Sequence record: MK573636
Length of the DNA: 64,000 nucleotides
DNA from: Escherichia phage vB_EcoM_PHB13
Reading direction: 5' to 3' (one strand)
Below, piece by piece: positions 1-64,000 of the stretch (positions are counted from its first letter, which is position 1; each line of letters opens with the position of its first letter). Position numbers and translations under genes: made by a program. The notes under the pieces were generated by a model. The model was given only the letters and a program-made list of their open reading frames with translations. It was not told where the DNA came from and made no database searches.

Positions 1-9
1 CATGCTTAC

Positions 10-267
10 ATGGAAACAATTGATTGGTTAATTTCTAACGGGGTGTGTTTTGATAAAATCTTTATGAGAGGCCGTACCGATTCCCGTAAAGACTATCACA
101 TCAAATTAGAGGTAATTAAATCCTTTGATAAAGATGAAGTTGTCGGAGTCTTTGAGGATAACCCAGAAGTGATTAAAGTTTTGCGTGAAAATGGTTATCG
201 TGTCTTTGACGTAGGAAATCACAAAGATAAGACGCGAGCGGATATTGCAAATCACGGTCATGATTAA
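10..267 (+). CDS. hypothetical protein; reading frame is open back to position 1, so the gene may start upstream of the window
   Basis: ATG at 10, 85 codons, followed by a hairpin terminator; no motif recognised. Confidence 0.4.
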   Translation: METIDWLISNGVCFDKIFMRGRTDSRKDYHIKLEVIKSFDKDEVVGVFEDNPEVIKVLRENGYRVFDVGNHKDKTRADIANHGHD

Positions 268-277
268 TGTTTGTTCA

Positions 278-305
278 AAGTCGCCCATAGTGGCGACTTT
301 TTTTG
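278..305 (+). terminator. rho-independent terminator
   Basis: GTCGCCC-loop-GGCGAC hairpin followed by a run of seven T. Confidence 0.6.
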
Positions 306-315
306 TTATTGGGTG

Positions 316-344
316 TTGACAATCTGATCTTGCCATAGCATAAT
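316..344 (+). promoter_or_regulatory. sigma70-like early promoter, degenerate member of the cassette family
   Basis: TTGACA, 17-bp spacer, CATAAT, then leader CATCGAAACGGAGG and ATG at 369. Confidence 0.5.
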
Positions 345-368
345 ACGCACATCGAAACGGAGGAACAT

Positions 369-587
369 ATGGAAACAGAAGAACAAGTCATTGCATATTT
401 TCATCGTAAAAAGATGAAACTTAGAATCGAAAAGCAGTACATCAATCACTACATTGACCGAGTTCACTTAACAAGTACACCTTACCTATTCCGGTTGATA
501 AACCCTAGAAAACGGTGGGAGAAGTTGGATAGAAACACAAAAATAATTGATAAGCTCACCCAATGGTGGAATGAATACAACAAGTAA
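369..587 (+). CDS. hypothetical early protein
   Basis: 72-aa ORF directly downstream of promoter cassette with GGAGG ribosome-binding site. Confidence 0.5.
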   Translation: METEEQVIAYFHRKKMKLRIEKQYINHYIDRVHLTSTPYLFRLINPRKRWEKLDRNTKIIDKLTQWWNEYNK

Positions 588-601
588 AAAGTAAAAAGTA
601 G

Positions 602-629
602 TTGACACTGAATAACGGGGTAGTAAGAT
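602..629 (+). promoter_or_regulatory. sigma70-like early promoter cassette
   Basis: TTGACA, 16-bp spacer, TAAGAT; -10 lies inside inverted repeat GGGGTAGTA/TACTCCC; conserved AGGAGAATCAAA before ATG 661. Confidence 0.55.
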
Positions 630-660
630 ACTCCCATCAAGAAAACAAAGGAGAATCAAA

Positions 661-879
661 ATGAAATTTACTTGCACCGACTCTATCAACAAACACTTTG
701 TAGTGGGCGAAGTATACGAATCTACTACCATTCGCCAGCGTGACCTGATGGGTCGCCTTTACAATCAGCCAGTATTCATTATTGGTGAAGAATTGTTCTA
801 CATTGAAAACCGTCCGTGGGTTGCTTTCAATAAACGAGGACGCAAGGTAGCAAAATTCGAACTTGTCATTAAAAAGTAG
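661..879 (+). CDS. hypothetical early protein
   Basis: 72-aa ORF after cassette promoter and ribosome-binding site. Confidence 0.5.
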   Translation: MKFTCTDSINKHFVVGEVYESTTIRQRDLMGRLYNQPVFIIGEELFYIENRPWVAFNKRGRKVAKFELVIKK

Positions 880-908
880 TTGACAGCATGAAACGGGGGT
901 AGTAATAT
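880..908 (+). promoter_or_regulatory. sigma70-like early promoter cassette
   Basis: TTGACA, 17-bp spacer, TAATAT; perfect 7-bp inverted repeat GGGGGTA/TACCCCC around the -10; leader CATCGAAACGAAATACACTTTAAGGAGAATCAA. Confidence 0.55.
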
Positions 909-947
909 ACCCCCCATCGAAACGAAATACACTTTAAGGAGAATCAA

Positions 948-1097
948 ATGAACAACTTTGACGCGGTACTGAAAATGGCAATCGAAACTTACGCGGAGAT
1001 CTCCGGCGAGAAAGTAGAGGACATTATCAAAGAATGTCAGAACTTTGAAAGCCAGACAGCCAAGAATGTTCAAATGTTGATGTTTGCGGTTGCATAA
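948..1097 (+). CDS. small hypothetical protein, 49 aa, not in ORF track
   Basis: ATG 9 nt after the cassette GGAG site; translation MNNFDAVLKMAIETYAEISGEKVEDIIKECQNFESQTAKNVQMLMFAVA ends at TAA. Confidence 0.45.
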   Translation: MNNFDAVLKMAIETYAEISGEKVEDIIKECQNFESQTAKNVQMLMFAVA

Positions 1098-1105
1098 AAA
1101 AGCAG

Positions 1106-1134
1106 TTGACAGCATATCACGGGAGTAGTAAGAT
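1106..1134 (+). promoter_or_regulatory. sigma70-like early promoter cassette
   Basis: TTGACA, 17-bp spacer, TAAGAT; inverted repeat GGGAGTA/TACTCCC; AAGGAG before ATG 1168. Confidence 0.55.
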
Positions 1135-1167
1135 ACTCCCATACCAAAACAACTAAGGAGTATCAAG

Positions 1168-1566
1168 ATGATTAAATTTCAAACTCGCAAAGACGTTCTG
1201 GACTTCGTTAAAGTTTTCGGTTACGCTGCATTGCAACATGCAATGGACAAAATGACCATCTCCCCAGATCAGACTATGCTGATCCGTATGGTTAAAGCAA
1301 CCGCCTACAAAAACGACATTACCCTCTCAGAAATCAACGACGGTAATACTGTCCGCGAGGTAATTGTTTCTTTCGAATCACCGAAAATTGGCGGTTTTCA
1401 TACCACGATGTTAGGTGAAATCACTGTCACTGTATACGGGCAAGGTGGCGGAGTGTTTACCGTCAAAGAAGCAATGGAAAATGGAACGCTGAACAAAGAA
1501 AAACTGGAATTTGTCCTGAAAATCATCAAGGAGCGTAACGAAGCTCGCGATATTCTGGAAAGTTAA
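1168..1566 (+). CDS. hypothetical early protein
   Basis: 132-aa ORF after cassette; followed by terminator. Confidence 0.5.
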   Translation: MIKFQTRKDVLDFVKVFGYAALQHAMDKMTISPDQTMLIRMVKATAYKNDITLSEINDGNTVREVIVSFESPKIGGFHTTMLGEITVTVYGQGGGVFTVKEAMENGTLNKEKLEFVLKIIKERNEARDILES

Positions 1567-1574
1567 TAAGGTGG

Positions 1575-1597
1575 GCGGGAGAAATCCCGCCTTTGTT
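1575..1597 (+). terminator. rho-independent terminator
   Basis: GCGGGAGAAATCCCGC hairpin followed by CTTTGTTG. Confidence 0.55.
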
Positions 1598-1616
1598 GTG
1601 ACGTGAGGAAAGGATA

Positions 1617-2078
1617 ATGATTAATGAGCTAATAGAAAACTATGGATTCGTTAAATATTCATGTTTAGAGTGTAAAGATGGTGATGTGATTCTACCGCCT
1701 CAGAAGAACCGTTTAAATGTTCTTTATGCTATTGTGGTTGATGATGAACTGGTATACATTGGTCAGACTGTCAATCTCAGAAAGCGGATCAATTATTACC
1801 GGACTAGCATTAACAGACAAACACCAACAGCGGATACTCGCAAGAGTAAGAATATTCATAAGGCGCTAGAGGAAGGGAAGACAGTAACATTCTATTACCG
1901 CCAGTGCTTTGAGTTATATATTGAGAATCCAACGGGTAAAGATATTATAAGCACTGCCGATATCGAAGAACCTGTTTTGATCACCAAATTTAAACCAGAA
2001 TGGAACACAAATTATGTCAACAAAAGAAAACAACAAAAAAGTTTTAGCATTGTTCAAAAATCTGATGGCACTATGTGA
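1617..2078 (+). CDS. denA: GIY-YIG nuclease resembling T4 endonuclease II
   Basis: Motif VLYAIVVDDELVYIGQTVNLRKRINYYRT matches the GIY-YIG core as I recall it in T4 DenA; sits immediately upstream of rnlA as in T4. Confidence 0.6.
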   Translation: MINELIENYGFVKYSCLECKDGDVILPPQKNRLNVLYAIVVDDELVYIGQTVNLRKRINYYRTSINRQTPTADTRKSKNIHKALEEGKTVTFYYRQCFELYIENPTGKDIISTADIEEPVLITKFKPEWNTNYVNKRKQQKSFSIVQKSDGTM

Positions 2079-3183
2079 CGGATCTGATACGTTCTATTAC
2101 AAAGATGAAATTACGGCGATGCAAACCCGTATGCGCATTTTTAGCTATCTGTACTTGAGCAAACCGGAAATGTGGAATAAACCAGATGCGTTAGAGTGTC
2201 GCGGGATCATGTTTGAAATTGACGATAAAGGTCGTCCGGTCCGCATCGCATCTCGTCCTATGGAGAAGTTTTTTAATTTGGGTGAGAATGATCGCGCTCG
2301 CTTTAAGCCGGAAGATGTGGAAATGGTCATGGACAAAATGGACGGTAGTCTAGTAAGCACATACATTGATAACGGCTATGTTCAGTTGAAGTCTAAAGCG
2401 GCCTTGTACTCAAGCCAGGCAGAGAGAGCAAACGGTCTTCTGTATTCAGAGAAGTATGCGGATCTACGAGCTAAGATCGCTGATATTGGGTCTGATTATA
2501 CTTTCAACTTTGAATATACAGCACCCAGCAACCGAATTGTTGTAGAATATTCTGAACCGTCGCTAACACTTCTGAATGTACGCCATAACGTCACAGGAGA
2601 ATACGTACCGCATCAAATGCTATTTGCTGACGCAATCCTACGTTCTCATCTGGTAAATGCGTTACAGGTTGATTCAGCGCGTTTTAGTAATATTCTTGAT
2701 GAAGTTCGGACCGCAGAAGGTATCGAAGGAATTGTTGCACGCACTAAAGACGGTCAAATGTTCAAGGTGAAGAGTGAATGGTATATTGGTGTGCATAACA
2801 TTAAAAACACATCGATGTTTCCTAATAACCTGATCTACTATGTCGTAGAAAGCGAAACCGATGATTTGCGTGCTGCATATGAAGGCGAACCGGAAGCACT
2901 GGAACGAATCGAGCTATTCGAGGAAGCATTCAGGTCTATTCTTCGCAATGCCTTCACGACAGCAACAGAATTTTATAACGCACACGCGGGAGAAGACAGA
3001 AAGACATATGCATCCAATGCGACTATCGAATCACGTAAACATGGTGACGCACAAGCATATATTTTCATGTGTCTGATGATTGCATTTGATGGTCTTGATT
3101 ATGACCGTATTCTGGCTTCAATGAAAACCTACTATCTACGGAATTATAAGAAACTGATTCCGGCTGATAAGATTGATTGGTAA
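2014..3183 (+). CDS. rnlA: RNA ligase 1
   Basis: N-terminal region (RIFSYLYLS..PDALECRGIMFEIDDKGRPVRIASRPMEKFFNL) resembles T4 gp63; KMDGSL nucleotidyltransferase lysine motif. The 5' end overlaps denA by 65 nt, so the true start may be downstream. Confidence 0.75.
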   Translation: MSTKENNKKVLALFKNLMALCDGSDTFYYKDEITAMQTRMRIFSYLYLSKPEMWNKPDALECRGIMFEIDDKGRPVRIASRPMEKFFNLGENDRARFKPEDVEMVMDKMDGSLVSTYIDNGYVQLKSKAALYSSQAERANGLLYSEKYADLRAKIADIGSDYTFNFEYTAPSNRIVVEYSEPSLTLLNVRHNVTGEYVPHQMLFADAILRSHLVNALQVDSARFSNILDEVRTAEGIEGIVARTKDGQMFKVKSEWYIGVHNIKNTSMFPNNLIYYVVESETDDLRAAYEGEPEALERIELFEEAFRSILRNAFTTATEFYNAHAGEDRKTYASNATIESRKHGDAQAYIFMCLMIAFDGLDYDRILASMKTYYLRNYKKLIPADKIDW

Positions 3184-3189
3184 TAATAA

Positions 3190-3212
3190 GCGGGGCTTGC
3201 CCCGCCTTTTGT
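3190..3212 (+). terminator. rho-independent terminator
   Basis: GCGGGGCTTGCCCCGC hairpin followed by TTTTGT. Confidence 0.6.
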
Positions 3213-3225
3213 CGTTGGGGGTAAT

Positions 3226-3549
3226 ATGTCAAAACTGATATACATTGTTATCATATCTGTGTTGCTGGGGGTAGGTGGCAATATGTGGTGGGAAAATAAA
3301 AAGGAGGTAGATCGACTGAATCAGGAATTTACAGAGTATAAGAAAAAGACAGATGAGAAGATGAAGATTGTAGACTCACTACAAAAGGAGATGTACGGAA
3401 TAAGAACTAAGTTTGCAGAAGAACAAAACAAAGCAATGAAAGACGCTACACGAGGCTATGTAGTAGCACAAAAACCCAAGTTGGTAGAGAAACAGCTTAA
3501 TGATTCATTTAAGGAGTTTACCGAAGAATTAAAGGAGGCTACTAAATGA
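3226..3549 (+). CDS. membrane-anchored coiled-coil protein
   Basis: N-terminal hydrophobic helix IYIVIISVLLGVGG followed by charged heptad-like sequence. Confidence 0.45.
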   Translation: MSKLIYIVIISVLLGVGGNMWWENKKEVDRLNQEFTEYKKKTDEKMKIVDSLQKEMYGIRTKFAEEQNKAMKDATRGYVVAQKPKLVEKQLNDSFKEFTEELKEATK

Positions 3550-3998
3550 GCATAGAAATATTGCCTACACAAGAGCAGATAAGCAATTTTAATCTGGTTG
3601 ATTATCTGTGGATAGGTGCAAGCATTATTATCCTGATGGTGTTTTCAATTTTCGTGATACACTGGATGTTTAAGAAAGCACATAAGAATTTTCAGACCGC
3701 CATAATCCATGTCTTCGCTGTGCCTATTGTATTTGCTCTTTCTTCGTGTACAATGGACCATTATTCACAGGAACCGAAATTACATCCTCCACTACCAGCA
3801 CCAATAGAAAAAGTTGACATTGACCTGAATGTGGATACAATAGACGGTAAGCCTAGAGTTTCTATGTCGTGGGAGGACTCCCAAAAATTTAGAGTCTGGT
3901 TGGCTGATATTAAGAGATATACACTTGAAAGTAAGTTGATCCTGTGTTATTATCGCAAAGAACTCAATGAGGAACGGTGTAAACCGAAGGAGAAATAA
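3546..3998 (+). CDS. hypothetical membrane protein
   Basis: Two hydrophobic segments; start overlaps upstream stop, stop overlaps pseT start (TAATG). Confidence 0.45.
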   Translation: MSIEILPTQEQISNFNLVDYLWIGASIIILMVFSIFVIHWMFKKAHKNFQTAIIHVFAVPIVFALSSCTMDHYSQEPKLHPPLPAPIEKVDIDLNVDTIDGKPRVSMSWEDSQKFRVWLADIKRYTLESKLILCYYRKELNEERCKPKEK

Positions 3999-4876
3999 TG
4001 CCGAAATGTGAAGTGATTTTAACCGTTGGTTGTTCTGGGTCCGGTAAAACTACATGGGCTATGGAAACGTGTAAACGGTTTAGTAATTATCGTAATGTGA
4101 ATCGTGATGATCTTCGTCTTATGTTGTTTGGTGTTGACTCACCTTTGAAATACAAATATACTAAGGAAAAGGAAAAGCTGGTAGAGTCTATTCAGAGAAT
4201 GATTGCTCGCGAGACTCTATCACGCGGATTAAGTATCATTATCTCTGATACTAACCTGAAAGAAAAACATCGTGTATTCTACAAAGAACTTGCAAAAGAA
4301 TTTAACGCGGTGTATACTGAACAAGTGTTCAATGAATCATTTGAGACACTAAAGAAACGTAATTTCTATCGCGGCGAGAAAGCAATTCCACTTTCTCATT
4401 TGCGCAACCAATTTTATCTGATGCAGGAATATATGGGTCAAGAAGTATACAATCCGAATACCATGCTGCCGAAGGCAGTGATCTTTGATATTGATGGAAC
4501 ATTAGCGGATAAGGGCGGTCGTCATCCGTTTGACTGGACAAAGGTCAAAGAAGATAAACCACGTCCGCAAGTGATCGAAATGCTTAAACTGTATCGTGAT
4601 AATGGCTATCGTATCATTACATGCTCAGGGCGTGAGGATGTTTGCGAAGAAGATACTCTGCAATGGTTGCGTGAACAGGGTATTGAACCGAGTGATCACT
4701 TTCAACGTGAAACTAATGATCGTCGTCCTGATCATGAAGTGAAGAAAGAGATTTTCTTCTCTGAAATTGCACCGCGTTATCATGTTGTGTTGGCAGTAGA
4801 TGATCGTGATCAAGTGGTTGACATGTACCGCTCAATTGGTGTAGAATGTTTTCAGGTTAACTACGGAGACTTTTAA
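3998..4876 (+). CDS. pseT: polynucleotide 5'-kinase / 3'-phosphatase
   Basis: P-loop GCSGSGKTT, HAD phosphatase motif VIFDIDGTLAD, C-terminus VDDRDQVVDMYRSIGVECFQV closely resembles T4 Pnk. Confidence 0.85.
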   Translation: MPKCEVILTVGCSGSGKTTWAMETCKRFSNYRNVNRDDLRLMLFGVDSPLKYKYTKEKEKLVESIQRMIARETLSRGLSIIISDTNLKEKHRVFYKELAKEFNAVYTEQVFNESFETLKKRNFYRGEKAIPLSHLRNQFYLMQEYMGQEVYNPNTMLPKAVIFDIDGTLADKGGRHPFDWTKVKEDKPRPQVIEMLKLYRDNGYRIITCSGREDVCEEDTLQWLREQGIEPSDHFQRETNDRRPDHEVKKEIFFSEIAPRYHVVLAVDDRDQVVDMYRSIGVECFQVNYGDF

Positions 4877-5079
4877 TGTTTACCGATAAAATCAAGCAAT
4901 TAGGCGAAGCACTTGCTAAACGTGGTTTTAGTGTTGATATTGAACCAGCGCCAGTTATGCCGTTTAGCGATGAACGTCGTAGTTTATATGTCATCATGAG
5001 AAATAATCATGGTGTGAATACATTCAATGTAAAACAGTATAGCGACGGATCAGTAGAATACTTTCGCGTATACGGTTAA
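4876..5079 (+). CDS. hypothetical protein
   Basis: 67-aa ORF with start overlapping pseT stop (TAATG). Confidence 0.4.
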   Translation: MFTDKIKQLGEALAKRGFSVDIEPAPVMPFSDERRSLYVIMRNNHGVNTFNVKQYSDGSVEYFRVYG

Positions 5080-5100
5080 TTAATATGTGAGTATTATATT

Positions 5101-5607
5101 ATGTTGTCACAAACTTACATGCAGATCGCCTATCTAATCGCAAAGAACTCTAAATGCGTTTCGTGGAAGGTAGGCGCACTGATCGAAAAAGACGGGCGAA
5201 TCATTTCTACTGGATTTAACGGCACTCCAGCAGGGCAAGTAAATTGTATCTGTCATGCACATAAAAGCGGTTGGCTGGATGATGACGGCAAAATGATCTC
5301 AGAAAAACGACCAGAGCATAGTGCATGGTCACAGAAAAACGAGATCCACGCTGAATTAAATGCTATTTTGTTTGCTGCCCGTAGCGGTGTATCGATTGAA
5401 GGCGCTAGTATGTGGTGTACTGCTTCACCGTGTCCAGATTGCGCTAAAGCAATTGCAAACAGTGGAATTAAACATTTATACTATTGCGACACATATGATC
5501 GAAATGGTGGGCGTGATTGGGCTGATATTCTGAATAATGCAGATATTACGATCACGCGTATTCCAAAAGCATTATTGACTGATTTGAAGGGTATTGATAA
5601 TGACTGA
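5101..5607 (+). CDS. cd: dCMP deaminase
   Basis: Zinc-binding deaminase signature HAELNAI ... CTASPCPDCAKAI; position matches T4 cd. Confidence 0.8.
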   Translation: MLSQTYMQIAYLIAKNSKCVSWKVGALIEKDGRIISTGFNGTPAGQVNCICHAHKSGWLDDDGKMISEKRPEHSAWSQKNEIHAELNAILFAARSGVSIEGASMWCTASPCPDCAKAIANSGIKHLYYCDTYDRNGGRDWADILNNADITITRIPKALLTDLKGIDND

Positions 5608-5920
5608 ACAAGTTGATAATATCGCACTTCGTGAAGCACTAAAGAAAATGTTTTCGGTCGGTACTCACTCTTTGCAGTTTACTAAGAAAGATGGTACTGT
5701 CCGTGAGATGATCGCCACGCGAGATCCGGCACTGATGCCATTTGAAACATACGAAAAATGGTTAGTTCCTAATGTTGAAAAACCGCGTAAAGAATCAGAA
5801 ACATCTTTGCCAGTATATGAAATTGCAGTTGAAGGTTTCCGTAGTTTTGGGCTTGATAGTCTGATTAATGTAGACGGGCTGACTCCAGCGCAGATCGTCG
5901 AAATTTACGGTGGCAGTTGA
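5600..5920 (+). CDS. hypothetical protein
   Basis: ORF track start at 5594 is TTG; first ATG at 5600 overlaps cd stop. Confidence 0.4.
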   Translation: MTEQVDNIALREALKKMFSVGTHSLQFTKKDGTVREMIATRDPALMPFETYEKWLVPNVEKPRKESETSLPVYEIAVEGFRSFGLDSLINVDGLTPAQIVEIYGGS

Positions 5921-5922
5921 CA

Positions 5923-6534
5923 ATGGAAACAAAAGATGATAATATCGTATTACCAGCGCCGGAAGAATGGAGACAAGCTGTAGGTTATCCGTGGTATGAA
6001 ATCTCTAATTATGGTAGATTGAGATCTATTGACCGAAGTATCGAATTTTATAGAGAAGTTTCTCCCGGTAATATTAAGCTCGTAAAACAAAAACGTGCTG
6101 GTAAAATAATAAAACCAATTTTAGACCGATATGGATATTATTATTCAACATTGTCAAAACAAAAAGACAATGGTAAAATCTCAGTTAAAGCCGAAAAGAT
6201 ACATCGACTTGTAGCAAATGCATTTCTAGGAGACGTTACCGGACTTGAGGTTAATCACATCAATGGTGTAAAAACCTGCAATTATGTGTGGAATCTAGAA
6301 ATAGTAACCTTACTAGAAAATATGAGACATTCATTTAGAACTGGACTCAATAACAATGTCGGTGAAAACCACTCACGGGCAAAACTGACAAATGCGCAAG
6401 TCGAAGAAATAATGCGGCTTAAAGGAAAAGTTAAGAAGCAAATTATAGCTGATATGTTTAATGTTTCTTATTGTTGTATAGCGCAAATACATTCCGGTCT
6501 GCGGAGAAATCCAAAGGTCGCGAAATATAAATAA
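5923..6534 (+). CDS. HNH homing endonuclease, free-standing
   Basis: N-terminal WYEISNYGRLRSIDR (NUMOD4-like) and EVNHINGVKTCNYVWNLEIVTLLENMRH (HNH_3-like); ORF track start at 5917 is TTG, ATG at 5923. Confidence 0.7.
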   Translation: METKDDNIVLPAPEEWRQAVGYPWYEISNYGRLRSIDRSIEFYREVSPGNIKLVKQKRAGKIIKPILDRYGYYYSTLSKQKDNGKISVKAEKIHRLVANAFLGDVTGLEVNHINGVKTCNYVWNLEIVTLLENMRHSFRTGLNNNVGENHSRAKLTNAQVEEIMRLKGKVKKQIIADMFNVSYCCIAQIHSGLRRNPKVAKYK

Positions 6535-6570
6535 TTTACTATTGAGATGAATTGAAGAGGTAAGAAAATT

Positions 6571-6894
6571 ATGACCGTTAAAACTCCTAAAGCACTTGGT
6601 GACTATGTGATCATTGAAGCTAAAGCGGAAAGCGCAGGGACCGAAGTAAAGAGCGATTTTGGTATTATCATCGAGCAAAAACGAACTATGGGAGAGATTC
6701 CTTTAGTCGGTAAGATTATTGATATCGGTGATAACGTTGATAAAGAATTGCTGGGCAAGACTGTATTGCTTCCTCATGGGAAACTTAATAAAGTTCCTCA
6801 TCCAGACGTTATTAACGGCGTTAAGAAGGAAGAAGAGATCGACCTGAAATGGACTGTAACGCACAAACAGAATATTGTGGTAGTTTACGGTTAA
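6571..6894 (+). CDS. 31: co-chaperonin for GroEL (GroES analogue)
   Basis: 107 aa; LGDYVIIEAKAE and NKVPHPDVI resemble T4 gp31; position between cd and gene 30 as in T4. Confidence 0.7.
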   Translation: MTVKTPKALGDYVIIEAKAESAGTEVKSDFGIIIEQKRTMGEIPLVGKIIDIGDNVDKELLGKTVLLPHGKLNKVPHPDVINGVKKEEEIDLKWTVTHKQNIVVVYG

Positions 6895-6905
6895 TGATTT
6901 TAAAC

Positions 6906-6932
6906 GGCGGGAAATAATCCCGCCTATATTTT
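6906..6932 (+). terminator. rho-independent terminator
   Basis: GGCGGGAAATAATCCCGCC hairpin followed by TATATTTT. Confidence 0.55.
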
Positions 6933-6976
6933 GGCTATATGATTTTGTAAGTTATTGATTATTAAGGAATTTTATT

Positions 6977-7141
6977 ATGAAAACTATGAATGTAAACATC
7001 CACGAAATCCATACCGAAGTATTCACCGAAGAAGACCAGTTTGGTGTATGGGTAAATCCTCATTCGATTACTATCGATATTCCTAATGACGATTATGATC
7101 CGTTCTCTCTGATTAGCGAGATTAGTTTCAATGACTTCTGA
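6977..7141 (+). CDS. small hypothetical protein, about 54 aa, not in ORF track
   Basis: AAGGAA ribosome-binding site then ATG; stop overlaps the next gene start (ATGACTTCTGA). Confidence 0.35.
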   Translation: MKTMNVNIHEIHTEVFTEEDQFGVWVNPHSITIDIPNDDYDPFSLISEISFNDF

Positions 7142-7610
7142 AATTGATATCTATGCGGGTGGACCTTATCCATCGGGTGAATTGAGTAATTTCAATAAAA
7201 GACCATTCCGTCTATTTGGTTGCGATATTAACAGCACAGAAGGATTTTTACAGGGGCTAAGATTTAAGAACCCTCAGAGACAAAGAGAAATCTTTTTGAT
7301 GCATGGTGGCAAAGCAAAAAGAACCGGAAGAACTGAAAAGATTGAGAATCACATGTTATATTTTCAGGGTCGCCCGATTCATCGAATGAGTGAGCATTAT
7401 TACAAACTGGTACATCTGGCATTTGTTACGATGGCACGGAATAACCCAGAATTTTGTAAAGCATTACTCTCGACCGGAAATAAGAAATTACGTCATAGTA
7501 TAGGTGGAACTGATCCGTTAAAGACTATATTGACTGAATCGGAATTTTGTAGTATCCTCAATGATATTCGTGAACGTTTAACAAAACGAGGTGAAAATGT
7601 CAATTCTTAA
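7131..7610 (+). CDS. NADAR (YbiA-like) domain protein
   Basis: GELSNFNKRPFRLFGCDINSTEGFLQGLRF matches the NADAR signature (SNF ... PF ... S/T-E ... Q ... KF) as I recall it. Confidence 0.5.
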   Translation: MTSEIDIYAGGPYPSGELSNFNKRPFRLFGCDINSTEGFLQGLRFKNPQRQREIFLMHGGKAKRTGRTEKIENHMLYFQGRPIHRMSEHYYKLVHLAFVTMARNNPEFCKALLSTGNKKLRHSIGGTDPLKTILTESEFCSILNDIRERLTKRGENVNS

Positions 7611-9093
7611 TATCATTAATCAGCTTGCAGCAACAGACAAAACATCGCTGAAAGAAAAGATCCTGAAAGAATCTGCAAGCAATGAAACGCTGAAAGAATG
7701 CTTTTATCTGGCATATTGCAAACAGGTTACGTTTGGCGTAAAGAAATACGATAAACCATCGCGTTATTCGTCTGTATTGTCTTTATCCGGTGCATTACAG
7801 GTCTTTAAAAATAAACTTGCCACGCGTCAAGTAACTGGTAACGCAGCATTACAGCTAGTTACCGATACTCTGACTTGCTTGTCAGAAGATGATGCTAAAG
7901 TTGCAATGATGGTCCTGAATCGTGATCTGGAATGTGGTTGTTCCGCTACCACTGCAAACAAGGTATGGAAGAAACTGATCCCCCAGCAACCGTGTCACCT
8001 TGCATCGTCATGTTCTGATAAGACTATTGCTAATATCAAGTATCCGGCGTATGCACAACTTAAAAGCGATGGCGCTCGTGGTATGGCTGATATTGACGGG
8101 GAAACATTAGCAATCTATACCCGTTCAGGTAATACCTATCAGGGACTTGATGATTTGTTTGCGGTTTTAGAGCGTCTACGAGGCCGTGGAATTGTTCTAG
8201 ATGGCGAATTGGTATATATGCCTACCCTTTCGCAAACACCAGCGCAGAACTTCGTTGAGAGCATTTATGATGGTACTCTGTCATGGATATTTGAAGAAGA
8301 GGAAATGCCATTAACGCCAGTAGCGGAAGCAGTAAAAGAATCCGTTGTTGCAGATCGTCAGACCGGAAATGGTATCCTCAACAAATCACTGAAAGGAACT
8401 ATTCCAAAAGAAGAAGCCCAATGTATTGTTTACACTGTCTGGGATGTTATCGACCGTGATGTGTATTACGGAAACGAGAAAGCAACGAAGCAATATAAAG
8501 ATCGATTCGAAGAACTAAAACAGATTGTTGAAGAACTTAACGATCCTCGTGTTCAGATAATCGAAAACACTGTAGTTAACAATATAGATGAAGCTCGCGA
8601 AGTATATCATCGCTATGTAAACATGGGCTTAGAAGGTATTATCCTTAAAAATTTACATGGTGTATTTGAAGATCGTCGCAGTAAAGATCAGGTTAAATTT
8701 AAAGAAGTGATTGACTTCGACGCGGAAATTGTTGATGTATATCCGCATAGTAAAGACCCTAATAAGGTAGGCGGTTTTACTGTCCGTAGTGCGTGCGGAC
8801 GAATGATGACTAACACCGGATCGGGATTGACTGACACCACAACCGAAAAAGGTGATGATGGTATTGAACGTGTAATTCCGTTCGATCGTCGAAATGAACT
8901 CGACCGAGAAATGTTATGGGCTGACCGTCATAACCTGATTGGAAAAGTCATTGAGATGACATGCAACGGGTATATCCGCAGCAAATCACGTAAAGAAGAT
9001 GAACCGGAGTTCTCTTTATTTCTCCCGATCATCAAACGTATTCGCTACGACAAGACCACTGCAAATACAGTAAAAGAGGTATTCGATGTGTGA
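7597..9093 (+). CDS. 30: ATP-dependent DNA ligase
   Basis: Active-site motif KYPAYAQLKSDGARG (KxDG); about 498 aa; C-terminus FSLFLPIIKRIRYDKTTANTVKEVF resembles T4 ligase; ORF track start 7591 is GTG, ATG with GAGGTG site at 7597. Confidence 0.85.
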   Translation: MSILNIINQLAATDKTSLKEKILKESASNETLKECFYLAYCKQVTFGVKKYDKPSRYSSVLSLSGALQVFKNKLATRQVTGNAALQLVTDTLTCLSEDDAKVAMMVLNRDLECGCSATTANKVWKKLIPQQPCHLASSCSDKTIANIKYPAYAQLKSDGARGMADIDGETLAIYTRSGNTYQGLDDLFAVLERLRGRGIVLDGELVYMPTLSQTPAQNFVESIYDGTLSWIFEEEEMPLTPVAEAVKESVVADRQTGNGILNKSLKGTIPKEEAQCIVYTVWDVIDRDVYYGNEKATKQYKDRFEELKQIVEELNDPRVQIIENTVVNNIDEAREVYHRYVNMGLEGIILKNLHGVFEDRRSKDQVKFKEVIDFDAEIVDVYPHSKDPNKVGGFTVRSACGRMMTNTGSGLTDTTTEKGDDGIERVIPFDRRNELDREMLWADRHNLIGKVIEMTCNGYIRSKSRKEDEPEFSLFLPIIKRIRYDKTTANTVKEVFDV

Positions 9094-9559
9094 TAATGAA
9101 GGGGCGAAAGCCCCTAAACCTAAAAAATTGTCAAAGAAAGAGCAACGCCAGATCCTGAAAATGAAATATGGTGGACGTTGTGCCTATTGTGGCGAGGAAC
9201 TAGGGGATCGCTGGCACGCAGACCACATCAAACCAGTATTGCGACGCTCAAAGGTAGTCTATGATGAAAATGGACGAATTGCCCGTAATGATGATGGATC
9301 GTGGAAGTATAAGGTTGTAGGAATGCATAAACCGGAACATGATATACTTGATAACATGAATCCGGCGTGTGTGCAATGCAATCTTTATAAAAGCTGTATG
9401 GGCTTAGAATACTGGCGTAAGTTTATACGCGAGAACTTCCAGAAGTACATTCAGCGAAATATGGGGTTGCGAGCGGCTAAACGCTTTGGCTTGCTGTCAA
9501 TTCATGACCAGCCAGTAGAATTTTATTTCGAAAAGTACGAGCGCGAAAATAAGGAGTAA
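9086..9559 (+). CDS. HNH nuclease
   Basis: CAYCGEE...HADHIKPV...NMNPACVQCNLYK: CxxC, H-x-DH, N, CxxC-N-x-x-K HNH core. Confidence 0.65.
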   Translation: MCDNEGAKAPKPKKLSKKEQRQILKMKYGGRCAYCGEELGDRWHADHIKPVLRRSKVVYDENGRIARNDDGSWKYKVVGMHKPEHDILDNMNPACVQCNLYKSCMGLEYWRKFIRENFQKYIQRNMGLRAAKRFGLLSIHDQPVEFYFEKYERENKE

Positions 9560-9566
9560 CCATTAT

Positions 9567-9911
9567 ATGTTCTTTATGTTTATCTATATCCTTTTTGTTT
9601 TCCTGGTAGGCATGTACGCAAGCCGTTTAAACCGTAGCGTTATCGGTTATGTTCTCCTATCTTTGATCATTAGCCCGTTGATCACCTTTATCATTTTGTT
9701 GGTGTTGGGTCCAACTAAATCATATGAACAGGAACAAGCAGACAAGCTAAAAGCAGAGATGGTAGAGAAACAATTTGTTCAACTGTATCTAGAAAACCCA
9801 GAGTTTGAGGAAGTTTCCACCCTTAAGCGAATGTATGACGATCTAACACGATACCCTAACTATCGAAATGTGCTGGCTATGGAAGAAGCCATTAAGCTCA
9901 TGAAAAAATAA
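9567..9911 (+). CDS. hypothetical membrane protein
   Basis: AAGGAG site; two predicted transmembrane helices in first 50 residues. Confidence 0.5.
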   Translation: MFFMFIYILFVFLVGMYASRLNRSVIGYVLLSLIISPLITFIILLVLGPTKSYEQEQADKLKAEMVEKQFVQLYLENPEFEEVSTLKRMYDDLTRYPNYRNVLAMEEAIKLMKK

Positions 9912-9924
9912 TTCAAAAAAGTTG

Positions 9925-9953
9925 TTGACAGGGGATCACGTATCCCCTATACT
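9925..9953 (+). promoter_or_regulatory. sigma70-like early promoter cassette
   Basis: AAAAAGTTGTTGACA, spacer GGGGATCACGTATCCCC (inverted repeat), TATACT; ATG at 9997. Confidence 0.6.
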
Positions 9954-9996
9954 ACACACATCAAAACGAAACACACTTTCTTAAGGAGAATCAAAA

Positions 9997-10308
9997 ATGA
10001 AATACATCGTAACGCTGCCAATGATTGACTTCGACGGAACCATGAACACCCAGAAGACCATGAGCGCGGAGAACCAACTGAAAAACGCTACCCTGATTCG
10101 TGAAGTTCGCAAGGCACTGGCAAAAGAATTTAACACCAAAATTCATTCTGTAACTGGCGAACGTTTCGCGGATCATCTTGATATCAATATCAAACCAGTG
10201 CGCAACGGTGTTATCTCTGTAACAACCAACCGCCCACATGCTGACGCTGATAATCTGACCGCTCGCGCAGAAGATGTAATTATGACCGTTATCATGGAAA
10301 AACTTTAA
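9997..10308 (+). CDS. hypothetical early protein; paralog of 13313..13600
   Basis: 103 aa; shares REVRKALAKEFNTK / LVRDAVAKEFNFK block with 13313 ORF. Confidence 0.5.
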   Translation: MKYIVTLPMIDFDGTMNTQKTMSAENQLKNATLIREVRKALAKEFNTKIHSVTGERFADHLDINIKPVRNGVISVTTNRPHADADNLTARAEDVIMTVIMEKL

Positions 10309-10317
10309 AAAAAGTTG

Positions 10318-10347
10318 TTGACAGGGGAGGTTAAACTCCCCTATAAT
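10318..10347 (+). promoter_or_regulatory. sigma70-like early promoter cassette
   Basis: TTGACA, 18-bp spacer GGGGAGGTTAAACTCCCC, TATAAT. Confidence 0.6.
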
Positions 10348-10381
10348 ACACACATACCGAAACGAACTAGGAGAATCAATT

Positions 10382-10561
10382 ATGAACTTCAACGAAATCA
10401 TCGCTAAAATCCGCTACAACGAAGAAACCATTGAACTGATGCAAAACAATATCACCAATGGATATATGATTGCAGCGTCACAAGAAATCATTGATTTGAC
10501 GGTAGCAGAAAATGCTCAGTTGAAACATCAACTTTCAACGGCTGGCGTGATTGTTATGTAA
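10382..10561 (+). CDS. small hypothetical protein, 59 aa, not in ORF track
   Basis: ATG after cassette GGAGAATCAATT; translation MNFNEIIAKIRYNEETIELMQNN... Confidence 0.45.
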   Translation: MNFNEIIAKIRYNEETIELMQNNITNGYMIAASQEIIDLTVAENAQLKHQLSTAGVIVM

Positions 10562-10578
10562 TAAAGAGAGGTGACTAA

Positions 10579-10881
10579 ATGGCAAAAGTTCAGGTAGGTG
10601 AGGTCTTCAAAATGGAAGACCATACCGTGGAAGAGATGAAAGGCGCAGTATTGAAAGTAATTAATTCAATGTGGCGTAGTGTGCTTTACATCAACTTTAT
10701 CGACGGTGATGTGTGGTGGGCTAGCGATAGCGATAAATGGGATATCAAGTTCTACAAAGGTCATACTCACTGGTTAGGATCAGAGGATGTTGTAGAAGTT
10801 CTGGCGGTTGATGTTATGCCAGGAGAGATCGAGAATCTTAGCGGAACAGCAAAAGAAGCATTGACACGCCATTTTGCGTAA
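10579..10881 (+). CDS. HxHW-family small protein, copy 1 of 6
   Basis: 100 aa; GHTHW ... VLAVDVMPGE signature shared with five downstream paralogs. Confidence 0.55.
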   Translation: MAKVQVGEVFKMEDHTVEEMKGAVLKVINSMWRSVLYINFIDGDVWWASDSDKWDIKFYKGHTHWLGSEDVVEVLAVDVMPGEIENLSGTAKEALTRHFA

Positions 10882-10937
10882 TGTAGTATAACAATAATCG
10901 GGAGGGTAATACTCTCCCACAAATTGAGGATAATATT

Positions 10938-11129
10938 ATGTGTGGTCTTAAAATGGTTGCTGAATATAAGCGAACTGGTAATGTTATGATGTATCGACGC
11001 AATGCCAACGAAGAATGGAAACCTTCAAACCGCATTAAATCCATCCAGACGTTTATGAATAACATCAAAGAAAACCTTTTCGTTAAGCGTGCTGGTGCTG
11101 GACATTGGGAAGTTTACGAAGCTGTATAA
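10938..11129 (+). CDS. hypothetical protein
   Basis: 63 aa; preceded by degenerate cassette hairpin GGGAGGGTAATACTCTCCC and GAGGA site. Confidence 0.4.
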   Translation: MCGLKMVAEYKRTGNVMMYRRNANEEWKPSNRIKSIQTFMNNIKENLFVKRAGAGHWEVYEAV

Positions 11130-11145
11130 TTTTGAGGAAAATATT

Positions 11146-11454
11146 ATGGAACAAACTAAGCTATTTGTCGCGGAACCTTTTGTAAGAGACAATAAAAATC
11201 TGGCTAAAACAATCATTTTGTATTCGGATTGGATCTTTTATATCGATGGTAATTTAGACGTATATTGTCGCACAGCTCCAACTGATTCGTTTTATATCGA
11301 AGAAAACGACACTCATAATCATTGGTATGATGGAAACGACAAAACCGAACTAGCTGTTGTCCTAGCGTCAGACGTAGAACCTGAAAACGCGGACAAAGTA
11401 GCAGACAAATTTATGAAGTACGCATATAAAGATAAAAATGAAGATGAAGAATAA
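11146..11454 (+). CDS. HxHW-family small protein, copy 2 of 6
   Basis: THNHW ... LAVVLASDVEPENADKVADKF; ORF track start 11089 trimmed to ATG 11146. Confidence 0.5.
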   Translation: MEQTKLFVAEPFVRDNKNLAKTIILYSDWIFYIDGNLDVYCRTAPTDSFYIEENDTHNHWYDGNDKTELAVVLASDVEPENADKVADKFMKYAYKDKNEDEE

Positions 11455-11461
11455 AAAGTTG

Positions 11462-11490
11462 TTGACAGGGGATCACCGATCCCCTATAAT
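11462..11490 (+). promoter_or_regulatory. sigma70-like early promoter cassette
   Basis: TTGACA, spacer GGGGATCACCGATCCCC, TATAAT. Confidence 0.6.
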
Positions 11491-11524
11491 ACACACATAC
11501 CAACGAGATATAGGAGAATCAAAA

Positions 11525-11692
11525 ATGTTCCAGACTAAAGCAGAATGCGAAGCATACATTGTAGCAAACCACGGTGAAGACTACCTGAAATTCGATATCG
11601 TAGTAGCACAGAAGATCACCGGAATGGTTGCAAAATATCTGGGTGTTAAAGAAGGTTACTATCCTAGCAACGCACCAGAAATTAACAAATAA
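11525..11692 (+). CDS. small protein, 55 aa; near-identical paralog of 14783..14950
   Basis: MFQTKAECEAYIVANHGEDYLKFDIVVAQKITGMVAKYLGVKEGYYPSNAPEINK versus MFETKAACEAYIIETHGEDYLKFDIVVAQKIVGMVAKYLGVKEGYYPSNAPEINK; ORF track start 11438 lies inside the promoter. Confidence 0.55.
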   Translation: MFQTKAECEAYIVANHGEDYLKFDIVVAQKITGMVAKYLGVKEGYYPSNAPEINK

Positions 11693-11695
11693 TAG

Positions 11696-11724
11696 TTGAC
11701 AATGATTAAAGGGAGTAGTAAGAT
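11696..11724 (+). promoter_or_regulatory. sigma70-like early promoter cassette
   Basis: TTGACA, 17-bp spacer, TAAGAT; inverted repeat GGGAGTA/TACTCCC identical to the copy at 1121. Confidence 0.55.
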
Positions 11725-11756
11725 ACTCCCATCAAGACAACAAACGGAGAATCAAA

Positions 11757-11936
11757 ATGAAAGCTATCGAAGTTCAGAAGTACATGGAAATCATCGTTGA
11801 AAGTAAAGCACATTTAGTGTTGACTACTCACGTAGGATATGATAAAAATGTGCATATGCTGGTAGACAACATCGGCTGGATGAAGTTTAATCCTAACGAG
11901 AACGTACAAGCTCAAGAAATGACCATCCCTTTCTAA
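11757..11936 (+). CDS. small hypothetical protein, 59 aa, not in ORF track
   Basis: ATG after cassette GGAGAATCAAA; translation MKAIEVQKYMEIIVESKAHLVLTTHVGYDKNVHM... Confidence 0.45.
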   Translation: MKAIEVQKYMEIIVESKAHLVLTTHVGYDKNVHMLVDNIGWMKFNPNENVQAQEMTIPF

Positions 11937-11948
11937 GAGGAATATATT

Positions 11949-12227
11949 ATGATGCGAATTACTGCAACGCTGGATAAGACACACAAAGAAAGATTTTTCG
12001 GTATGATCTTAAAAACGCCGATTTTCGATAATTACCTTTATGTTGACTATAACGGTCACATTAGCTATAAATGTAAAAATGATATTCGTGATTCCTTTGG
12101 TGATAAATCACAAGCCGATATTCACGATCATTGGTGGAACCATGACGAACCTTTACGGGTTATCGCAGTTGATGTAAAAACAACAAAAGAAGCTGATAAG
12201 GTAGTGAATGATTATGAGCAAATTTAA
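11949..12227 (+). CDS. HxHW-family small protein, copy 3 of 6
   Basis: IHDHWWNHDEPLRVIAVDVKTTKEADKVV; AAGAGGA site. Confidence 0.55.
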   Translation: MMRITATLDKTHKERFFGMILKTPIFDNYLYVDYNGHISYKCKNDIRDSFGDKSQADIHDHWWNHDEPLRVIAVDVKTTKEADKVVNDYEQI

Positions 12228-12423
12228 AGATTATAAAGCATATCAACAGATCTTGCGAGTATACGAACCAGAGTTCGCCGAAAAGATGATGGAAGATGCA
12301 TCAAAATGCCCGTCCTTTTCTGGAAACAAAAACCATTATTCTACTGGTATTGTATCATGGAAAGAAACCGCATATACTCAACAATGGATAGATGTGTTTT
12401 CAAAAACTCTTGATTGGTGTTAA
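12208..12423 (+). CDS. small protein; tandem paralog A
   Basis: MSKFKDYKAY ... MMEDA ... W; paralogous to the next gene. Confidence 0.45.
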   Translation: MIMSKFKDYKAYQQILRVYEPEFAEKMMEDASKCPSFSGNKNHYSTGIVSWKETAYTQQWIDVFSKTLDWC

Positions 12424-12425
12424 TT

Positions 12426-12641
12426 ATGAGTAAATTTAAAGATTATCGAGCATATAAAGCGATCTGCGATATATTCGATGAAAAGACCGCTCATGCAATG
12501 ATGGAAGATGCAGAACAATATGAATCATTCGTCAATTCCAAAGATTGCACAGTAAACGAGGTTGTGTGCTGGAAAGATACAAAGTATGAAGAAAAATGGA
12601 TTACTGTGTATTACGGAGAACTAGAATATGAAATTAACTAA
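12426..12641 (+). CDS. small protein; tandem paralog B
   Basis: MSKFKDYRAY ... MMEDA ... W; ORF track start 12414 is TTG, ATG at 12426. Confidence 0.45.
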   Translation: MSKFKDYRAYKAICDIFDEKTAHAMMEDAEQYESFVNSKDCTVNEVVCWKDTKYEEKWITVYYGELEYEIN

Positions 12642-12948
12642 AAAGATTTTCCCAGAATTGCGTAACTGTCTGTTACTGGTTACTGAATATAAACCTTATA
12701 CGATCTACTTGTATGTTGATGAAAATCTGAAAATCCGTTACTATGATTATACGTCTCCAGTAATGAGATCATTTGCTCACGCGATAGCAAACAATTGTAT
12801 GAATCATAATCATTGGGTAAGTGATAATGATCATGATGCGTCAGAAGTTGTAGTGATCGCATGGAATCTATCACCAGCGGAAGCAGATCAAGCACGCATT
12901 AAGCATTATGCGAAAAACAATTGGTTTGACCTTATAAGTGAGGACTAA
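12628..12948 (+). CDS. HxHW-family small protein, copy 4 of 6
   Basis: MNHNHWVSDNDHDASEVVVIAWNLSPAEADQARIKHY. Confidence 0.5.
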   Translation: MKLTKKIFPELRNCLLLVTEYKPYTIYLYVDENLKIRYYDYTSPVMRSFAHAIANNCMNHNHWVSDNDHDASEVVVIAWNLSPAEADQARIKHYAKNNWFDLISED

Positions 12949-12952
12949 TATT

Positions 12953-13231
12953 ATGTTCAAAGTAGGTGATAAGTTTATTCTTAGTCGTGATATTCTCCCT
13001 AATCTGAAAGGTTGTATCATCAATCCTAGTAAAAATTCATGGTTTTATCTGTTTATCGACGACAAACTGAATGTACGCGCCGAATATAAAGAAGGTCTTC
13101 GTACTGGTCTAGGTTTCTTTCACGATCATGATCATAGCCATTGGCTAAACGGTGGATTCGAAGCAACGGTGCTAGCGGTTGATGTGACTTACACGAACAT
13201 CATAGAAAAATATCAAAAAATTATTTTATAA
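12953..13231 (+). CDS. HxHW-family small protein, copy 5 of 6
   Basis: FHDHDHSHWLNGGFEATVLAVDVTY; GAGGA site 9 nt upstream of ATG 12953. Confidence 0.5.
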   Translation: MFKVGDKFILSRDILPNLKGCIINPSKNSWFYLFIDDKLNVRAEYKEGLRTGLGFFHDHDHSHWLNGGFEATVLAVDVTYTNIIEKYQKIIL

Positions 13232-13237
13232 AAAGTG

Positions 13238-13266
13238 TTGACATAAGATCGGGTGTATAGCATAAT
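13238..13266 (+). promoter_or_regulatory. sigma70-like early promoter cassette
   Basis: TTGACA, 17-bp spacer, CATAAT inside perfect 8-bp inverted repeat GGGTGTAT/ATACACCC. Confidence 0.55.
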
Positions 13267-13312
13267 ACACCCATCGAAACGAGATACACTTTCTAACTAG
13301 GAGAATCAAATT

Positions 13313-13600
13313 ATGGCATACATCACTATCACTCTGAAAGTTAACAAATTTGCTCACGCTGCACACGAAACCGATAATGCAATCCGTAACAACAAGTTTG
13401 CACGTCTGGTACGCGATGCAGTAGCTAAAGAGTTCAACTTCAAATTTGCAGATGGTAAAGTTATCACTAAATGGACTCATGACGGCGAAACTAAAGTAGA
13501 ACTTGCTGACAACTTCGCAAATCAGGAATATGCACACCGCCGCATCAATGAAATCATCAGCGATGAACTCTACTACGGAGTACAGGAAGGTTTGTTTTAA
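13313..13600 (+). CDS. hypothetical early protein; paralog of 9997..10308
   Basis: 95 aa; shared AKEFN block. Confidence 0.5.
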   Translation: MAYITITLKVNKFAHAAHETDNAIRNNKFARLVRDAVAKEFNFKFADGKVITKWTHDGETKVELADNFANQEYAHRRINEIISDELYYGVQEGLF

Positions 13601-13604
13601 TATA

Positions 13605-13626
13605 GGGGGCGTTAAGCCCCTTTTAA
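13605..13626 (+). terminator. rho-independent terminator
   Basis: GGGGGCGTTAAGCCCC hairpin followed by TTTT. Confidence 0.55.
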
Positions 13627-13649
13627 TCTATCTGAATGAGGATATCACT

Positions 13650-13958
13650 ATGAAAAATCTTGTAGTTGAATTTACCCGCGAGAATTTACCACAATTTCGC
13701 AATTCTCTGCTTAAACTAGAGAACAGTAATTATGATGTATATTTTTACATCACCGAAGATCTAGAGATCCTTTACGCTGATTACCCAGGTCCGATCCGTA
13801 CCTTCGAAACCGCATCAAAATATAAAAATGTGCACGGTCATGAGCACTGGTTACGAGAAAACCCAGGTCGCAAGAAAGCACGCGTTAAAGTGTTGGCGAT
13901 TGACATAACACCAGCATACGCCGACCGGATTGCACAGAATGATTATTTGTCTAAATGA
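13650..13958 (+). CDS. HxHW-family small protein, copy 6 of 6
   Basis: VHGHEHWLRENPGRKKARVKVLAIDITPAYADRIAQNDY; ORF track start 13503 trimmed to ATG 13650 with GAGGA site. Confidence 0.5.
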   Translation: MKNLVVEFTRENLPQFRNSLLKLENSNYDVYFYITEDLEILYADYPGPIRTFETASKYKNVHGHEHWLRENPGRKKARVKVLAIDITPAYADRIAQNDYLSK

Positions 13959-13965
13959 TTTCATT

Positions 13966-13991
13966 AGCCGACCTTAGTGTCGGCTTTTTTA
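13966..13991 (+). terminator. rho-independent terminator
   Basis: GCCGAC-loop-GTCGGC hairpin followed by TTTTTT. Confidence 0.6.
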
Positions 13992-14016
13992 TTGCATAAA
14001 ATTTAAAAAAAAGGCA

Positions 14017-14045
14017 TTGACACCAGATCACGCCTATAGCATAAT
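14017..14045 (+). promoter_or_regulatory. sigma70-like early promoter cassette, one hairpin arm lost
   Basis: TTGACA, 17-bp spacer, CATAAT, ATACACCC arm only; conserved leader CATCGAAACGAGATACCACTTAGGAGAATCAAA. Confidence 0.5.
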
Positions 14046-14085
14046 ACACCCATCGAAACGAGATACCACTTAGGAGAATCAAACA

Positions 14086-14355
14086 ATGGCGCTGACTAAA
14101 ACCACTACCAACTTTGCAAAACGTCACGGCTTCGACCTTGAAATCAATAGCTTTAACGATTACACCCTTCTGTGTGTATATGAAATCGAAAATGATTGCG
14201 AGTGGATGTTCAGCTATCGCGTAAACGAAGACGGATCTTTCACTTGGAACGGAAATATCTATCTTGCACAGGAAGTAAAAGAAGAACTTCCGGCGACTAT
14301 CAAAGATGAGAAACATTTACGTCAAGTTTTAAAATTTATTTCTGAAAATATCTAA
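14086..14355 (+). CDS. hypothetical early protein
   Basis: 89-aa ORF after cassette. Confidence 0.5.
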   Translation: MALTKTTTNFAKRHGFDLEINSFNDYTLLCVYEIENDCEWMFSYRVNEDGSFTWNGNIYLAQEVKEELPATIKDEKHLRQVLKFISENI

Positions 14356-14362
14356 AAAGTTG

Positions 14363-14391
14363 TTGACACCAAAGTAAGAACATAGCATAAT
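14363..14391 (+). promoter_or_regulatory. sigma70-like early promoter cassette
   Basis: AAAAAGTTGTTGACA, 17-bp spacer, CATAAT. Confidence 0.5.
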
Positions 14392-14424
14392 ACACCCATA
14401 CCGAAACGAACTGGAGAATCAAAA

Positions 14425-14706
14425 ATGAAATTCATCAAAGCAACCGAAATCCTGAAAAACAAAGAAGCATACATCGGAAACATCGTTGGTATGAACATTC
14501 GCGGCGCTGGTAGCCAGTGGACCAAACTGGTTGATGTTAAAGCTAAAGGCGATAAAATTGAGTTCACTGTAAAAATGCTTACTCATAACGCACATATGGG
14601 TATCAAGACAAAAACGATGGCAGCAGATAAAAGCATCAACTATCAGGATCTGGGTGATTGGCTGAACTGGTGCAAAATGCACAACATCGAAACTAATCAC
14701 GAATAA
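14425..14706 (+). CDS. hypothetical early protein
   Basis: 93-aa ORF after cassette. Confidence 0.5.
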   Translation: MKFIKATEILKNKEAYIGNIVGMNIRGAGSQWTKLVDVKAKGDKIEFTVKMLTHNAHMGIKTKTMAADKSINYQDLGDWLNWCKMHNIETNHE

Positions 14707-14720
14707 TTTTAAAAAAGTTG

Positions 14721-14749
14721 TTGACGGGGATCGGGAGATCCCCTATAAT
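14721..14749 (+). promoter_or_regulatory. sigma70-like early promoter cassette
   Basis: TTGACG, spacer GGGGATCGGGAGATCCCC, TATAAT. Confidence 0.55.
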
Positions 14750-14782
14750 ACACACATACCGAAACGAAATAGGAGAATCAAA

Positions 14783-14950
14783 ATGTTCGAGACTAAAGCA
14801 GCATGTGAAGCATATATCATTGAAACCCACGGCGAAGATTATCTGAAATTTGACATTGTAGTAGCACAGAAGATTGTAGGGATGGTTGCGAAATACCTCG
14901 GAGTTAAAGAAGGTTACTATCCAAGCAACGCACCGGAAATTAACAAATAA
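14783..14950 (+). CDS. small protein, 55 aa; near-identical paralog of 11525..11692; not in ORF track
   Basis: See 11525 feature; ATG after AGGAGAATCAAA. Confidence 0.5.
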   Translation: MFETKAACEAYIIETHGEDYLKFDIVVAQKIVGMVAKYLGVKEGYYPSNAPEINK

Positions 14951-14965
14951 TTTTTATAAAAAGTG

Positions 14966-14994
14966 TTGACAGGGGAGACACCCTCCCCTATAAT
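14966..14994 (+). promoter_or_regulatory. sigma70-like early promoter cassette
   Basis: TTGACA, spacer GGGGAGACACCCTCCCC, TATAAT. Confidence 0.6.
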
Positions 14995-15034
14995 ACAACC
15001 ATCAAGACGAGATACCACTTAGGAGAATCAAACA

Positions 15035-15286
15035 ATGGCTAACATCGAAACCGCAAAGAAAATCGCTAAAGACCTGAACGTTAAAGGCTTCCGTAAACTG
15101 AAATTACAGCGTGTACGCTACACCATCGGCAAACAGTGCTCTTTCATGAGCGAAGAAGTTGCTAACAGCCTCATTGATAACCTGATTGCGGCTGGCTGGG
15201 AAGTTGCGGATCTGAAAACTTGCCGCGAACTGGCTAACAAAGGTCTTTTAGATTCTGTTACTATAAAACCAATGGGGGCAGCGTGA
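15035..15286 (+). CDS. hypothetical protein, first gene of a five-gene operon
   Basis: 83 aa; first 16 nt (ATGGCTAACATCGAAA) identical to the start of the 17164 gene. Confidence 0.5.
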   Translation: MANIETAKKIAKDLNVKGFRKLKLQRVRYTIGKQCSFMSEEVANSLIDNLIAAGWEVADLKTCRELANKGLLDSVTIKPMGAA

Positions 15287-15528
15287 AAAGAAAATTAATT
15301 AAACGAAATAAGGAATTTTTGAATAACTGCATTAAGGTTGCTAATGGTTGGCCTTTGTTCCTCTTCCTTTATGATTGGTATTCTAAACAATCGGTAGAGG
15401 AAACACGACACTATAAGAAGATCAGAAAAGAATCATATACAAAACAAGGCCGCATTAACGGACTTTACTTAATGTGGCACGGCAAAGAACCTTCTAAAAT
15501 CTGTGTTGGATTAAAGGGGCGTATATGA
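15283..15528 (+). CDS. basic hypothetical protein
   Basis: 81 aa; apparent GTG start overlapping upstream stop; no internal ATG until residue 64, so start is uncertain. Confidence 0.35.
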   Translation: MKRKLIKRNKEFLNNCIKVANGWPLFLFLYDWYSKQSVEETRHYKKIRKESYTKQGRINGLYLMWHGKEPSKICVGLKGRI

Positions 15529-16241
15529 AACAAAAATTAATATTCTGCAACTTTGACGGATCGGGGATAATGGGGCTAGAATGGGCTAAAGCAGGTCATA
15601 AGGTGATCTGCTTTAATGCAGATGATGCCGACCACGGCACATACAAAAAGTATAATACCCGATTTGAACATCCAAACATTACATATGTAAACACATGGAT
15701 TGATTTGGATTGGCTGGAAAGAGCAATGGACCTTGAATGGGGAAAACCAGATATTATCTTTGCATTCCCACCGTGCACCAATTTAGCTGTTAGTGGCGCT
15801 GCACACTTTGAACGAAAGAAACGAGAACAAGGACCATTAATTCAAGTTCATGATGTAAGGGCAGCTAAAATAACCGCTTATTTGGGCGAATGGTTAGAAG
15901 TTCCCTACATGATAGAGAATCCTGTAAGCGTTATCTCTAGCATGTGGCGTAAGCCTGATTACATGTTCCACCCGTGGGAATATGGCGGTTATTTGCCGGA
16001 ATATGATATACATCCTACGTTTCCTGAGTATATTGCCTCCCGTGATATGTACCCGAAAAAGACTTGCTTATGGACGGGACAAGGTTTTATAATGCCAGAA
16101 AAGAAACCTATACCGATTAATAAAGGGTACAGTAAACAGCATTCTAAGCTAGGCGGGAAAGGAACCAGAACAAAGACTATCAGGTCACTTACCCCGCGAG
16201 GATTCGCAAAGGCAGTATTTGAAGCCAATAAGGATCTATGA
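15525..16241 (+). CDS. cytosine-C5 methyltransferase-like protein (mini Dcm fold)
   Basis: Motif I-like LIFCNFDGSG, motif IV-like FAFPPCTNLAVSGAA (Pro-Cys), motif VI-like MIENPVS, C-terminal RSLTPRGFAKAV; only 238 aa with no room for a target-recognition domain. Confidence 0.45.
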   Translation: MKQKLIFCNFDGSGIMGLEWAKAGHKVICFNADDADHGTYKKYNTRFEHPNITYVNTWIDLDWLERAMDLEWGKPDIIFAFPPCTNLAVSGAAHFERKKREQGPLIQVHDVRAAKITAYLGEWLEVPYMIENPVSVISSMWRKPDYMFHPWEYGGYLPEYDIHPTFPEYIASRDMYPKKTCLWTGQGFIMPEKKPIPINKGYSKQHSKLGGKGTRTKTIRSLTPRGFAKAVFEANKDL

Positions 16242-16570
16242 TGGGATTGTTTAAGTATTCGCTAACGTCAAATTACGATAAACAAGGTCATTGCATCAGT
16301 TGCCCTGATTGTCGTAGCCATAACATCGAAAGCAAGATCACCGATCATATTGATGGACTTTGGTCGCCAGCAAGCGAGATAGAATACTATTGCGCTGATT
16401 GTGGAATTGTAGTAGCATATTGGGCATACGGATCATATGATCCTTACTTCCAGATGGGAGAGCGTTCAATCCCTGCTCTTATCTGGAGAATTAAGAACAA
16501 TATCCGCCATTCATGGGATGAGTTCTTAAAAGATATTGATTTACGTGATGATCCATTCAGGAGACTATAA
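16238..16570 (+). CDS. zinc-ribbon protein
   Basis: CISCPDC ... CADCG (two CxxC pairs); start overlaps upstream stop. Confidence 0.4.
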   Translation: MMGLFKYSLTSNYDKQGHCISCPDCRSHNIESKITDHIDGLWSPASEIEYYCADCGIVVAYWAYGSYDPYFQMGERSIPALIWRIKNNIRHSWDEFLKDIDLRDDPFRRL

Positions 16571-16571
16571 C

Positions 16572-17090
16572 ATGAACCGTTTGACGCCTAAACGCCGTTA
16601 CTATACCAATACTAAAAACTTTGTCATCTCTGTTTATGAGGCGTGGTTAGAAGATGGCTATATCAACATGAACCCAGATTACCAGCGTCCTTTGGTATGG
16701 GACACCGAAAACAAACGTATGTTTATCGAAAACCTGATTAATGATTTTCCGGTTGGTGCTATCGCAATGGCTAAGATTGATGATGGCTCTCGCTATGAGA
16801 TCGAAATCGTGGACGGTAAACAGCGTTTAAACGCAATATTCTCCTTTATGAAAGATGAGTTTAGCATTGCTGGTAATGATGATTCTATGTTGTATTACAG
16901 TGATTTTACGCCAGCAGAAAAGCGACGTTTTCGCAATCTCGGACTACCCGCGATCATGATGGAAGAGAGCACACGAGAAGATCGATTAGAATATTTCTAC
17001 AAAACAAACTTTTTCGGTGTGCCTCAATCAGAAGATCATCGCCAGCATGTGATTGCATTATTGCAAGATGAGCAATTAAAAAATAACTAA
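16572..17090 (+). CDS. DUF262 / ParB-like nuclease-superfamily domain protein
   Basis: NPDYQRPLVWD ... EIVDGKQRLNAI (YQR-W and DGxQR motifs); ORF track start 16536 trimmed to ATG 16572 with AGGAG site. Confidence 0.6.
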   Translation: MNRLTPKRRYYTNTKNFVISVYEAWLEDGYINMNPDYQRPLVWDTENKRMFIENLINDFPVGAIAMAKIDDGSRYEIEIVDGKQRLNAIFSFMKDEFSIAGNDDSMLYYSDFTPAEKRRFRNLGLPAIMMEESTREDRLEYFYKTNFFGVPQSEDHRQHVIALLQDEQLKNN

Positions 17091-17097
17091 AAAGTTG

Positions 17098-17127
17098 TTG
17101 ACAGGGGGATCGGTGATCCCCTATAAT
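17098..17127 (+). promoter_or_regulatory. sigma70-like early promoter cassette
   Basis: TTGACA, 18-bp spacer GGGGGATCGGTGATCCCC, TATAAT. Confidence 0.6.
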
Positions 17128-17163
17128 GCAAACATACCGAAACGAACTACTAAGGAGTATCAA

Positions 17164-17376
17164 ATGGCTAACATCGAAATCATCATTACCGACGTAACTT
17201 ATGACCGCATTAACGAAATCGGTACTGCTTTGCTAGAAGATGGAACAACTCGCACCATCAACTACGCAGAATACGTTGAAATGCGCGGTTGTATTAAACG
17301 AGTAGGAAAATATATCCTGATTGAAAAAGACTATTCAGGATACACATTAGAGCAATTGCTCGATGGTGCATTATAA
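17164..17376 (+). CDS. hypothetical protein
   Basis: 70 aa; ORF track start 17095 lies in the promoter; ATG at 17164 after AAGGAG. Confidence 0.5.
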   Translation: MANIEIIITDVTYDRINEIGTALLEDGTTRTINYAEYVEMRGCIKRVGKYILIEKDYSGYTLEQLLDGAL

Positions 17377-17382
17377 TAAATT

Positions 17383-17403
17383 GGGGCGTTAAGCCCCCTT
17401 TTC
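17383..17403 (+). terminator. rho-independent terminator
   Basis: GGGGCGTTAAGCCCC hairpin followed by CTTTTC. Confidence 0.5.
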
Positions 17404-17410
17404 ATAAATA
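17403..17410 (+). promoter_or_regulatory. possible T4-type late promoter variant for alt
   Basis: CATAAATA (7 of 8 match to TATAAATA) about 33 nt upstream of the alt ATG. Confidence 0.3.
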
Positions 17411-17443
17411 TAGGTTTATAGGTTATCAACTAGAGGATATAAA

Positions 17444-19495
17444 ATGTTTAACTTAGAAATCGACGATCTAATGATTGAATCTTTCGAGAAATGGCTGTTG
17501 ACGGAAGAGGAAGAAAACTTTGGCAGTATTGCTCCGGTACAGTGCTTAAAGCCTAAGCAGAATCCTAAACAGCTTTTTGCAGTACAGACACGCGATAAAG
17601 ATGTGATTGTCCGTCTTTGTAACTTCACCAACAAAACACCTAAAATCATTCGTATGGGTGACAAGACCGCACATGTTGTACTGTGCGAAATGAACAAAAG
17701 CGGTCGTATTGTACAGCTTAAAAATGGTCTAGGCGATAACCCGATTGCAGTTATGGCAAGTGCTTTTGATGTGGTTATGGAAACAGCCCGTAAAGCGCAA
17801 TTAGACGCTGTTATGTTCCGTTTTAACGTATCCCGCATGAAAGGTAAGACCGAACTGGTTAAGCGCGTTATAGAGCGTTTGGTGCGTCGTACACCGAAGT
17901 TTGAAGTATTCCAGCAGGAAGTAATGACCAGCAAAAAGATCGCTTTAGTTGTTGTCAAGCGTCGAGGTATGGCGATTGATAAGATTAAAGGGATTAAACT
18001 TGATGAATCCTTGTTCACTAAAGTAGAAAGTGATTTAGGTGATCGCTGGGTATCTAAAGCTACTGGCGAATCTCTGACTAAAGATGAAGCATATGCGGCT
18101 AGTCTTGTGTCAGAAGAAGAACGAAACGCGGAAGCAGAACAACGCGTAGCGGCTAAATCTCGTTTGACTAAAGAAGAAATGCTGAAAACTCAAGCGACCT
18201 ATAACAGCGACTATGTGAATCATCCAGAAAAAATTAATCTTAAACCGGAAGAAGATATCACCGAAGCAGAACCTAAGAAACAGTTTAATACTCTGATTGA
18301 CCGTCAAGCCTTAGAACGTTCAACCGCCCGTTCTCTGAATGACTGGACAAGTGATATTATCACTCGCTATGGTTTCATGCGTACTATTTTTGAAAGCGAA
18401 GCCGATGCAAAATACGCAGTAAGCGAACTGGTAAAAGTTCAGGACCAATATGATCCGTTGTCTGCGGAAGTTATCGCAGCATCAATCAAACGCTTAAAAG
18501 AAATCATGAGCGAGGAAGTATTCGAAAACAAGATCACTGCGTTGGCAATGGATCGAGTAGACCAGTCTATGCCAGCAGATGTAAAAGCTGAAATGCTGCG
18601 TAGTCATATCACACAGATTAAAACCGATGCCCTTCGTAATGTTGCCTCCGGTATGTTTGAAGCAATTGCAAGTAACATGGGTGAAATGATGGCAGATATT
18701 GATCTTGACCTACCAGGCGCGGAAGGTTTTGTGTTGAGCGAATATGCGGATGCAGCATACATCAATATGAACAACTTCCTAACCGATCGTAAGCTGGATG
18801 AGTTCGAAGGGATCGCTGACCCAGAAGAATTGGTCAAGATGTGCGACGCACTGGATAATGCCTTCGCTAACTATGGCGTTAAACTTGATCCGGGTACTAT
18901 TCTGTATCGTGGTATGGACTTCCGGTCTCAAATGTGGGAAACTGCACGTAAGCAAAAAGCGTTTTACTTTAAAAACTATGTGAGCACTTCCCTTGCACCT
19001 AACATTTTTGGCGGCTGGAATGCAAACGTGGCTAGTGCCGTTGCTGGTGTTGATTCTATGGCTGGCTCTCGCGGTGAAGGTGGCGCGAATGTTGCTTTCT
19101 CCATTGCTGGCGCGGAAAACATCCCTGTATTGCCAGTAGGTAACAAAGCATTTGCTTACAAAGAATGCGAGATTTTACTTCCTCGCGGTGTTGTGTTATC
19201 CTTTGATACGGTAACTCGTGCTACGGCATCGACGGATTCACAAGAAACATATTACATTGAGGCACATATTATGAACAAAAGTGAACTGGCAGCATTACAA
19301 GAATCTGGCGAAATGATCGCGGATGGTGATGCATTCATCCGTGAAGGTGTTGTTAAACCTGCTTCTGACCTGTCTTTCTCCAGATTCATTACAGAAGCTA
19401 AAACCGAACGTAAGAAAGCAGATAAGGCAACTCTACGTCAGCTTATCGCTGATCTGGTGTCTGTAGACGCAATGCCAGATAAATTTAAAATGTAA
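17444..19495 (+). CDS. alt: ADP-ribosyltransferase Alt
   Basis: 683 aa (T4 Alt is about 682); C-terminal ART triad LYRGM / YVSTSL / ECEILLPRG; position between gene 30 region and gene 54 as in T4. Confidence 0.75.
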   Translation: MFNLEIDDLMIESFEKWLLTEEEENFGSIAPVQCLKPKQNPKQLFAVQTRDKDVIVRLCNFTNKTPKIIRMGDKTAHVVLCEMNKSGRIVQLKNGLGDNPIAVMASAFDVVMETARKAQLDAVMFRFNVSRMKGKTELVKRVIERLVRRTPKFEVFQQEVMTSKKIALVVVKRRGMAIDKIKGIKLDESLFTKVESDLGDRWVSKATGESLTKDEAYAASLVSEEERNAEAEQRVAAKSRLTKEEMLKTQATYNSDYVNHPEKINLKPEEDITEAEPKKQFNTLIDRQALERSTARSLNDWTSDIITRYGFMRTIFESEADAKYAVSELVKVQDQYDPLSAEVIAASIKRLKEIMSEEVFENKITALAMDRVDQSMPADVKAEMLRSHITQIKTDALRNVASGMFEAIASNMGEMMADIDLDLPGAEGFVLSEYADAAYINMNNFLTDRKLDEFEGIADPEELVKMCDALDNAFANYGVKLDPGTILYRGMDFRSQMWETARKQKAFYFKNYVSTSLAPNIFGGWNANVASAVAGVDSMAGSRGEGGANVAFSIAGAENIPVLPVGNKAFAYKECEILLPRGVVLSFDTVTRATASTDSQETYYIEAHIMNKSELAALQESGEMIADGDAFIREGVVKPASDLSFSRFITEAKTERKKADKATLRQLIADLVSVDAMPDKFKM

Positions 19496-19512
19496 TTTTT
19501 AAGAAATAATGG

Positions 19513-19550
19513 TTGACTCAAACGGGGACTAGTTTTATACTAGCCCCGTT
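19513..19550 (+). promoter_or_regulatory. sigma70-like promoter overlapping a terminator-like hairpin
   Basis: TTGACT, 17-bp spacer, TATACT embedded in ACGGGGACTAG / CTAGCCCCGT hairpin followed by TTTTCTGTT. Confidence 0.45.
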
Positions 19551-19573
19551 TTCTGTTATATGGGAGGTTTAAA

Positions 19574-20398
19574 ATGTTCAAGAAATTACAGGATTTTCGT
19601 CTTTCAGAAGAATCACGCGAATCAATGATGGAACGTATGGATAATTACATCGAAACATATGACATTGAGGGGATTAATGGTTACATGATCACTGAGATGA
19701 TCAGCGATCAGATTAACTTTGATGATTATGTGAAGGTTATCCGCTTCCTTGAGCGTGAGACACAAGATTATGGATTTGTCAAGAAAATCATTAATGTGAT
19801 GTATGAAGTACACTCCGAAGACTTTGGAGATAATGTATTCAAACATTACAAACATAACAACATAACCCCAGCAGAATATAATGCAATCTGTGATTATGTG
19901 TCTGAACAATACGAATGGGTAAATGGTGCTCTCTTAGGGGAAGAAGACATGACCGATGAGATATCAGAGATTGTTGATTTGATGGATTGCGCCATGGATA
20001 AAACCGAAAAGTTAAACGGTACTCTTTATCGCGGTCAACATCTTGACATTCAGACAATAGAGCGTATTATTGAAGATAAGGAATTTACCTTTAAAAACTT
20101 TGTGTCAACCAGCATGACACCGATCATCTTTGGAGGCTGGCTATCAAACAGCACTAGCCTTTATTGTGAGAATCGATATGAATCCATGACCGGAAAGATG
20201 CAACATTCTTGTAATGTATCGTGGGTAATTGACGTAAAAGATCATAAAGGTTTTGTTGTTGGGTCAATTGCATGGAATCCTTGCGAATGTGAAGTAATTT
20301 TACCGCGCGGGACTTGCGTCAAGGTAAACGACGTAGTAGAATCTTTCGGTGATGAGAATCGTAGACAATTTACAATTTTCGGTGAGGTGACTAAATGA
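19574..20398 (+). CDS. ADP-ribosyltransferase, short Alt paralog
   Basis: 274 aa; LYRGQ / FVSTSMTPIIFGGW / CECEVILPRG parallel the Alt catalytic motifs. Confidence 0.6.
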   Translation: MFKKLQDFRLSEESRESMMERMDNYIETYDIEGINGYMITEMISDQINFDDYVKVIRFLERETQDYGFVKKIINVMYEVHSEDFGDNVFKHYKHNNITPAEYNAICDYVSEQYEWVNGALLGEEDMTDEISEIVDLMDCAMDKTEKLNGTLYRGQHLDIQTIERIIEDKEFTFKNFVSTSMTPIIFGGWLSNSTSLYCENRYESMTGKMQHSCNVSWVIDVKDHKGFVVGSIAWNPCECEVILPRGTCVKVNDVVESFGDENRRQFTIFGEVTK

Positions 20399-20907
20399 AA
20401 ATGATTAAACTGATTGGTCTTGCGGCTTTAGTGGCTATGCTTAATGGGTGCGCTGTGCATGATCTGGCACTTGCATCTAAGAATACACACGAGTTTGTAC
20501 GGTCATGTGAACGATGGCAGAAAGAGTCACGTTTTCCATTTAATAGCGTTGAAGATTGCGTGATTGACTACCTTGAAAAGAAAGACGCCTCATTACAGCG
20601 TTTAGGTCGTCAACCGGAATCAGCAGAACAGATCGCAAAGATTAAGGCAGATAAAGAAGCAGAGAAGAAACGCATTTACGAATATTATTATGGTCATGAA
20701 AATTCAATTGAAGAAATGAATCGCAAAGCAATGGAAGATGCCGACCGTCGTAGAAAATTTGGAGTATGTGTAATCGGGACGGAAGCAGCATATCAAGATG
20801 ATCTTTCGGCTGCATATGAGGAAGGGGATTATGAAAAACTTCAATTGCTACAATCAAAACAGTATCGCTATAAACTACGCAAACAATGTGATGATTTAAT
20901 CAAATAA
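20395..20907 (+). CDS. predicted lipoprotein
   Basis: Signal peptide MKMIKLIGLAALVAMLNG followed by lipobox Cys (LNGC). Confidence 0.55.
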   Translation: MKMIKLIGLAALVAMLNGCAVHDLALASKNTHEFVRSCERWQKESRFPFNSVEDCVIDYLEKKDASLQRLGRQPESAEQIAKIKADKEAEKKRIYEYYYGHENSIEEMNRKAMEDADRRRKFGVCVIGTEAAYQDDLSAAYEEGDYEKLQLLQSKQYRYKLRKQCDDLIK

Positions 20908-20909
20908 AA

Positions 20910-20935
20910 GGCGGGGATTATCCCCGCCTTTCGCT
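20910..20935. terminator. bidirectional rho-independent terminator
   Basis: GGCGGGGATTATCCCCGCC hairpin with T-runs on both strands; lies between convergent lipoprotein gene and gene 54. Confidence 0.6.
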
Positions 20936-20937
20936 TA

Positions 20938-21870
20938 TCAGAACCAGTTAGTGACAGTATTCACCACACGCCCACCAACGCCATTTAGACGCGATAAAGC
21001 ATTACCAGCAGCAGATAACCCACTATCAAGTAAATTATTGCCGAACGTGTTTGTTATTGCGTTTATTGCCTTATCCTCAATCCATTCTCGCGCGGCTTGC
21101 TCTCCTACAGCACCAGTTTGCATAGAACGATATGCGAAAGTAACATCGAATGTTGTGATTTCGTTGTTGTTTTCATAGTTTAATTCCGGTGCACTCACAC
21201 CAACAGGAACACAACCATTAAACATCATGATCGTGTGAGGAACTCCCATTCGGTTATGTAAGTTGACCTGAATATCTGCTTCAACGTCAACAGGAAGCGC
21301 ACGAAGCCCTGTAACGGGGTCTTCTACTGAGTTAACCCAATCCTGCATTGCTCGATAGTTTGATGCGCTAGAGTCCATTCTAAAGCTCAATACAAGCGGA
21401 TCGAAATCACGTCCGGTAATTCGAATGTTTGGCGCATTGTGGTTACGGTCCATTTCATAATTCAATCTGTTTTCTGGAACCTTAACAGCATACACCAGAA
21501 GACCGCTTGTCTTATATGCCATATTGAACCAGTCAAGCGCATATGTACCAACATCAAATTGCCCCAGAAGAGATTGAACTACGCGGGATGACATTGCACC
21601 TAAAAGATACTTTTTGACACCAGATGAATCAACAGCACGCCTAACACCCTGTACAGCAAGATTTGTTAATGCGTCAGTATAATCACCACGAGTAATCCCG
21701 AAATAGTCATTTAATGCATTTGGTATAATATCATATACCGCACCGCCCATACTTTCTAGGATCGCTTGTGTCTTATTACTTGGAGTGGTGGCAAATGCCA
21801 CGCTGAATAAGTTAGATCGCTGAAAGTCAAGGTTAGCGGCTTGTTCGTTAAAGTCATTTAAATCAAACAT
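20938..21870 (-). CDS. 54: baseplate tail-tube initiator
   Basis: 310 aa (T4 gp54 about 320); synteny alt - 54 - 48 - 29. Confidence 0.6.
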   Translation of the reverse strand: MFDLNDFNEQAANLDFQRSNLFSVAFATTPSNKTQAILESMGGAVYDIIPNALNDYFGITRGDYTDALTNLAVQGVRRAVDSSGVKKYLLGAMSSRVVQSLLGQFDVGTYALDWFNMAYKTSGLLVYAVKVPENRLNYEMDRNHNAPNIRITGRDFDPLVLSFRMDSSASNYRAMQDWVNSVEDPVTGLRALPVDVEADIQVNLHNRMGVPHTIMMFNGCVPVGVSAPELNYENNNEITTFDVTFAYRSMQTGAVGEQAAREWIEDKAINAITNTFGNNLLDSGLSAAGNALSRLNGVGGRVVNTVTNWF

Positions 21871-22928
21871 TATGCCGCACTCCCAAATATAGTACCACGG
21901 GAAAGTGTCAAGATCTCTCTAAATGATACTTCCAGAACAAAGGTACTCGGCAAGTTAGGAGAAATAGCAAGGCCATTAAACTTACCATCAGGCGACTTGT
22001 CCAGACGTACACTTGAGATCTGAGCGGGACCAAATGCATCGCTACGCCCTTCAAACGATGTACGCTTACCGAAGTTAGAGATCATCCATATTGTCGGGTT
22101 AGATACAGTAATTGCGTTTGATAGAAAATCGGTGATCCCTTCAAACAGAGTATCATTTCTCTTCGCTTCCTCTGGGGTGGATTTTCTCAATAGTGTATTT
22201 TTATACCACGCATCAACTTCCGCTTTTAGTTCTTTTGCGGTGCTTGAAATACCACTAGATCCATAAGACAATTCTAAAAACGTTTCGTATATGATCAGAA
22301 TATTGCGAAGGTCTTCAATACTACGTGGGGTTAAATGCCATACATAGTTTTTAGTTCGTGCGTCAGCACCCGCATACATGCTTCGTGCAGTATTATAAAT
22401 CTGTTCACCGTGATCGGCAAGGTATCCACCAGTAATACTTTCGATACCACCAAAAACGGCAGTAGATGCCATATTAGAAAGAGCACCGCCTAAAGTACCA
22501 CCGCCGCGAGAAATGACAGATTCACCAACATCATTAAACTTATGGCTAGCAGCGTCAACGTCAGATTGACTACGAGGAAGAAGAATATTAGCAATTGCCT
22601 CTCGGTCAAATGCAGCATTTCTCCCACCCAAATTTAAATCAAAACCAGCGATATTAACGCTACCACCAAAACCACTAGCAACATTTTTCTTTTTCCTGAA
22701 ATCACGCAACGATCCGGTAGTACGAGATGTATAATCGTATGCAGTGAATAACAGACCATTATTATATAAGTCGTTGATATAATAACCGCTAGCATCATTA
22801 CCGCTAGCACGTTCAGCGGGGAATTGAGCGGTTAATGTTTTCCCTTTATTTTTTGAGGTAAAACCAGCGGAGGTTTTAACCCCCGCTTTAAAGCTATCAA
22901 CGGCATCATTGATAACACTAATTTTCAT
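21870..22928 (-). CDS. 48: baseplate tail-tube cap
   Basis: 352 aa (T4 gp48 about 364); synteny. Confidence 0.6.
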   Translation of the reverse strand: MKISVINDAVDSFKAGVKTSAGFTSKNKGKTLTAQFPAERASGNDASGYYINDLYNNGLLFTAYDYTSRTTGSLRDFRKKKNVASGFGGSVNIAGFDLNLGGRNAAFDREAIANILLPRSQSDVDAASHKFNDVGESVISRGGGTLGGALSNMASTAVFGGIESITGGYLADHGEQIYNTARSMYAGADARTKNYVWHLTPRSIEDLRNILIIYETFLELSYGSSGISSTAKELKAEVDAWYKNTLLRKSTPEEAKRNDTLFEGITDFLSNAITVSNPTIWMISNFGKRTSFEGRSDAFGPAQISSVRLDKSPDGKFNGLAISPNLPSTFVLEVSFREILTLSRGTIFGSAA

Positions 22929-24655
22929 TAAAAGTTCCCCATATTAATTGTACCGGGGGCATCAATTCTAGTTGTTGGTGCACCCTGTTTAATAGTTCTA
23001 TTGTTTGTTACAATTTGTGTATTATTTACGTTTGAGGTCTGATTTGTCGTTTGTTGCTGGATTGCAGCTTGTTTCTGCATTTGTTCAGTACGTTCCGCTT
23101 GTTTTGCTGTTTCCGTTTCAGTTGCAGGAACAGGATTAGTTGGAACCACACCATTAGTTTTATCAGCATACATCTCATCAAATTTTTCAATAAGACGCTC
23201 TAACTGAGAACGATCACTTTCAACTAATGTAGGATCTTGAACTTGCTCACGGTAAACATCAATATCCTTTTTCAACTCTACCATTCTTTCTTTGTCATAG
23301 TCACCGCTCAAATTCTCCATAACTTCATTAATATTATTGATCGCACCCTCGCTTTTAATTCTAAGTTTACGACTAGCAGATCGTTGTTCAGCAGAAACAG
23401 ACTTGTATTCCCCTCGTTTTAATTCTTCTTGTCGTTTCTCTGCGTCAACATCCTTTTGATCTCTCCAGCCCAGACTAACAAGACCTTCATTAAATTTATC
23501 TTTAATAGATTCGCCTATGGCCTCGCCAATATCACGGGCTTTTCCTGTCCATCCTGTGCGCTCTCCATATTTGTCTTCTTCGTGTTCAGACTCGACCTTA
23601 TCCATTAATTCGAGTTCTCTGTCATTTGGCTTATAGCCTTTAGCAACAGCAGACTTTAAAGCACCGTATTCTAAATTATCGGCATAATCACCCATACCAG
23701 GGATCATGCGAAGAATTTTAGCAATACCAGTAGTGATAATTCGATCAAGTTGGATAAAGGTTTTATAGAATGCATCACCAATACCCATAACCAGCGATTT
23801 AATTAATTCTTTATATTCTCCTTTAGACCAATAATCTCGAACCTGACGAACAGTAGTTAAAATATCGCTAATAGGACCAGCCCATCCTCCGGCCTTATCC
23901 ATAAATTCATTGAATTTTGTTTCGAATAAATCACTCCAATATCTGAAATGAACCATCAGGGTATCAATAACAAAAACAATACCCAGCAAAATAGCACCCC
24001 ATTTTGCGGCTTCTGCCATTGCGGTTAAGGTGATCTTAAATAACATCCCTAAGACCTTATTAGAGATTCCTATGGTTTCTTTAAATCCACCACGAACAAC
24101 TTTAATAAGATTTTCCATAGAGTCTTTATCTAACTCTTTCCTTTTCTTCTTTTTGTCTTCCTGTTCAGGTTTCCTCTTAGGGAGATTCTGATAATTGTCG
24201 TTGTTAGGTTGTTCAGGGACAGTAGGCAAAACTGGCTGAGGTGATGGCATTGTTTGCGGTTGTTCCGGTTTTTTCAGTGCTTCTTCAATCGCACCAATAC
24301 CGCTAGCCATTTTACTGACAACACCAAATCTACGTTCCATCATAACACCAAAACCACGTAATTTCTCATTCATCTGAGAAGAGAAATTATTGAGTTTTTG
24401 CAATTCTTCATAAGTTTTTTGGGTATTGCCAGCGGTAGATTGTGTATTTTCTGCCGTCAATTCATTGGCTGCGGTGTTATCCTCTACCGCACCAACAACT
24501 TCATTAGATTTTTGTTCCACTGTCTCCGCCACCAATTCGGTAGCGGCTTGCAAATTATCAATAGAATCAAGTTTATCTAATTTGTTAAGTTTATCAATCG
24601 GGTTTTCTTCCGCTTCCTTGCGCATCCCGCGAAATGATGTTAATGCGTCATTCAT
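22928..24655 (-). CDS. 29: tail length determinator / baseplate hub protein
   Basis: 575 aa (T4 gp29 about 590); synteny. Confidence 0.6.
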   Translation of the reverse strand: MNDALTSFRGMRKEAEENPIDKLNKLDKLDSIDNLQAATELVAETVEQKSNEVVGAVEDNTAANELTAENTQSTAGNTQKTYEELQKLNNFSSQMNEKLRGFGVMMERRFGVVSKMASGIGAIEEALKKPEQPQTMPSPQPVLPTVPEQPNNDNYQNLPKRKPEQEDKKKKRKELDKDSMENLIKVVRGGFKETIGISNKVLGMLFKITLTAMAEAAKWGAILLGIVFVIDTLMVHFRYWSDLFETKFNEFMDKAGGWAGPISDILTTVRQVRDYWSKGEYKELIKSLVMGIGDAFYKTFIQLDRIITTGIAKILRMIPGMGDYADNLEYGALKSAVAKGYKPNDRELELMDKVESEHEEDKYGERTGWTGKARDIGEAIGESIKDKFNEGLVSLGWRDQKDVDAEKRQEELKRGEYKSVSAEQRSASRKLRIKSEGAINNINEVMENLSGDYDKERMVELKKDIDVYREQVQDPTLVESDRSQLERLIEKFDEMYADKTNGVVPTNPVPATETETAKQAERTEQMQKQAAIQQQTTNQTSNVNNTQIVTNNRTIKQGAPTTRIDAPGTINMGNF

Positions 24656-25170
24656 GATAGGCGATCCAATATGTTAATTCCACCATAGATAGTACCTTCC
24701 GGTGTATCCAGTGCAATAGTTTTTCTTAATCCTGTAGCCCAATCCATAATAAAAGCTGGGAAATCATGGAAGTCTACGCTAGGATCGTGATAATGATGAC
24801 TCAAGAAATCAGCGTCATCGATAATGGGGTCAGAAGTATACATTGGATTTTTAAATTTAAAGACTTTACCATTTAAAGTAAATTCAGTCTCTGTACAAAT
24901 ATACACATCAGACAGCTTAAGACCATCTTTTTCTTCCAGACACTTACCATTAAACGCACAAAGGTTAAGCATAACCAATTCAGACTCGGCAGCGTTTAAC
25001 CCAGGACAGATTGAATCAAGAAGAATCTTTAATGTTTCATCACAGCTACGAACATCTTTTAATAATCGATGTTGCTTAATCCCCATTTTTGGGATCTTAA
25101 TATGTTTCCCGTTTATCTCTAATTTTTTTACAGGAACAACAAATTTTAACATAGGTTTAGTTTCTGTCAT
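24652..25170 (-). CDS. 28: baseplate hub distal subunit
   Basis: 172 aa (T4 gp28 about 177); synteny. Confidence 0.55.
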   Translation of the reverse strand: MTETKPMLKFVVPVKKLEINGKHIKIPKMGIKQHRLLKDVRSCDETLKILLDSICPGLNAAESELVMLNLCAFNGKCLEEKDGLKLSDVYICTETEFTLNGKVFKFKNPMYTSDPIIDDADFLSHHYHDPSVDFHDFPAFIMDWATGLRKTIALDTPEGTIYGGINILDRLS

Positions 25171-26279
25171 TATATCTTACCTTCAAATTTGACTTCCTGT
25201 AATTCTTCGCTGTTACCGATCATATACAGGTGAGTTAATGATTGCTCTCGGCTAATTTCATGCACAACTTCGTCAACAATAAAATCATTGCGTGCTTGTT
25301 GCTTCTCATCAAAGAATCGAATAACCATACCGGGGCGCAACGAAAAATTACCGTGACACACGGCGGTAGCATATGAATCATATTGTTCTATTGTGGCAAG
25401 TTTAGAACCTTCCAAAAACGCATTCTTATAAGTTAAATCGCCATAAGCGCCACCATGAGCAAAGTGTGCAATATTATCCCCATTACCAACAATAATTTTA
25501 TTATACTGCTTAGTAACAAAATCAATAGTTGTGTATGTCACATTGCTAAACGAATTTTTAACTTTAGCATTGCTCTTAGTCTGCCATTCGAAATTAAAAA
25601 CCATCAGATTAGGCGACATATCAATAAATTGCCCCATGAGTCTAGGCTCACAGATTATAGCTGGTATTGGCTCATTTTTTAGTATTGTATCGTGTCCAGC
25701 GATCGTTATACCATCAAAATCTTCCCAGCAATACACGAAAGACTCTGTTTCTACGCTTTGCCCGTATGCCCTCACAAAATCCATATAGTCATTTATGGTA
25801 CTAACCCACGGACAACGAGGAATAACAACGTTATCACCCTTTATAGTAGGTTTCCATAAAGGAACTTCCTTATAGATGGCATCAATCATGCTAGTTACGT
25901 TATTAACCGCGTTATTTGTCAATGAGCGAGAAAATTTAAGGTTTAATGTTTCGTGATAGCTCTTTAACTGGAATGTTAAAATATTGTCGGATTTTTGGTC
26001 AATTGTTACATTACTATGAGAGATCCCATAGATTCGGTTAAACACTTCATCTGTATTAGCAGTGGATAGCGAAATCTGAATGATCTCTCTCCCGTTTAAT
26101 TTTGTATGCATCGCCTTATTATCATAGAATTGCAACAATCCTTCATTCACCCCACGAATCGAATCACGCAGAGTCATTGTAACAAAGGTAGCACCCAACT
26201 CTATAAAGCGATGATTTAGAAATGCCTCATAATCCTGATAAAGTTTTATTGAGACATTAGGAAACCCCGTTCTTTGCAT
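25170..26279 (-). CDS. 27: baseplate hub subunit
   Basis: 369 aa (T4 gp27 about 391); synteny. Confidence 0.6.
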   Translation of the reverse strand: MQRTGFPNVSIKLYQDYEAFLNHRFIELGATFVTMTLRDSIRGVNEGLLQFYDNKAMHTKLNGREIIQISLSTANTDEVFNRIYGISHSNVTIDQKSDNILTFQLKSYHETLNLKFSRSLTNNAVNNVTSMIDAIYKEVPLWKPTIKGDNVVIPRCPWVSTINDYMDFVRAYGQSVETESFVYCWEDFDGITIAGHDTILKNEPIPAIICEPRLMGQFIDMSPNLMVFNFEWQTKSNAKVKNSFSNVTYTTIDFVTKQYNKIIVGNGDNIAHFAHGGAYGDLTYKNAFLEGSKLATIEQYDSYATAVCHGNFSLRPGMVIRFFDEKQQARNDFIVDEVVHEISREQSLTHLYMIGNSEELQEVKFEGKI

Positions 26280-27027
26280 TATTTGCCTCTTTTACGTCTT
26301 TCTCGACCAGTGTCAGCGCAATGTTTCTCTCAATCGGTAACATATCCATAAGATCACTGATAGAATAATTTGATTTTGCCAATAGATGGTTTATTCGATA
26401 AAAGATGAATAACTCATCTGGATTCAACAACAATTTGAATAATGGAAGAAGACCTATGTATTTCAGGTCATGACTTTCACAACAAGATATCTTTTGTTCG
26501 ATCTTGATTGTGTGCATCTGCTTAACAACTTCTTCAAATTCAGCAAATGAGATTGAATCGATAACCTGTTCTCTAACTTCTTCCGGTAATTCAGTCCATA
26601 GATAATCATTAATACCATCAGATACACGCTCTATCGCATCCAGAAACGTTTTTGCATAGTCGGTTGATGGTTTAACATACCGGAAAGTTATTTTAAGCCC
26701 TGCGGCCTCTAGAACGATTGGTTTTAGTGCTTCAATCTGTAAGTTAAGCAACATTTTTCTTTCTTTGTTGCAAGTCGGGCAAGTAAAGCAAAGCGGTATC
26801 TTTGTTTTACCTATTGAGCTAGTAAAAACGTTCAGGAAAATATATTCACGAAATGCAGGGTCTACGTCTGGATATATTTCTTCTAGTAGCTCATCCAGGA
26901 TAGTTTGTTCTTCTTCTGGATTCATCTTAATTTCAGTTGACACCAGAAGGAAATCTCTGTAATCTTTAACAGTGAAAGGTTTAAATCGCTGTACACCTTC
27001 CGGTAGTTTTATTCGGATAATATTCAT
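26257..27027 (-). CDS. 51: baseplate hub assembly protein
   Basis: 256 aa (T4 gp51 about 249); synteny; divergent from gene 26. Confidence 0.55.
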   Translation of the reverse strand: MNIIRIKLPEGVQRFKPFTVKDYRDFLLVSTEIKMNPEEEQTILDELLEEIYPDVDPAFREYIFLNVFTSSIGKTKIPLCFTCPTCNKERKMLLNLQIEALKPIVLEAAGLKITFRYVKPSTDYAKTFLDAIERVSDGINDYLWTELPEEVREQVIDSISFAEFEEVVKQMHTIKIEQKISCCESHDLKYIGLLPLFKLLLNPDELFIFYRINHLLAKSNYSISDLMDMLPIERNIALTLVEKDVKEANNAKNGVS

Positions 27028-27047
27028 GGTATAATCCCCCTTTCGGG

Positions 27048-27055
27048 TATTTATA
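27048..27055 (-). promoter_or_regulatory. T4-type late promoter
   Basis: Exact TATAAATA on minus strand about 21 nt upstream of gene 51 ATG. Confidence 0.55.
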
Positions 27056-27097
27056 AAATACTAAATAATTCTATGTGTTTATAAAGGGTGTTTTATT

Positions 27098-27727
27098 ATG
27101 CAATACTTTTTCAAGATCCAATTAGGCGAAAAGTTGATACACGCCCGTGCTTTCACCTTCGGCGAATTTCAAAAACTGGTAGCAGCAAAAGAGACTGGCA
27201 AGCTGTCAGAGGTTGTTATAGAGATCATACATGAATGTACGGGGATCAATGCATTAGAGCTAGAGAAATGCGAAGCAGAATATATTTTTCTTCTCTTATG
27301 GTGTCACAGCCTCAATAAGATGAAAATTGATGCTACTTGGGTATGTGGTGTATGCAATAAAGAGAAAGTATATTCTCTTGATGTTTCACGCACACAGATA
27401 CCAGAAGTTGAACCGTATATTCTGGACTTAGGTCAAATAAAAATTAAATTTCGTCAACCTAAGTTTACAGAAGATGTTGATATTATGCAGATGGTAATTG
27501 CATGTATCGAATATATCGTGATCGGCGATCAGCAATTCAATATAGACGACCTGAACGCACAGGACTTTGACCGTGTGCTGGATATGCTTACCACGGATAA
27601 AGTGGAAGAAGTGATCGACGAGCTAACAAGAAATCAAATCACGCTGGCAGTACCGATCAAATGCGAATGCGGGGAATCTGGTGTATATTCATTATCAGGT
27701 CTATCCAGTTTCCTTAAAATTCTTTGA
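27098..27727 (+). CDS. 26: baseplate hub subunit
   Basis: 209 aa (T4 gp26 about 208); divergent from 51 and upstream of 25 as in T4. Confidence 0.55.
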   Translation: MQYFFKIQLGEKLIHARAFTFGEFQKLVAAKETGKLSEVVIEIIHECTGINALELEKCEAEYIFLLLWCHSLNKMKIDATWVCGVCNKEKVYSLDVSRTQIPEVEPYILDLGQIKIKFRQPKFTEDVDIMQMVIACIEYIVIGDQQFNIDDLNAQDFDRVLDMLTTDKVEEVIDELTRNQITLAVPIKCECGESGVYSLSGLSSFLKIL

Positions 27728-27735
27728 GGTATAAC

Positions 27736-28122
27736 ATGGCAACTATTAATCAGATGTATACTGATTTGGATCTCAATATATCCAGATCGTGGAATAACGA
27801 CGTTAAAAAGAACATAGGGATTAAAGCGGTTAAGGATTCTATTCTACTGATCGTAACTACTCGCAAAGGATCTCGTCCATTTGATCCACTGTTTGGATGC
27901 GATCTCAATAAATCACTGTTTGAGAACATGAACCCACTGACAGTGGATACCTTATCAAAAAACATTAATGAGGCGATCCGAAACTATGAACCACGGGTCC
28001 GAAACCTGACAGTAGAAGTAACTCCGCAGTACGACGATAACTCAATCATAGTATCAATCTACTTTTCAGTAATAGATAACCCGGATGATCTTGAACAACT
28101 ACGCATAAGACTTGCAAAGTGA
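27736..28122 (+). CDS. 25: baseplate wedge subunit gp25
   Basis: TTRKGSRPFDP.FGCDL...LFENM.PLT.DT...NI..A.RNYEPR ... FSVIDNPDD.EQ matches T4 gp25 nearly residue for residue; ORF track start 27724 is TTG, ATG at 27736. Confidence 0.9.
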   Translation: MATINQMYTDLDLNISRSWNNDVKKNIGIKAVKDSILLIVTTRKGSRPFDPLFGCDLNKSLFENMNPLTVDTLSKNINEAIRNYEPRVRNLTVEVTPQYDDNSIIVSIYFSVIDNPDDLEQLRIRLAK

Positions 28123-28169
28123 TTTTGTGTGTGATATGATATAGGTCTTAGTGTGAATAAGGGGATATT

Positions 28170-28577
28170 ATGGACCTAAACGATTTGAAAGAACAATTAG
28201 AAGCTGACATGAAGATCGATGCGACTAAGTTGCAATGGGAGGCGCTGAATAATCCGGTAGTATACTCAAAGTGGTTAAGGATTTACAGCGAGGCAAAGCG
28301 AGAGACGATTGCACTTGAGGCTAAAAAGAAAAAGGCTATGAAAAATCGTCTTGATTTTTATACTAACCGTAGTGATGACTGGTGTCGCGCAGAGTACGAG
28401 AAATCAGAATTGAAAGTTGTCATGGCAGCAGATGACGAGATCTTGCCACTTGATACGAAAATTGCATATTACCAGATGGTAATGGATTTCGCTGGTCGCG
28501 CACTTGATATCGTTAAATCTCGTGGATTTGCGATCAAGAATGCTATAGAATTGCGTATGCTGGAATCTGGTCGCTAA
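28170..28577 (+). CDS. uvsY: recombination mediator UvsY
   Basis: 135 aa; KLQWEALNNPVVYSKWL and ALDIVKSRGFAIKNAIELRM resemble T4 UvsY. Confidence 0.8.
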   Translation: MDLNDLKEQLEADMKIDATKLQWEALNNPVVYSKWLRIYSEAKRETIALEAKKKKAMKNRLDFYTNRSDDWCRAEYEKSELKVVMAADDEILPLDTKIAYYQMVMDFAGRALDIVKSRGFAIKNAIELRMLESGR

Positions 28578-28597
28578 ATACATACAGGAGGAATTTT

Positions 28598-28774
28598 ATG
28601 AAAATCTGTATTTGTTGTAAACAACCTGTCGAGGATGCGTTAGCCGTCCAGACAGAAAACGGCGTTGTTCACACTGGCTACTGCTTACAGCTAGTAACAG
28701 AACGTTCGATTAGTGAAGATGCGAACGGCGAAGAACAAGAACAACTCGTAGAGCAAACAATGCTGTTAATGTAA
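28598..28774 (+). CDS. small cysteine-rich protein, 58 aa, not in ORF track
   Basis: AGGAGG site then ATG; MKICICCKQP...GYCLQ. Confidence 0.4.
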   Translation: MKICICCKQPVEDALAVQTENGVVHTGYCLQLVTERSISEDANGEEQEQLVEQTMLLM

Positions 28775-28807
28775 TTTGTTGATAACCGATTTTAATTGGT
28801 TTATTTT

Positions 28808-28832
28808 GCCCCATCATTGATGGGGCTTTTTT
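28808..28832 (+). terminator. rho-independent terminator
   Basis: GCCCCATCATTGATGGGGC hairpin followed by TTTTTT. Confidence 0.65.
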
Positions 28833-28837
28833 ATATC

Positions 28838-29074
28838 TTAAAAATCCTCTTCTGGCTCCTCTTCTGGCTCGTTGTCGGCCTCCAATTGCTTACGGCGTCC
28901 AGCGATGGCATCACGGATCGAAATATCATCAGCAGGTTTCAATTCTGTTTCTTTCTTGCGCTTCTCATAATATGCCTCAAGTTCATTTAATCCCTCGATA
29001 GTATTACAAGAATAAATCTTACTCATGAAACCGTCAATAGCGGCCTCAACCAAAAAACGTTTAAAGCTAATCAT
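28838..29074 (-). CDS. uvsW.1: UvsW.1 small helicase-associated protein
   Basis: 78 aa; FKRFLVEAAIDGF...KIYSCNT resembles T4 UvsW.1; immediately downstream of uvsW. Confidence 0.65.
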   Translation of the reverse strand: MISFKRFLVEAAIDGFMSKIYSCNTIEGLNELEAYYEKRKKETELKPADDISIRDAIAGRRKQLEADNEPEEEPEEDF

Positions 29075-29117
29075 TTTTAATCTCCGTAGAATAAAGGGGC
29101 ATTAAAGCCCCTATTTA

Positions 29118-30620
29118 TTAAATCTCGATGGTTTTCGTGACATATTCGAATCGATCGGTGTTGTAAATTTTTATTCTTTCAAGGGCATGTTTAAGAGCAT
29201 AATTAAGGTGACTAAACTGTTTCTTAGCATTCTTGCTCTTTGTCTTCACCGCCAGATGATCTATAAGATCCCAGACCGTTGCAATATCCTTAGAACCATG
29301 TTTACGCAATGCACGACCGATACTCTGACGAACGATAGTTGATTCCTTCACTGGATGACCGAAAATAACATGGTGCAAATTCTTAATTGAAACACCAGTA
29401 GAGAACACACCATAGGATGCAACACAAATGATCCCGGTGTCACCCTCCGCCATTTTCTTAAATTCATCACGTTCTTCTGTCTTAACTCCACCGTCAATAT
29501 AATAAACCTTGTCGTGTACCTTCTGTAACGCGTCATACATAAGTTTTCCGTGCTTAGTATTGCGGAACATCAGGAATACGTTTTCTCCCTTCTTAGCGAG
29601 TTTTAGCGCCAAATTGCAAGCAAACTTATTACGTCGTGGGTTAGATGTAATATACTTGATCTCTTCCGCATATTCTCTCCCCTTAACCGCGCTACATTCC
29701 TCATCGGTATAACGAAGGAAAAGACAGTTAATTTTCAGTTTTGTCACTTGCCCTTCTTCCATCAGGCGGTCAATACTCACGATCTTAGAAATATCACCGA
29801 AAAGCCCGACATACTGCATCATGTTAGCTTTCCCGTCACGAGGGGAACCAGTCATACCGATCTTAAATTGGCAATGATCCATATCAGTAACGATGTTTAG
29901 CAGGTTTTTAGCAGTGGCTTTGTGACATTCGTCAACAATAACCATCCCAAATTGCTGGAACCACTCACGAGGTTGTTTACATGCAGATTGCCACGTACTA
30001 ACAACGATCAGGCGATCACCTACGTGTTTACTAGTACCGCTCATGATAGTATGAATTGCTTCATAAGGAAACTGGCGATAATCAACAAAGTCATCACGCA
30101 TTTGCAGCACTAGCGACGTGGTAGGAACGATGATCAACACTTTCCCTTCGTAGTTCTCTAAGTACCAACGAGACAACATACAAGCAATCGCAGATTTACC
30201 AGCGGACGTAGGCAAAACTAACATACGGCGTTTATGATGAATACCTTCAAAGACGGCCTTTGATTGATACCAATGAGGGGTGATCCTGTTATCACCGGAA
30301 TATAATTCTAAGTCATTACACCATTTTGTAATTTCTTCTTCTGTAACTTGTTCTTTTTCGAATAAGCGAGGATCTACCCATACGCTATAGCCCATATTTT
30401 TAGCGAAGATTCCCACGGTTTTAGTTAGGCCGATTGGCAGCTTTCCGTTGTAATCTAAAAGACGAATACGCCCATCCCATCCACCATACTTAAATCTTTT
30501 TTGAAACCGCGCTCCCTCGACTTCAAAACTAAAATAATCTCGCATTTCTAATAAAATTGAATCGCTACATTCAATTTGAACATGGGAGTAGTTCAGAAAG
30601 TGAATTTTAATATCTTGCAT
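29118..30620 (-). CDS. uvsW: SF2 DNA helicase UvsW
   Basis: Walker A LVLPTSAGKS, DExH-box VIVDECH, helicase motif VI; N-terminus MQDIKIHF parallels T4 UvsW; ORF track start 30635 is GTG. Confidence 0.85.
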   Translation of the reverse strand: MQDIKIHFLNYSHVQIECSDSILLEMRDYFSFEVEGARFQKRFKYGGWDGRIRLLDYNGKLPIGLTKTVGIFAKNMGYSVWVDPRLFEKEQVTEEEITKWCNDLELYSGDNRITPHWYQSKAVFEGIHHKRRMLVLPTSAGKSAIACMLSRWYLENYEGKVLIIVPTTSLVLQMRDDFVDYRQFPYEAIHTIMSGTSKHVGDRLIVVSTWQSACKQPREWFQQFGMVIVDECHKATAKNLLNIVTDMDHCQFKIGMTGSPRDGKANMMQYVGLFGDISKIVSIDRLMEEGQVTKLKINCLFLRYTDEECSAVKGREYAEEIKYITSNPRRNKFACNLALKLAKKGENVFLMFRNTKHGKLMYDALQKVHDKVYYIDGGVKTEERDEFKKMAEGDTGIICVASYGVFSTGVSIKNLHHVIFGHPVKESTIVRQSIGRALRKHGSKDIATVWDLIDHLAVKTKSKNAKKQFSHLNYALKHALERIKIYNTDRFEYVTKTIEI

Positions 30621-30656
30621 AGCGAATAGCCTCACTCAATAAATACAGTATACAAA

Positions 30657-30664
30657 TATTTATA
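30657..30664 (-). promoter_or_regulatory. T4-type late promoter
   Basis: Exact TATAAATA on minus strand about 37 nt upstream of uvsW ATG. Confidence 0.55.
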
Positions 30665-30690
30665 CAAACACCCCCAATCAGGAGAATAAC

Positions 30691-31416
30691 ATGTTTGATA
30701 AAGAATATTTCGAAGAACTCCGCGCTATTGCGGCGTCCGACGACAAAGAAGCACAGAAAACCGCTAAAACAGAATTAGCGGACTACGCGAAACAATTTGA
30801 TATTAAGGTCAAAAAGACGTTCTCACTAGAGAACATGATCGAGTTCGTAGAAACCGAATTAACTAAACTGGCTTCCGAAATGGAAGAAGAAACTCCGGCA
30901 GAAGGAACCAGTATTAACGATCTTATTCTGGCAGCAGACACCGCAGATGATAAAGTGGTATTCGACGAAGTTGATCCGTCTCTGGTTGAAGCAATGAAAG
31001 AACCTGAGATCGTCATTGAAGAAACAAAAGAAGAATCTCCAGCAGTTGAACCAGTGGTCGAAGAAGTTAAGTCAGATGTTGAAGAAGCACCGGAAGTTAA
31101 AGTGGAATCTCCGGTAGCCAACATTTTCTCTAACGAAGCAGAGCATCGTTCCCCAGCACATGACACTGATTCATTTTGCGATCTTACCGGCTTCCGTCCG
31201 ACCATTTGCTTGATCGGTGGCGGTCGTGGTTACTACTCCTGCCCGTGGTGGATTTTCGACTGGATCGTTAATACTCCAGATTGGAAGAAGTATCCAGAGC
31301 GTTTCCCGCACGCGTATGTACACGACACCCTCAAGTCACTGATCTATTATATCAAACGCGATGGGTCTGTCAAGGTGCGAGAGACTAAACATAGCCAATT
31401 CCACACACTCAAGTAA
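30691..31416 (+). CDS. acidic protein with Hoc-like C-terminal domain (possibly Inh-like)
   Basis: C-terminal CPWWIFDWIVN ... YYIKRDG parallels the Hoc C-terminal GWWVFDEIVKF block; sits at the T4 inh position. Confidence 0.45.
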   Translation: MFDKEYFEELRAIAASDDKEAQKTAKTELADYAKQFDIKVKKTFSLENMIEFVETELTKLASEMEEETPAEGTSINDLILAADTADDKVVFDEVDPSLVEAMKEPEIVIEETKEESPAVEPVVEEVKSDVEEAPEVKVESPVANIFSNEAEHRSPAHDTDSFCDLTGFRPTICLIGGGRGYYSCPWWIFDWIVNTPDWKKYPERFPHAYVHDTLKSLIYYIKRDGSVKVRETKHSQFHTLK

Positions 31417-31681
31417 TTTTTGGGTGATAAAAGTTGTGAAATATTTGTTATACTTTTAATTGTAGTTCCGTTATGCAATTAAAAAGAGGATACTACATGT
31501 CTAACAAAATCAATGTATTACATCAAACAGAACAAATACCCAGACGAGATCGATACTATTTCGGCCTCGTTGCATCACTATTCTAATACTCATGTATTGG
31601 AATCTCGCAATGGTTATCTGGTTGATGACAATCAACTATTTCAATTAATTAAATTCGGATTTTCGATGGGAGTGGCTTTAT

Positions 31682-32896
31682 ATGGCTTTCACAGTATCAA
31701 TACAATCTAACAAAAGATGTTTTCTTGCTGGAGATGGTTTCACCTTAACGGCGACTGTAGCGGGTGACGAACCATTACCCAGCAATTTGACATATACATG
31801 GACAAAAGACGACCAACCGCATGAAAATAGCACAGCTACGCTAACTGTAGCAGACGCAACAAGTGAAAATGCGGGTAGCTATAAAGTAACGGTACAAGAT
31901 ACCGATACGACGGAATCAGTAGAATCTGAAGTTTTCCTCATGGAAGAAGCTGAATTAATCGTAAATATCACCGAACCGCAGCATTTCTACGTATCATCAC
32001 AAAAAGACGTAGAATTACATGCAACAGTAAATTTTTCTGGTGGGAAGACCCCAGCAGACAACTATGAACTACATTATAGTTGGAGTAAGGGCGAAGACGT
32101 TATAGACACAAAACAGGATATTACAATCCAAGAATTTACAGCAGATAAAAACGGCGTGTATACTGTAAAAGTGTGGGGTGAGTCGGAAGATTCAGCCGCT
32201 AGCGCATCGACTAAAATCATGCTGGCAACAATGAACGTAGATCAGGATGTGGTGGAATCAAAGACCGTGGCACTAGGTAATGAGATCTTACTTAATTATG
32301 TTGTGTCAGAGGACATTGTAGGCGATTCTAGCGGTATGCCTAATTTGACGATCAAATATAACTGGTATTTGCAGCGCGAAGGGCAACCGTCACCGACTCT
32401 AATCGGTAGTGAGGTCGGCGAAGCACTGGAAGGATTTTCTATCATGCCAGACGGTCATCTGTTCAAAGAGAGTGCTACTTACGATGACACAGCCAAATTC
32501 TGGTGTGTTGCTAAACTATATCAACAGATCGAAGATGAAACAGTAGAAGTTGCAGCAAGTACAAGCCGAAAATGTTCAATGGAAGTTGTTAAAATGTTTC
32601 GTTACGTACACCCGATCCCGTGGCGCAAAACTTCATTTATCTACATTGGATGGTGGGTATTTGACGAGATTGTTAAATTCAATGAGGCTGGGTTAGAGTG
32701 GCGTGATCGAGAAGTTTATTCAACCAGCAAGTACGCCAAAGATCTGGAGACAATCGCGGCAGCGGAAGAAAAATATAGTGATTGCACTTGCATGGAATCT
32801 CGCAATGGTTTCATGTATCATTCCAAAGAGTTACATAAACTGGACCGAGATACGTTAGAGCGAGTTCTACGCATTCGTGAAACGCATCCTGCTTAA
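31682..32896 (+). CDS. hoc: highly immunogenic outer capsid protein Hoc
   Basis: Ig-like repeats (TATVAGDEPL...TYTWTKDDQP...SYKVTV) plus C-terminal YVHPIPWRKTSFIYIGWWVFDEI ... ESRNG matching T4 Hoc capsid-binding domain as recalled. Confidence 0.75.
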   Translation: MAFTVSIQSNKRCFLAGDGFTLTATVAGDEPLPSNLTYTWTKDDQPHENSTATLTVADATSENAGSYKVTVQDTDTTESVESEVFLMEEAELIVNITEPQHFYVSSQKDVELHATVNFSGGKTPADNYELHYSWSKGEDVIDTKQDITIQEFTADKNGVYTVKVWGESEDSAASASTKIMLATMNVDQDVVESKTVALGNEILLNYVVSEDIVGDSSGMPNLTIKYNWYLQREGQPSPTLIGSEVGEALEGFSIMPDGHLFKESATYDDTAKFWCVAKLYQQIEDETVEVAASTSRKCSMEVVKMFRYVHPIPWRKTSFIYIGWWVFDEIVKFNEAGLEWRDREVYSTSKYAKDLETIAAAEEKYSDCTCMESRNGFMYHSKELHKLDRDTLERVLRIRETHPA

Positions 32897-32907
32897 TGAA
32901 ATCTATC

Positions 32908-32938
32908 AGCCATCCTTCGGGGTGGCTTTTTTGTTTTT
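32908..32938 (+). terminator. rho-independent terminator
   Basis: AGCCATCCTTCGGGGTGGCT hairpin followed by TTTTTTGTTTTT. Confidence 0.7.
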
Positions 32939-32943
32939 AGTGC

Positions 32944-32971
32944 TTGACAGAGCGATTTAGATGCCTATAAT
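32944..32971 (+). promoter_or_regulatory. sigma70-like promoter
   Basis: TTGACA, 16-bp spacer, TATAAT. Confidence 0.55.
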
Positions 32972-33097
32972 GGCACGCATCGACATGCTACTGTCATAGT
33001 GAGGCGAAGAAAATATTATGAATATGGGGTTGAAAATGGCTTTAATAACTGTTACTGTCCTATTCGTTGTTGTGTTTATGAATGTATGAGGTGAAGT

Positions 33098-33295
33098 ATG
33101 AATGAGATTGTACGATTGATCAAAGAAGCACCAATCGAGATGTATTTTCTGGCTTTGGTTGCAACAATGGTCTATCAGCTAGTCGCATGTCATGTGTGGA
33201 AGTCGGAAAATGCGTTTATCCGGTTTTTTGGTACTGTCATGATCCAGTTTCCGGTACTGATCACTATCCTGTTAATCGTCAATGGGGCGAAGTGA
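33098..33295 (+). CDS. small membrane protein
   Basis: 65 aa with two hydrophobic helices; GAGGTG site. Confidence 0.45.
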   Translation: MNEIVRLIKEAPIEMYFLALVATMVYQLVACHVWKSENAFIRFFGTVMIQFPVLITILLIVNGAK

Positions 33296-33570
33296 TGGAC
33301 AAGAAAACAGCGTTAATGGTTTACATGCTACGCGAAGACCACGGTCTTAATTTTGTTGATATTGCTAAAAAGATTGGCGGGATCAGCGGACAAGATGCGG
33401 CTAAGGCATGGTTGATGGTAAAAGATGCACGCGAGGCTTACGCCAGCCGTGAAAAGGTTGTTTATCGTAAACACCACATCAACAAAAAATTTAAAAATAA
33501 AGTTCAAAAACGTGTTGACAAGCCAAATAACACTGTTATAATGGACGCATTCAAACGGGCAATGTCCTGA
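33295..33570 (+). CDS. hypothetical protein, possible helix-turn-helix
   Basis: ATG overlaps upstream TGA (GTGATGG); ORF track start 33187 rejected because it overlaps the 33098 gene. Confidence 0.4.
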   Translation: MDKKTALMVYMLREDHGLNFVDIAKKIGGISGQDAAKAWLMVKDAREAYASREKVVYRKHHINKKFKNKVQKRVDKPNNTVIMDAFKRAMS

Positions 33571-33616
33571 TTTGTAATTAATATTCTGAATAACTAATCA
33601 ATAGAGGTGACTAATT

Positions 33617-34054
33617 ATGAAATTCCGTAAAAACCACGTAGCAATGAAAAAGGCAATGTTCGAAGCATTCAAAGCAGTTGATCAGGGCGGTGTTACTCTG
33701 ATTGAGCAAATTAATGTTGATGTTTGGCAATCTCCGGCGATCACCTGCTCCCGTCTTGCTACGGCTGGACTTCTGAAAGTTCACAGCTCTACCGCATACG
33801 ACGAAGCATTGCAAGTTATTAAGGCTTTTTCTGGAGACGTTACCAGCAAGTTGGTCTATGAGAATAAAGGTGAAATTGCGGTTGCTCACGTAGGCAACAA
33901 TATCCAGATGGAGATCAAGATTAAGGAAGGGTCTAAACGCAATCAGATGCTTGTTCGCTTCCAACCATACAAAACTAACGTAGTGCCGGATGATCTGATC
34001 ATCTCTAAGAGTAATGTTACCATTCGCCGAAATCAGATCGTTATCAACAAATAA
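33617..34054 (+). CDS. hypothetical protein
   Basis: 145 aa; GAGGTG site; followed by a strong terminator. Confidence 0.5.
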   Translation: MKFRKNHVAMKKAMFEAFKAVDQGGVTLIEQINVDVWQSPAITCSRLATAGLLKVHSSTAYDEALQVIKAFSGDVTSKLVYENKGEIAVAHVGNNIQMEIKIKEGSKRNQMLVRFQPYKTNVVPDDLIISKSNVTIRRNQIVINK

Positions 34055-34062
34055 TTAACATT

Positions 34063-34088
34063 AGCCGTCCTTCTGGGCGGCTTTTTTG
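34063..34088 (+). terminator. rho-independent terminator
   Basis: AGCCGTCCTTCTGGGCGGCT hairpin followed by TTTTTTG. Confidence 0.7.
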
Positions 34089-34111
34089 TATCTGTTATCA
34101 ACATAATTTTA

Positions 34112-34325
34112 GTTTACATGTGCACAATATTAATACTGTTTGATTAAATTGTGACCAAAACGAAGAAAGATCTTTAGAACATAGAAAATGTATCTTTGGT
34201 TAATTATTAATCACTACATATTGTAACACAAATGTTATACTCCGTAGGAGTTCGCGAAGCGATATCCTTTTGTGTAGTTTTTACATATATGATTAAATTA
34301 TGAACAAAACGAAGACTTATCTTAT
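34112..34325. repeat. imperfect direct repeat pair in AT-rich intergenic region
   Basis: GATTAAATTGTGACCAAAACGAAGAAAGATCTT (about 34142) and GATTAAATTATGAACAAAACGAAGACTTATCTT (about 34291), each preceded by TTTACAT. Confidence 0.5.
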
Positions 34326-34467
34326 AGAATAATAAAAATTTGTTTCGAACATTTATTAATCAATTACTGGAAGTGTTTTAATGCTCGCTGTGCTCGCTTC
34401 CGCTACGCGGATACTTGTATTTGTTATTAACTTGTAGTATGATATTGCTTTCTATGGAGGAAATATT

Positions 34468-35055
34468 ATGTTTGACCAGTTACAAGATCTATTTGGAGTA
34501 AAACCACTTCGTAGATGTGCTCTTATAGGCTCTAGAAAAGCGCCTAACGACATTTTGATAATGGCTAGTACCATTGGGAGGGTATTGTCAGAAAATCGCG
34601 TTGTAGCGCATTCTGGAGGGGCTTACGGTATGGACAATGCTTTCATGAAGTATTACGACCCAGATTATAGAAAAATTTTCATTCCAAATTGGAAGTTTTA
34701 CGATCATAAGCATAATGGTCGTGATGTGATTGCGTGGCAGACTCTAGAGCAAAAGAATCTGGCGATGGATGAATTAGAACACGTTTATGATAATCCTCGT
34801 TCTATACCGTTATACATGCAAAATCTGTTTTCTAGAAATGTTGCTCAAGTCTTAGGTGAGACACTTGATGATCCTGTAGATTGTGTGTTATTTTGGGCGA
34901 AAGAAGTTAATGGAATCGTTTCGGGAGGAACTCGAATTGCTGTCTATATTGCTCGTAGACATGGGATACCATGTTTTAACTTATATCATCAAGAAAATAG
35001 ATCCGCCGTCGAAAAAATATTGGGCGGATCTGACTTGTCTTGGTTAGATATTTAG
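34468..35055 (+). CDS. SLOG / DprA-like Rossmann-fold protein
   Basis: ALIGSRKAPND ... VVAHSGGAYGMDNAF resembles the DprA/Smf GxR and SG-x-GxD blocks; occupies the T4 rnlB position next to gene 24. Confidence 0.45.
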   Translation: MFDQLQDLFGVKPLRRCALIGSRKAPNDILIMASTIGRVLSENRVVAHSGGAYGMDNAFMKYYDPDYRKIFIPNWKFYDHKHNGRDVIAWQTLEQKNLAMDELEHVYDNPRSIPLYMQNLFSRNVAQVLGETLDDPVDCVLFWAKEVNGIVSGGTRIAVYIARRHGIPCFNLYHQENRSAVEKILGGSDLSWLDI

Positions 35056-36297
35056 TTAAGCGTTGTCAATCTCAAGCGGTGGCAGTTCGATTCCTAAAAT
35101 GTAGGACATTTCTGAACGTCCAGCCATTTTACCCCAATCGTCACCCTTGATGACCTGGTGTTCTTCCTGATCAACTTTTGATGTGTATGGGTTGACAGAG
35201 AGTGAATAACGATTCATAATAGCTACATGATGCTGGAAGCTATTAGGGTCAATTACGCTCTTATACGCGCCAGCGCCGTCGGCTTCTGTATATGGGGAGT
35301 AGAACAGAGAACCTACACTCTCCATATCACCGATCATGTGCTTACAACCAACGAGCATATAATCGAAAGGTGTTGTCGTGTCTGCGTACACTTCCAGACC
35401 GCAACGTAGACGACCTTCGCTTAGAGCATTGTCGGTTTCTTCCATCCAACCGGTAGATTGCAGGAGGCCAACCACGCGAGAAGACGCCAAAACGTATGTA
35501 CCAGCAAAGGAGGAAGTCCGCAACATTTGATTGCTCATCTCGCAAGCATAGCGGTAAAGTTCACGCGCTTGTGTTGGTGCATCCTGAACGCTAACGAGAG
35601 AAAGTACGCCATCAGGGGTGATCCCTTTAATTTTATAGCGAGATGATACAGTGATCAACTTCTGAATAATATCTTTGTTGATCTCTTCGGAAGCAACAGT
35701 AGCCAGAAGATCAATTACAGAGTTTTCAGAGTTGATTTGGCTTGCCTCAAGATCCTGCATTAATTCAGTGGTGAACGAGGTTTTCAGTTTACGAGAACCT
35801 ACATTAACTTGCCACTTGTCAAACTGCATAGAGGTAGACGCAATTTCGGTGTTTTTATCTTCAAAGTATTCTACCGATGCACAATCGCTATAGAAACGAA
35901 TTTTGTTTGTCATTACGCCTTTAAAGATCGCAGCTTCTGGAGTTGCGGCATCTTCACCGACTGTACCAGCGGTCACAACTTCGTATACAACATCGCCTGA
36001 TTTGAATAGTGCGCCTTCGTCATAAGATTTTTCTTTTGAAAACTCTTCAATCTCTGTGCGATCACCAACCGCTCCACCGTAGGTTGCAGCAGTTCGGAAA
36101 GTCATCTGACCATCATGATTAAGATAACGTAGGCCGTACAATGCAGATACTGGTTGATCCGTTGGTTGGATTGCTACCAGATCAGAGAAAATCAGGTTGT
36201 TTACCGCGCGAGTTAATGATAATAGTTGCGGTCGCGCTGTCTGGTTAGCTACTGAGGAAGTAGATTCCCGCAACAGTTCAGTAAAAATATGAGTCAT
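35056..36297 (-). CDS. 24: capsid vertex protein gp24
   Basis: MTHIFTELLRESTSS ... parallels T4 gp24 N-terminus; ORF track start 36345 trimmed to ATG 36297, which then lies 38 nt below the late promoter. Confidence 0.8.
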   Translation of the reverse strand: MTHIFTELLRESTSSVANQTARPQLLSLTRAVNNLIFSDLVAIQPTDQPVSALYGLRYLNHDGQMTFRTAATYGGAVGDRTEIEEFSKEKSYDEGALFKSGDVVYEVVTAGTVGEDAATPEAAIFKGVMTNKIRFYSDCASVEYFEDKNTEIASTSMQFDKWQVNVGSRKLKTSFTTELMQDLEASQINSENSVIDLLATVASEEINKDIIQKLITVSSRYKIKGITPDGVLSLVSVQDAPTQARELYRYACEMSNQMLRTSSFAGTYVLASSRVVGLLQSTGWMEETDNALSEGRLRCGLEVYADTTTPFDYMLVGCKHMIGDMESVGSLFYSPYTEADGAGAYKSVIDPNSFQHHVAIMNRYSLSVNPYTSKVDQEEHQVIKGDDWGKMAGRSEMSYILGIELPPLEIDNA

Positions 36298-36334
36298 GTT
36301 TATGAATCCTGTATTTGCCTTAATGGATATATCA

Positions 36335-36342
36335 TATTTATA
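36335..36342 (-). promoter_or_regulatory. T4-type late promoter
   Basis: Exact TATAAATA on minus strand upstream of gene 24. Confidence 0.6.
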
Positions 36343-36381
36343 CAAAAAGAAAAAGGAATCCGAAGGATTCCAAAAATAAAC

Positions 36382-36534
36382 TTACTTCTTCCTAGAAACA
36401 TTATCAACGCTACGGTTAACTTTGTTTACCATATTAATTGCATGATCAGAACGAATAATTGCATAAGCTAATGCTAACATCAATTCGTTGTATTCCTTAC
36501 GAGTCATAACATAGCTGTTTTCTTTCTTACTCAT
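36382..36534 (-). CDS. small hypothetical protein, 50 aa, between genes 23 and 24
   Basis: AAGGAGGA site then ATG; MSKKENSYVMTRKEYNELMLALAYAIIRSDHAINMVNKVNRSVDNVSRKK. Confidence 0.35.
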   Translation of the reverse strand: MSKKENSYVMTRKEYNELMLALAYAIIRSDHAINMVNKVNRSVDNVSRKK

Positions 36535-36566
36535 GCATTCCTCCTTATGGAGAATTTTGGGTTAAT

Positions 36567-36704
36567 TCAGGGAACAGCGTACCAAAACCAAAAATTATCG
36601 CTAGCGTCACGCTGGAATGCCATAACAAGGTCGACATACACCAGATCTGTATATCTACCAAATCTATCCGACCCAATATCAACATGAACGCTCATTTCAT
36701 TCAT
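36567..36704 (-). CDS. small hypothetical protein, 45 aa, between genes 23 and 24
   Basis: ORF MNEMSVHVDIGSDRFGRYTDLVYVDLVMAFQRDASDNFWFWYAVP downstream of a late promoter. Confidence 0.3.
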   Translation of the reverse strand: MNEMSVHVDIGSDRFGRYTDLVYVDLVMAFQRDASDNFWFWYAVP

Positions 36705-36896
36705 TGGTCCTTTGCCATGCAGTTACTACGAAAATTGGTGAAATTGTTTGTTGTGTTTTAATAAATCCAGCATCAAAAGCAATTACACATATCATAGCCA
36801 CCGGATTTAGGCTCGCGACCCCCGATGTTCTGCATCTTCCTGTCTTTGTTGTGTGTATCTATTTTTCGCTCCCAATAGAATATAGGCTTGCAACCT

Positions 36897-36904
36897 TATT
36901 TATA
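36897..36904 (-). promoter_or_regulatory. T4-type late promoter
   Basis: Exact TATAAATA on minus strand just downstream of the gene 23 terminator. Confidence 0.45.
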
Positions 36905-36917
36905 ACGGGATATAATA

Positions 36918-36949
36918 CGCAAAAAGGGAAGACCCTTTCGAGTCTTCCC
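36918..36949 (-). terminator. rho-independent terminator after gene 23
   Basis: GGGAAGAC-loop-GTCTTCCC hairpin followed on minus strand by TTTTTGCG. Confidence 0.65.
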
Positions 36950-37034
36950 TTTGGAATTAACACTTTACACTGTCATAAGGTTTATGATAAGTCGGGTATT
37001 GCACCCGACCGGAGTTTTTCAGGAATGGCTTATA

Positions 37035-38621
37035 TTAGCAACCTTTAACCCATACACGACGGAAGTATGCGTTTTTACCTACGCTGTCTTTGCTCAACAT
37101 ACCGGAGGTGATGCGAGCGGACGGTGCTTGGGATTTGCTGTCTGCAAACGGGTTAATGCCGATGCCATAGCGAGTCTTGAAGCCCAGAACCGGGTGGAAA
37201 GACTGCGGGTCAGTTGCACGCAGCGGAGTCAGAGCAACATACGGAGCATAGTAGATACCAGCATCCATTTCGTTGTCGCCTTTGTAACCTACGGTGAAGT
37301 AGTCTTGACGAGCATACTGGTCGATGAACACTTTGTACTTACCAGCCAGAACACCAGCGAAAACAGCTTTAGTGGTGTCGGTATTCAGACCTTTTGCAGC
37401 ACCCTGCATAGCAAGACTGATACCCTGATCAGCAGAAGCCAGAATGTTTACAACGTTACGGGAAGCGATAACAAAGTTACCCGCACCGCGACCAGTCTGA
37501 CGAGCGATTTCAGCAGCTTCTTTGTCGATCTGGTAGATCAGAGATTTGAAGGATTCACCAGCCCAACGAGCACCGCGAGTATCGATCGGGTCTTGCAGGT
37601 CAAATACACCAGCTTTAGAACCAACGGTCTGAGTCATGCCAGTCTTACCAACCTGAGCGGTAAAGTTGATGACGTCAACGATTTCACGGTTGATTTCAAG
37701 CAGAACTTCGTTAGCCAGGATAGCATTCAGTTCAGCGTCAGCATCCATACCGTGTACAGCACGCAGATCCTGCGCAACTTCGATAGAGTAACGGGCTTTC
37801 AGTTGGCGAGATTTCGCTTCAACAACCTGTTTGTCAATACGCATTGACATTTCAGCCCACGGGTTATTGCTGGAACCGTTAAAGCCTTCCTGAATTTCGG
37901 CAATGGAAGTAGCCATACCGAAAGCGATTTCAGCAAGTTTACCTTCTTCCATCAGCTTCATGACAACTTCATCATCTGACTCGCTGCCAGCTTTGGTCGG
38001 GGTTACTGCGCCAGCGGTAACGTTTTGCAGATATGCAATGCCAGTTTCTGCGAAGGTGTGGTGTACAATATCACCTGCTTCAATCTGAGTATTGATAGTT
38101 AGTTTAGCAAACGGAGTCCCGGTCGGAGAACCTACAGCTGCACCTTTAGCAGCAAGAGAGCTATGGAACGCATCAGGTGCATACATCGGATGGAATGCTT
38201 CTTTAGCCTGAGACGCCAGCGGATCAGCACCATATACAGAACGGATTGCAAAGATCTGGCTAGTCGGAGTGCTCATCGGCTGAACGCCACAAATATCAAA
38301 TGCGATCAGGTTAGGGATAGCACGGCGAACCATACCGATAACAGCCGGACCTACGTTGGTGATTGCACCGGTAGTCTGACCAGCCGCGATGTGAGATGCA
38401 TCATAACCGTGGTCGCCAGCAACTTCGGCTTCTGCGATAAAGCCACCGAATGCTTCAACAACTTTTTCATCCTTATAGATCGGGTCTACAGCAAAATCCG
38501 CTTCCTGAGATTCCAGAATTTTAGCAACCAGTTTCTGCTTAGACGCAGTTGCGATTTCCGGCAGTTTTTCGTTCTCCAGCAGCGGGGACCATTTTTCCAT
38601 CAGTTCTTTGGTAGTTTTCAT
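37035..38621 (-). CDS. 23: major capsid protein gp23
   Basis: 528 aa; GMVRRAIPNLIAFDICGVQPM, NPWAEM, YFTVGYKG and C-terminal AYFRRVWVKG match T4 gp23. Confidence 0.92.
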   Translation of the reverse strand: MKTTKELMEKWSPLLENEKLPEIATASKQKLVAKILESQEADFAVDPIYKDEKVVEAFGGFIAEAEVAGDHGYDASHIAAGQTTGAITNVGPAVIGMVRRAIPNLIAFDICGVQPMSTPTSQIFAIRSVYGADPLASQAKEAFHPMYAPDAFHSSLAAKGAAVGSPTGTPFAKLTINTQIEAGDIVHHTFAETGIAYLQNVTAGAVTPTKAGSESDDEVVMKLMEEGKLAEIAFGMATSIAEIQEGFNGSSNNPWAEMSMRIDKQVVEAKSRQLKARYSIEVAQDLRAVHGMDADAELNAILANEVLLEINREIVDVINFTAQVGKTGMTQTVGSKAGVFDLQDPIDTRGARWAGESFKSLIYQIDKEAAEIARQTGRGAGNFVIASRNVVNILASADQGISLAMQGAAKGLNTDTTKAVFAGVLAGKYKVFIDQYARQDYFTVGYKGDNEMDAGIYYAPYVALTPLRATDPQSFHPVLGFKTRYGIGINPFADSKSQAPSARITSGMLSKDSVGKNAYFRRVWVKGC

Positions 38622-38654
38622 GTTCTTTAAACCTTGTTTGTTGTTAACCTAAAG

Positions 38655-38662
38655 TATTTATA
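38655..38662 (-). promoter_or_regulatory. T4-type late promoter
   Basis: Exact TATAAATA about 34 nt upstream of gene 23 ATG. Confidence 0.65.
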
Positions 38663-38680
38663 AAGTAGATTTGAATTACA

Positions 38681-39475
38681 TTAGATGAAATTCAGGTAGC
38701 GGGATACGCCGGAATCTACAGTTGCCTTTTTATCTGATTTTTCGACATTTTCTGCAATAACATTCAGCTTGTCGGCATCAGTATTTAGTGATTCTTCAAT
38801 CTTCGCTTGTTTGTCTTCTTTCTTAGCAACCATTTCGACAATTGCAGTTAATTTCTTATCGAAAGTTTCGCTATATTCCAGACCTTCAATCAGCGCGGTT
38901 ACTTTTTCTTTCTGAGTATCGGAAAGATCACGAGTGCTTTCATTGATCGCTTGTTCGCGCTTCATGCCACGAATTTCGCTTTCAAGTTGCAGTTTGGCAT
39001 CAAAGAGTTCAGAGGTTTTTTCTTTTTCTTCTTTGAGTGCTTCGTCAAGTTCAGCAACAACGTCTACAGATTCTTCCGGTACTACAACATTGTGAGTAAC
39101 GAAAACATCTTTCAGAGAACCAATCAGGGATTCACACAGATCCGCTTTAATATTACGGGTGACGGCTTCTTTATTTTCTGCCAGCCATTTAGCGCCTAAG
39201 TGATTCAGGAATTTATCTGCATCTTCGTACAGTTTGGTTTCAATCTCGGTGCGTGCTTCTTCGACCTTTGATTCTACCAGTTCATCGGCTTTAGCGGCGA
39301 TTTTTTCAATGTGGCTTTCTGCCAGTGCAGCAGCATTAGCTTTTACCGCCTGAGCGTAGATAGTACCAAAATTTTCTTTTACTTCCGGCGACAGTTCGAC
39401 GGATTCAAACAGGTCATCGAGAGCAACGTCTACGGTGATCTGTTTTGCTTCTTCGAGCAGCATTTCTTTAAGCAT
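38681..39475 (-). CDS. 22: prohead scaffold core protein
   Basis: 264 aa, highly charged coiled-coil-like (T4 gp22 about 269); synteny 21 - 22 - 23. Confidence 0.7.
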   Translation of the reverse strand: MLKEMLLEEAKQITVDVALDDLFESVELSPEVKENFGTIYAQAVKANAAALAESHIEKIAAKADELVESKVEEARTEIETKLYEDADKFLNHLGAKWLAENKEAVTRNIKADLCESLIGSLKDVFVTHNVVVPEESVDVVAELDEALKEEKEKTSELFDAKLQLESEIRGMKREQAINESTRDLSDTQKEKVTALIEGLEYSETFDKKLTAIVEMVAKKEDKQAKIEESLNTDADKLNVIAENVEKSDKKATVDSGVSRYLNFI

Positions 39476-39506
39476 GGTTATAACCTTCTTGTTGATAACG
39501 ACGTTA

Positions 39507-40202
39507 TTATTTATAGCGTTTAGATAACGCTTCTGCGAGCGCCATAAACGCGCTATTATTCGATTCTACGATGTTTTGTTGTGAGGCTGTAGGGTTAGTC
39601 ACTTTTTCGGTTTTATCGCTTTCTGGTGCGTCTGACGCGCTAGAATCGCTATCCGTTGACTCAACCACCGGAGTTACCCACGCATCTGGTGCGCTCGGAC
39701 CCCAAACAACATCAACACCAACCGTCAACACAAAACCTTCCTGTACAATATTGTATCCGCGACCAGAGTCTTTCAACCGACCCAACCCACGGGAGGAAAC
39801 GCCAGGAATCCAGCCAGCGCGAATCAGTGCAGCAAGTTTATCACCTGCGCCTTTATCCCCTTCAATAACACGGGCTTTACCCATCACGTTATTACCTTCC
39901 CACCATAATTTTTCAATTATGATGCAAGCATTAGATGGATCTGGCATTGCTCTTGCTGGGTGATTAAGTTCGCCTAGAGCTTGATGTGTCTCAACTTGTT
40001 CATGTATGTATTTAGTAACCGCATTTTCTAGAACACTGCGAGGATACCAGCGTTTATTGCGGTTTACCGTTTCGGCTTGCAGGAAAATCCCTTGAATATA
40101 GAGATTTCCTGTAGCCTTATCATCAAATGATTCAAGCAATGACGAACTACCGCGAGCACAAGGAACGCCCCATTGTTCGATCAGTAATTCGTTCTTTTCC
40201 AT
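39507..40202 (-). CDS. 21: prohead core protease
   Basis: ALGELNHPARA ... IRAGWIPGVSSRGLG ... VWGPSAPDAWVTP match T4 gp21. Confidence 0.85.
   Translation of the reverse strand: MEKNELLIEQWGVPCARGSSSLLESFDDKATGNLYIQGIFLQAETVNRNKRWYPRSVLENAVTKYIHEQVETHQALGELNHPARAMPDPSNACIIIEKLWWEGNNVMGKARVIEGDKGAGDKLAALIRAGWIPGVSSRGLGRLKDSGRGYNIVQEGFVLTVGVDVVWGPSAPDAWVTPVVESTDSDSSASDAPESDKTEKVTNPTASQQNIVESNNSAFMALAEALSKRYK
39508..39515 (-). promoter_or_regulatory. T4-type late promoter
   Basis: Exact TATAAATA about 33 nt upstream of gene 22 ATG. Confidence 0.6.
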
Positions 40203-40213
40203 GTTGTTTCCTG

Positions 40214-40621
40214 TTATAATCCTAACGCCTTACGTTTACGCATTGCTTTTTTGCGCTTACGTTCCGCATGACGTTCGATAGATGGATTTGCACGTTTGGT
40301 TTTTGCAGCACGACGGGCAATTTGACGGCGTTTAGCTTTGCTTAGGCCAGTAGTCATGTAAGCATTACGCTCACGGGTTTTGCGATCTTTCTTACGTGCA
40401 ACTTCCCCGCGTGCGTTTACATGTTTAACCATTGCTTCATTTACAGTAATTCCGTCGATGATAGACAGCATTGCTACCGCCAGTTCAGGCTCATCCTCGG
40501 AGATACCTTCAACGATTTTCAATAGTTCTTCTGACTCAAACATAGCCAACATGTCCAATTTTTCCTGTGCTTCCGGCAGAAAAGTTTCTAAGTCAGCTTT
40601 AGGAGTAAAATCTTTAATCAT
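40214..40621 (-). CDS. 68: prohead core protein
   Basis: 135 aa with basic C-terminus (T4 gp68 about 141); synteny. Confidence 0.55.
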   Translation of the reverse strand: MIKDFTPKADLETFLPEAQEKLDMLAMFESEELLKIVEGISEDEPELAVAMLSIIDGITVNEAMVKHVNARGEVARKKDRKTRERNAYMTTGLSKAKRRQIARRAAKTKRANPSIERHAERKRKKAMRKRKALGL

Positions 40622-40633
40622 GTTGGCTTCCTA

Positions 40634-40873
40634 TTATTCGTCGTCTTCTTTATCTTTTTTATCGTCTTTGCGATCTTCGTCTTCGTCGTCCTCATAATCC
40701 ATATCTTCATCATCGCGGTCTTTTTCTTCTTCACCTTCGATCATGATACTGGATGCGATTTCGACACGCTGAGATTCGATGATCTGGGCTTTTTTAGCCT
40801 CCATGATCTTATCAAATTCTTTTTCGATCAGCGTTAGATCGCGAGTTTTAATTGCTTCGATAAATTGTTTCAT
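40634..40873 (-). CDS. 67: prohead core protein, acidic
   Basis: 79 aa with poly-acidic C-terminus (T4 gp67 about 80); synteny. Confidence 0.6.
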   Translation of the reverse strand: MKQFIEAIKTRDLTLIEKEFDKIMEAKKAQIIESQRVEIASSIMIEGEEEKDRDDEDMDYEDDEDEDRKDDKKDKEDDE

Positions 40874-42439
40874 TTAAAAATCCTCTATTTCATCGGGAGT
40901 TTGTTTAAAGCGCGGATCGTTCGCTTCTTCTTCGATCTGTTTCTTCTCGGTGTCCATCTGGTCATCGGTATATTTCAGAATGTCACGCATCACTGTCTGG
41001 TTAGAGAAATATTTACCAATGTAAGGTGTAATACGTTCGATTAGACCGATTCGACGTTCTAAAATTTCCGCGTCTTTAACTTCTGTATAGTAAGAGTCCC
41101 GATGGAAAACCACCTTGATATTATTTATTTCACGATCCCAATCGTCTTCCGTAATTACATTTTTGAGAATCAGATTATATTTCAGAGGATCGCGCAATAC
41201 TTCCGAAAACTGTGATTGCAGAGTTCTAATGAATTTCGAAAATTCCAACTCATCGCGAGTAATTTCTGAACCGTCACCACCGATCACCATATTAGCATCG
41301 GAGAGATTGCTGCGTGACAATGGCACACGCAACGCTTCATACAATTTACGGTTAAAGTAGCGAATATCATCGATATCACTCATACCGGATGCACCGGGTA
41401 AAGTAGTAACGTCGGTGATTGCTTTACCATCTCGACGCTGTAACCAGTAGTCCTCTGTCATTGATAGATTTGCTTGCTGGTTTTTAAGTTTACCAGTCGA
41501 TGCATCATAAACAACGCGGTTTTTAAAAGACTGTGCCACTGAGTTCATGTGCTGTGCAGCCTTGCGGTTGTTCATGTTTCCGGTATCAATAAAGAACACT
41601 CGGCGTTCCGGTGCACGCGTGATACGATAAACGACCATTGCGTCTTCCAACAATTTAAGCTGGTTTGCTGGCTTAACAGCCCGATGCAAATAACCAATGA
41701 TATATTTATCATCACAATCCATCAAGCCGCTGTGAGCGTATGTAATAGCACTACGAGGGATTTTAACGCGACTGTTAGGAGAGAATACTTGACCACCTGC
41801 GCAATAAGAGCTATTGCCTACAGTGTAAATGAAATATTCTTTCGTTGCTTTATAAATTTTACCTTCCGGTGTGTCTTCTGTAATGATCTCGCGAACATAT
41901 TCAAGATTACGTGGGTCAAGCTGGCGCAATTCTACGATACCATCTTTTGGATTTTTGCCGATGATTTTATGGAAGAAAATACGCGAATCGACATACCAGC
42001 GACGGAACATATCCTGACCGCGCCTATCAAACTGGATAGTGTTTAAAAGATCTTTAAATTCTTCATGAATGCGCTCTTTTACAGATTCACTAAAGCCAGT
42101 CGCCTCAAGATTTAATGAAACAACTTCATGGCCTTCTTCAAATACAATCGCATCGTTAACGATATTTTGTACAGCGTTTTCGACTTCATGGTTATTCATC
42201 AAACCGCGATATGTGTTAACTAATTGCTTAGTTGTGCTGATTTTCTGGTCGGTGCTGTAAAATTGCTGGGTAAGAGAGTTCCACGCGCTAGCAGGTAAAT
42301 TATCATTAATTTCTACTTCCGTAGCACCATCATTGTTTTTAGGTGCGGCGATAGACTCTGCTTTATCTTTAATTTGTTCTTCGTATTTGTCGTTGTCAAA
42401 ATCAGCCCAACGCGCAAGCATTTTTAATCTACTAAACAT
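40874..42439 (-). CDS. 20: portal vertex protein
   Basis: 521 aa; N-terminal LARWADFD ... TYRGLMNNHEVENAV parallels T4 gp20. Confidence 0.85.
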   Translation of the reverse strand: MFSRLKMLARWADFDNDKYEEQIKDKAESIAAPKNNDGATEVEINDNLPASAWNSLTQQFYSTDQKISTTKQLVNTYRGLMNNHEVENAVQNIVNDAIVFEEGHEVVSLNLEATGFSESVKERIHEEFKDLLNTIQFDRRGQDMFRRWYVDSRIFFHKIIGKNPKDGIVELRQLDPRNLEYVREIITEDTPEGKIYKATKEYFIYTVGNSSYCAGGQVFSPNSRVKIPRSAITYAHSGLMDCDDKYIIGYLHRAVKPANQLKLLEDAMVVYRITRAPERRVFFIDTGNMNNRKAAQHMNSVAQSFKNRVVYDASTGKLKNQQANLSMTEDYWLQRRDGKAITDVTTLPGASGMSDIDDIRYFNRKLYEALRVPLSRSNLSDANMVIGGDGSEITRDELEFSKFIRTLQSQFSEVLRDPLKYNLILKNVITEDDWDREINNIKVVFHRDSYYTEVKDAEILERRIGLIERITPYIGKYFSNQTVMRDILKYTDDQMDTEKKQIEEEANDPRFKQTPDEIEDF

Positions 42440-42497
42440 TATTCACCTCGAATTGGGAGAAATTAGGCGGGGAACTTCTCCCCGCATGATAATATAT

Positions 42498-42992
42498 TTA
42501 TTCTACCCAATCGATAGCAAAAGTAACTTCAAACGTTTCAACTTCGTTGTTTTGTTCCCAATCGAGGGTTACTTCACCAACGTTGGTCGGGAAAATACCG
42601 TACAATGTTTTTTCGCTAGTTGATTCGGTGTTACGGTTAAGTTGACGAACAATAGCTTGTTTCTTATATTGTGCAGGAGTTGCACCAGTGATCGCCGAAC
42701 CAGTGCCGTGTGTCTGATCGCTCCATGCAACGATAGCATCACGGATCTTGTGTGCGTCATCGTTGAATACAGTGATGGTCCAGTCGTCATATACACGGTC
42801 GCCAGCGATGTTAATTTTACGGTTTTGATAGCCTATAGCAATTTTTTCTACGGTAGCAGCCGGGACAGTCGCAGCCTTACACATCAGCTTAAAGTTTTGC
42901 CCCAGATACGGGATCTCAACTTCAAACAGGTTAGGACGAGCAAAATCGCCAGACTCGAAACCGCGTGTAATATCATTCAAATCGAGTGCCAT
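42498..42992 (-). CDS. 19: tail tube protein
   Basis: 164 aa; FESGDFARPNLFEVEI.YLGQNF ... KINIAGDR ... DDWT.TV.NDDAH ... NNEVETFEVTFA match T4 gp19. Confidence 0.9.
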   Translation of the reverse strand: MALDLNDITRGFESGDFARPNLFEVEIPYLGQNFKLMCKAATVPAATVEKIAIGYQNRKINIAGDRVYDDWTITVFNDDAHKIRDAIVAWSDQTHGTGSAITGATPAQYKKQAIVRQLNRNTESTSEKTLYGIFPTNVGEVTLDWEQNNEVETFEVTFAIDWVE

Positions 42993-43065
42993 AATTGATA
43001 TTCCTTAATAGAGCGGGGATTTTCTCCCCGCTTGATTTAACTTTTAATCTATGCTAATTTACTGA

Positions 43066-45066
43066 TTATGCCTGGTTAGCTGGACCGATAATTTCGTCAA
43101 AGTCAGCACCAGTTGCAACAGCAGTGAAATTGAGCATGATATAGTTGATCGATTTTGCTGGTTTGATGAACATACTAGCAACAAATTCATTACGATCAAT
43201 TACATCCGGCGTGTTATTCGTGGTGTCGCATTGTACTCGGAAGTCATAAATGCCACCCAGAGAGCGAATCGTGCTGAGATATTGCGAAACCTCCATACGG
43301 AAGGAAGCGCGAGTAAAGTTATCGTTGTTTTCAAACAGTTTGTATTTGCTTGAATCGCCGATATTCTTTTTCAGCATGTTAAACAGACGACGAACGTTAA
43401 TTCGGTCAAACGGGCTAGGAACAGTCGTAGCGGTTTTATCACCCATCAGGATAAACCCTTCACCACCAGCACCGATTACCGGGTTAATTGCGGCCTGATA
43501 CAGACGATCGCGGTGCGCCTTGCGAGGCTCAATTGCCAGTTTAACCACGTTCATGATCTGACCACGGTTATAACCTGCCGGACTCATCCACGGCTGGGAT
43601 ACAGCATCAGTACGAGCGCACAGACCAGCAATATCGGCAGCCAACGGAACCCAACGGTTTACGTCGTTGTATTTGTCATACTGATATTTGTAGTTACCAT
43701 CAATAACCGCGTAAGTGGTATTAATGTTCATGTTGTTTTCATTATAGTTTCCTGAACCTTCGCGCCATGCAATCAGGTTATCAATTGCAGTAGTCACCGG
43801 AATATTAACAACAGTGCTACGCGGCGGAGAAACCATTACTAAGCAATCCTGACGCTCATCACCGATGGAAACAGCATGTTTCTGTACGGTAGAGAACGCA
43901 TCGCCTTCGCCAGCACATGCACCAGCGATCAACAGGTTTACGTGAATAGATTCTCGTTCAGCAAACAGATCCCAACCTTGCATCATCGCACCGATGAACG
44001 GATCAGCACCAACACCAGCAGTCGTTGCTTCGTTAGCAGAAACACCACCAGCAAGAGAGATAATACCACTGAAACCATCTACCCACCCTTGAGCGGTTGC
44101 ATAGATGTACTGGCTAGAACCACGAGCAAAGAAGTCGTCCATGTAGATAGAATTGCCGTATACGTCTTTATCCCCTTTCAGAGTAGACAGTACATAGGAT
44201 TCTACCACAACACCATCGCGACGAACAATAAATGCATATTGATTATCATTCTGCGGTGCATATGGAATCAGGTTGCGTGCTGCGGTGCGCTCGCCACCAT
44301 AAGGATACATGGTCAGATCCGGTGCAGTGTTCTTAAACGCACTACGTGCCAGAATTTCCACTTCCAGCGAGTTGCCAATCTCACCAGCATAGATCGCGCT
44401 TACCGCTGGCATATCATACTTCTGGAGTTTAGTCAAGAAAGTTTGATTTGTGATATTGGCGCGGGAAGTTTCCAGATCCGTTAAGAGAAGACCGGAATCA
44501 GTGACAATTTTAGTTACTGACAGCGCCGCACTACCGTTACCTGACGAAGAAGTGAACTCTGCCGTCCAACCTCCATCAAGTTCTGGATATACACCGATTG
44601 CTTTAGCGTGAGCGATAATTTTACCAGTTGGGATAAATACGCCCTTAACTTTACCATCACCATCAACTTTAGTTACTTTACCTGCCGTTTCAATATCTTG
44701 ACGGTTATGTTTAATCTTGATGGTATCGCCTACTTCATAGTTTGAACCTTCGTTTGTGATTTCAAACTCTACGTTACCAGCTAGGGCAGTTGCGTTTTTT
44801 GCTTTTTCTTTATTGAGTACACGAACAACACGCAGGTCATTGCCATACTGGAGGAAGTTAGCCCCGCTCATGAAATAGTCTGCGGTGTTATTATCCGGCT
44901 GACCAAATTTATTAACTAATTCAACTTCATTAGTTACTTGAATAATCTGGAAAGCTGGACCCCATTGGAATTTACCTACCAGTGCCGCGCGACCAGTCGC
45001 AGATTGCACAATGGTAGTGGAGAGAGTAGTTTCTTTCGTTTCGAAACCCGGTGATAATAGAGTCAT
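43066..45066 (-). CDS. 18: tail sheath protein
   Basis: 666 aa (T4 gp18 about 659); synteny 17 - 18 - 19. Confidence 0.8.
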   Translation of the reverse strand: MTLLSPGFETKETTLSTTIVQSATGRAALVGKFQWGPAFQIIQVTNEVELVNKFGQPDNNTADYFMSGANFLQYGNDLRVVRVLNKEKAKNATALAGNVEFEITNEGSNYEVGDTIKIKHNRQDIETAGKVTKVDGDGKVKGVFIPTGKIIAHAKAIGVYPELDGGWTAEFTSSSGNGSAALSVTKIVTDSGLLLTDLETSRANITNQTFLTKLQKYDMPAVSAIYAGEIGNSLEVEILARSAFKNTAPDLTMYPYGGERTAARNLIPYAPQNDNQYAFIVRRDGVVVESYVLSTLKGDKDVYGNSIYMDDFFARGSSQYIYATAQGWVDGFSGIISLAGGVSANEATTAGVGADPFIGAMMQGWDLFAERESIHVNLLIAGACAGEGDAFSTVQKHAVSIGDERQDCLVMVSPPRSTVVNIPVTTAIDNLIAWREGSGNYNENNMNINTTYAVIDGNYKYQYDKYNDVNRWVPLAADIAGLCARTDAVSQPWMSPAGYNRGQIMNVVKLAIEPRKAHRDRLYQAAINPVIGAGGEGFILMGDKTATTVPSPFDRINVRRLFNMLKKNIGDSSKYKLFENNDNFTRASFRMEVSQYLSTIRSLGGIYDFRVQCDTTNNTPDVIDRNEFVASMFIKPAKSINYIMLNFTAVATGADFDEIIGPANQA

Positions 45067-45097
45067 TAGAATTTCCTCATCTTTTTATGCATTATCG

Positions 45098-47418
<2,321 letters not shown>

Positions 47419-47431
47419 AATAAATTACCTC

Positions 47432-48265
47432 TTAAAACTCTCTTACAATACGTGGACCCGGTGGAGTTGGCGCAACTGGTATTGGAATATCACTAGAATA
47501 TGATTCTTTGACAGTTCCGTCCCATTCTTCTTGCTCAACATCACGTTTAACGACCTCATGATCCACTGATTCAAAATTACCGCTAGGATTTAATTCACGA
47601 GAATTAGCATGAAAATCAAGATAAATCGTTCTGATTTCCCCCTTAACGTCGGTGGCTGGAGGATAGATAAACCCGATGAACTCAAACATAATGGTCCACT
47701 CAAGACGACGACGAGAAAACTTATCTTCGCCTACCTGTTCATCTGGAGTGATAGAACTAATTGTGACCTGAATATCTCGATCAATCCATACATCATTACC
47801 GTGTAGTTCTTTAATCTTACAGTTAAAATGAGGCTGGAAGTAAGGAAGAATCTGTTCAATTATCTGAAACATATCATCTTCGCTACGCGTATAAATCCCT
47901 AACTCGAAAGTAAACTTATATGGTACAGGATTATATTGTGTTACGCTCCTGATTCCATCCGCTGTATATTTTGGTACTGTCTTATTTGCAATATTGGTTT
48001 TAAAGTTCTGGGCGTATGTCATATCAATCAAAGAAAGACACATACGCGGTAAAATAGTTTCTACCTTTGCTACGTCTTCCTCACTTGAGATATTGTTATA
48101 TTTGTCCAGACTCATCATGAATTTTTCTTTCTTTGCGTAGGTAATTGGAACTTTAATATAACGCTCACCGTCACTACGCACCCTTTTAATTTGTACGCCG
48201 GAGAATAAATTACCCAGCAATACAATATACCGTCTAATTGACGAATTATAGTGCCAACCGAACAT
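47432..48265 (-). CDS. 15: tail sheath stabiliser / tail completion protein
   Basis: MFGWHYNSSIRRY ... RVPITYAKKEKFMM parallels T4 gp15 N-terminus; ORF track start 48295 is TTG. Confidence 0.75.
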   Translation of the reverse strand: MFGWHYNSSIRRYIVLLGNLFSGVQIKRVRSDGERYIKVPITYAKKEKFMMSLDKYNNISSEEDVAKVETILPRMCLSLIDMTYAQNFKTNIANKTVPKYTADGIRSVTQYNPVPYKFTFELGIYTRSEDDMFQIIEQILPYFQPHFNCKIKELHGNDVWIDRDIQVTISSITPDEQVGEDKFSRRRLEWTIMFEFIGFIYPPATDVKGEIRTIYLDFHANSRELNPSGNFESVDHEVVKRDVEQEEWDGTVKESYSSDIPIPVAPTPPGPRIVREF

Positions 48266-48291
48266 TTGACCCCCTTGTTTATGAGTATTTA

Positions 48292-49032
48292 TCAAAAATT
48301 AGCAAAAGGTGAACCAGTGCCATTAATTGGATCAAATGGGTCAATAAAATCTTGTCCTTCGCTTCTGAATTGCTTATCTTCTTTGTACTGATCTAAGTTG
48401 ATATCTGTTAACCCGTCCAGATTAGTGATCGGTGCAAGATCCAGATCCGCGAACTCATCAACGTTGATTCCCTCGTTGCGTTGTAATTCTGGTCGCAATT
48501 CCTCACCGCTATACACGAATTTCTCTGCAATGATTTTACGCATGGCATTTTTGCCAGCCTGAAAAAACGGCTGATATGGCTCGACGTAATTGATTTCAAA
48601 TAAATCATTACTCATTGGAATATAAATCAAGTCACCTGATTTTGGCTCTTGATCATCTACTTGATGTTTGAATAGGTTAGGATTAACCGTAAAAGTTAGT
48701 TCATCATTGGCTTGATAACCGAAACTAGAGAAGAAATTACCCGCGCCTTCATACCCATCAAATGAGTTAATATAAGCAGCAAATTTCCATGCTTTAGTAA
48801 ATTTGCTTTGAACATCCTCGCCAAAGATCATGTCTGGTTTGACAAATTCACGAGGGATGTAATATAATTCTACACCTCGCATCTGAATAGCTTCGGCGAC
48901 CATAACGTCGGCTAACGTCTGAGTATTTGTATATTTGTGAAAGTTCACATAAGGATTAAGAATCTCTGATTGTCGTGTATTCTCATAATCCTTTTGCGAT
49001 TCAAGGCGAGCAAAAAGAGTGTTGTTAAACAT
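48292..49032 (-). CDS. 14: neck protein
   Basis: 246 aa (T4 gp14 about 256); synteny. Confidence 0.6.
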
Positions 49033-49937
49033 ATGTTACTCCAAATGGGGGAATACTCCCCCAATTTATTAATCTACGAAGAAATAATTTTTGTTTTTAT
49101 CGGTATTTGATTTAAGTCTTCCGACAATCAATCCTCGCTTAACGTTTAATTTTATAACAGCTTCTCCTATGCTATTGTATATCACTCCGTTGATGCTTAT
49201 TCTTCTTGATCTAGTGCTAGTTATTCCGAGTCTAGATTTGCTAATTCTTTCTCTCCATTCTTTAGTAAAAACACGTCCGGTGTGTTTTTGTCTTATTTTA
49301 TCTTTCACCTCATCGGATAACGATAGCCCCTTATGTGAATCAGACATTTTTCTTCTCGTTTCTTCTGTATGTCTTTTTCCTAAATTAATCATCCTTAACT
49401 TTTCTTTTGTCTCCTCTGCAATAACTTTTCCTAAGTTATTTTGTCTCATCTTTTCTTTTGTTTCTTCCGTGTGCTTCCTTCCCTTTTGAGATGCGGACAT
49501 CTTTTGTCTTGCATCTTTAGTATGTTTCCTTCCGGTATTTTTCTCTGAGATCTTTTTTCTCATTTCTTCTATCTTTGCTTCATCAGAAACCTTCCACATA
49601 CAAACAGTGCCACCGCCTTCTGCTATATTATATGTGTCTTCTCTCCTGACAAAATCAACCGTAACAATCCTTGCCTCTTCTTTATCCGCATCTTCTCTGC
49701 TATCAAATTTTGACAATATCTCTTTAGTGAAATTTTCTAATCCGTGATGCTTAATAGCTTGTTTTATTATTTTTCCACTTCCCATGTATTTTGTATCGTC
49801 TTCTGCCAATCCATCACAAGACCGAACACCTACGTAAATCTTATCGTTTATTTTGTTGGTTATTTTGTATACATAATGTTCCATTTAGTATCTCCGATAT
49901 AACATAGGGTATATGATAACATATACCCATATTTATT
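49033..49937 (-). mobile_element. free-standing homing endonuclease insertion between genes 13 and 14
   Basis: GIY-YIG endonuclease gene flanked by hairpins; T4 has genes 13 and 14 adjacent. Confidence 0.45.
49069..49884 (-). CDS. GIY-YIG homing endonuclease (Seg-like)
   Basis: N-terminal YVYKITNKINDKIYVGV ... GSGK; repeated NUMOD3-like units EETKEKMRQNNLGK, EETKEKLRMINLGKRHTEETRRKMSDSHKG. Confidence 0.7.
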   Translation of the reverse strand: MEHYVYKITNKINDKIYVGVRSCDGLAEDDTKYMGSGKIIKQAIKHHGLENFTKEILSKFDSREDADKEEARIVTVDFVRREDTYNIAEGGGTVCMWKVSDEAKIEEMRKKISEKNTGRKHTKDARQKMSASQKGRKHTEETKEKMRQNNLGKVIAEETKEKLRMINLGKRHTEETRRKMSDSHKGLSLSDEVKDKIRQKHTGRVFTKEWRERISKSRLGITSTRSRRISINGVIYNSIGEAVIKLNVKRGLIVGRLKSNTDKNKNYFFVD

Positions 49938-50870
49938 TTATATCATTAGTATACCAAATGGTGGATCTAAGTCAAGTAATTCTTGTCGTAATTTCTCAAT
50001 ATCCGCGCGTGCTTCTTCGATGATTCTGACACCATCAACTGTTACACCACCTGGTAATTGCAACCCTTGATGTTTAGCTAAGATCTGCCCCCATAGCTCA
50101 CGAGTAAACGCGGTCGCGCAGTCTTTAACCCAGCGGTTATTATATGCGCCCTGCTTGTTCTCACTGATCGGTCCCATGCCAGCAACAATCCCGCTTAAAC
50201 CAGCAGTTGGATTATCATAAACGGCGCTAATCCCGCCAGCGGTAGAACATCCTCCAGCATGAGCATAACCAGCAACCGCGCCGATCATATCAGGAACGTC
50301 TACATAGCTTTTAACATATAATTCAACAACAATGAGATCACCTTCTCGGAAGTTTCCTGTAATCTTAAGTTGTCCGTTTGCGCTATTATACCAATAGTCT
50401 GGCAGTGGATTAAGCATATTTTGCATAGTGGCTCGATAGCTCATAAGCTGTTCGAAATATCCTAGATCACCGCCCATTGCATTTGGACCATAAAATTTAC
50501 TACATCCAGATCCTAAACCGCCATTTACACCAGCTAAACCCAACAGAAAGTCAGTAAACCACGGATAAACGGCAGTGCCATCCATCGTAGCCGCGCTACC
50601 TACGTTTGTTCTAATTATTTTAGTTACTGCGAATACCCCAGAATCGCTTAAATCAAATACCCCGTGTTGCGCTTGCTCTGCACTAACACGAAATACTTTA
50701 TATCCTTTATTCACACCATCGAAATGATATTCCCCATAGAGTTCTAATGCTCTCTGAATACAATCGTAAATCTGGTCTTCTGTTACTTCTACGTTAATTA
50801 CTGGTGCGCCTAAACGACGCAGAATAGCGTCTTTTAATTCTCTTGGGTTATTTGTTACATATCCTGACAT
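49938..50870 (-). CDS. 13: neck protein
   Basis: 310 aa (T4 gp13 about 309); synteny wac - 13 - 14. Confidence 0.65.
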
Positions 50871-50879
50871 AATATCACC

Positions 50880-50908
50880 TATAAACGAAAAAGGGGCTTA
50901 ACGCCCCT
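50880..50908 (-). terminator. rho-independent terminator after wac
   Basis: AGGGGCTTAACGCCCCT hairpin followed on minus strand by TTTTTCGTTTAT. Confidence 0.6.
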
Positions 50909-50916
50909 TTAATTTC

Positions 50917-52686
50917 TTATACCGGAGAAATTCCAAAGAGGAACTCTTTAATTTGTAGCTGTTGCGCTAATGCTTCTTCGGATACGCCCTTAATGCGAAT
51001 ATCGATCCGGTCGCCCTTTTCAATATTTAGGAAAGCACTGGTAGAATAGCTAATTAAATCATCAGCTCCATAATGACCATTTCGTACCTCATGTACAATC
51101 AGACCATTTTTAGCAATACCGACTACGAAAGTAGCGTTATGTGCCGCATTTACAGAACAACGGAAATCACAACGGAATAAGCCTTTGTCGTTAACCGTAA
51201 CAAGAGATTCGCTCTTAACCATTCCACGCGCAGGAACTTCTTCGGTCATATCGTTTAGCGGAATCGGTTTATAAACATCCTGTTCGTCAAGTTCAACCGT
51301 AATATCTGCGGTATTTTTAAATGCTCCAGCAGCATATGCAACTTGCACCCATTCGCCGTGCTTACGCAGATAATGAAAACCGTCATCAGGTACATCATCT
51401 ACTTTGTTTCCGTTAGATGTTTGTAGCTCTTTGACGATTTTAATCACGCCTTTCTGAGTAAATGGATCTTCTGAACCATCATCGCCATAGATATCACTTG
51501 ATAGTTTAATAACGCCAGCGGTCAAACCTGATTCGCGATCACCTACAAGCTGTTCCATGTCCTGTACGCTTGCTTCTAACCGACCCTGAGTGTTTTCTAC
51601 AACTTTAATACGTCCGGCTAGAGTATGTCGATCGCTGTCAGTGCCAATCTCATTGGAAAGTCGAACAACTTCACCGCGCAAACCGTCAGCACCGCTTACA
51701 CCAACAACCTGTTTAAGATCTAAAAATTCTCGCTCTGTGTTGGTTAATCGATAATCAATGCTTCCAGCCGATTGAGGCGTTCCGATCTTATTCTCGACAG
51801 CCAGAAGACGAGGACGAATACCGGAATCTACACCATTAACATCATTGTTTAGACGTTCATAATTAGTTCCCAGCGTAGTGACTTTAGTCCCGATATCAGG
51901 GATTGAATCAAACAAAATTGCTTTCTTGACTTCTAGAACTTCGTTTGATAAGTTAGCAATGTTTCTTGCGTTGGTGCGGAGACGAACATACACATTTTCT
52001 TGTGTTGCAAGAGACGTGTCGCCGATCTCACTGCGCATTTTGTTAACTTGTCTTGTTAACTCGCCTACGTCAGAATCTTGCCAGTCGTTTTCAAGCTGAA
52101 CGATTCGGCGACCGTGGTCATTTAATGCTGCGGTATTCTGAATAACTCGGTATTTGATGCCAGAACCGGAACTGCCAGCATCAGGGGAACCATTGATATT
52201 AAAGTTAGGATAAGAACCCATTTCTTGTTTGATGAAAGAAATGTCATCATAGATTGTTCTTGTGCTAGGATCGGCAGCGGGGCGATCACCAATCTTGATG
52301 TTAAGTTCTGATACAGCGTCTACCGTTGTTTGCAGAGTTCTTGCTGTTTCTCCTAAGTTCTCTTCGACGGATTCAACTTTTGCGACAGTCTGGTTAACCA
52401 CATCAATGATACTTCCGTCAGAAATTACCCCTAAAGTTGTTTTAATATCGTTAACCGCCGTTACAACCTCGTTAACTTTAGCGACGGTTGATTTTGCGTT
52501 TTCGTTTACGCGTGCAACGTTTTCTTGAATTGCAACAGGGGCGCGGTTAAGCGTCCCGTCATTGCCAGTCTGTGTCGTTGCTGCGCTTAAACATTCGCCA
52601 TTCTTGATCCAGTTAATACGGTGCTGTCCTTCGCTTGGTACACCGTCAACATGTGGGATCTCGTGGATGTTTAATTGTTCAATCAT
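50917..52686 (-). CDS. wac: fibritin (whisker) with C-terminal extension
   Basis: N-terminal HVDGVPSEGQHRINWIKNGE parallels T4 Wac; foldon-like HYLRKHGEWVQV followed by about 110 extra residues. Confidence 0.75.
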   Translation of the reverse strand: MIEQLNIHEIPHVDGVPSEGQHRINWIKNGECLSAATTQTGNDGTLNRAPVAIQENVARVNENAKSTVAKVNEVVTAVNDIKTTLGVISDGSIIDVVNQTVAKVESVEENLGETARTLQTTVDAVSELNIKIGDRPAADPSTRTIYDDISFIKQEMGSYPNFNINGSPDAGSSGSGIKYRVIQNTAALNDHGRRIVQLENDWQDSDVGELTRQVNKMRSEIGDTSLATQENVYVRLRTNARNIANLSNEVLEVKKAILFDSIPDIGTKVTTLGTNYERLNNDVNGVDSGIRPRLLAVENKIGTPQSAGSIDYRLTNTEREFLDLKQVVGVSGADGLRGEVVRLSNEIGTDSDRHTLAGRIKVVENTQGRLEASVQDMEQLVGDRESGLTAGVIKLSSDIYGDDGSEDPFTQKGVIKIVKELQTSNGNKVDDVPDDGFHYLRKHGEWVQVAYAAGAFKNTADITVELDEQDVYKPIPLNDMTEEVPARGMVKSESLVTVNDKGLFRCDFRCSVNAAHNATFVVGIAKNGLIVHEVRNGHYGADDLISYSTSAFLNIEKGDRIDIRIKGVSEEALAQQLQIKEFLFGISPV

Positions 52687-54086
52687 TAGCGCACCCTTAT
52701 GATATAGTTTAATGCCAGACTCTTGACGCGAGTCTCGTTAGCCGTTCTTACGGATCTTCCTGAGTCAAAGTTAACAGTAGTACCCCAATCATCACCACCA
52801 CCGTTTTTATAGTTCGTGCTCCATTGACCGCGCTGTGCAGTAAATGCTCCACCATACCAACCGCGCCAGCGGTCAGCTACAGGGAATTTACCAGTAATTC
52901 TCTGCATTGCGTCTTCTTGATAAGAACCAAATCGACGACCTGGATCAAGGTTTCTTCCATGATCGCAACCACGAGCAACTAAACCGCGCATATCAGGAAT
53001 GTTAAAATTGTCACCTGAACCACCAAAGGTATAACCAATCGCAGAAAATAATTGCGGATATTGATTTTTATTCAGCGAACGACCATTACAGATCAGAAAG
53101 TCACCTCGATCGGCATTGAATCCAGAAAGGATAATACCACCAATTGGCATTGCGTGATTCGCTAATTCATTTTTAGTAACAAACTGGTTGCCGTCTGAGT
53201 TTGAACCTTTATAGACGTTTCCGCTTACCGTACCGCCAGTGCTAGGAAGAACCTTAGCATTTGCTGATAGTGCAGCGTTAGCCTCACTTCCCACGGTGTC
53301 TCGTAGTTTAACAATACCGTATTGAGACGTTGTTGCCTTAGTGCTTGCAAACTTCTTAGCAGAAACAACTACAGTATCATCTGAACCAGCATTCATCTGT
53401 GACTGACTGGCGATCTTAACAGTACCCGCCTGATTCTCATTGGCGCGAGCATTTGCAAATGCATAAGGACTAATTGCAAAACCTTCTCGAATCTGGCCTT
53501 GTAAAACTTGCGCATTGGTTGCTAACTGAACTAAACCCTGTGCGCTTTCGGTTGCTGTGTTTTGATCTGGAATTAATCCAGGTACAATCTGTGCAATGGC
53601 AGTGTGCATCTTTTTCGGTGTTACTGCCATTGTGTCATCACTGCCAATCTTTGCCGCCTCAAGAGAACATATCTTAATAGTCCCCTGAACGCTCTCTGAC
53701 GCCTTTTTAGTGGTGAAGTAATGGTTTAGTGTGTCTGGACCGATTGCTATGTTCTCGTTGCTCTCTTGCAGCGATTCTTCCATCGTGGCAAATCGGGTAA
53801 TGCCTTTTACTTCTTTTGTGGCATCTGGACGTGACATTTTAACAGCCAGTGTTTTTGGAGTCACGATCTTATTGTCTACTGTCCCGTCGTTTACTTCTTC
53901 CTGAGTTGCGATTGCAGCGATCCCGGCTGTATCTTCCGTAGCGTCCGGTAATCCATTTACGGCAAAGCCATTAATAGCGGCTAAAGCCGCTTGTACGTTG
54001 GTAATGCTTTGAGGCCAATCATTTACAGGGTTAAACTTGACGTATTGAGCATCGTCTTTTACATGGTTAATAGTATTGTTTGCCAT
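52686..54086 (-). CDS. 12: short tail fibre
   Basis: N-terminal MANNTINHV..DAQYVKFNP ... QAALAAI ... GLPDA and C-terminal SLALNYIIRVR match T4 gp12. Confidence 0.85.
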   Translation of the reverse strand: MANNTINHVKDDAQYVKFNPVNDWPQSITNVQAALAAINGFAVNGLPDATEDTAGIAAIATQEEVNDGTVDNKIVTPKTLAVKMSRPDATKEVKGITRFATMEESLQESNENIAIGPDTLNHYFTTKKASESVQGTIKICSLEAAKIGSDDTMAVTPKKMHTAIAQIVPGLIPDQNTATESAQGLVQLATNAQVLQGQIREGFAISPYAFANARANENQAGTVKIASQSQMNAGSDDTVVVSAKKFASTKATTSQYGIVKLRDTVGSEANAALSANAKVLPSTGGTVSGNVYKGSNSDGNQFVTKNELANHAMPIGGIILSGFNADRGDFLICNGRSLNKNQYPQLFSAIGYTFGGSGDNFNIPDMRGLVARGCDHGRNLDPGRRFGSYQEDAMQRITGKFPVADRWRGWYGGAFTAQRGQWSTNYKNGGGDDWGTTVNFDSGRSVRTANETRVKSLALNYIIRVR

Positions 54087-54097
54087 TATACATCACC

Positions 54098-54742
54098 TTA
54101 TGCAATACGTTTGAAATAATATAGGGTAGTTCCAAATTTCTCTTCTGTACCCATTCGAGACCATGAACCATAACCAACACGAGCAGGAGAATCAACATTT
54201 CCTGTGATTGTAATTCCGTACTTGTTAATATCGGTTGGTGGATGTTCAAGAGAATCGATATAATGAATTTCTAATTGGTCGTTGCTACTTCCTTTTCTTT
54301 TTACTTCTTTGAACATAATGTTTTTATTCATTAGTTCGGTAAATTTTTCCGTTACTTTCTCACATAGAGAAACGCCGGAAGACCCAACATCAACAATAAA
54401 TGGATAACCCAAAACATCAATTAATACTTTGTTTGCGTCTGGATTATGCTGATTGTTAACAGAACCAGAAAATGACAGAGTTTCAATCTGTCCTGCGGCT
54501 TGTGGTGGAGTTGAGTTGGTTGTAACCAACACATCACCAATTCGGATCATTGACAATGAATAAAGGTCATCAATTGCAGATTGAACGTTGCTTACATAGG
54601 AACCTTTTCTTGATTGATCGACATTAACACCACCGATAGGACGAGAACCACCGATAACAGGATCTTTCGATCCTGGATCGTATGAAATAAACGCCGCATC
54701 GCTGGAAAATACACTAGCTTTTGAACGTGTTTTCGAAATCAT
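54098..54742 (-). CDS. 11: baseplate wedge / short-fibre attachment protein
   Basis: 214 aa (T4 gp11 about 219); synteny. Confidence 0.65.
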   Translation of the reverse strand: MISKTRSKASVFSSDAAFISYDPGSKDPVIGGSRPIGGVNVDQSRKGSYVSNVQSAIDDLYSLSMIRIGDVLVTTNSTPPQAAGQIETLSFSGSVNNQHNPDANKVLIDVLGYPFIVDVGSSGVSLCEKVTEKFTELMNKNIMFKEVKRKGSSNDQLEIHYIDSLEHPPTDINKYGITITGNVDSPARVGYGSWSRMGTEEKFGTTLYYFKRIA

Positions 54743-54743
54743 A

Positions 54744-56546
54744 TTAACCTACCCTTAGCCAACGATAGACAGTTCTGTATGGAGGAAGAATACCAATCAT
54801 TGACGGGTCGGTATTTCCCTGATTAACTTTAACATTATCTTCGCGATATTTGGTAAACGCTGGACCTACTGCATCAGGATCTACCTGACAACCACCGATA
54901 ATAATATTTCCGTTATCATCTTTTACAAGAACTCGATCGTCGCTCTGTAATTCAGGAATCATATTTTTCTTGATCTGGTATGCAACATCACCACCGTTAC
55001 CCCCTGCGGTGTGTGTAGGTTGACCATGTGTATCAAGATCGTTGTTGTTTAGTGCGAAGTTTTGATCGCTTGCGTCAGAAGACCAACCAACTAAAAATTC
55101 TTTTTCTGCATAACGTACCCATGTACCAAATCCCATATATGTCGCTGGGTTAGCTGGGTTATGCGCATTTTCATAAATTGTGCCTATAGGATAGAAAATA
55201 TCGAATATGGAATAGATATCCATCACACGACCTGTATAATCTTCCATTGGGCGTTTAGTTGCTTGGCTTGGATTCTGGAAATCGGTATATTCAATTCGAT
55301 TTGTCAGAGTAACTTCATCTTCGTTATTAAGATAGATTTTATCTGCTTTTTCTTTAATACCGCCTACACCGTCCCATTCCATTAATGTTCCGATATCATT
55401 ATTAAACCAGCGAATTGTGATAGTATCTCGGTTATCTAGTGCTTTAGATAATTTAATACCAGTCACCACGCTGTTTTCGTCGAACATCAATGAATAATCT
55501 TCCCCAGATTCCACCCATTGACCGCCAGCAAGTACGCAGGTTTCTTCCGTTTCACCGTCAGCGCCTTCACAAATAAAGGAAGGTAAATCCGCATCACCCG
55601 CTTTAATCATTTGTGTGCCGTTGATCAGCAATTCAAATGAATTTGGATTAATAAGATCTCGCTTACTTACGCCTAATTCAACATTAGTAAATTCTTTCTT
55701 ATTAGCTAGTTCACCAACCCAAACTTCACCAGGGATGGATTCCAAAGTGGTCATTCCTGTTTCATAAACGCGGATTGTATGAGTAATATAGCTTGACCGG
55801 AAGGATGCGATACCGTCCATATAAGTTATGATTTGAATGGTATCACCCGCCGAACAAGGGAAGCGTAATTTAATGCTTTTACCGTCCAGCGGAACAATAT
55901 CACCGTTTTCACCGATTGATCCATAGTTAGAATCATCGGTTAAATCCTTGCCATAATAAAGCAAGTTACCGCGATAATACACTTCAACATTTCGAATATT
56001 GTAAGTATTGGAACCAAACACATTAGGGAAGTCTGTTTGTCCTTCGGTTGCAATATAAACTTCTTTGGCAACTGTGCTTAAATCGGAAGTGGTGATAGTA
56101 TCTACTCGTTTATTTTCGACATATTCCCAACGTCCAGGCGCACAATAAACCAATTCAACATCCATGAAATCTTTATACAACTCACGGTCGATTGGAGATC
56201 CCTTAATGGTATCACCTTGTGCTGGCTTCAACGTTACGTTATGTGCAGCCCATGAGCGCCAAACATCACGAAGTTTAATTGTTTTATTATAATCACTCGC
56301 GCTTCCTTTAGGCAATTCAACAGAAACAGCGTTGTTCGTTGTATTAATCGCCCATGCATCACCAAAATTTGGTTTTAATACTGGTTGTGTGTGAGTTTTC
56401 CACGCGCCGGATGCATGAGGGATATCACCATCCCCCAGCTTATTATAAAGTTCAGAAAAGTTGTCATTAATCTTTTGACCACCTTTTCTTAGATAATCAC
56501 CTGTACCGTCATCAACAACGTTACCGATATTAATTAATTGTTTCAT
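54744..56546 (-). CDS. 10: baseplate wedge subunit and tail pin
   Basis: 600 aa (T4 gp10 about 602); synteny. Confidence 0.7.
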   Translation of the reverse strand: MKQLINIGNVVDDGTGDYLRKGGQKINDNFSELYNKLGDGDIPHASGAWKTHTQPVLKPNFGDAWAINTTNNAVSVELPKGSASDYNKTIKLRDVWRSWAAHNVTLKPAQGDTIKGSPIDRELYKDFMDVELVYCAPGRWEYVENKRVDTITTSDLSTVAKEVYIATEGQTDFPNVFGSNTYNIRNVEVYYRGNLLYYGKDLTDDSNYGSIGENGDIVPLDGKSIKLRFPCSAGDTIQIITYMDGIASFRSSYITHTIRVYETGMTTLESIPGEVWVGELANKKEFTNVELGVSKRDLINPNSFELLINGTQMIKAGDADLPSFICEGADGETEETCVLAGGQWVESGEDYSLMFDENSVVTGIKLSKALDNRDTITIRWFNNDIGTLMEWDGVGGIKEKADKIYLNNEDEVTLTNRIEYTDFQNPSQATKRPMEDYTGRVMDIYSIFDIFYPIGTIYENAHNPANPATYMGFGTWVRYAEKEFLVGWSSDASDQNFALNNNDLDTHGQPTHTAGGNGGDVAYQIKKNMIPELQSDDRVLVKDDNGNIIIGGCQVDPDAVGPAFTKYREDNVKVNQGNTDPSMIGILPPYRTVYRWLRVG

Positions 56547-57397
56547 GTAGCAACCCCGATTTTAATAGTGTCTACGGCTTTAACTGCTAAACGAATATTT
56601 TCGCCAGTAGCCTTATACTCTGCATATACTTTATCGCCGGAACCGATGAAATAACGAACCGTGTATAGTTCATCTTCTGTCTTCTGCAAAACTGCATATT
56701 CCGTCGCATAAACTTTTCCGGCTTTAGAATCAATCATCAGTAGCGTTTCACTTGAACGCATTTTTGAACCGGATGTATTGCTAGCGGTAGTTAATAATTT
56801 GATGGAAACGTATTCTGTTTTTGCGGCAATAGCAACGTTTGTTGCTACTCCAGTTACGTTAACTGTTTTATCTAATGGCGTTGTTGTATCGGTAAACATA
56901 CTTTCGATACCCAATCTCCACGTTACGCGACTACCTTCAACGGCAGTACACCAAACAGTGACTTTTGAAAATGGTTGTGTTATTGTAGCATCACCGGAAT
57001 AACCGCTAATAGAATCACCTGCTTGAGTTCGAATATTGAGCGGTGTCGTCGTTGAAAGGCTACCGTTACTATTTATGAATACAACACCCTCGCCGACCTT
57101 TGCTTTAGGTAGAATAGCAATAAGTGCGCCTTGAGTTGTATCGATATCGTGTAGACTCCCAATCTCAACAGCGGAACCAGCGTAGCTTTGACGTGGATGT
57201 TTCTGATAGTATCCGGTTGCATGAATAACCATTCTTCCCACGCCGTGGTCTACGTCTTTAAACCGTTGATCAGCGAATGCGTCATAGATTGAATCAAAGT
57301 TATCGTTAATTTTATTACCGCCATCATATAAGATATCGCCAGTCGATGGATTGCCGACAGTACCTGTGTCTATTCTTTTCTTTGGAACTTGTGCCAT
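56543..57397 (-). CDS. 9: baseplate wedge protein, long-fibre socket
   Basis: 284 aa (T4 gp9 about 288); synteny. Confidence 0.65.
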   Translation of the reverse strand: MAQVPKKRIDTGTVGNPSTGDILYDGGNKINDNFDSIYDAFADQRFKDVDHGVGRMVIHATGYYQKHPRQSYAGSAVEIGSLHDIDTTQGALIAILPKAKVGEGVVFINSNGSLSTTTPLNIRTQAGDSISGYSGDATITQPFSKVTVWCTAVEGSRVTWRLGIESMFTDTTTPLDKTVNVTGVATNVAIAAKTEYVSIKLLTTASNTSGSKMRSSETLLMIDSKAGKVYATEYAVLQKTEDELYTVRYFIGSGDKVYAEYKATGENIRLAVKAVDTIKIGVAT

Positions 57398-57424
57398 TGT
57401 TTAATTCCTCATGTTATGATGTAT

Positions 57425-57432
57425 TATTTATA
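57425..57432 (-). promoter_or_regulatory. T4-type late promoter
   Basis: Exact TATAAATA about 28 nt upstream of gene 9 ATG. Confidence 0.6.
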
Positions 57433-57467
57433 AAATACATACAAAAAAGCCGCCCACAAGGACGGCT
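57433..57467 (-). terminator. rho-independent terminator after methyltransferase gene
   Basis: AGCCGTCC-loop-GGGCGGCT hairpin followed on minus strand by TTTTTTGTATGTATTTT. Confidence 0.6.
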
Positions 57468-57472
57468 TATAA

Positions 57473-58312
57473 TTAAATGTCAAACAAATCTGAGAGCGTC
57501 CCAGACTCGCTTTCCTGTTTCGGTAAGATAATCTCCTTACTTTCTTCTATTTGTTCGTTAGGACGTGATTTAGGAGCTTCTACGGCTTCTTTCTCGTAAT
57601 ACCGAACCTCAACCACTTCTGTTAAAACGTTGGTACTATGCCATTCATCGCGATAGATTGATGTATCGATCCCACATCCGGCATAAGTCACCAAACCAGT
57701 TTGTTTGCTCCATTTTAGATATTTATTAGACTTCATGGTCCCGTCATAATAAGGTCTACCAGAATAGGCAAAACCAGCGGAACCAACAGGAACAATAAAA
57801 TAACCTACATCTGCAAACTTCTGGCCTAATGTCATAACCTTAAATTCAAATTCTCCGCCAGTGTACTCAAATACATCCTTTGTGTCGGTTGTATTGATTT
57901 TCCCGAAAGGTGGATTGCTGATCACCACATCGAATTTTTCGTTTGACTCAAATTCGAATACATCGCTGGTGATCCATTCTGCTTCCGGTAATAGTCGCTT
58001 GCCAATCCGCGCAAATTCTGGATTGAGTTCGACGCATACGATCTTTTCTGGCTTACAACGATGTAACATACAAAAAGATAAGCGACCGATCCCAGCACAA
58101 AGATCTAATACTTTTCCTGTGCAATGTGCATCGATGGTAAAATCCCATGCAAGCCCTTCTGGGGTAAAGAATGCACCGGAACCACCTAGCCCATCGCCAT
58201 GATAGTTATTATAGCAAAATTCTTTTTCTTCATATGTCAATGGGCGATCTGAATTAATCAACTCCATTGCTCGGTCGTGTAATTTTTGTTCTTGTTTAGA
58301 AAGTCGTGCCAT
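57473..58312 (-). CDS. N6-adenine methyltransferase, gamma-class motif order
   Basis: FFTP (motif X), VLDLCAGIGRLS (motif I), ISNPPFGK (motif IV NPPF) in that order. Confidence 0.6.
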   Translation of the reverse strand: MARLSKQEQKLHDRAMELINSDRPLTYEEKEFCYNNYHGDGLGGSGAFFTPEGLAWDFTIDAHCTGKVLDLCAGIGRLSFCMLHRCKPEKIVCVELNPEFARIGKRLLPEAEWITSDVFEFESNEKFDVVISNPPFGKINTTDTKDVFEYTGGEFEFKVMTLGQKFADVGYFIVPVGSAGFAYSGRPYYDGTMKSNKYLKWSKQTGLVTYAGCGIDTSIYRDEWHSTNVLTEVVEVRYYEKEAVEAPKSRPNEQIEESKEIILPKQESESGTLSDLFDI

Positions 58313-58644
58313 TATTTAACCTTTGCTGTGACGGTAACGCTATGCCCCAAATAAACATGAGACATAAAGAACACAAAGTTTTTAAATTGCGGATTCTTAC
58401 GAATCCATCGTTTCAATTTTCGAATGCAAGTTATACGATGGTCATAATTAGAATAACTAAATTCAATACCCTGTTTCATCATCTCGTGCATTTCTTCGTA
58501 TGTGTGCCATTGGTTATCATGTTTACAAAACCAATGAGTACCATAGAGTTTAGGATCTTGTGCACGTAGACCATAGTAATGCTTTTGCATTGGGAACTTA
58601 GCTTTATTCATTGTGTAATGCAATTTAATATTTACGCGTGCCAT
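58312..58644 (-). CDS. hypothetical protein
   Basis: 110 aa; translationally coupled to the methyltransferase gene (stop/start overlap). Confidence 0.4.
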   Translation of the reverse strand: MARVNIKLHYTMNKAKFPMQKHYYGLRAQDPKLYGTHWFCKHDNQWHTYEEMHEMMKQGIEFSYSNYDHRITCIRKLKRWIRKNPQFKNFVFFMSHVYLGHSVTVTAKVK

Positions 58645-58655
58645 TTTCTAGTTCC

Positions 58656-58889
58656 TCACATACCGAAAGTTGGATTATACACAAAATAGATAGCTTCGTC
58701 GATAGTCTTGAATCGTTTAGTGTCATTCATGAAGTTGATACCCTCCCATAGTTCATCGGTGTAATCGGCTAATGATGAATGAGTATGATCGATGATCTCT
58801 CCGATCTTTTCACCGTTCGCGATCACATCCCAACCGCAAGGGGATACCTGAATTGCTTCACAATTATCTGTAAATTTACGACGTGCCAT
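58656..58889 (-). CDS. hypothetical protein
   Basis: 77 aa; GGAGGA site; first gene after the cassette promoter. Confidence 0.45.
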   Translation of the reverse strand: MARRKFTDNCEAIQVSPCGWDVIANGEKIGEIIDHTHSSLADYTDELWEGINFMNDTKRFKTIDEAIYFVYNPTFGM

Positions 58890-58918
58890 AATTTATCCTC
58901 CGTTGTTTAGATGTGAGC

Positions 58919-58947
58919 ATTATACCTTTACCAGACAAGATTGTCAA
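58919..58947 (-). promoter_or_regulatory. sigma70-like promoter on minus strand
   Basis: TTGACA, 17-bp spacer, TATAAT, about 25 nt upstream of the GGAGGA site of the 58889 gene. Confidence 0.6.
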
Positions 58948-58952
58948 CACCA

Positions 58953-58988
58953 AAAACAGAAAAAGCCAACTCTCTCGAATTGGCTTTT
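58953..58988 (-). terminator. rho-independent terminator after gene 8
   Basis: AGCCAA-CTCTCTCGAA-TTGGCT hairpin followed on minus strand by TTTTTCTGTTTTT. Confidence 0.6.
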
Positions 58989-58999
58989 AAATCATACAC

Positions 59000-59995
59000 T
59001 TAGAACTCAAACAATACAGAAACAAGTTCTGTTTGATCTAATGACCGAACGATAGGTTGTCGGTTTTCCATGTAGATCATTTCTCCTGAGTGTGGCTCTA
59101 AGTCTTGCGGACGGTACTGATCTTTAACCGCTTTAACGTCTGGATCGCTAGGGCGTGCTTTCTTTTCCAATGGGTTAAGGATAATGCTTAACTGACGGAA
59201 ACCAGTATTACCCACTAACGCGGTAGTTGGGAATTGCGCAGAGTCCATATAAGCCTGAAAACGCAAAGTTACTACTTTCAGCCGATAAAGCAGATTATAG
59301 TCATTATACCAGGTGATCACATTGTCATAGCCCCAACGCGCCGGATCTTGTCGCAGTTCATCGGGGAACGGTACAACAATATGTTCATTGGTGCAACGGT
59401 TGATCGCCGCATCAGGTGGAATTGTGTACAAATATTCCCAACGATATCCGTCACCCATATCAATAGAATCGCCTTTCCCTACTGGTGGCGCGATTGATTC
59501 ATGCGTAGGGGTCCATTTTCCACCCAATTTCAAACACTCTACTTTTGCGTCAATGCTTGAAATAGAACAATAACCGCGATCAGGAACATCTGTCACTCGA
59601 TACACCATCCAACCGCTACCAACATCTGTACGGTTATATGGTGCTGAGTTTACAACAACAACGTCATTGATAAAGAACGTGCGCGGATTATCCTGTCCGG
59701 TATCACCCCAATCTTTACGAGGGATAACCGCATCAAGAAGTGATTTGTTAATCTTAACCGCCCCCATCATATGGGTCCACATATCAACAACGCCAGCCGT
59801 TGAATCGGTCGGATAAGGTGGGGCAAAGCCAACCTCTTTTTCGTTTTCTGACCACGGCTCCGAACGTCCAAACGTTCCATAAATTGTAATTTGATTTGCC
59901 TCATCGCCTACAGAATTATAGAAATTCAGAAGTTTTTCCGTTCTAAATTTACTAGTAATTATTGAGCGATAGATCACACTATTTTCATTAGCCAT
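59000..59995 (-). CDS. 8: baseplate wedge protein gp8
   Basis: 331 aa; SVIYR.I.TSKFRTEK.LNFYNS ... FGRSEPWS.NE.EVGFAPPYPTDS ... HSGEMIYMENR match T4 gp8. Confidence 0.9.
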   Translation of the reverse strand: MANENSVIYRSIITSKFRTEKLLNFYNSVGDEANQITIYGTFGRSEPWSENEKEVGFAPPYPTDSTAGVVDMWTHMMGAVKINKSLLDAVIPRKDWGDTGQDNPRTFFINDVVVVNSAPYNRTDVGSGWMVYRVTDVPDRGYCSISSIDAKVECLKLGGKWTPTHESIAPPVGKGDSIDMGDGYRWEYLYTIPPDAAINRCTNEHIVVPFPDELRQDPARWGYDNVITWYNDYNLLYRLKVVTLRFQAYMDSAQFPTTALVGNTGFRQLSIILNPLEKKARPSDPDVKAVKDQYRPQDLEPHSGEMIYMENRQPIVRSLDQTELVSVLFEF

Positions 59996-62900
59996 TAATT
60001 TTCCTCTGTGTCGGATTCTTCGGATCTCGTGGATTCCCTATATTATCCTTCAACCGTTTATCTACAAGTTCACGGAACATAGAGAATGTTACCGCCGATT
60101 GGTCAAACAGTGGACTCATTGCAAATCTTCGTTCGCTTGCTTTAAGTCCGTGGAACAATTCGCTGTTCTCCTGATCATATTCAGGAGGAACGGGGAACTC
60201 TTCGCCCATTGTCGGTGACGTTAAGTATAATGCTTTTCCGGTAAGCGGGTCTTTCTTAATGTTTCCGTCAACGTCAAGGTCTGCCACCCGATCAGGATAC
60301 ACGCTAGGCAATCCGCTGTCAAACTTATAATTTTTTAGAGATTGAATTATCGTCTCTGTGTGTTTCATGCTTAACCCGCTGTTAATGAACATCGTAAGCA
60401 GGGTAACACCGATAAACCCAAAGCCGACAGGATGAACGAATCGCATTACATCATTTGCATAGCGAGAAACTGGCAATGCACTTTTAATCTTCATGGTGTA
60501 TTGGCTTCGTGAGCGGTTGATATAGTCGATTGAACTACTCAACAACTCTTTACCACGTACACCAACAAGGATCATCCCTTCAAACGCTGTTTTCTCTGAT
60601 TTGATCACTTGACCTTCTTCGAACCGCCCGATCAGGTTATGAATGGTTACTCGCCAGCGTAGGCGACCACCTTCATATTCCCTTTCAAGATACGTCACGT
60701 TAGCCCGTCCGGTTTGAGTATAGATCGTGCGACCTACGATATCCTCGTCAATGTTCGTTGAACTAACGACAATATCATACTCTAGTCCGGCTTGCGATTC
60801 AACCTCAATTTCCACATCTTCATTATACAGTAACTTAAACAGGAACTTATAAGAAGCCTCCACGCCCTTAGTGGAATAAAAATCTGATTTGCGGGATTCA
60901 AAGAATCTTACTACCGCATCTCGCTTGTTTTTGTCTGCATAGATGTTTCGTTTGTTCATTTCTGACCAAAGATACTCATATGCATCTTGCTCGCGTGGAT
61001 ATTTGTTTTTAATCAGATTTTTTAGTTTATTATAATATGTTCCTGAACCATCACTTAAGAATTGCAGATAATATTCAGAGAATTTTCTGAAATTTTCGTT
61101 CTCAAGTAAAAAGCTATCCGGTGTCATCTTATTCAGTAAAGGTCGCAAATCTGGATCTTGCTCTCGATCGTAGTGAACCGGAACCCAGGGAACCTCTCGA
61201 ACCTGATTTTGCAATTCAGCAACAAGTGCTACATTTGTTGGCTTCCAGTATACACCAACTTGATCACGAACACGGTAATTAAATTGATAGAATCCTATGA
61301 TCTCTCCCGTGTTTTTATGGAACATTACACCGGATGCATATTGTTTGAATCCTTCAAATTTAACATTGTTCAGATAACAGGTCACGGTCCCCTTATCATA
61401 AACTTCTCGGTTGACCCTATTTTGATCAAGAATGCCGGACGTATCAACTTCTTGAGTATAGATAACCTCTGGATAAACAACCAACGGGCGATTATCATTT
61501 GTGATCCACACACGGACACCGTTTCGACGCATCCATGTATAATCAGCCTCATTATAATACGCTTGCGGTCCTAACTCCCAAATACGCAAATCATCATAAC
61601 TTGCTCTGAAAGTAGTTTGATGTATTTTCTTATCAGTTAGATAAGTTGGCTCCTGAGAATATTTCACAGCTTCGCCTAATTCATATTTCGCGGCAGTTTC
61701 TGGATCAGGTAAAATGCTTTCGAAGTGATGATTATAATGGCTTATGAACACCTCATAACCATTGGTTGACATATTACTGAACCCATGCTGAATATATTCC
61801 CTTTCCTGCGGAGTGTTGCCAAATACTCTCTGAAAAGACAGACCATCACTCCCTATTAAGTATACACCCGCATCATCTGACGGAACAACGTTTTCTGGTT
61901 TAGTTGGATCTTGATAACGCTGTTTAACTTCACCCGTAACAAATACAAGCAATTTACCGTCGATCACATCCATTTTCTGAATGACAGCTTTATCATTTCC
62001 TGTTACTCGGATAACATCAGGATCGAATATTTTTTCTCCAAACGTAGGCGAACCCTGTACGGTATCGACCGGAGTATTCTTAAGGCGAATCCGGCGAATA
62101 ACATCTTTAGCACCAACCCACAAATAGTCATCACTGCACGCCATAGCTTCGGCGTATTTTGTGGTGTCCCCTGTTAATCTGGAAAATACACCAAAGACCT
62201 CAACATCAAACCCTAAGTCGTTTTCGTCACCAACCTTTGCAAAAGTGATCGTATCATCACTAAATCGAACATCGTCCGCGCTCCATCGAGTATCGCTAGC
62301 TTGTCGTCCGTAAAAGATTCGGTCATATCCTAAAACGTAAGTAGTGGTTTTAGACTGATAAACGCATGTGCGGGAAACCGGATTGCCTACACGATCATTA
62401 AAAGCCTTGTATGCTTTCCATGATTGACCTTTATCATTTGACACTTTCACGATCGGCTGGAACCGTTCGAAAAGGTACAAAACACCGTTCATTTCCGCTA
62501 ACATAGTGCGGTTTATATCAATACAAACTTTTTCTATGTGATCCTGTATTTCATGAAAGTTCTCATCAACTACAATGTAGTTTGAGATATTTGTCATGTT
62601 TGCGTATTCAGGACTAAAGACAAAATCTTCCTTCATCAATGATGCTTGAATCAGGTCAGTATTAAACTTGACATACTCTCGATTATCGTATGTAAATTTT
62701 TCCTTTATAAACTCATTTGCAAGGTTGAACTCGCGCATCATAGAAAAATTATATGCGTTTGTTTTAAATGTCTGAAACTCTTCTGTTTCAATCCATTTAC
62801 TTTGTTCAAATCCTTCTGCGGCTACTGCTACACGAAACTTGTAATAAAATTCTGGAAAAAGGTTTTTATCCTCAAACCAGTTTTGGTCGGCAGTATATCC

Positions 62901-63074
62901 CAGGTTTACCCAGCTTAACTCATCGACGGGGATGATCTCCCCGTCTCGTGTTCTGGTTTCGGCTAACTCCACAAAATAAAAGAAGTTTTCGCCTACGTCA
63001 TCCCATGTGATATACGCCTGATTAGCAGACAATTTTTCTATTGTCAAACTAGTTACACTAGGCGCTTTAATCAT
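59988..63074 (-). CDS. 7: baseplate wedge initiator gp7
   Basis: 1028 aa (T4 gp7 about 1032); synteny 6 - 7 - 8. Confidence 0.75.
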   Translation of the reverse strand: MIKAPSVTSLTIEKLSANQAYITWDDVGENFFYFVELAETRTRDGEIIPVDELSWVNLGYTADQNWFEDKNLFPEFYYKFRVAVAAEGFEQSKWIETEEFQTFKTNAYNFSMMREFNLANEFIKEKFTYDNREYVKFNTDLIQASLMKEDFVFSPEYANMTNISNYIVVDENFHEIQDHIEKVCIDINRTMLAEMNGVLYLFERFQPIVKVSNDKGQSWKAYKAFNDRVGNPVSRTCVYQSKTTTYVLGYDRIFYGRQASDTRWSADDVRFSDDTITFAKVGDENDLGFDVEVFGVFSRLTGDTTKYAEAMACSDDYLWVGAKDVIRRIRLKNTPVDTVQGSPTFGEKIFDPDVIRVTGNDKAVIQKMDVIDGKLLVFVTGEVKQRYQDPTKPENVVPSDDAGVYLIGSDGLSFQRVFGNTPQEREYIQHGFSNMSTNGYEVFISHYNHHFESILPDPETAAKYELGEAVKYSQEPTYLTDKKIHQTTFRASYDDLRIWELGPQAYYNEADYTWMRRNGVRVWITNDNRPLVVYPEVIYTQEVDTSGILDQNRVNREVYDKGTVTCYLNNVKFEGFKQYASGVMFHKNTGEIIGFYQFNYRVRDQVGVYWKPTNVALVAELQNQVREVPWVPVHYDREQDPDLRPLLNKMTPDSFLLENENFRKFSEYYLQFLSDGSGTYYNKLKNLIKNKYPREQDAYEYLWSEMNKRNIYADKNKRDAVVRFFESRKSDFYSTKGVEASYKFLFKLLYNEDVEIEVESQAGLEYDIVVSSTNIDEDIVGRTIYTQTGRANVTYLEREYEGGRLRWRVTIHNLIGRFEEGQVIKSEKTAFEGMILVGVRGKELLSSSIDYINRSRSQYTMKIKSALPVSRYANDVMRFVHPVGFGFIGVTLLTMFINSGLSMKHTETIIQSLKNYKFDSGLPSVYPDRVADLDVDGNIKKDPLTGKALYLTSPTMGEEFPVPPEYDQENSELFHGLKASERRFAMSPLFDQSAVTFSMFRELVDKRLKDNIGNPRDPKNPTQRKING

Positions 63075-64000
63075 TGAGCAATTGCCTCCAGACTAATAGT
63101 TGTGTACTGAGGACGGAGATCGTTTTCGAACACGATCAGAGATCCGTCTTTAGTAAAGATGTTATCAGCAATCGGTTTAGCTGTCAACTCAATATATGAA
63201 CCAGTAAAGCGATCGCTATTGATATTCAGTTTACCCAGATCCCATGAAATAAGGTCGTCATAATGCTTAACCTCTCCAACCTCAAAGTATAGGTCCGCAC
63301 CGTCGATAACCTCTTTATCAAAATCAGTGCCGGAATAGTGCGGTAAAGCGATTGTAGAATCAACAGGGAAAGGTCCAACCAGCAATTTAGCTAAACCGGA
63401 TTCTTTGTTCATTTCTGTACTTACATAATGGATCGGATATTGCTTGTCGTCCTTTTCGAAGTTGAATGAACTAGACTTGATTCCGCTCTTATACTGGTTT
63501 AAAAACTTGATTCCAGCCATCGGTGCTTTATAGAAGTTGTCGATCTCTCGCACCATCTCGATTTCTGCACTAGAACCTATCACAGATACATCAGCTTTGT
63601 CAATACGCGCAAGCATTTTAGACTTACTAAAGGTCTGGTTAAAAATTTCCACTTCGTCGTTATAATATGCATCAATCTGATCAATAACCGCACCGCGCAA
63701 CCACTGCTCTGATTCTGACAAGTCATTGATTGAATAGGAAACTTTAATATTCTGTTTAATATACAGATAGTTAGGGTCAATGATGCTCGGTGTGATAGGG
63801 GCAAGGTTATATTTTGCCAGATAATCCCGCATATCTTCTTTTTGAACAGTTGTCAAGCGCAAGCCAGATTTAGGCTTAACAGCAACAAAAGCATAACCCG
63901 GTTTTTCTCGGTCGGTGAAACATTGTACCGCCTGAACAATACTACCAAAACGGCTAGACACAAAAGCCTCATAGTCGGAAGCAGTAACACAACGACGCTG
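63071..64000 (-). CDS. 6: baseplate wedge protein gp6, C-terminal part; 5' end beyond window
   Basis: Open frame continues to window edge; directly upstream of gene 7 as in T4. Confidence 0.6.
   Translation of the reverse strand, partial: QRRCVTASDYEAFVSSRFGSIVQAVQCFTDREKPGYAFVAVKPKSGLRLTTVQKEDMRDYLAKYNLAPITPSIIDPNYLYIKQNIKVSYSINDLSESEQWLRGAVIDQIDAYYNDEVEIFNQTFSKSKMLARIDKADVSVIGSSAEIEMVREIDNFYKAPMAGIKFLNQYKSGIKSSSFNFEKDDKQYPIHYVSTEMNKESGLAKLLVGPFPVDSTIALPHYSGTDFDKEVIDGADLYFEVGEVKHYDDLISWDLGKLNINSDRFTGSYIELTAKPIADNIFTKDGSLIVFENDLRPQYTTISLEAIAQ

Follow-up and report, generated by a model that had tools for sequence, protein, structure and literature searches.

A three-gene operon between baseplate genes 8 and 9

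The window, i.e. the whole stretch of 64 000 nucleotides that was analysed, was assigned to Krischvirus, the RB49/Phi1/JSE-like T4-type coliphages. All features for which coordinates are given below lie on its minus strand. A minus-strand operon of 1.6 kb was found between gene 8 (59000..59995), a 331-aa ORF for the baseplate wedge subunit that is annotated as gp8 in Phi1, RB49 and GEC-3S, and gene 9 (56543..57397), a 284-aa ORF annotated as gp9, the baseplate wedge/tail-fibre connector. The neighbours are annotated as gp7, gp8, gp9 and gp10 in 57 near-identical Krischvirus records, and gene 9 was found in 1473 phage records. From its upstream end, the operon consists of ORF77 (58656..58889; 77 aa), which matched phrog_16603 with an E-value of 1.8e-54, ORF110 (58312..58644; 110 aa; phrog_12630), and a 279-aa methyltransferase gene (57473..58312; phrog_3820, RB49ORF143w). 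A Shine-Dalgarno sequence (GGAGGA/GAGGAA) precedes each of the three genes, and the stop codon of ORF110 overlaps the ATG of the methyltransferase (TAATG). The ORF coordinates agreed with the three-gene unit described in an initial annotation of this DNA.

The operon is headed by a putative early promoter with the sigma-70 consensus TTGACA-17-TATAAT (58919..58947), in which all 12 of 12 box positions match. This was the sole 12/12 match in the 52–64 kb region. The whole window contained 9 perfect matches, where 0.14 would be expected by chance, and none of 100 shuffles contained as many. A stem-loop terminator after gene 8 (58961..58988) showed a 12-bp stem followed by a T-tract; the hairpin, running from 58988 to 58961, had a dG of -15.6 kcal/mol (z -4.0) and ended 13 nt before the -35 box. 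The terminator after the methyltransferase gene (57447..57468) exhibited a 9-bp GC-rich stem and T6, with a dG of -18.4 kcal/mol (z -5.6) for the hairpin from 57468 to 57447. It is followed by TATAAATA (57425..57432), the putative late promoter for genes 9–12, located 27 nt upstream of the gene 9 ATG. The count of TATAAATA in the window was rejected as a measure of significance (9 observed against 5.7 expected); its support comes from strand, eight of the nine copies being on the late-gene strand, and from position. The initial annotation had proposed a sigma-70 promoter belonging to the unit, a terminator on either side of it and a late promoter serving gene 9, and each was recovered here. 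The island promoter and both terminators are already present in the GenBank record of GEC-3S.

By its sequence, the head of the island fits the published PeSL (promoter-early stem-loop) cassettes known from RB49/Phi1, each a consensus sigma-70 promoter joined to a stable stem-loop terminator directly upstream of ORFans (PMC2839356, Arbiol et al. 2010; PMC4122927, Comeau et al. 2014). [quoted passage not shown] In the four classic PeSLs of the window (10.3–17.1 kb) the stem-loop is located between both boxes, whereas in the island it lies upstream of the -35 box; a subclass with the latter arrangement has been described (PMC2839356). A few PeSLs have been reported within the virion module, and modular insertion and the screening of late genes from early read-through have been proposed as their roles (PMC2839356, PMC4122927). 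The published reporter assays of promoter and terminator activity concerned other PeSLs (PMC2839356), and no discussion of this cassette was found in the searchable text of the PeSL papers (PMC2839356, PMC4122927).

Distribution of the island and of its parts

Every one of the 57 complete Krischvirus genomes carried the island at the same place. It was absent from the gp8/gp9 junction of the T2, Tulanevirus and Slopekvirus-like genomes checked, in which the spacing between the two genes was 63 nt (T2), 9 nt (Tulanevirus ZHF) and 9 nt (one Slopekvirus-like phage). Comparison of the junction thus revealed a genus-specific insertion, and the earlier description as an accessory island holds for the T4 superfamily but not for Krischvirus, where it is core. 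The genome of Skers (155 kb), the only partial record, was rejected as a natural deletion of the island. It breaks inside the methyltransferase beside a terminase gene, and since gene 9, which is presumably essential, is also lost, the break is likely an assembly or rearrangement problem.

No match to ORF77 or ORF110 was found in Pfam, NCBIfam or PADLOC, and no nuclease or defence domain was detected there; that the two ORFs carry no recognisable motifs had also been stated before. ORF77 was confined to Krischvirus and three Vequintavirus records, and in the latter it is adjoined by an ORF110 homologue. A database of 5.8 billion proteins yielded no more than 5 clusters of ORF110 homologues, and the AF2 model of ORF110 was poor (pLDDT of 62). 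Two alleles of ORF110, of about 100% and about 72% identity, were observed in Krischvirus, and the identity to the rV5-like phages was about 59%. The gene was replaced by the 72% allele while the methyltransferase remained 95–99% identical. ORF77 and ORF110 are jointly present in rV5-like phages (Vequintavirus) without the methyltransferase, and the methyltransferase occurs without ORF77 and ORF110 in RB16, KP15, Aeromonas phages, phiM12, prophages and plasmids. Because the two ORFs also occur in rV5-like phages devoid of the enzyme, they are not its partners, and this distribution ruled them out as specificity or nuclease partners. It indicates that ORF77 and ORF110 are a separate mobile two-gene module, unrelated to the methyltransferase, with which they share an operon by chance. 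The island is a composite of separately travelling parts. In itself it is ordinary and already annotated, and both the island and the PeSL concept can be found in GenBank and the literature.

Class and substrate of the methyltransferase

The 279-aa protein was assigned as an orphan gamma-class (HsdM/TaqI-like) N6-adenine methyltransferase. Motif X, FFTP (aa 48–51; 58160..58171), motif I, DLCAGIG (aa 70–76; 58085..58105), which forms the AdoMet-binding loop, and the catalytic motif IV, NPPF (aa 133–136; 57905..57916), appear in the linear order X-I-IV of the gamma class, as the initial annotation had noted. In 36 homologues, G46-A-F-F-T-P51, L71-C-A-G-I-G76 and the residues N133, P134, F136 and G137 were invariant. 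The pair of GAFFTP and NPPFG is typical of HsdM. The core (aa 1–240) was modelled confidently, and the model appeared to superpose on HsdM, M.TaqI, PacII and MmeI. The PADLOC mad2 profile matched with 5e-17 and type II models with 1e-9, and these alignments span the FFTP motif. In Pfam, the score of Eco57I was 27.4 (cut-off of 25.3), that of N6_Mtase was 16.7 and hence below its cut-off of 20.4, and that of the generic MTS domain was 38.6. Among 36 family members, 15 matched Eco57I and 11 matched N6_Mtase. When the PDB was searched by sequence and by profile, with the methyltransferase and the family alignment as queries, the matches were weak, at the Rossmann level only, and did not settle the substrate.

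Two identities that appear in database records were not supported. For PrmC/HemK, annotated in several records, TIGR03534 reached 37.6 bits where its cut-off is 199.1; the match was limited to the Rossmann part (aa 64–137), and the motif is NPPF, not NPPY. For RsmC, the 16S rRNA m2G enzyme named in a note of the RB49 record, NF007023 scored 29.2 bits against a cut-off of 295.

No target-recognition domain was visible in the protein, the fold of which ends at ∼aa 240 with the remainder disordered. As for a specificity subunit, no conserved neighbour gene was common to the methyltransferase lineages. There was also no cognate nuclease beside the gene, where ORF77 and ORF110 are without domain matches and the flanks are baseplate genes. 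With no nuclease or defence domain in the neighbouring ORFs, the methyltransferase is an orphan, in line with the earlier proposal. Compared with type I HsdM, M.TaqI and the Eco57I family, the island enzyme has a core of only ∼240 aa without a C-terminal target-recognition domain or HsdS, and it is an orphan carrying a disordered tail with a clamp motif. It is similar to T4 Dam (GATC) in being an orphan phage adenine methyltransferase that is assumed to be protective, but its class is different and the genes are unrelated. Krischvirus possesses a separate dam gene (39544–40356 in Phi1), the product of which has no clamp-like tail.

In the DNA of the Krischvirus TB34, no modified nucleosides were detectable by HPLC/MS, adenine methylation not being discussed in that report (PMC13390438). 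RB49 DNA was cut by DraI, HpaII and NheI (PMC4041780), so any methylation must be sparse or site-specific. A literature search for a methylome of RB49-like phages or for this enzyme found nothing direct, and the methyltransferase gene was not noticed in the paper on an 'unknown DNA modification' of KP15/KP27. The lack of a visible target-recognition domain, the TB34 result, the digestibility of RB49 DNA, the additional dam gene, the tail-less members of the family and the limited likeness of the RB16 and KP15 tails to their gp43 were counted against the explanation that is preferred below.

A polymerase-like tail at the C-terminus

The most informative feature of the island, a new finding that had been missed in the initial annotation, is a polymerase-like tail predicted to bind the sliding clamp. 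It consists of an acidic/Pro-rich linker (aa 243–271; 57500..57586), predicted to be disordered with pLDDT <50, and the C-terminal peptide TLSDLFDI (57476..57499), a predicted gp45 sliding-clamp-binding motif; pLDDT was <50 throughout aa 247–278. The methyltransferase ends with GTLSDLFDI and the Phi1 DNA polymerase gp43 with ASLTDLFDI. The latter can be aligned residue by residue with the C-terminus of RB69 gp43, ASLFDMFD(F), which we take to be the gp45-binding peptide, and Phi1 gp45 is homologous to RB69 gp45 (1b77/1b8h) along its full length. Among 2662 ORFs over the whole genome, the only real genes ending with LFDx were those of gp43 and the methyltransferase.

The tail peptide was the same in RB49 and GEC-3S. 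In relatives of 65–68% identity the linker had diverged and the motif was kept (TLTDLFDI, SLSMFDI). The linker varies in length and sequence among relatives, is unconserved even in the 68%-identical P0002, and is missing from prophage homologues of ∼238 aa. It was considered whether the tail DNA had been copied from gene 43, and this was rejected: only the last 14 nt are identical (27/48 overall), so there is neither support nor need for a recent gene conversion. In KP15 and RB16, the methyltransferase gene is flanked by gene 61.1 of the primase region on one side and by the helicase gene 41 on the other. The KP15 enzyme ends with SDLFTFTIE and its gp43 with NDLFGDW, while the corresponding ends in RB16 are NLFTFTIE and TLFGDDW; the common ground of these FTFxIE tails with their cognate gp43 is the xLF core only.

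It has been reported that gp33 and gp55 bind gp45 via C-terminal LDFL motifs (PMC9690074). As in the gp45 clients gp43, gp33 and gp55, a short hydrophobic/acidic peptide, here gp43-like, is presented at the extreme C-terminus of the methyltransferase after a flexible segment. No DNA methyltransferase is listed among the gp45 clients in the literature searched. Since gp45-type and beta-type motifs both contain DLF, it is not certain which clamp would be bound.

Tails across the methyltransferase family

The family occurs solo in other T4-like phages, prophages, plasmids and integrative elements, and many homologues end, after a disordered linker, with QLSLF, QLTLF, QLALF, QFSLF or xDLFxxAA. The sequence QL[SD]LF was reportedly described as the bacterial beta-clamp motif by Dalrymple and colleagues in 2001. 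The endings of many family members resemble this pentapeptide, which is used by polymerases, MutS/L, Hda and transposases, whereas the tail in the window is of the phage gp43 type, unlike QLxLF. A QLxLF-like motif was found in the last 12 residues of 22 of 143 representatives and in 0 of 3043 other 12-residue windows. In 47 of the 143, 'LF' occurred within the final 10 residues, compared with 1.5% of other windows, and it was carried by 43 of 79 long-tailed members.

Tailed forms are spread across the family tree. One such form neighbours parAB on a plasmid, another belongs to an element that carries an integrase, a relaxase and two further DNA methyltransferases, and others were observed following DnaB in the replication module of a siphophage and within a Pseudomonas island; the contexts of QLxLF-tailed members were taken from metagenome and genome contigs. 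When cultured phages with QLxLF-tailed relatives were searched for (tblastn, P0122 and P0143), only the same T4-like set was retrieved. Plasmid, integrative-element and phage members without a clamp gene in the stretches fetched often end with QLxLF or xDLF, and these members presumably use the host replisome. The tail was absent in the enterobacterial prophage, phiM12 and Aeromonas AS-zj versions, so it is dispensable for the family.

A likeness was found in DNMT1, a methyltransferase that binds PCNA through a clamp-binding motif, newly replicated DNA being preferentially methylated (PMC9690074). DNMT1 differs in that it maintains C5-cytosine methylation, its PIP box is N-terminal, its sequence is unrelated and it serves a different biological purpose. 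A literature search for clamp-binding methyltransferases in phages found nothing direct.

Proposed role and alternative explanations

We consider it reasonably likely (probability of roughly 60%) that a PeSL-headed accessory operon, fixed in Krischvirus, encodes a clamp-tethered orphan DNA methyltransferase. As far as can be judged from sequence, the replication clamp probably carries the enzyme along, so that newly made phage DNA is methylated. Host sigma-70 RNA polymerase would initiate at the consensus promoter soon after infection, and a single message covering ORF77, ORF110 and the methyltransferase would end at the hairpin that precedes the late promoter of gene 9. The last product would be an orphan HsdM/TaqI-like N6-adenine DNA methyltransferase without a separate target-recognition domain, in which the catalytic core is followed by a disordered linker of ∼30 residues and by TLSDLFDI, near-identical to the C-terminal end of gp43 from the same phage. 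This peptide may dock the enzyme on gp45 once this sliding clamp has been loaded on phage DNA. Such docking would place methylation at or just behind the fork, where nascent phage DNA could be modified ahead of host restriction enzymes. The chances are about even for a more general reading, according to which orphan methyltransferases of mobile elements are generally coupled to the replisome, as an anti-restriction strategy, via a C-terminal peptide matched to the clamp that copies them: gp45 for T4-type phages, and DnaN beta for plasmids, integrative elements and host-replisome phages.

The enzyme might instead be an orphan DNA adenine methyltransferase that acts freely, its tail binding no clamp and its resemblance to gp43 being a coincidence or a relic. 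Short linear motifs arise easily, the tail-less family members are presumably active, and the limited similarity of the RB16 and KP15 tails to their gp43 would fit. We nevertheless regard this as unlikely, given the five-residue identity at the extreme C-terminus with gp43, the one protein known to bind the clamp through it, for which a rough composition-based chance of ∼3e-4 per proteome was estimated by us, the retention of the motif while the linker diverged, and the C-terminal QLxLF enrichment in the family. The probability is smaller still that the substrate is not DNA and that an rRNA/tRNA (m6A or m2G) or PrmC-like protein-glutamine methyltransferase acts on the host translation machinery, as the PrmC and RsmC annotations would have it. 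The NCBIfam scores far under the cut-offs argue against it, as do the DNA-methyltransferase profiles aligned across FFTP and the HsdM-typical pair of motifs; the predicted clamp tails, and family genes that lie within replication modules or next to ParB or other DNA methyltransferases, fit a DNA enzyme only.

It is very improbable that the tail is mainly regulatory or competitive, with methylation secondary, in which case an abundant early protein occupying gp45 or the host beta clamp would time replication or late transcription, or disturb the host replisome. The thought is not without basis: gp45 also activates T4 late transcription through gp33 and gp55, phage and bacterial motifs have the DLF core in common, and phage Mu has recently been reported to use the beta clamp for late transcription. 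The catalytic motifs are, however, all invariant family-wide, and tails of the same kind are found on plasmids and integrative elements, which run no programme of late transcription. We can give hardly any credence to the three genes being one system, e.g. a restriction-modification-like or toxin-antidote module with ORF77 or ORF110 as partner. Their predicted co-transcription, the translational coupling of ORF110 to the methyltransferase and the retention of all three in every Krischvirus would suit such a system, but either part occurs elsewhere without the other, ORF77 and ORF110 contain no nuclease or defence-system domain, and ORF110 was swapped while the methyltransferase stayed nearly unchanged.

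If the tail of the island enzyme does bind the clamp, all loaded clamps would be supplied with the enzyme, which would explain how phage or plasmid DNA with unmodified bases is methylated fast enough to outrun host restriction. The few gp45 clients would then include a DNA-modifying enzyme, many methyltransferases of mobile elements would be added to the beta-clamp interactome, and a short linear motif would have been re-tuned as the gene moved between elements with different replisomes. Under the general reading, prokaryotes and viruses would possess an equivalent of DNMT1-PCNA, and with it an anti-restriction strategy not described so far. A compact adenine methyltransferase of 240 aa with a portable tether could also serve as a tool. 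The family itself, phrog_3820, is uncharacterised and has been variously mis-annotated as PrmC, rRNA methyltransferase or hypothetical protein; it is present in therapeutic-candidate coliphages and in Klebsiella phages, where host range is affected by methylation.

Anatomy of the island and its insertion site

The 3.6-kb stretch around the island was 95–99% identical to 57 complete Krischvirus genomes (RB49, Phi1, JSE, GEC-3S and relatives), with JEP8 as the top match (99.2%). The gene order on the minus strand was gp7, gp8, three small genes, gp9, gp10, gp11 and gp12, in which gp7 (59988-63074), gp8 (59000-59995) and gp9 (56543-57397) were assigned from their ORFs and Krischvirus annotation. 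The three-gene minus-strand unit described between genes 8 and 9 in the initial annotation was recovered as ORFs of 77 aa (ORF77, 58656-58889), 110 aa (ORF110, 58312-58644) and 279 aa (the methyltransferase, 57473-58312). Its regulatory signals were also found as described: a sigma70 promoter, TTGACA-17-TATAAT, at 58947..58919 (minus strand, 12/12 consensus match), minus-strand terminator hairpins with T-tracts after gp8 (58988..58961, dG -15.6, z -4.0) and after the methyltransferase (57468..57447, dG -18.4, z -5.6), and the late promoter TATAAATA 27 nt upstream of the gp9 start. The promoter was the sole 12/12 match within 52-64 kb, and nine perfect matches of this type were observed in the window versus 0.14 expected by chance. 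Eight of the nine window copies of TATAAATA were on the late-gene strand, the copy number itself being not significant. Each of the three ORFs was preceded by a Shine-Dalgarno sequence, and the stop of ORF110 overlapped the methyltransferase start (TAATG); the three genes form a single operon. The promoter and both terminators are already annotated in the GEC-3S GenBank record.

The head of the island (terminator, consensus early promoter and ORFan) fits the description of promoter-early stem-loop cassettes (PeSLs) published in 2010, a few of which sit within the virion module beside genes of unknown function (PMC2839356). Four other perfect sigma-70 promoters were observed on the plus strand, at 10318-10347, 11462-11490, 14966-14994 and 17098-17127. 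Their spacer is a GGGGA...TCCCC hairpin; they are textbook PeSLs, the classic ones of RB49/Phi1, and flag a hyperplastic early-ORFan region.

The gap between gp8 and gp9 was 9 nt in both Aeromonas Tulanevirus ZHF and a Slopekvirus-like Klebsiella phage, and 63 nt in T2. In Acinetobacter phage 133 (L019) it held a different 90-aa ORF on the opposite strand (2156-2428); insertions at this junction may recur among T4-type phages. The complete 1.6-kb unit occupied this site in 57/57 complete Krischvirus genomes. Together with the short or differently filled gaps elsewhere, this indicated that the island is a Krischvirus-specific insertion that is fixed throughout the genus. Its proposed accessory nature therefore held for its absence from the ZHF, T2 and Slopekvirus-like gaps, but not within the genus. 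The 155-kb record of vB_EcoM_Skers (MW748999.1) matched only 58119-59500 of the window (at 12217-13598) and then jumped to a terminase gene; since this jump would delete gene 9, a misassembly or rearrangement in the record is likely. The island corresponds to RB49ORF140w-143w, deposited in 2003; a 2006 listing gives ORF143w as a 'methyltransferase small domain' ORF. As an accessory island, the cassette is ordinary and already known.

Catalytic core of the methyltransferase

The assignment of the last gene to the gamma-class N6-adenine methyltransferases was supported. FFTP, DLCAGIG and NPPF were located at residues 48-51, 70-76 and 133-136, and GAFFTP, LCAGIG and NPPFG were invariant across 36 homologues. 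Pfam gave an MTS match, with Eco57I just over and N6_Mtase under the cut-off, and the alignment to PADLOC DNA-methyltransferase models (mad2, 5e-17) began at residue 35-46 and spanned FFTP. The catalytic domain says gamma-class, HsdM-like N6-adenine amino-methyltransferase, which is not by itself proof of a DNA substrate. A separate target-recognition domain was absent. Database records label this uncharacterised family (phrog_3820) inconsistently, some as DNA methyltransferase, others as PrmC or hypothetical; the PrmC and RsmC labels of some records fell far below curated cut-offs.

A polymerase-like C-terminal tail

In the AlphaFold model, residues 1-240 were confident and those from ~243 to the end were disordered. 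Alignment of homologues showed that this C-terminal extension occurs in T4-like phage versions and is missing from 238-aa prophage versions. In the window it is an acidic, proline-rich linker ending in GTLSDLFDI, nearly identical to the C-terminus of the Phi1 DNA polymerase gp43 (ASLTDLFDI). The gp43 end aligned residue for residue with that of RB69 gp43, ...EKKASLFDMFD(F), the peptide that Shamoo and Steitz in 1999 reportedly crystallised in complex with the gp45 clamp (entry 1B8H). Homology to RB69 gp45 extends along the entire length of Phi1 gp45. It was reported that gp33 and gp55 bind gp45 via C-terminal LDFL-type motifs (PMC9690074); Phi1 gp55 ends in PSLDQFYEIEN.

In a scan of 2662 ORFs of a whole Krischvirus genome, gp43 and the methyltransferase were the only real genes ending in LFDx. 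The terminal motif was identical in RB49 and GEC-3S, and relatives at 65-68% identity kept it (TLTDLFDI, SLSMFDI) with diverged linkers. In KP15 and RB16, where the methyltransferase gene lies within the replication cluster between gene 61.1 and helicase gene 41, the enzyme and gp43 ended in SDLFTFTIE and NDLFGDW (KP15), and in NLFTFTIE and TLFGDDW (RB16).

Clamp-type motifs were also enriched across the family, for which an exhaustive search gave 730 relatives. A QLxLF-like pentapeptide was present in the last 12 residues of 22/143 full-length representatives versus 0/3043 of the remaining 12-residue windows in these proteins. 'LF' occurred in the last 10 residues of 47/143 representatives versus 1.5% of other windows; 79 members had tails of at least 12 residues, and 43 of these carried it. 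The canonical beta-clamp-binding motif of bacteria is QL[SD]LF (Dalrymple et al. 2001). Two tandem clamp-type motifs were found in the tails of some homologues (representatives P0184, P0187 and P0140: DLFDETARNQQELF, SLFDNCTPQLSLFA and GLFAAPAPLQQNLF). Because phage-type and bacterial-type motifs have the DLF core in common, sequence alone cannot tell which clamp the methyltransferase tail would bind.

Tailed members were accompanied by ParB and RES-Xre genes in a Pseudomonas island, by two other DNA methyltransferases on an integrase-plus-relaxase element, and by parAB and a relaxase on a plasmid; one directly followed DnaB in a siphophage replication module, and another lay on a phage-like contig. 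The stretches covered around these members contained no clamp gene, so the elements presumably rely on the host replisome. Tailed and tail-less forms were interspersed in a neighbour-joining tree, and the tail-less versions of phiM12 and Aeromonas AS-zj indicated that the tether is an optional add-on outside the catalytic mechanism. The nearest non-phage homologues were tail-less, with 53-61% identity, and lay on Citrobacter and Enterobacter chromosomes (L003-L008; gene at 10001-10717/10729), where each forms the terminal gene of a lambdoid prophage or prophage remnant and directly abuts host genes. The Citrobacter freundii homologue recurred on many contigs of that species; one sequence cluster lists 887.

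The literature searched described no DNA methyltransferase of a phage, plasmid or bacterium as carrying a clamp-binding motif, the nearest analogy being eukaryotic DNMT1-PCNA (PMC9690074). The proposed reading of the tail as a clamp tether is well supported by these sequence statistics.

Possible role in DNA modification

We suggest that host RNA polymerase would transcribe the operon early, and that the methyltransferase would bind gp45 loaded on replicating phage DNA and methylate adenines in nascent DNA. Such methylation could shield progeny genomes, whose cytosine is unmodified, from restriction. Blanket adenine methylation is excluded, since RB49 DNA is cleaved by DraI, HpaII and NheI (PMC4041780). 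Modified nucleosides were undetected by HPLC/MS of Krischvirus TB34 DNA, in a paper which never mentions adenine methylation (PMC13390438). The same paper reported completely different cytosine modification in the Krischvirus isolates SAP and TB34, which are 99.96% identical: glucosyl-hydroxymethylcytosine in SAP and none in TB34, with known pathway genes absent and the difference left unexplained by its authors. Krischvirus encodes a second adenine methyltransferase, a T4-type Dam (Phi1, L009, 39544-40356), the C-terminus of which carries no clamp-like motif.

ORF77 and ORF110

As initially noted, the two upstream ORFs had no recognisable motifs, matching no Pfam, NCBIfam or PADLOC model; the predicted structure of ORF110 was of low confidence. 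ORF110 homologues were limited to Krischvirus and rV5-like Vequintavirus phages (~59% identity in the latter), and ORF77 was found in Krischvirus and three Vequintavirus records. In FV3 (JQ031132.1, 12851-13422) the ORF77 homologue lies immediately upstream of that of ORF110. The two were adjacent in both rV5-like FV3 and HMD-6 (77% and 60% identity; window counterpart 58312-58889). They constitute a two-gene module common to unrelated coliphage families. No methyltransferase homologue was found in the Vequintavirus phages carrying them. The methyltransferase family occurs without ORF77/ORF110 in RB16, KP15 and relatives, Aeromonas T4-like phages, Sinorhizobium phiM12 and jumbo phages, and at the very edge of enterobacterial prophages, adjoining host genes. 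The island is composite, and ORF77 and ORF110 are co-passengers rather than partners of the enzyme.

Within Krischvirus, ORF110 exists as two alleles with ~100% and ~72% amino-acid identity (window 58312-58644 versus 3313-3642 of comparison loci L001 and L002). The genes on either side are nearly invariant, at 98-100% identity for ORF77 and 95-99% for the methyltransferase, so that the mosaic replacement is confined to a very small part of one operon. In RB49 (AY343333.1, L002, 3630-3876) the ORF77 homologue is represented by a pair of tiny ORFs, 140w and 141w, and tblastn covered it only in two pieces, a pattern suggestive of a frameshift or of a sequencing error in this 2003 entry.
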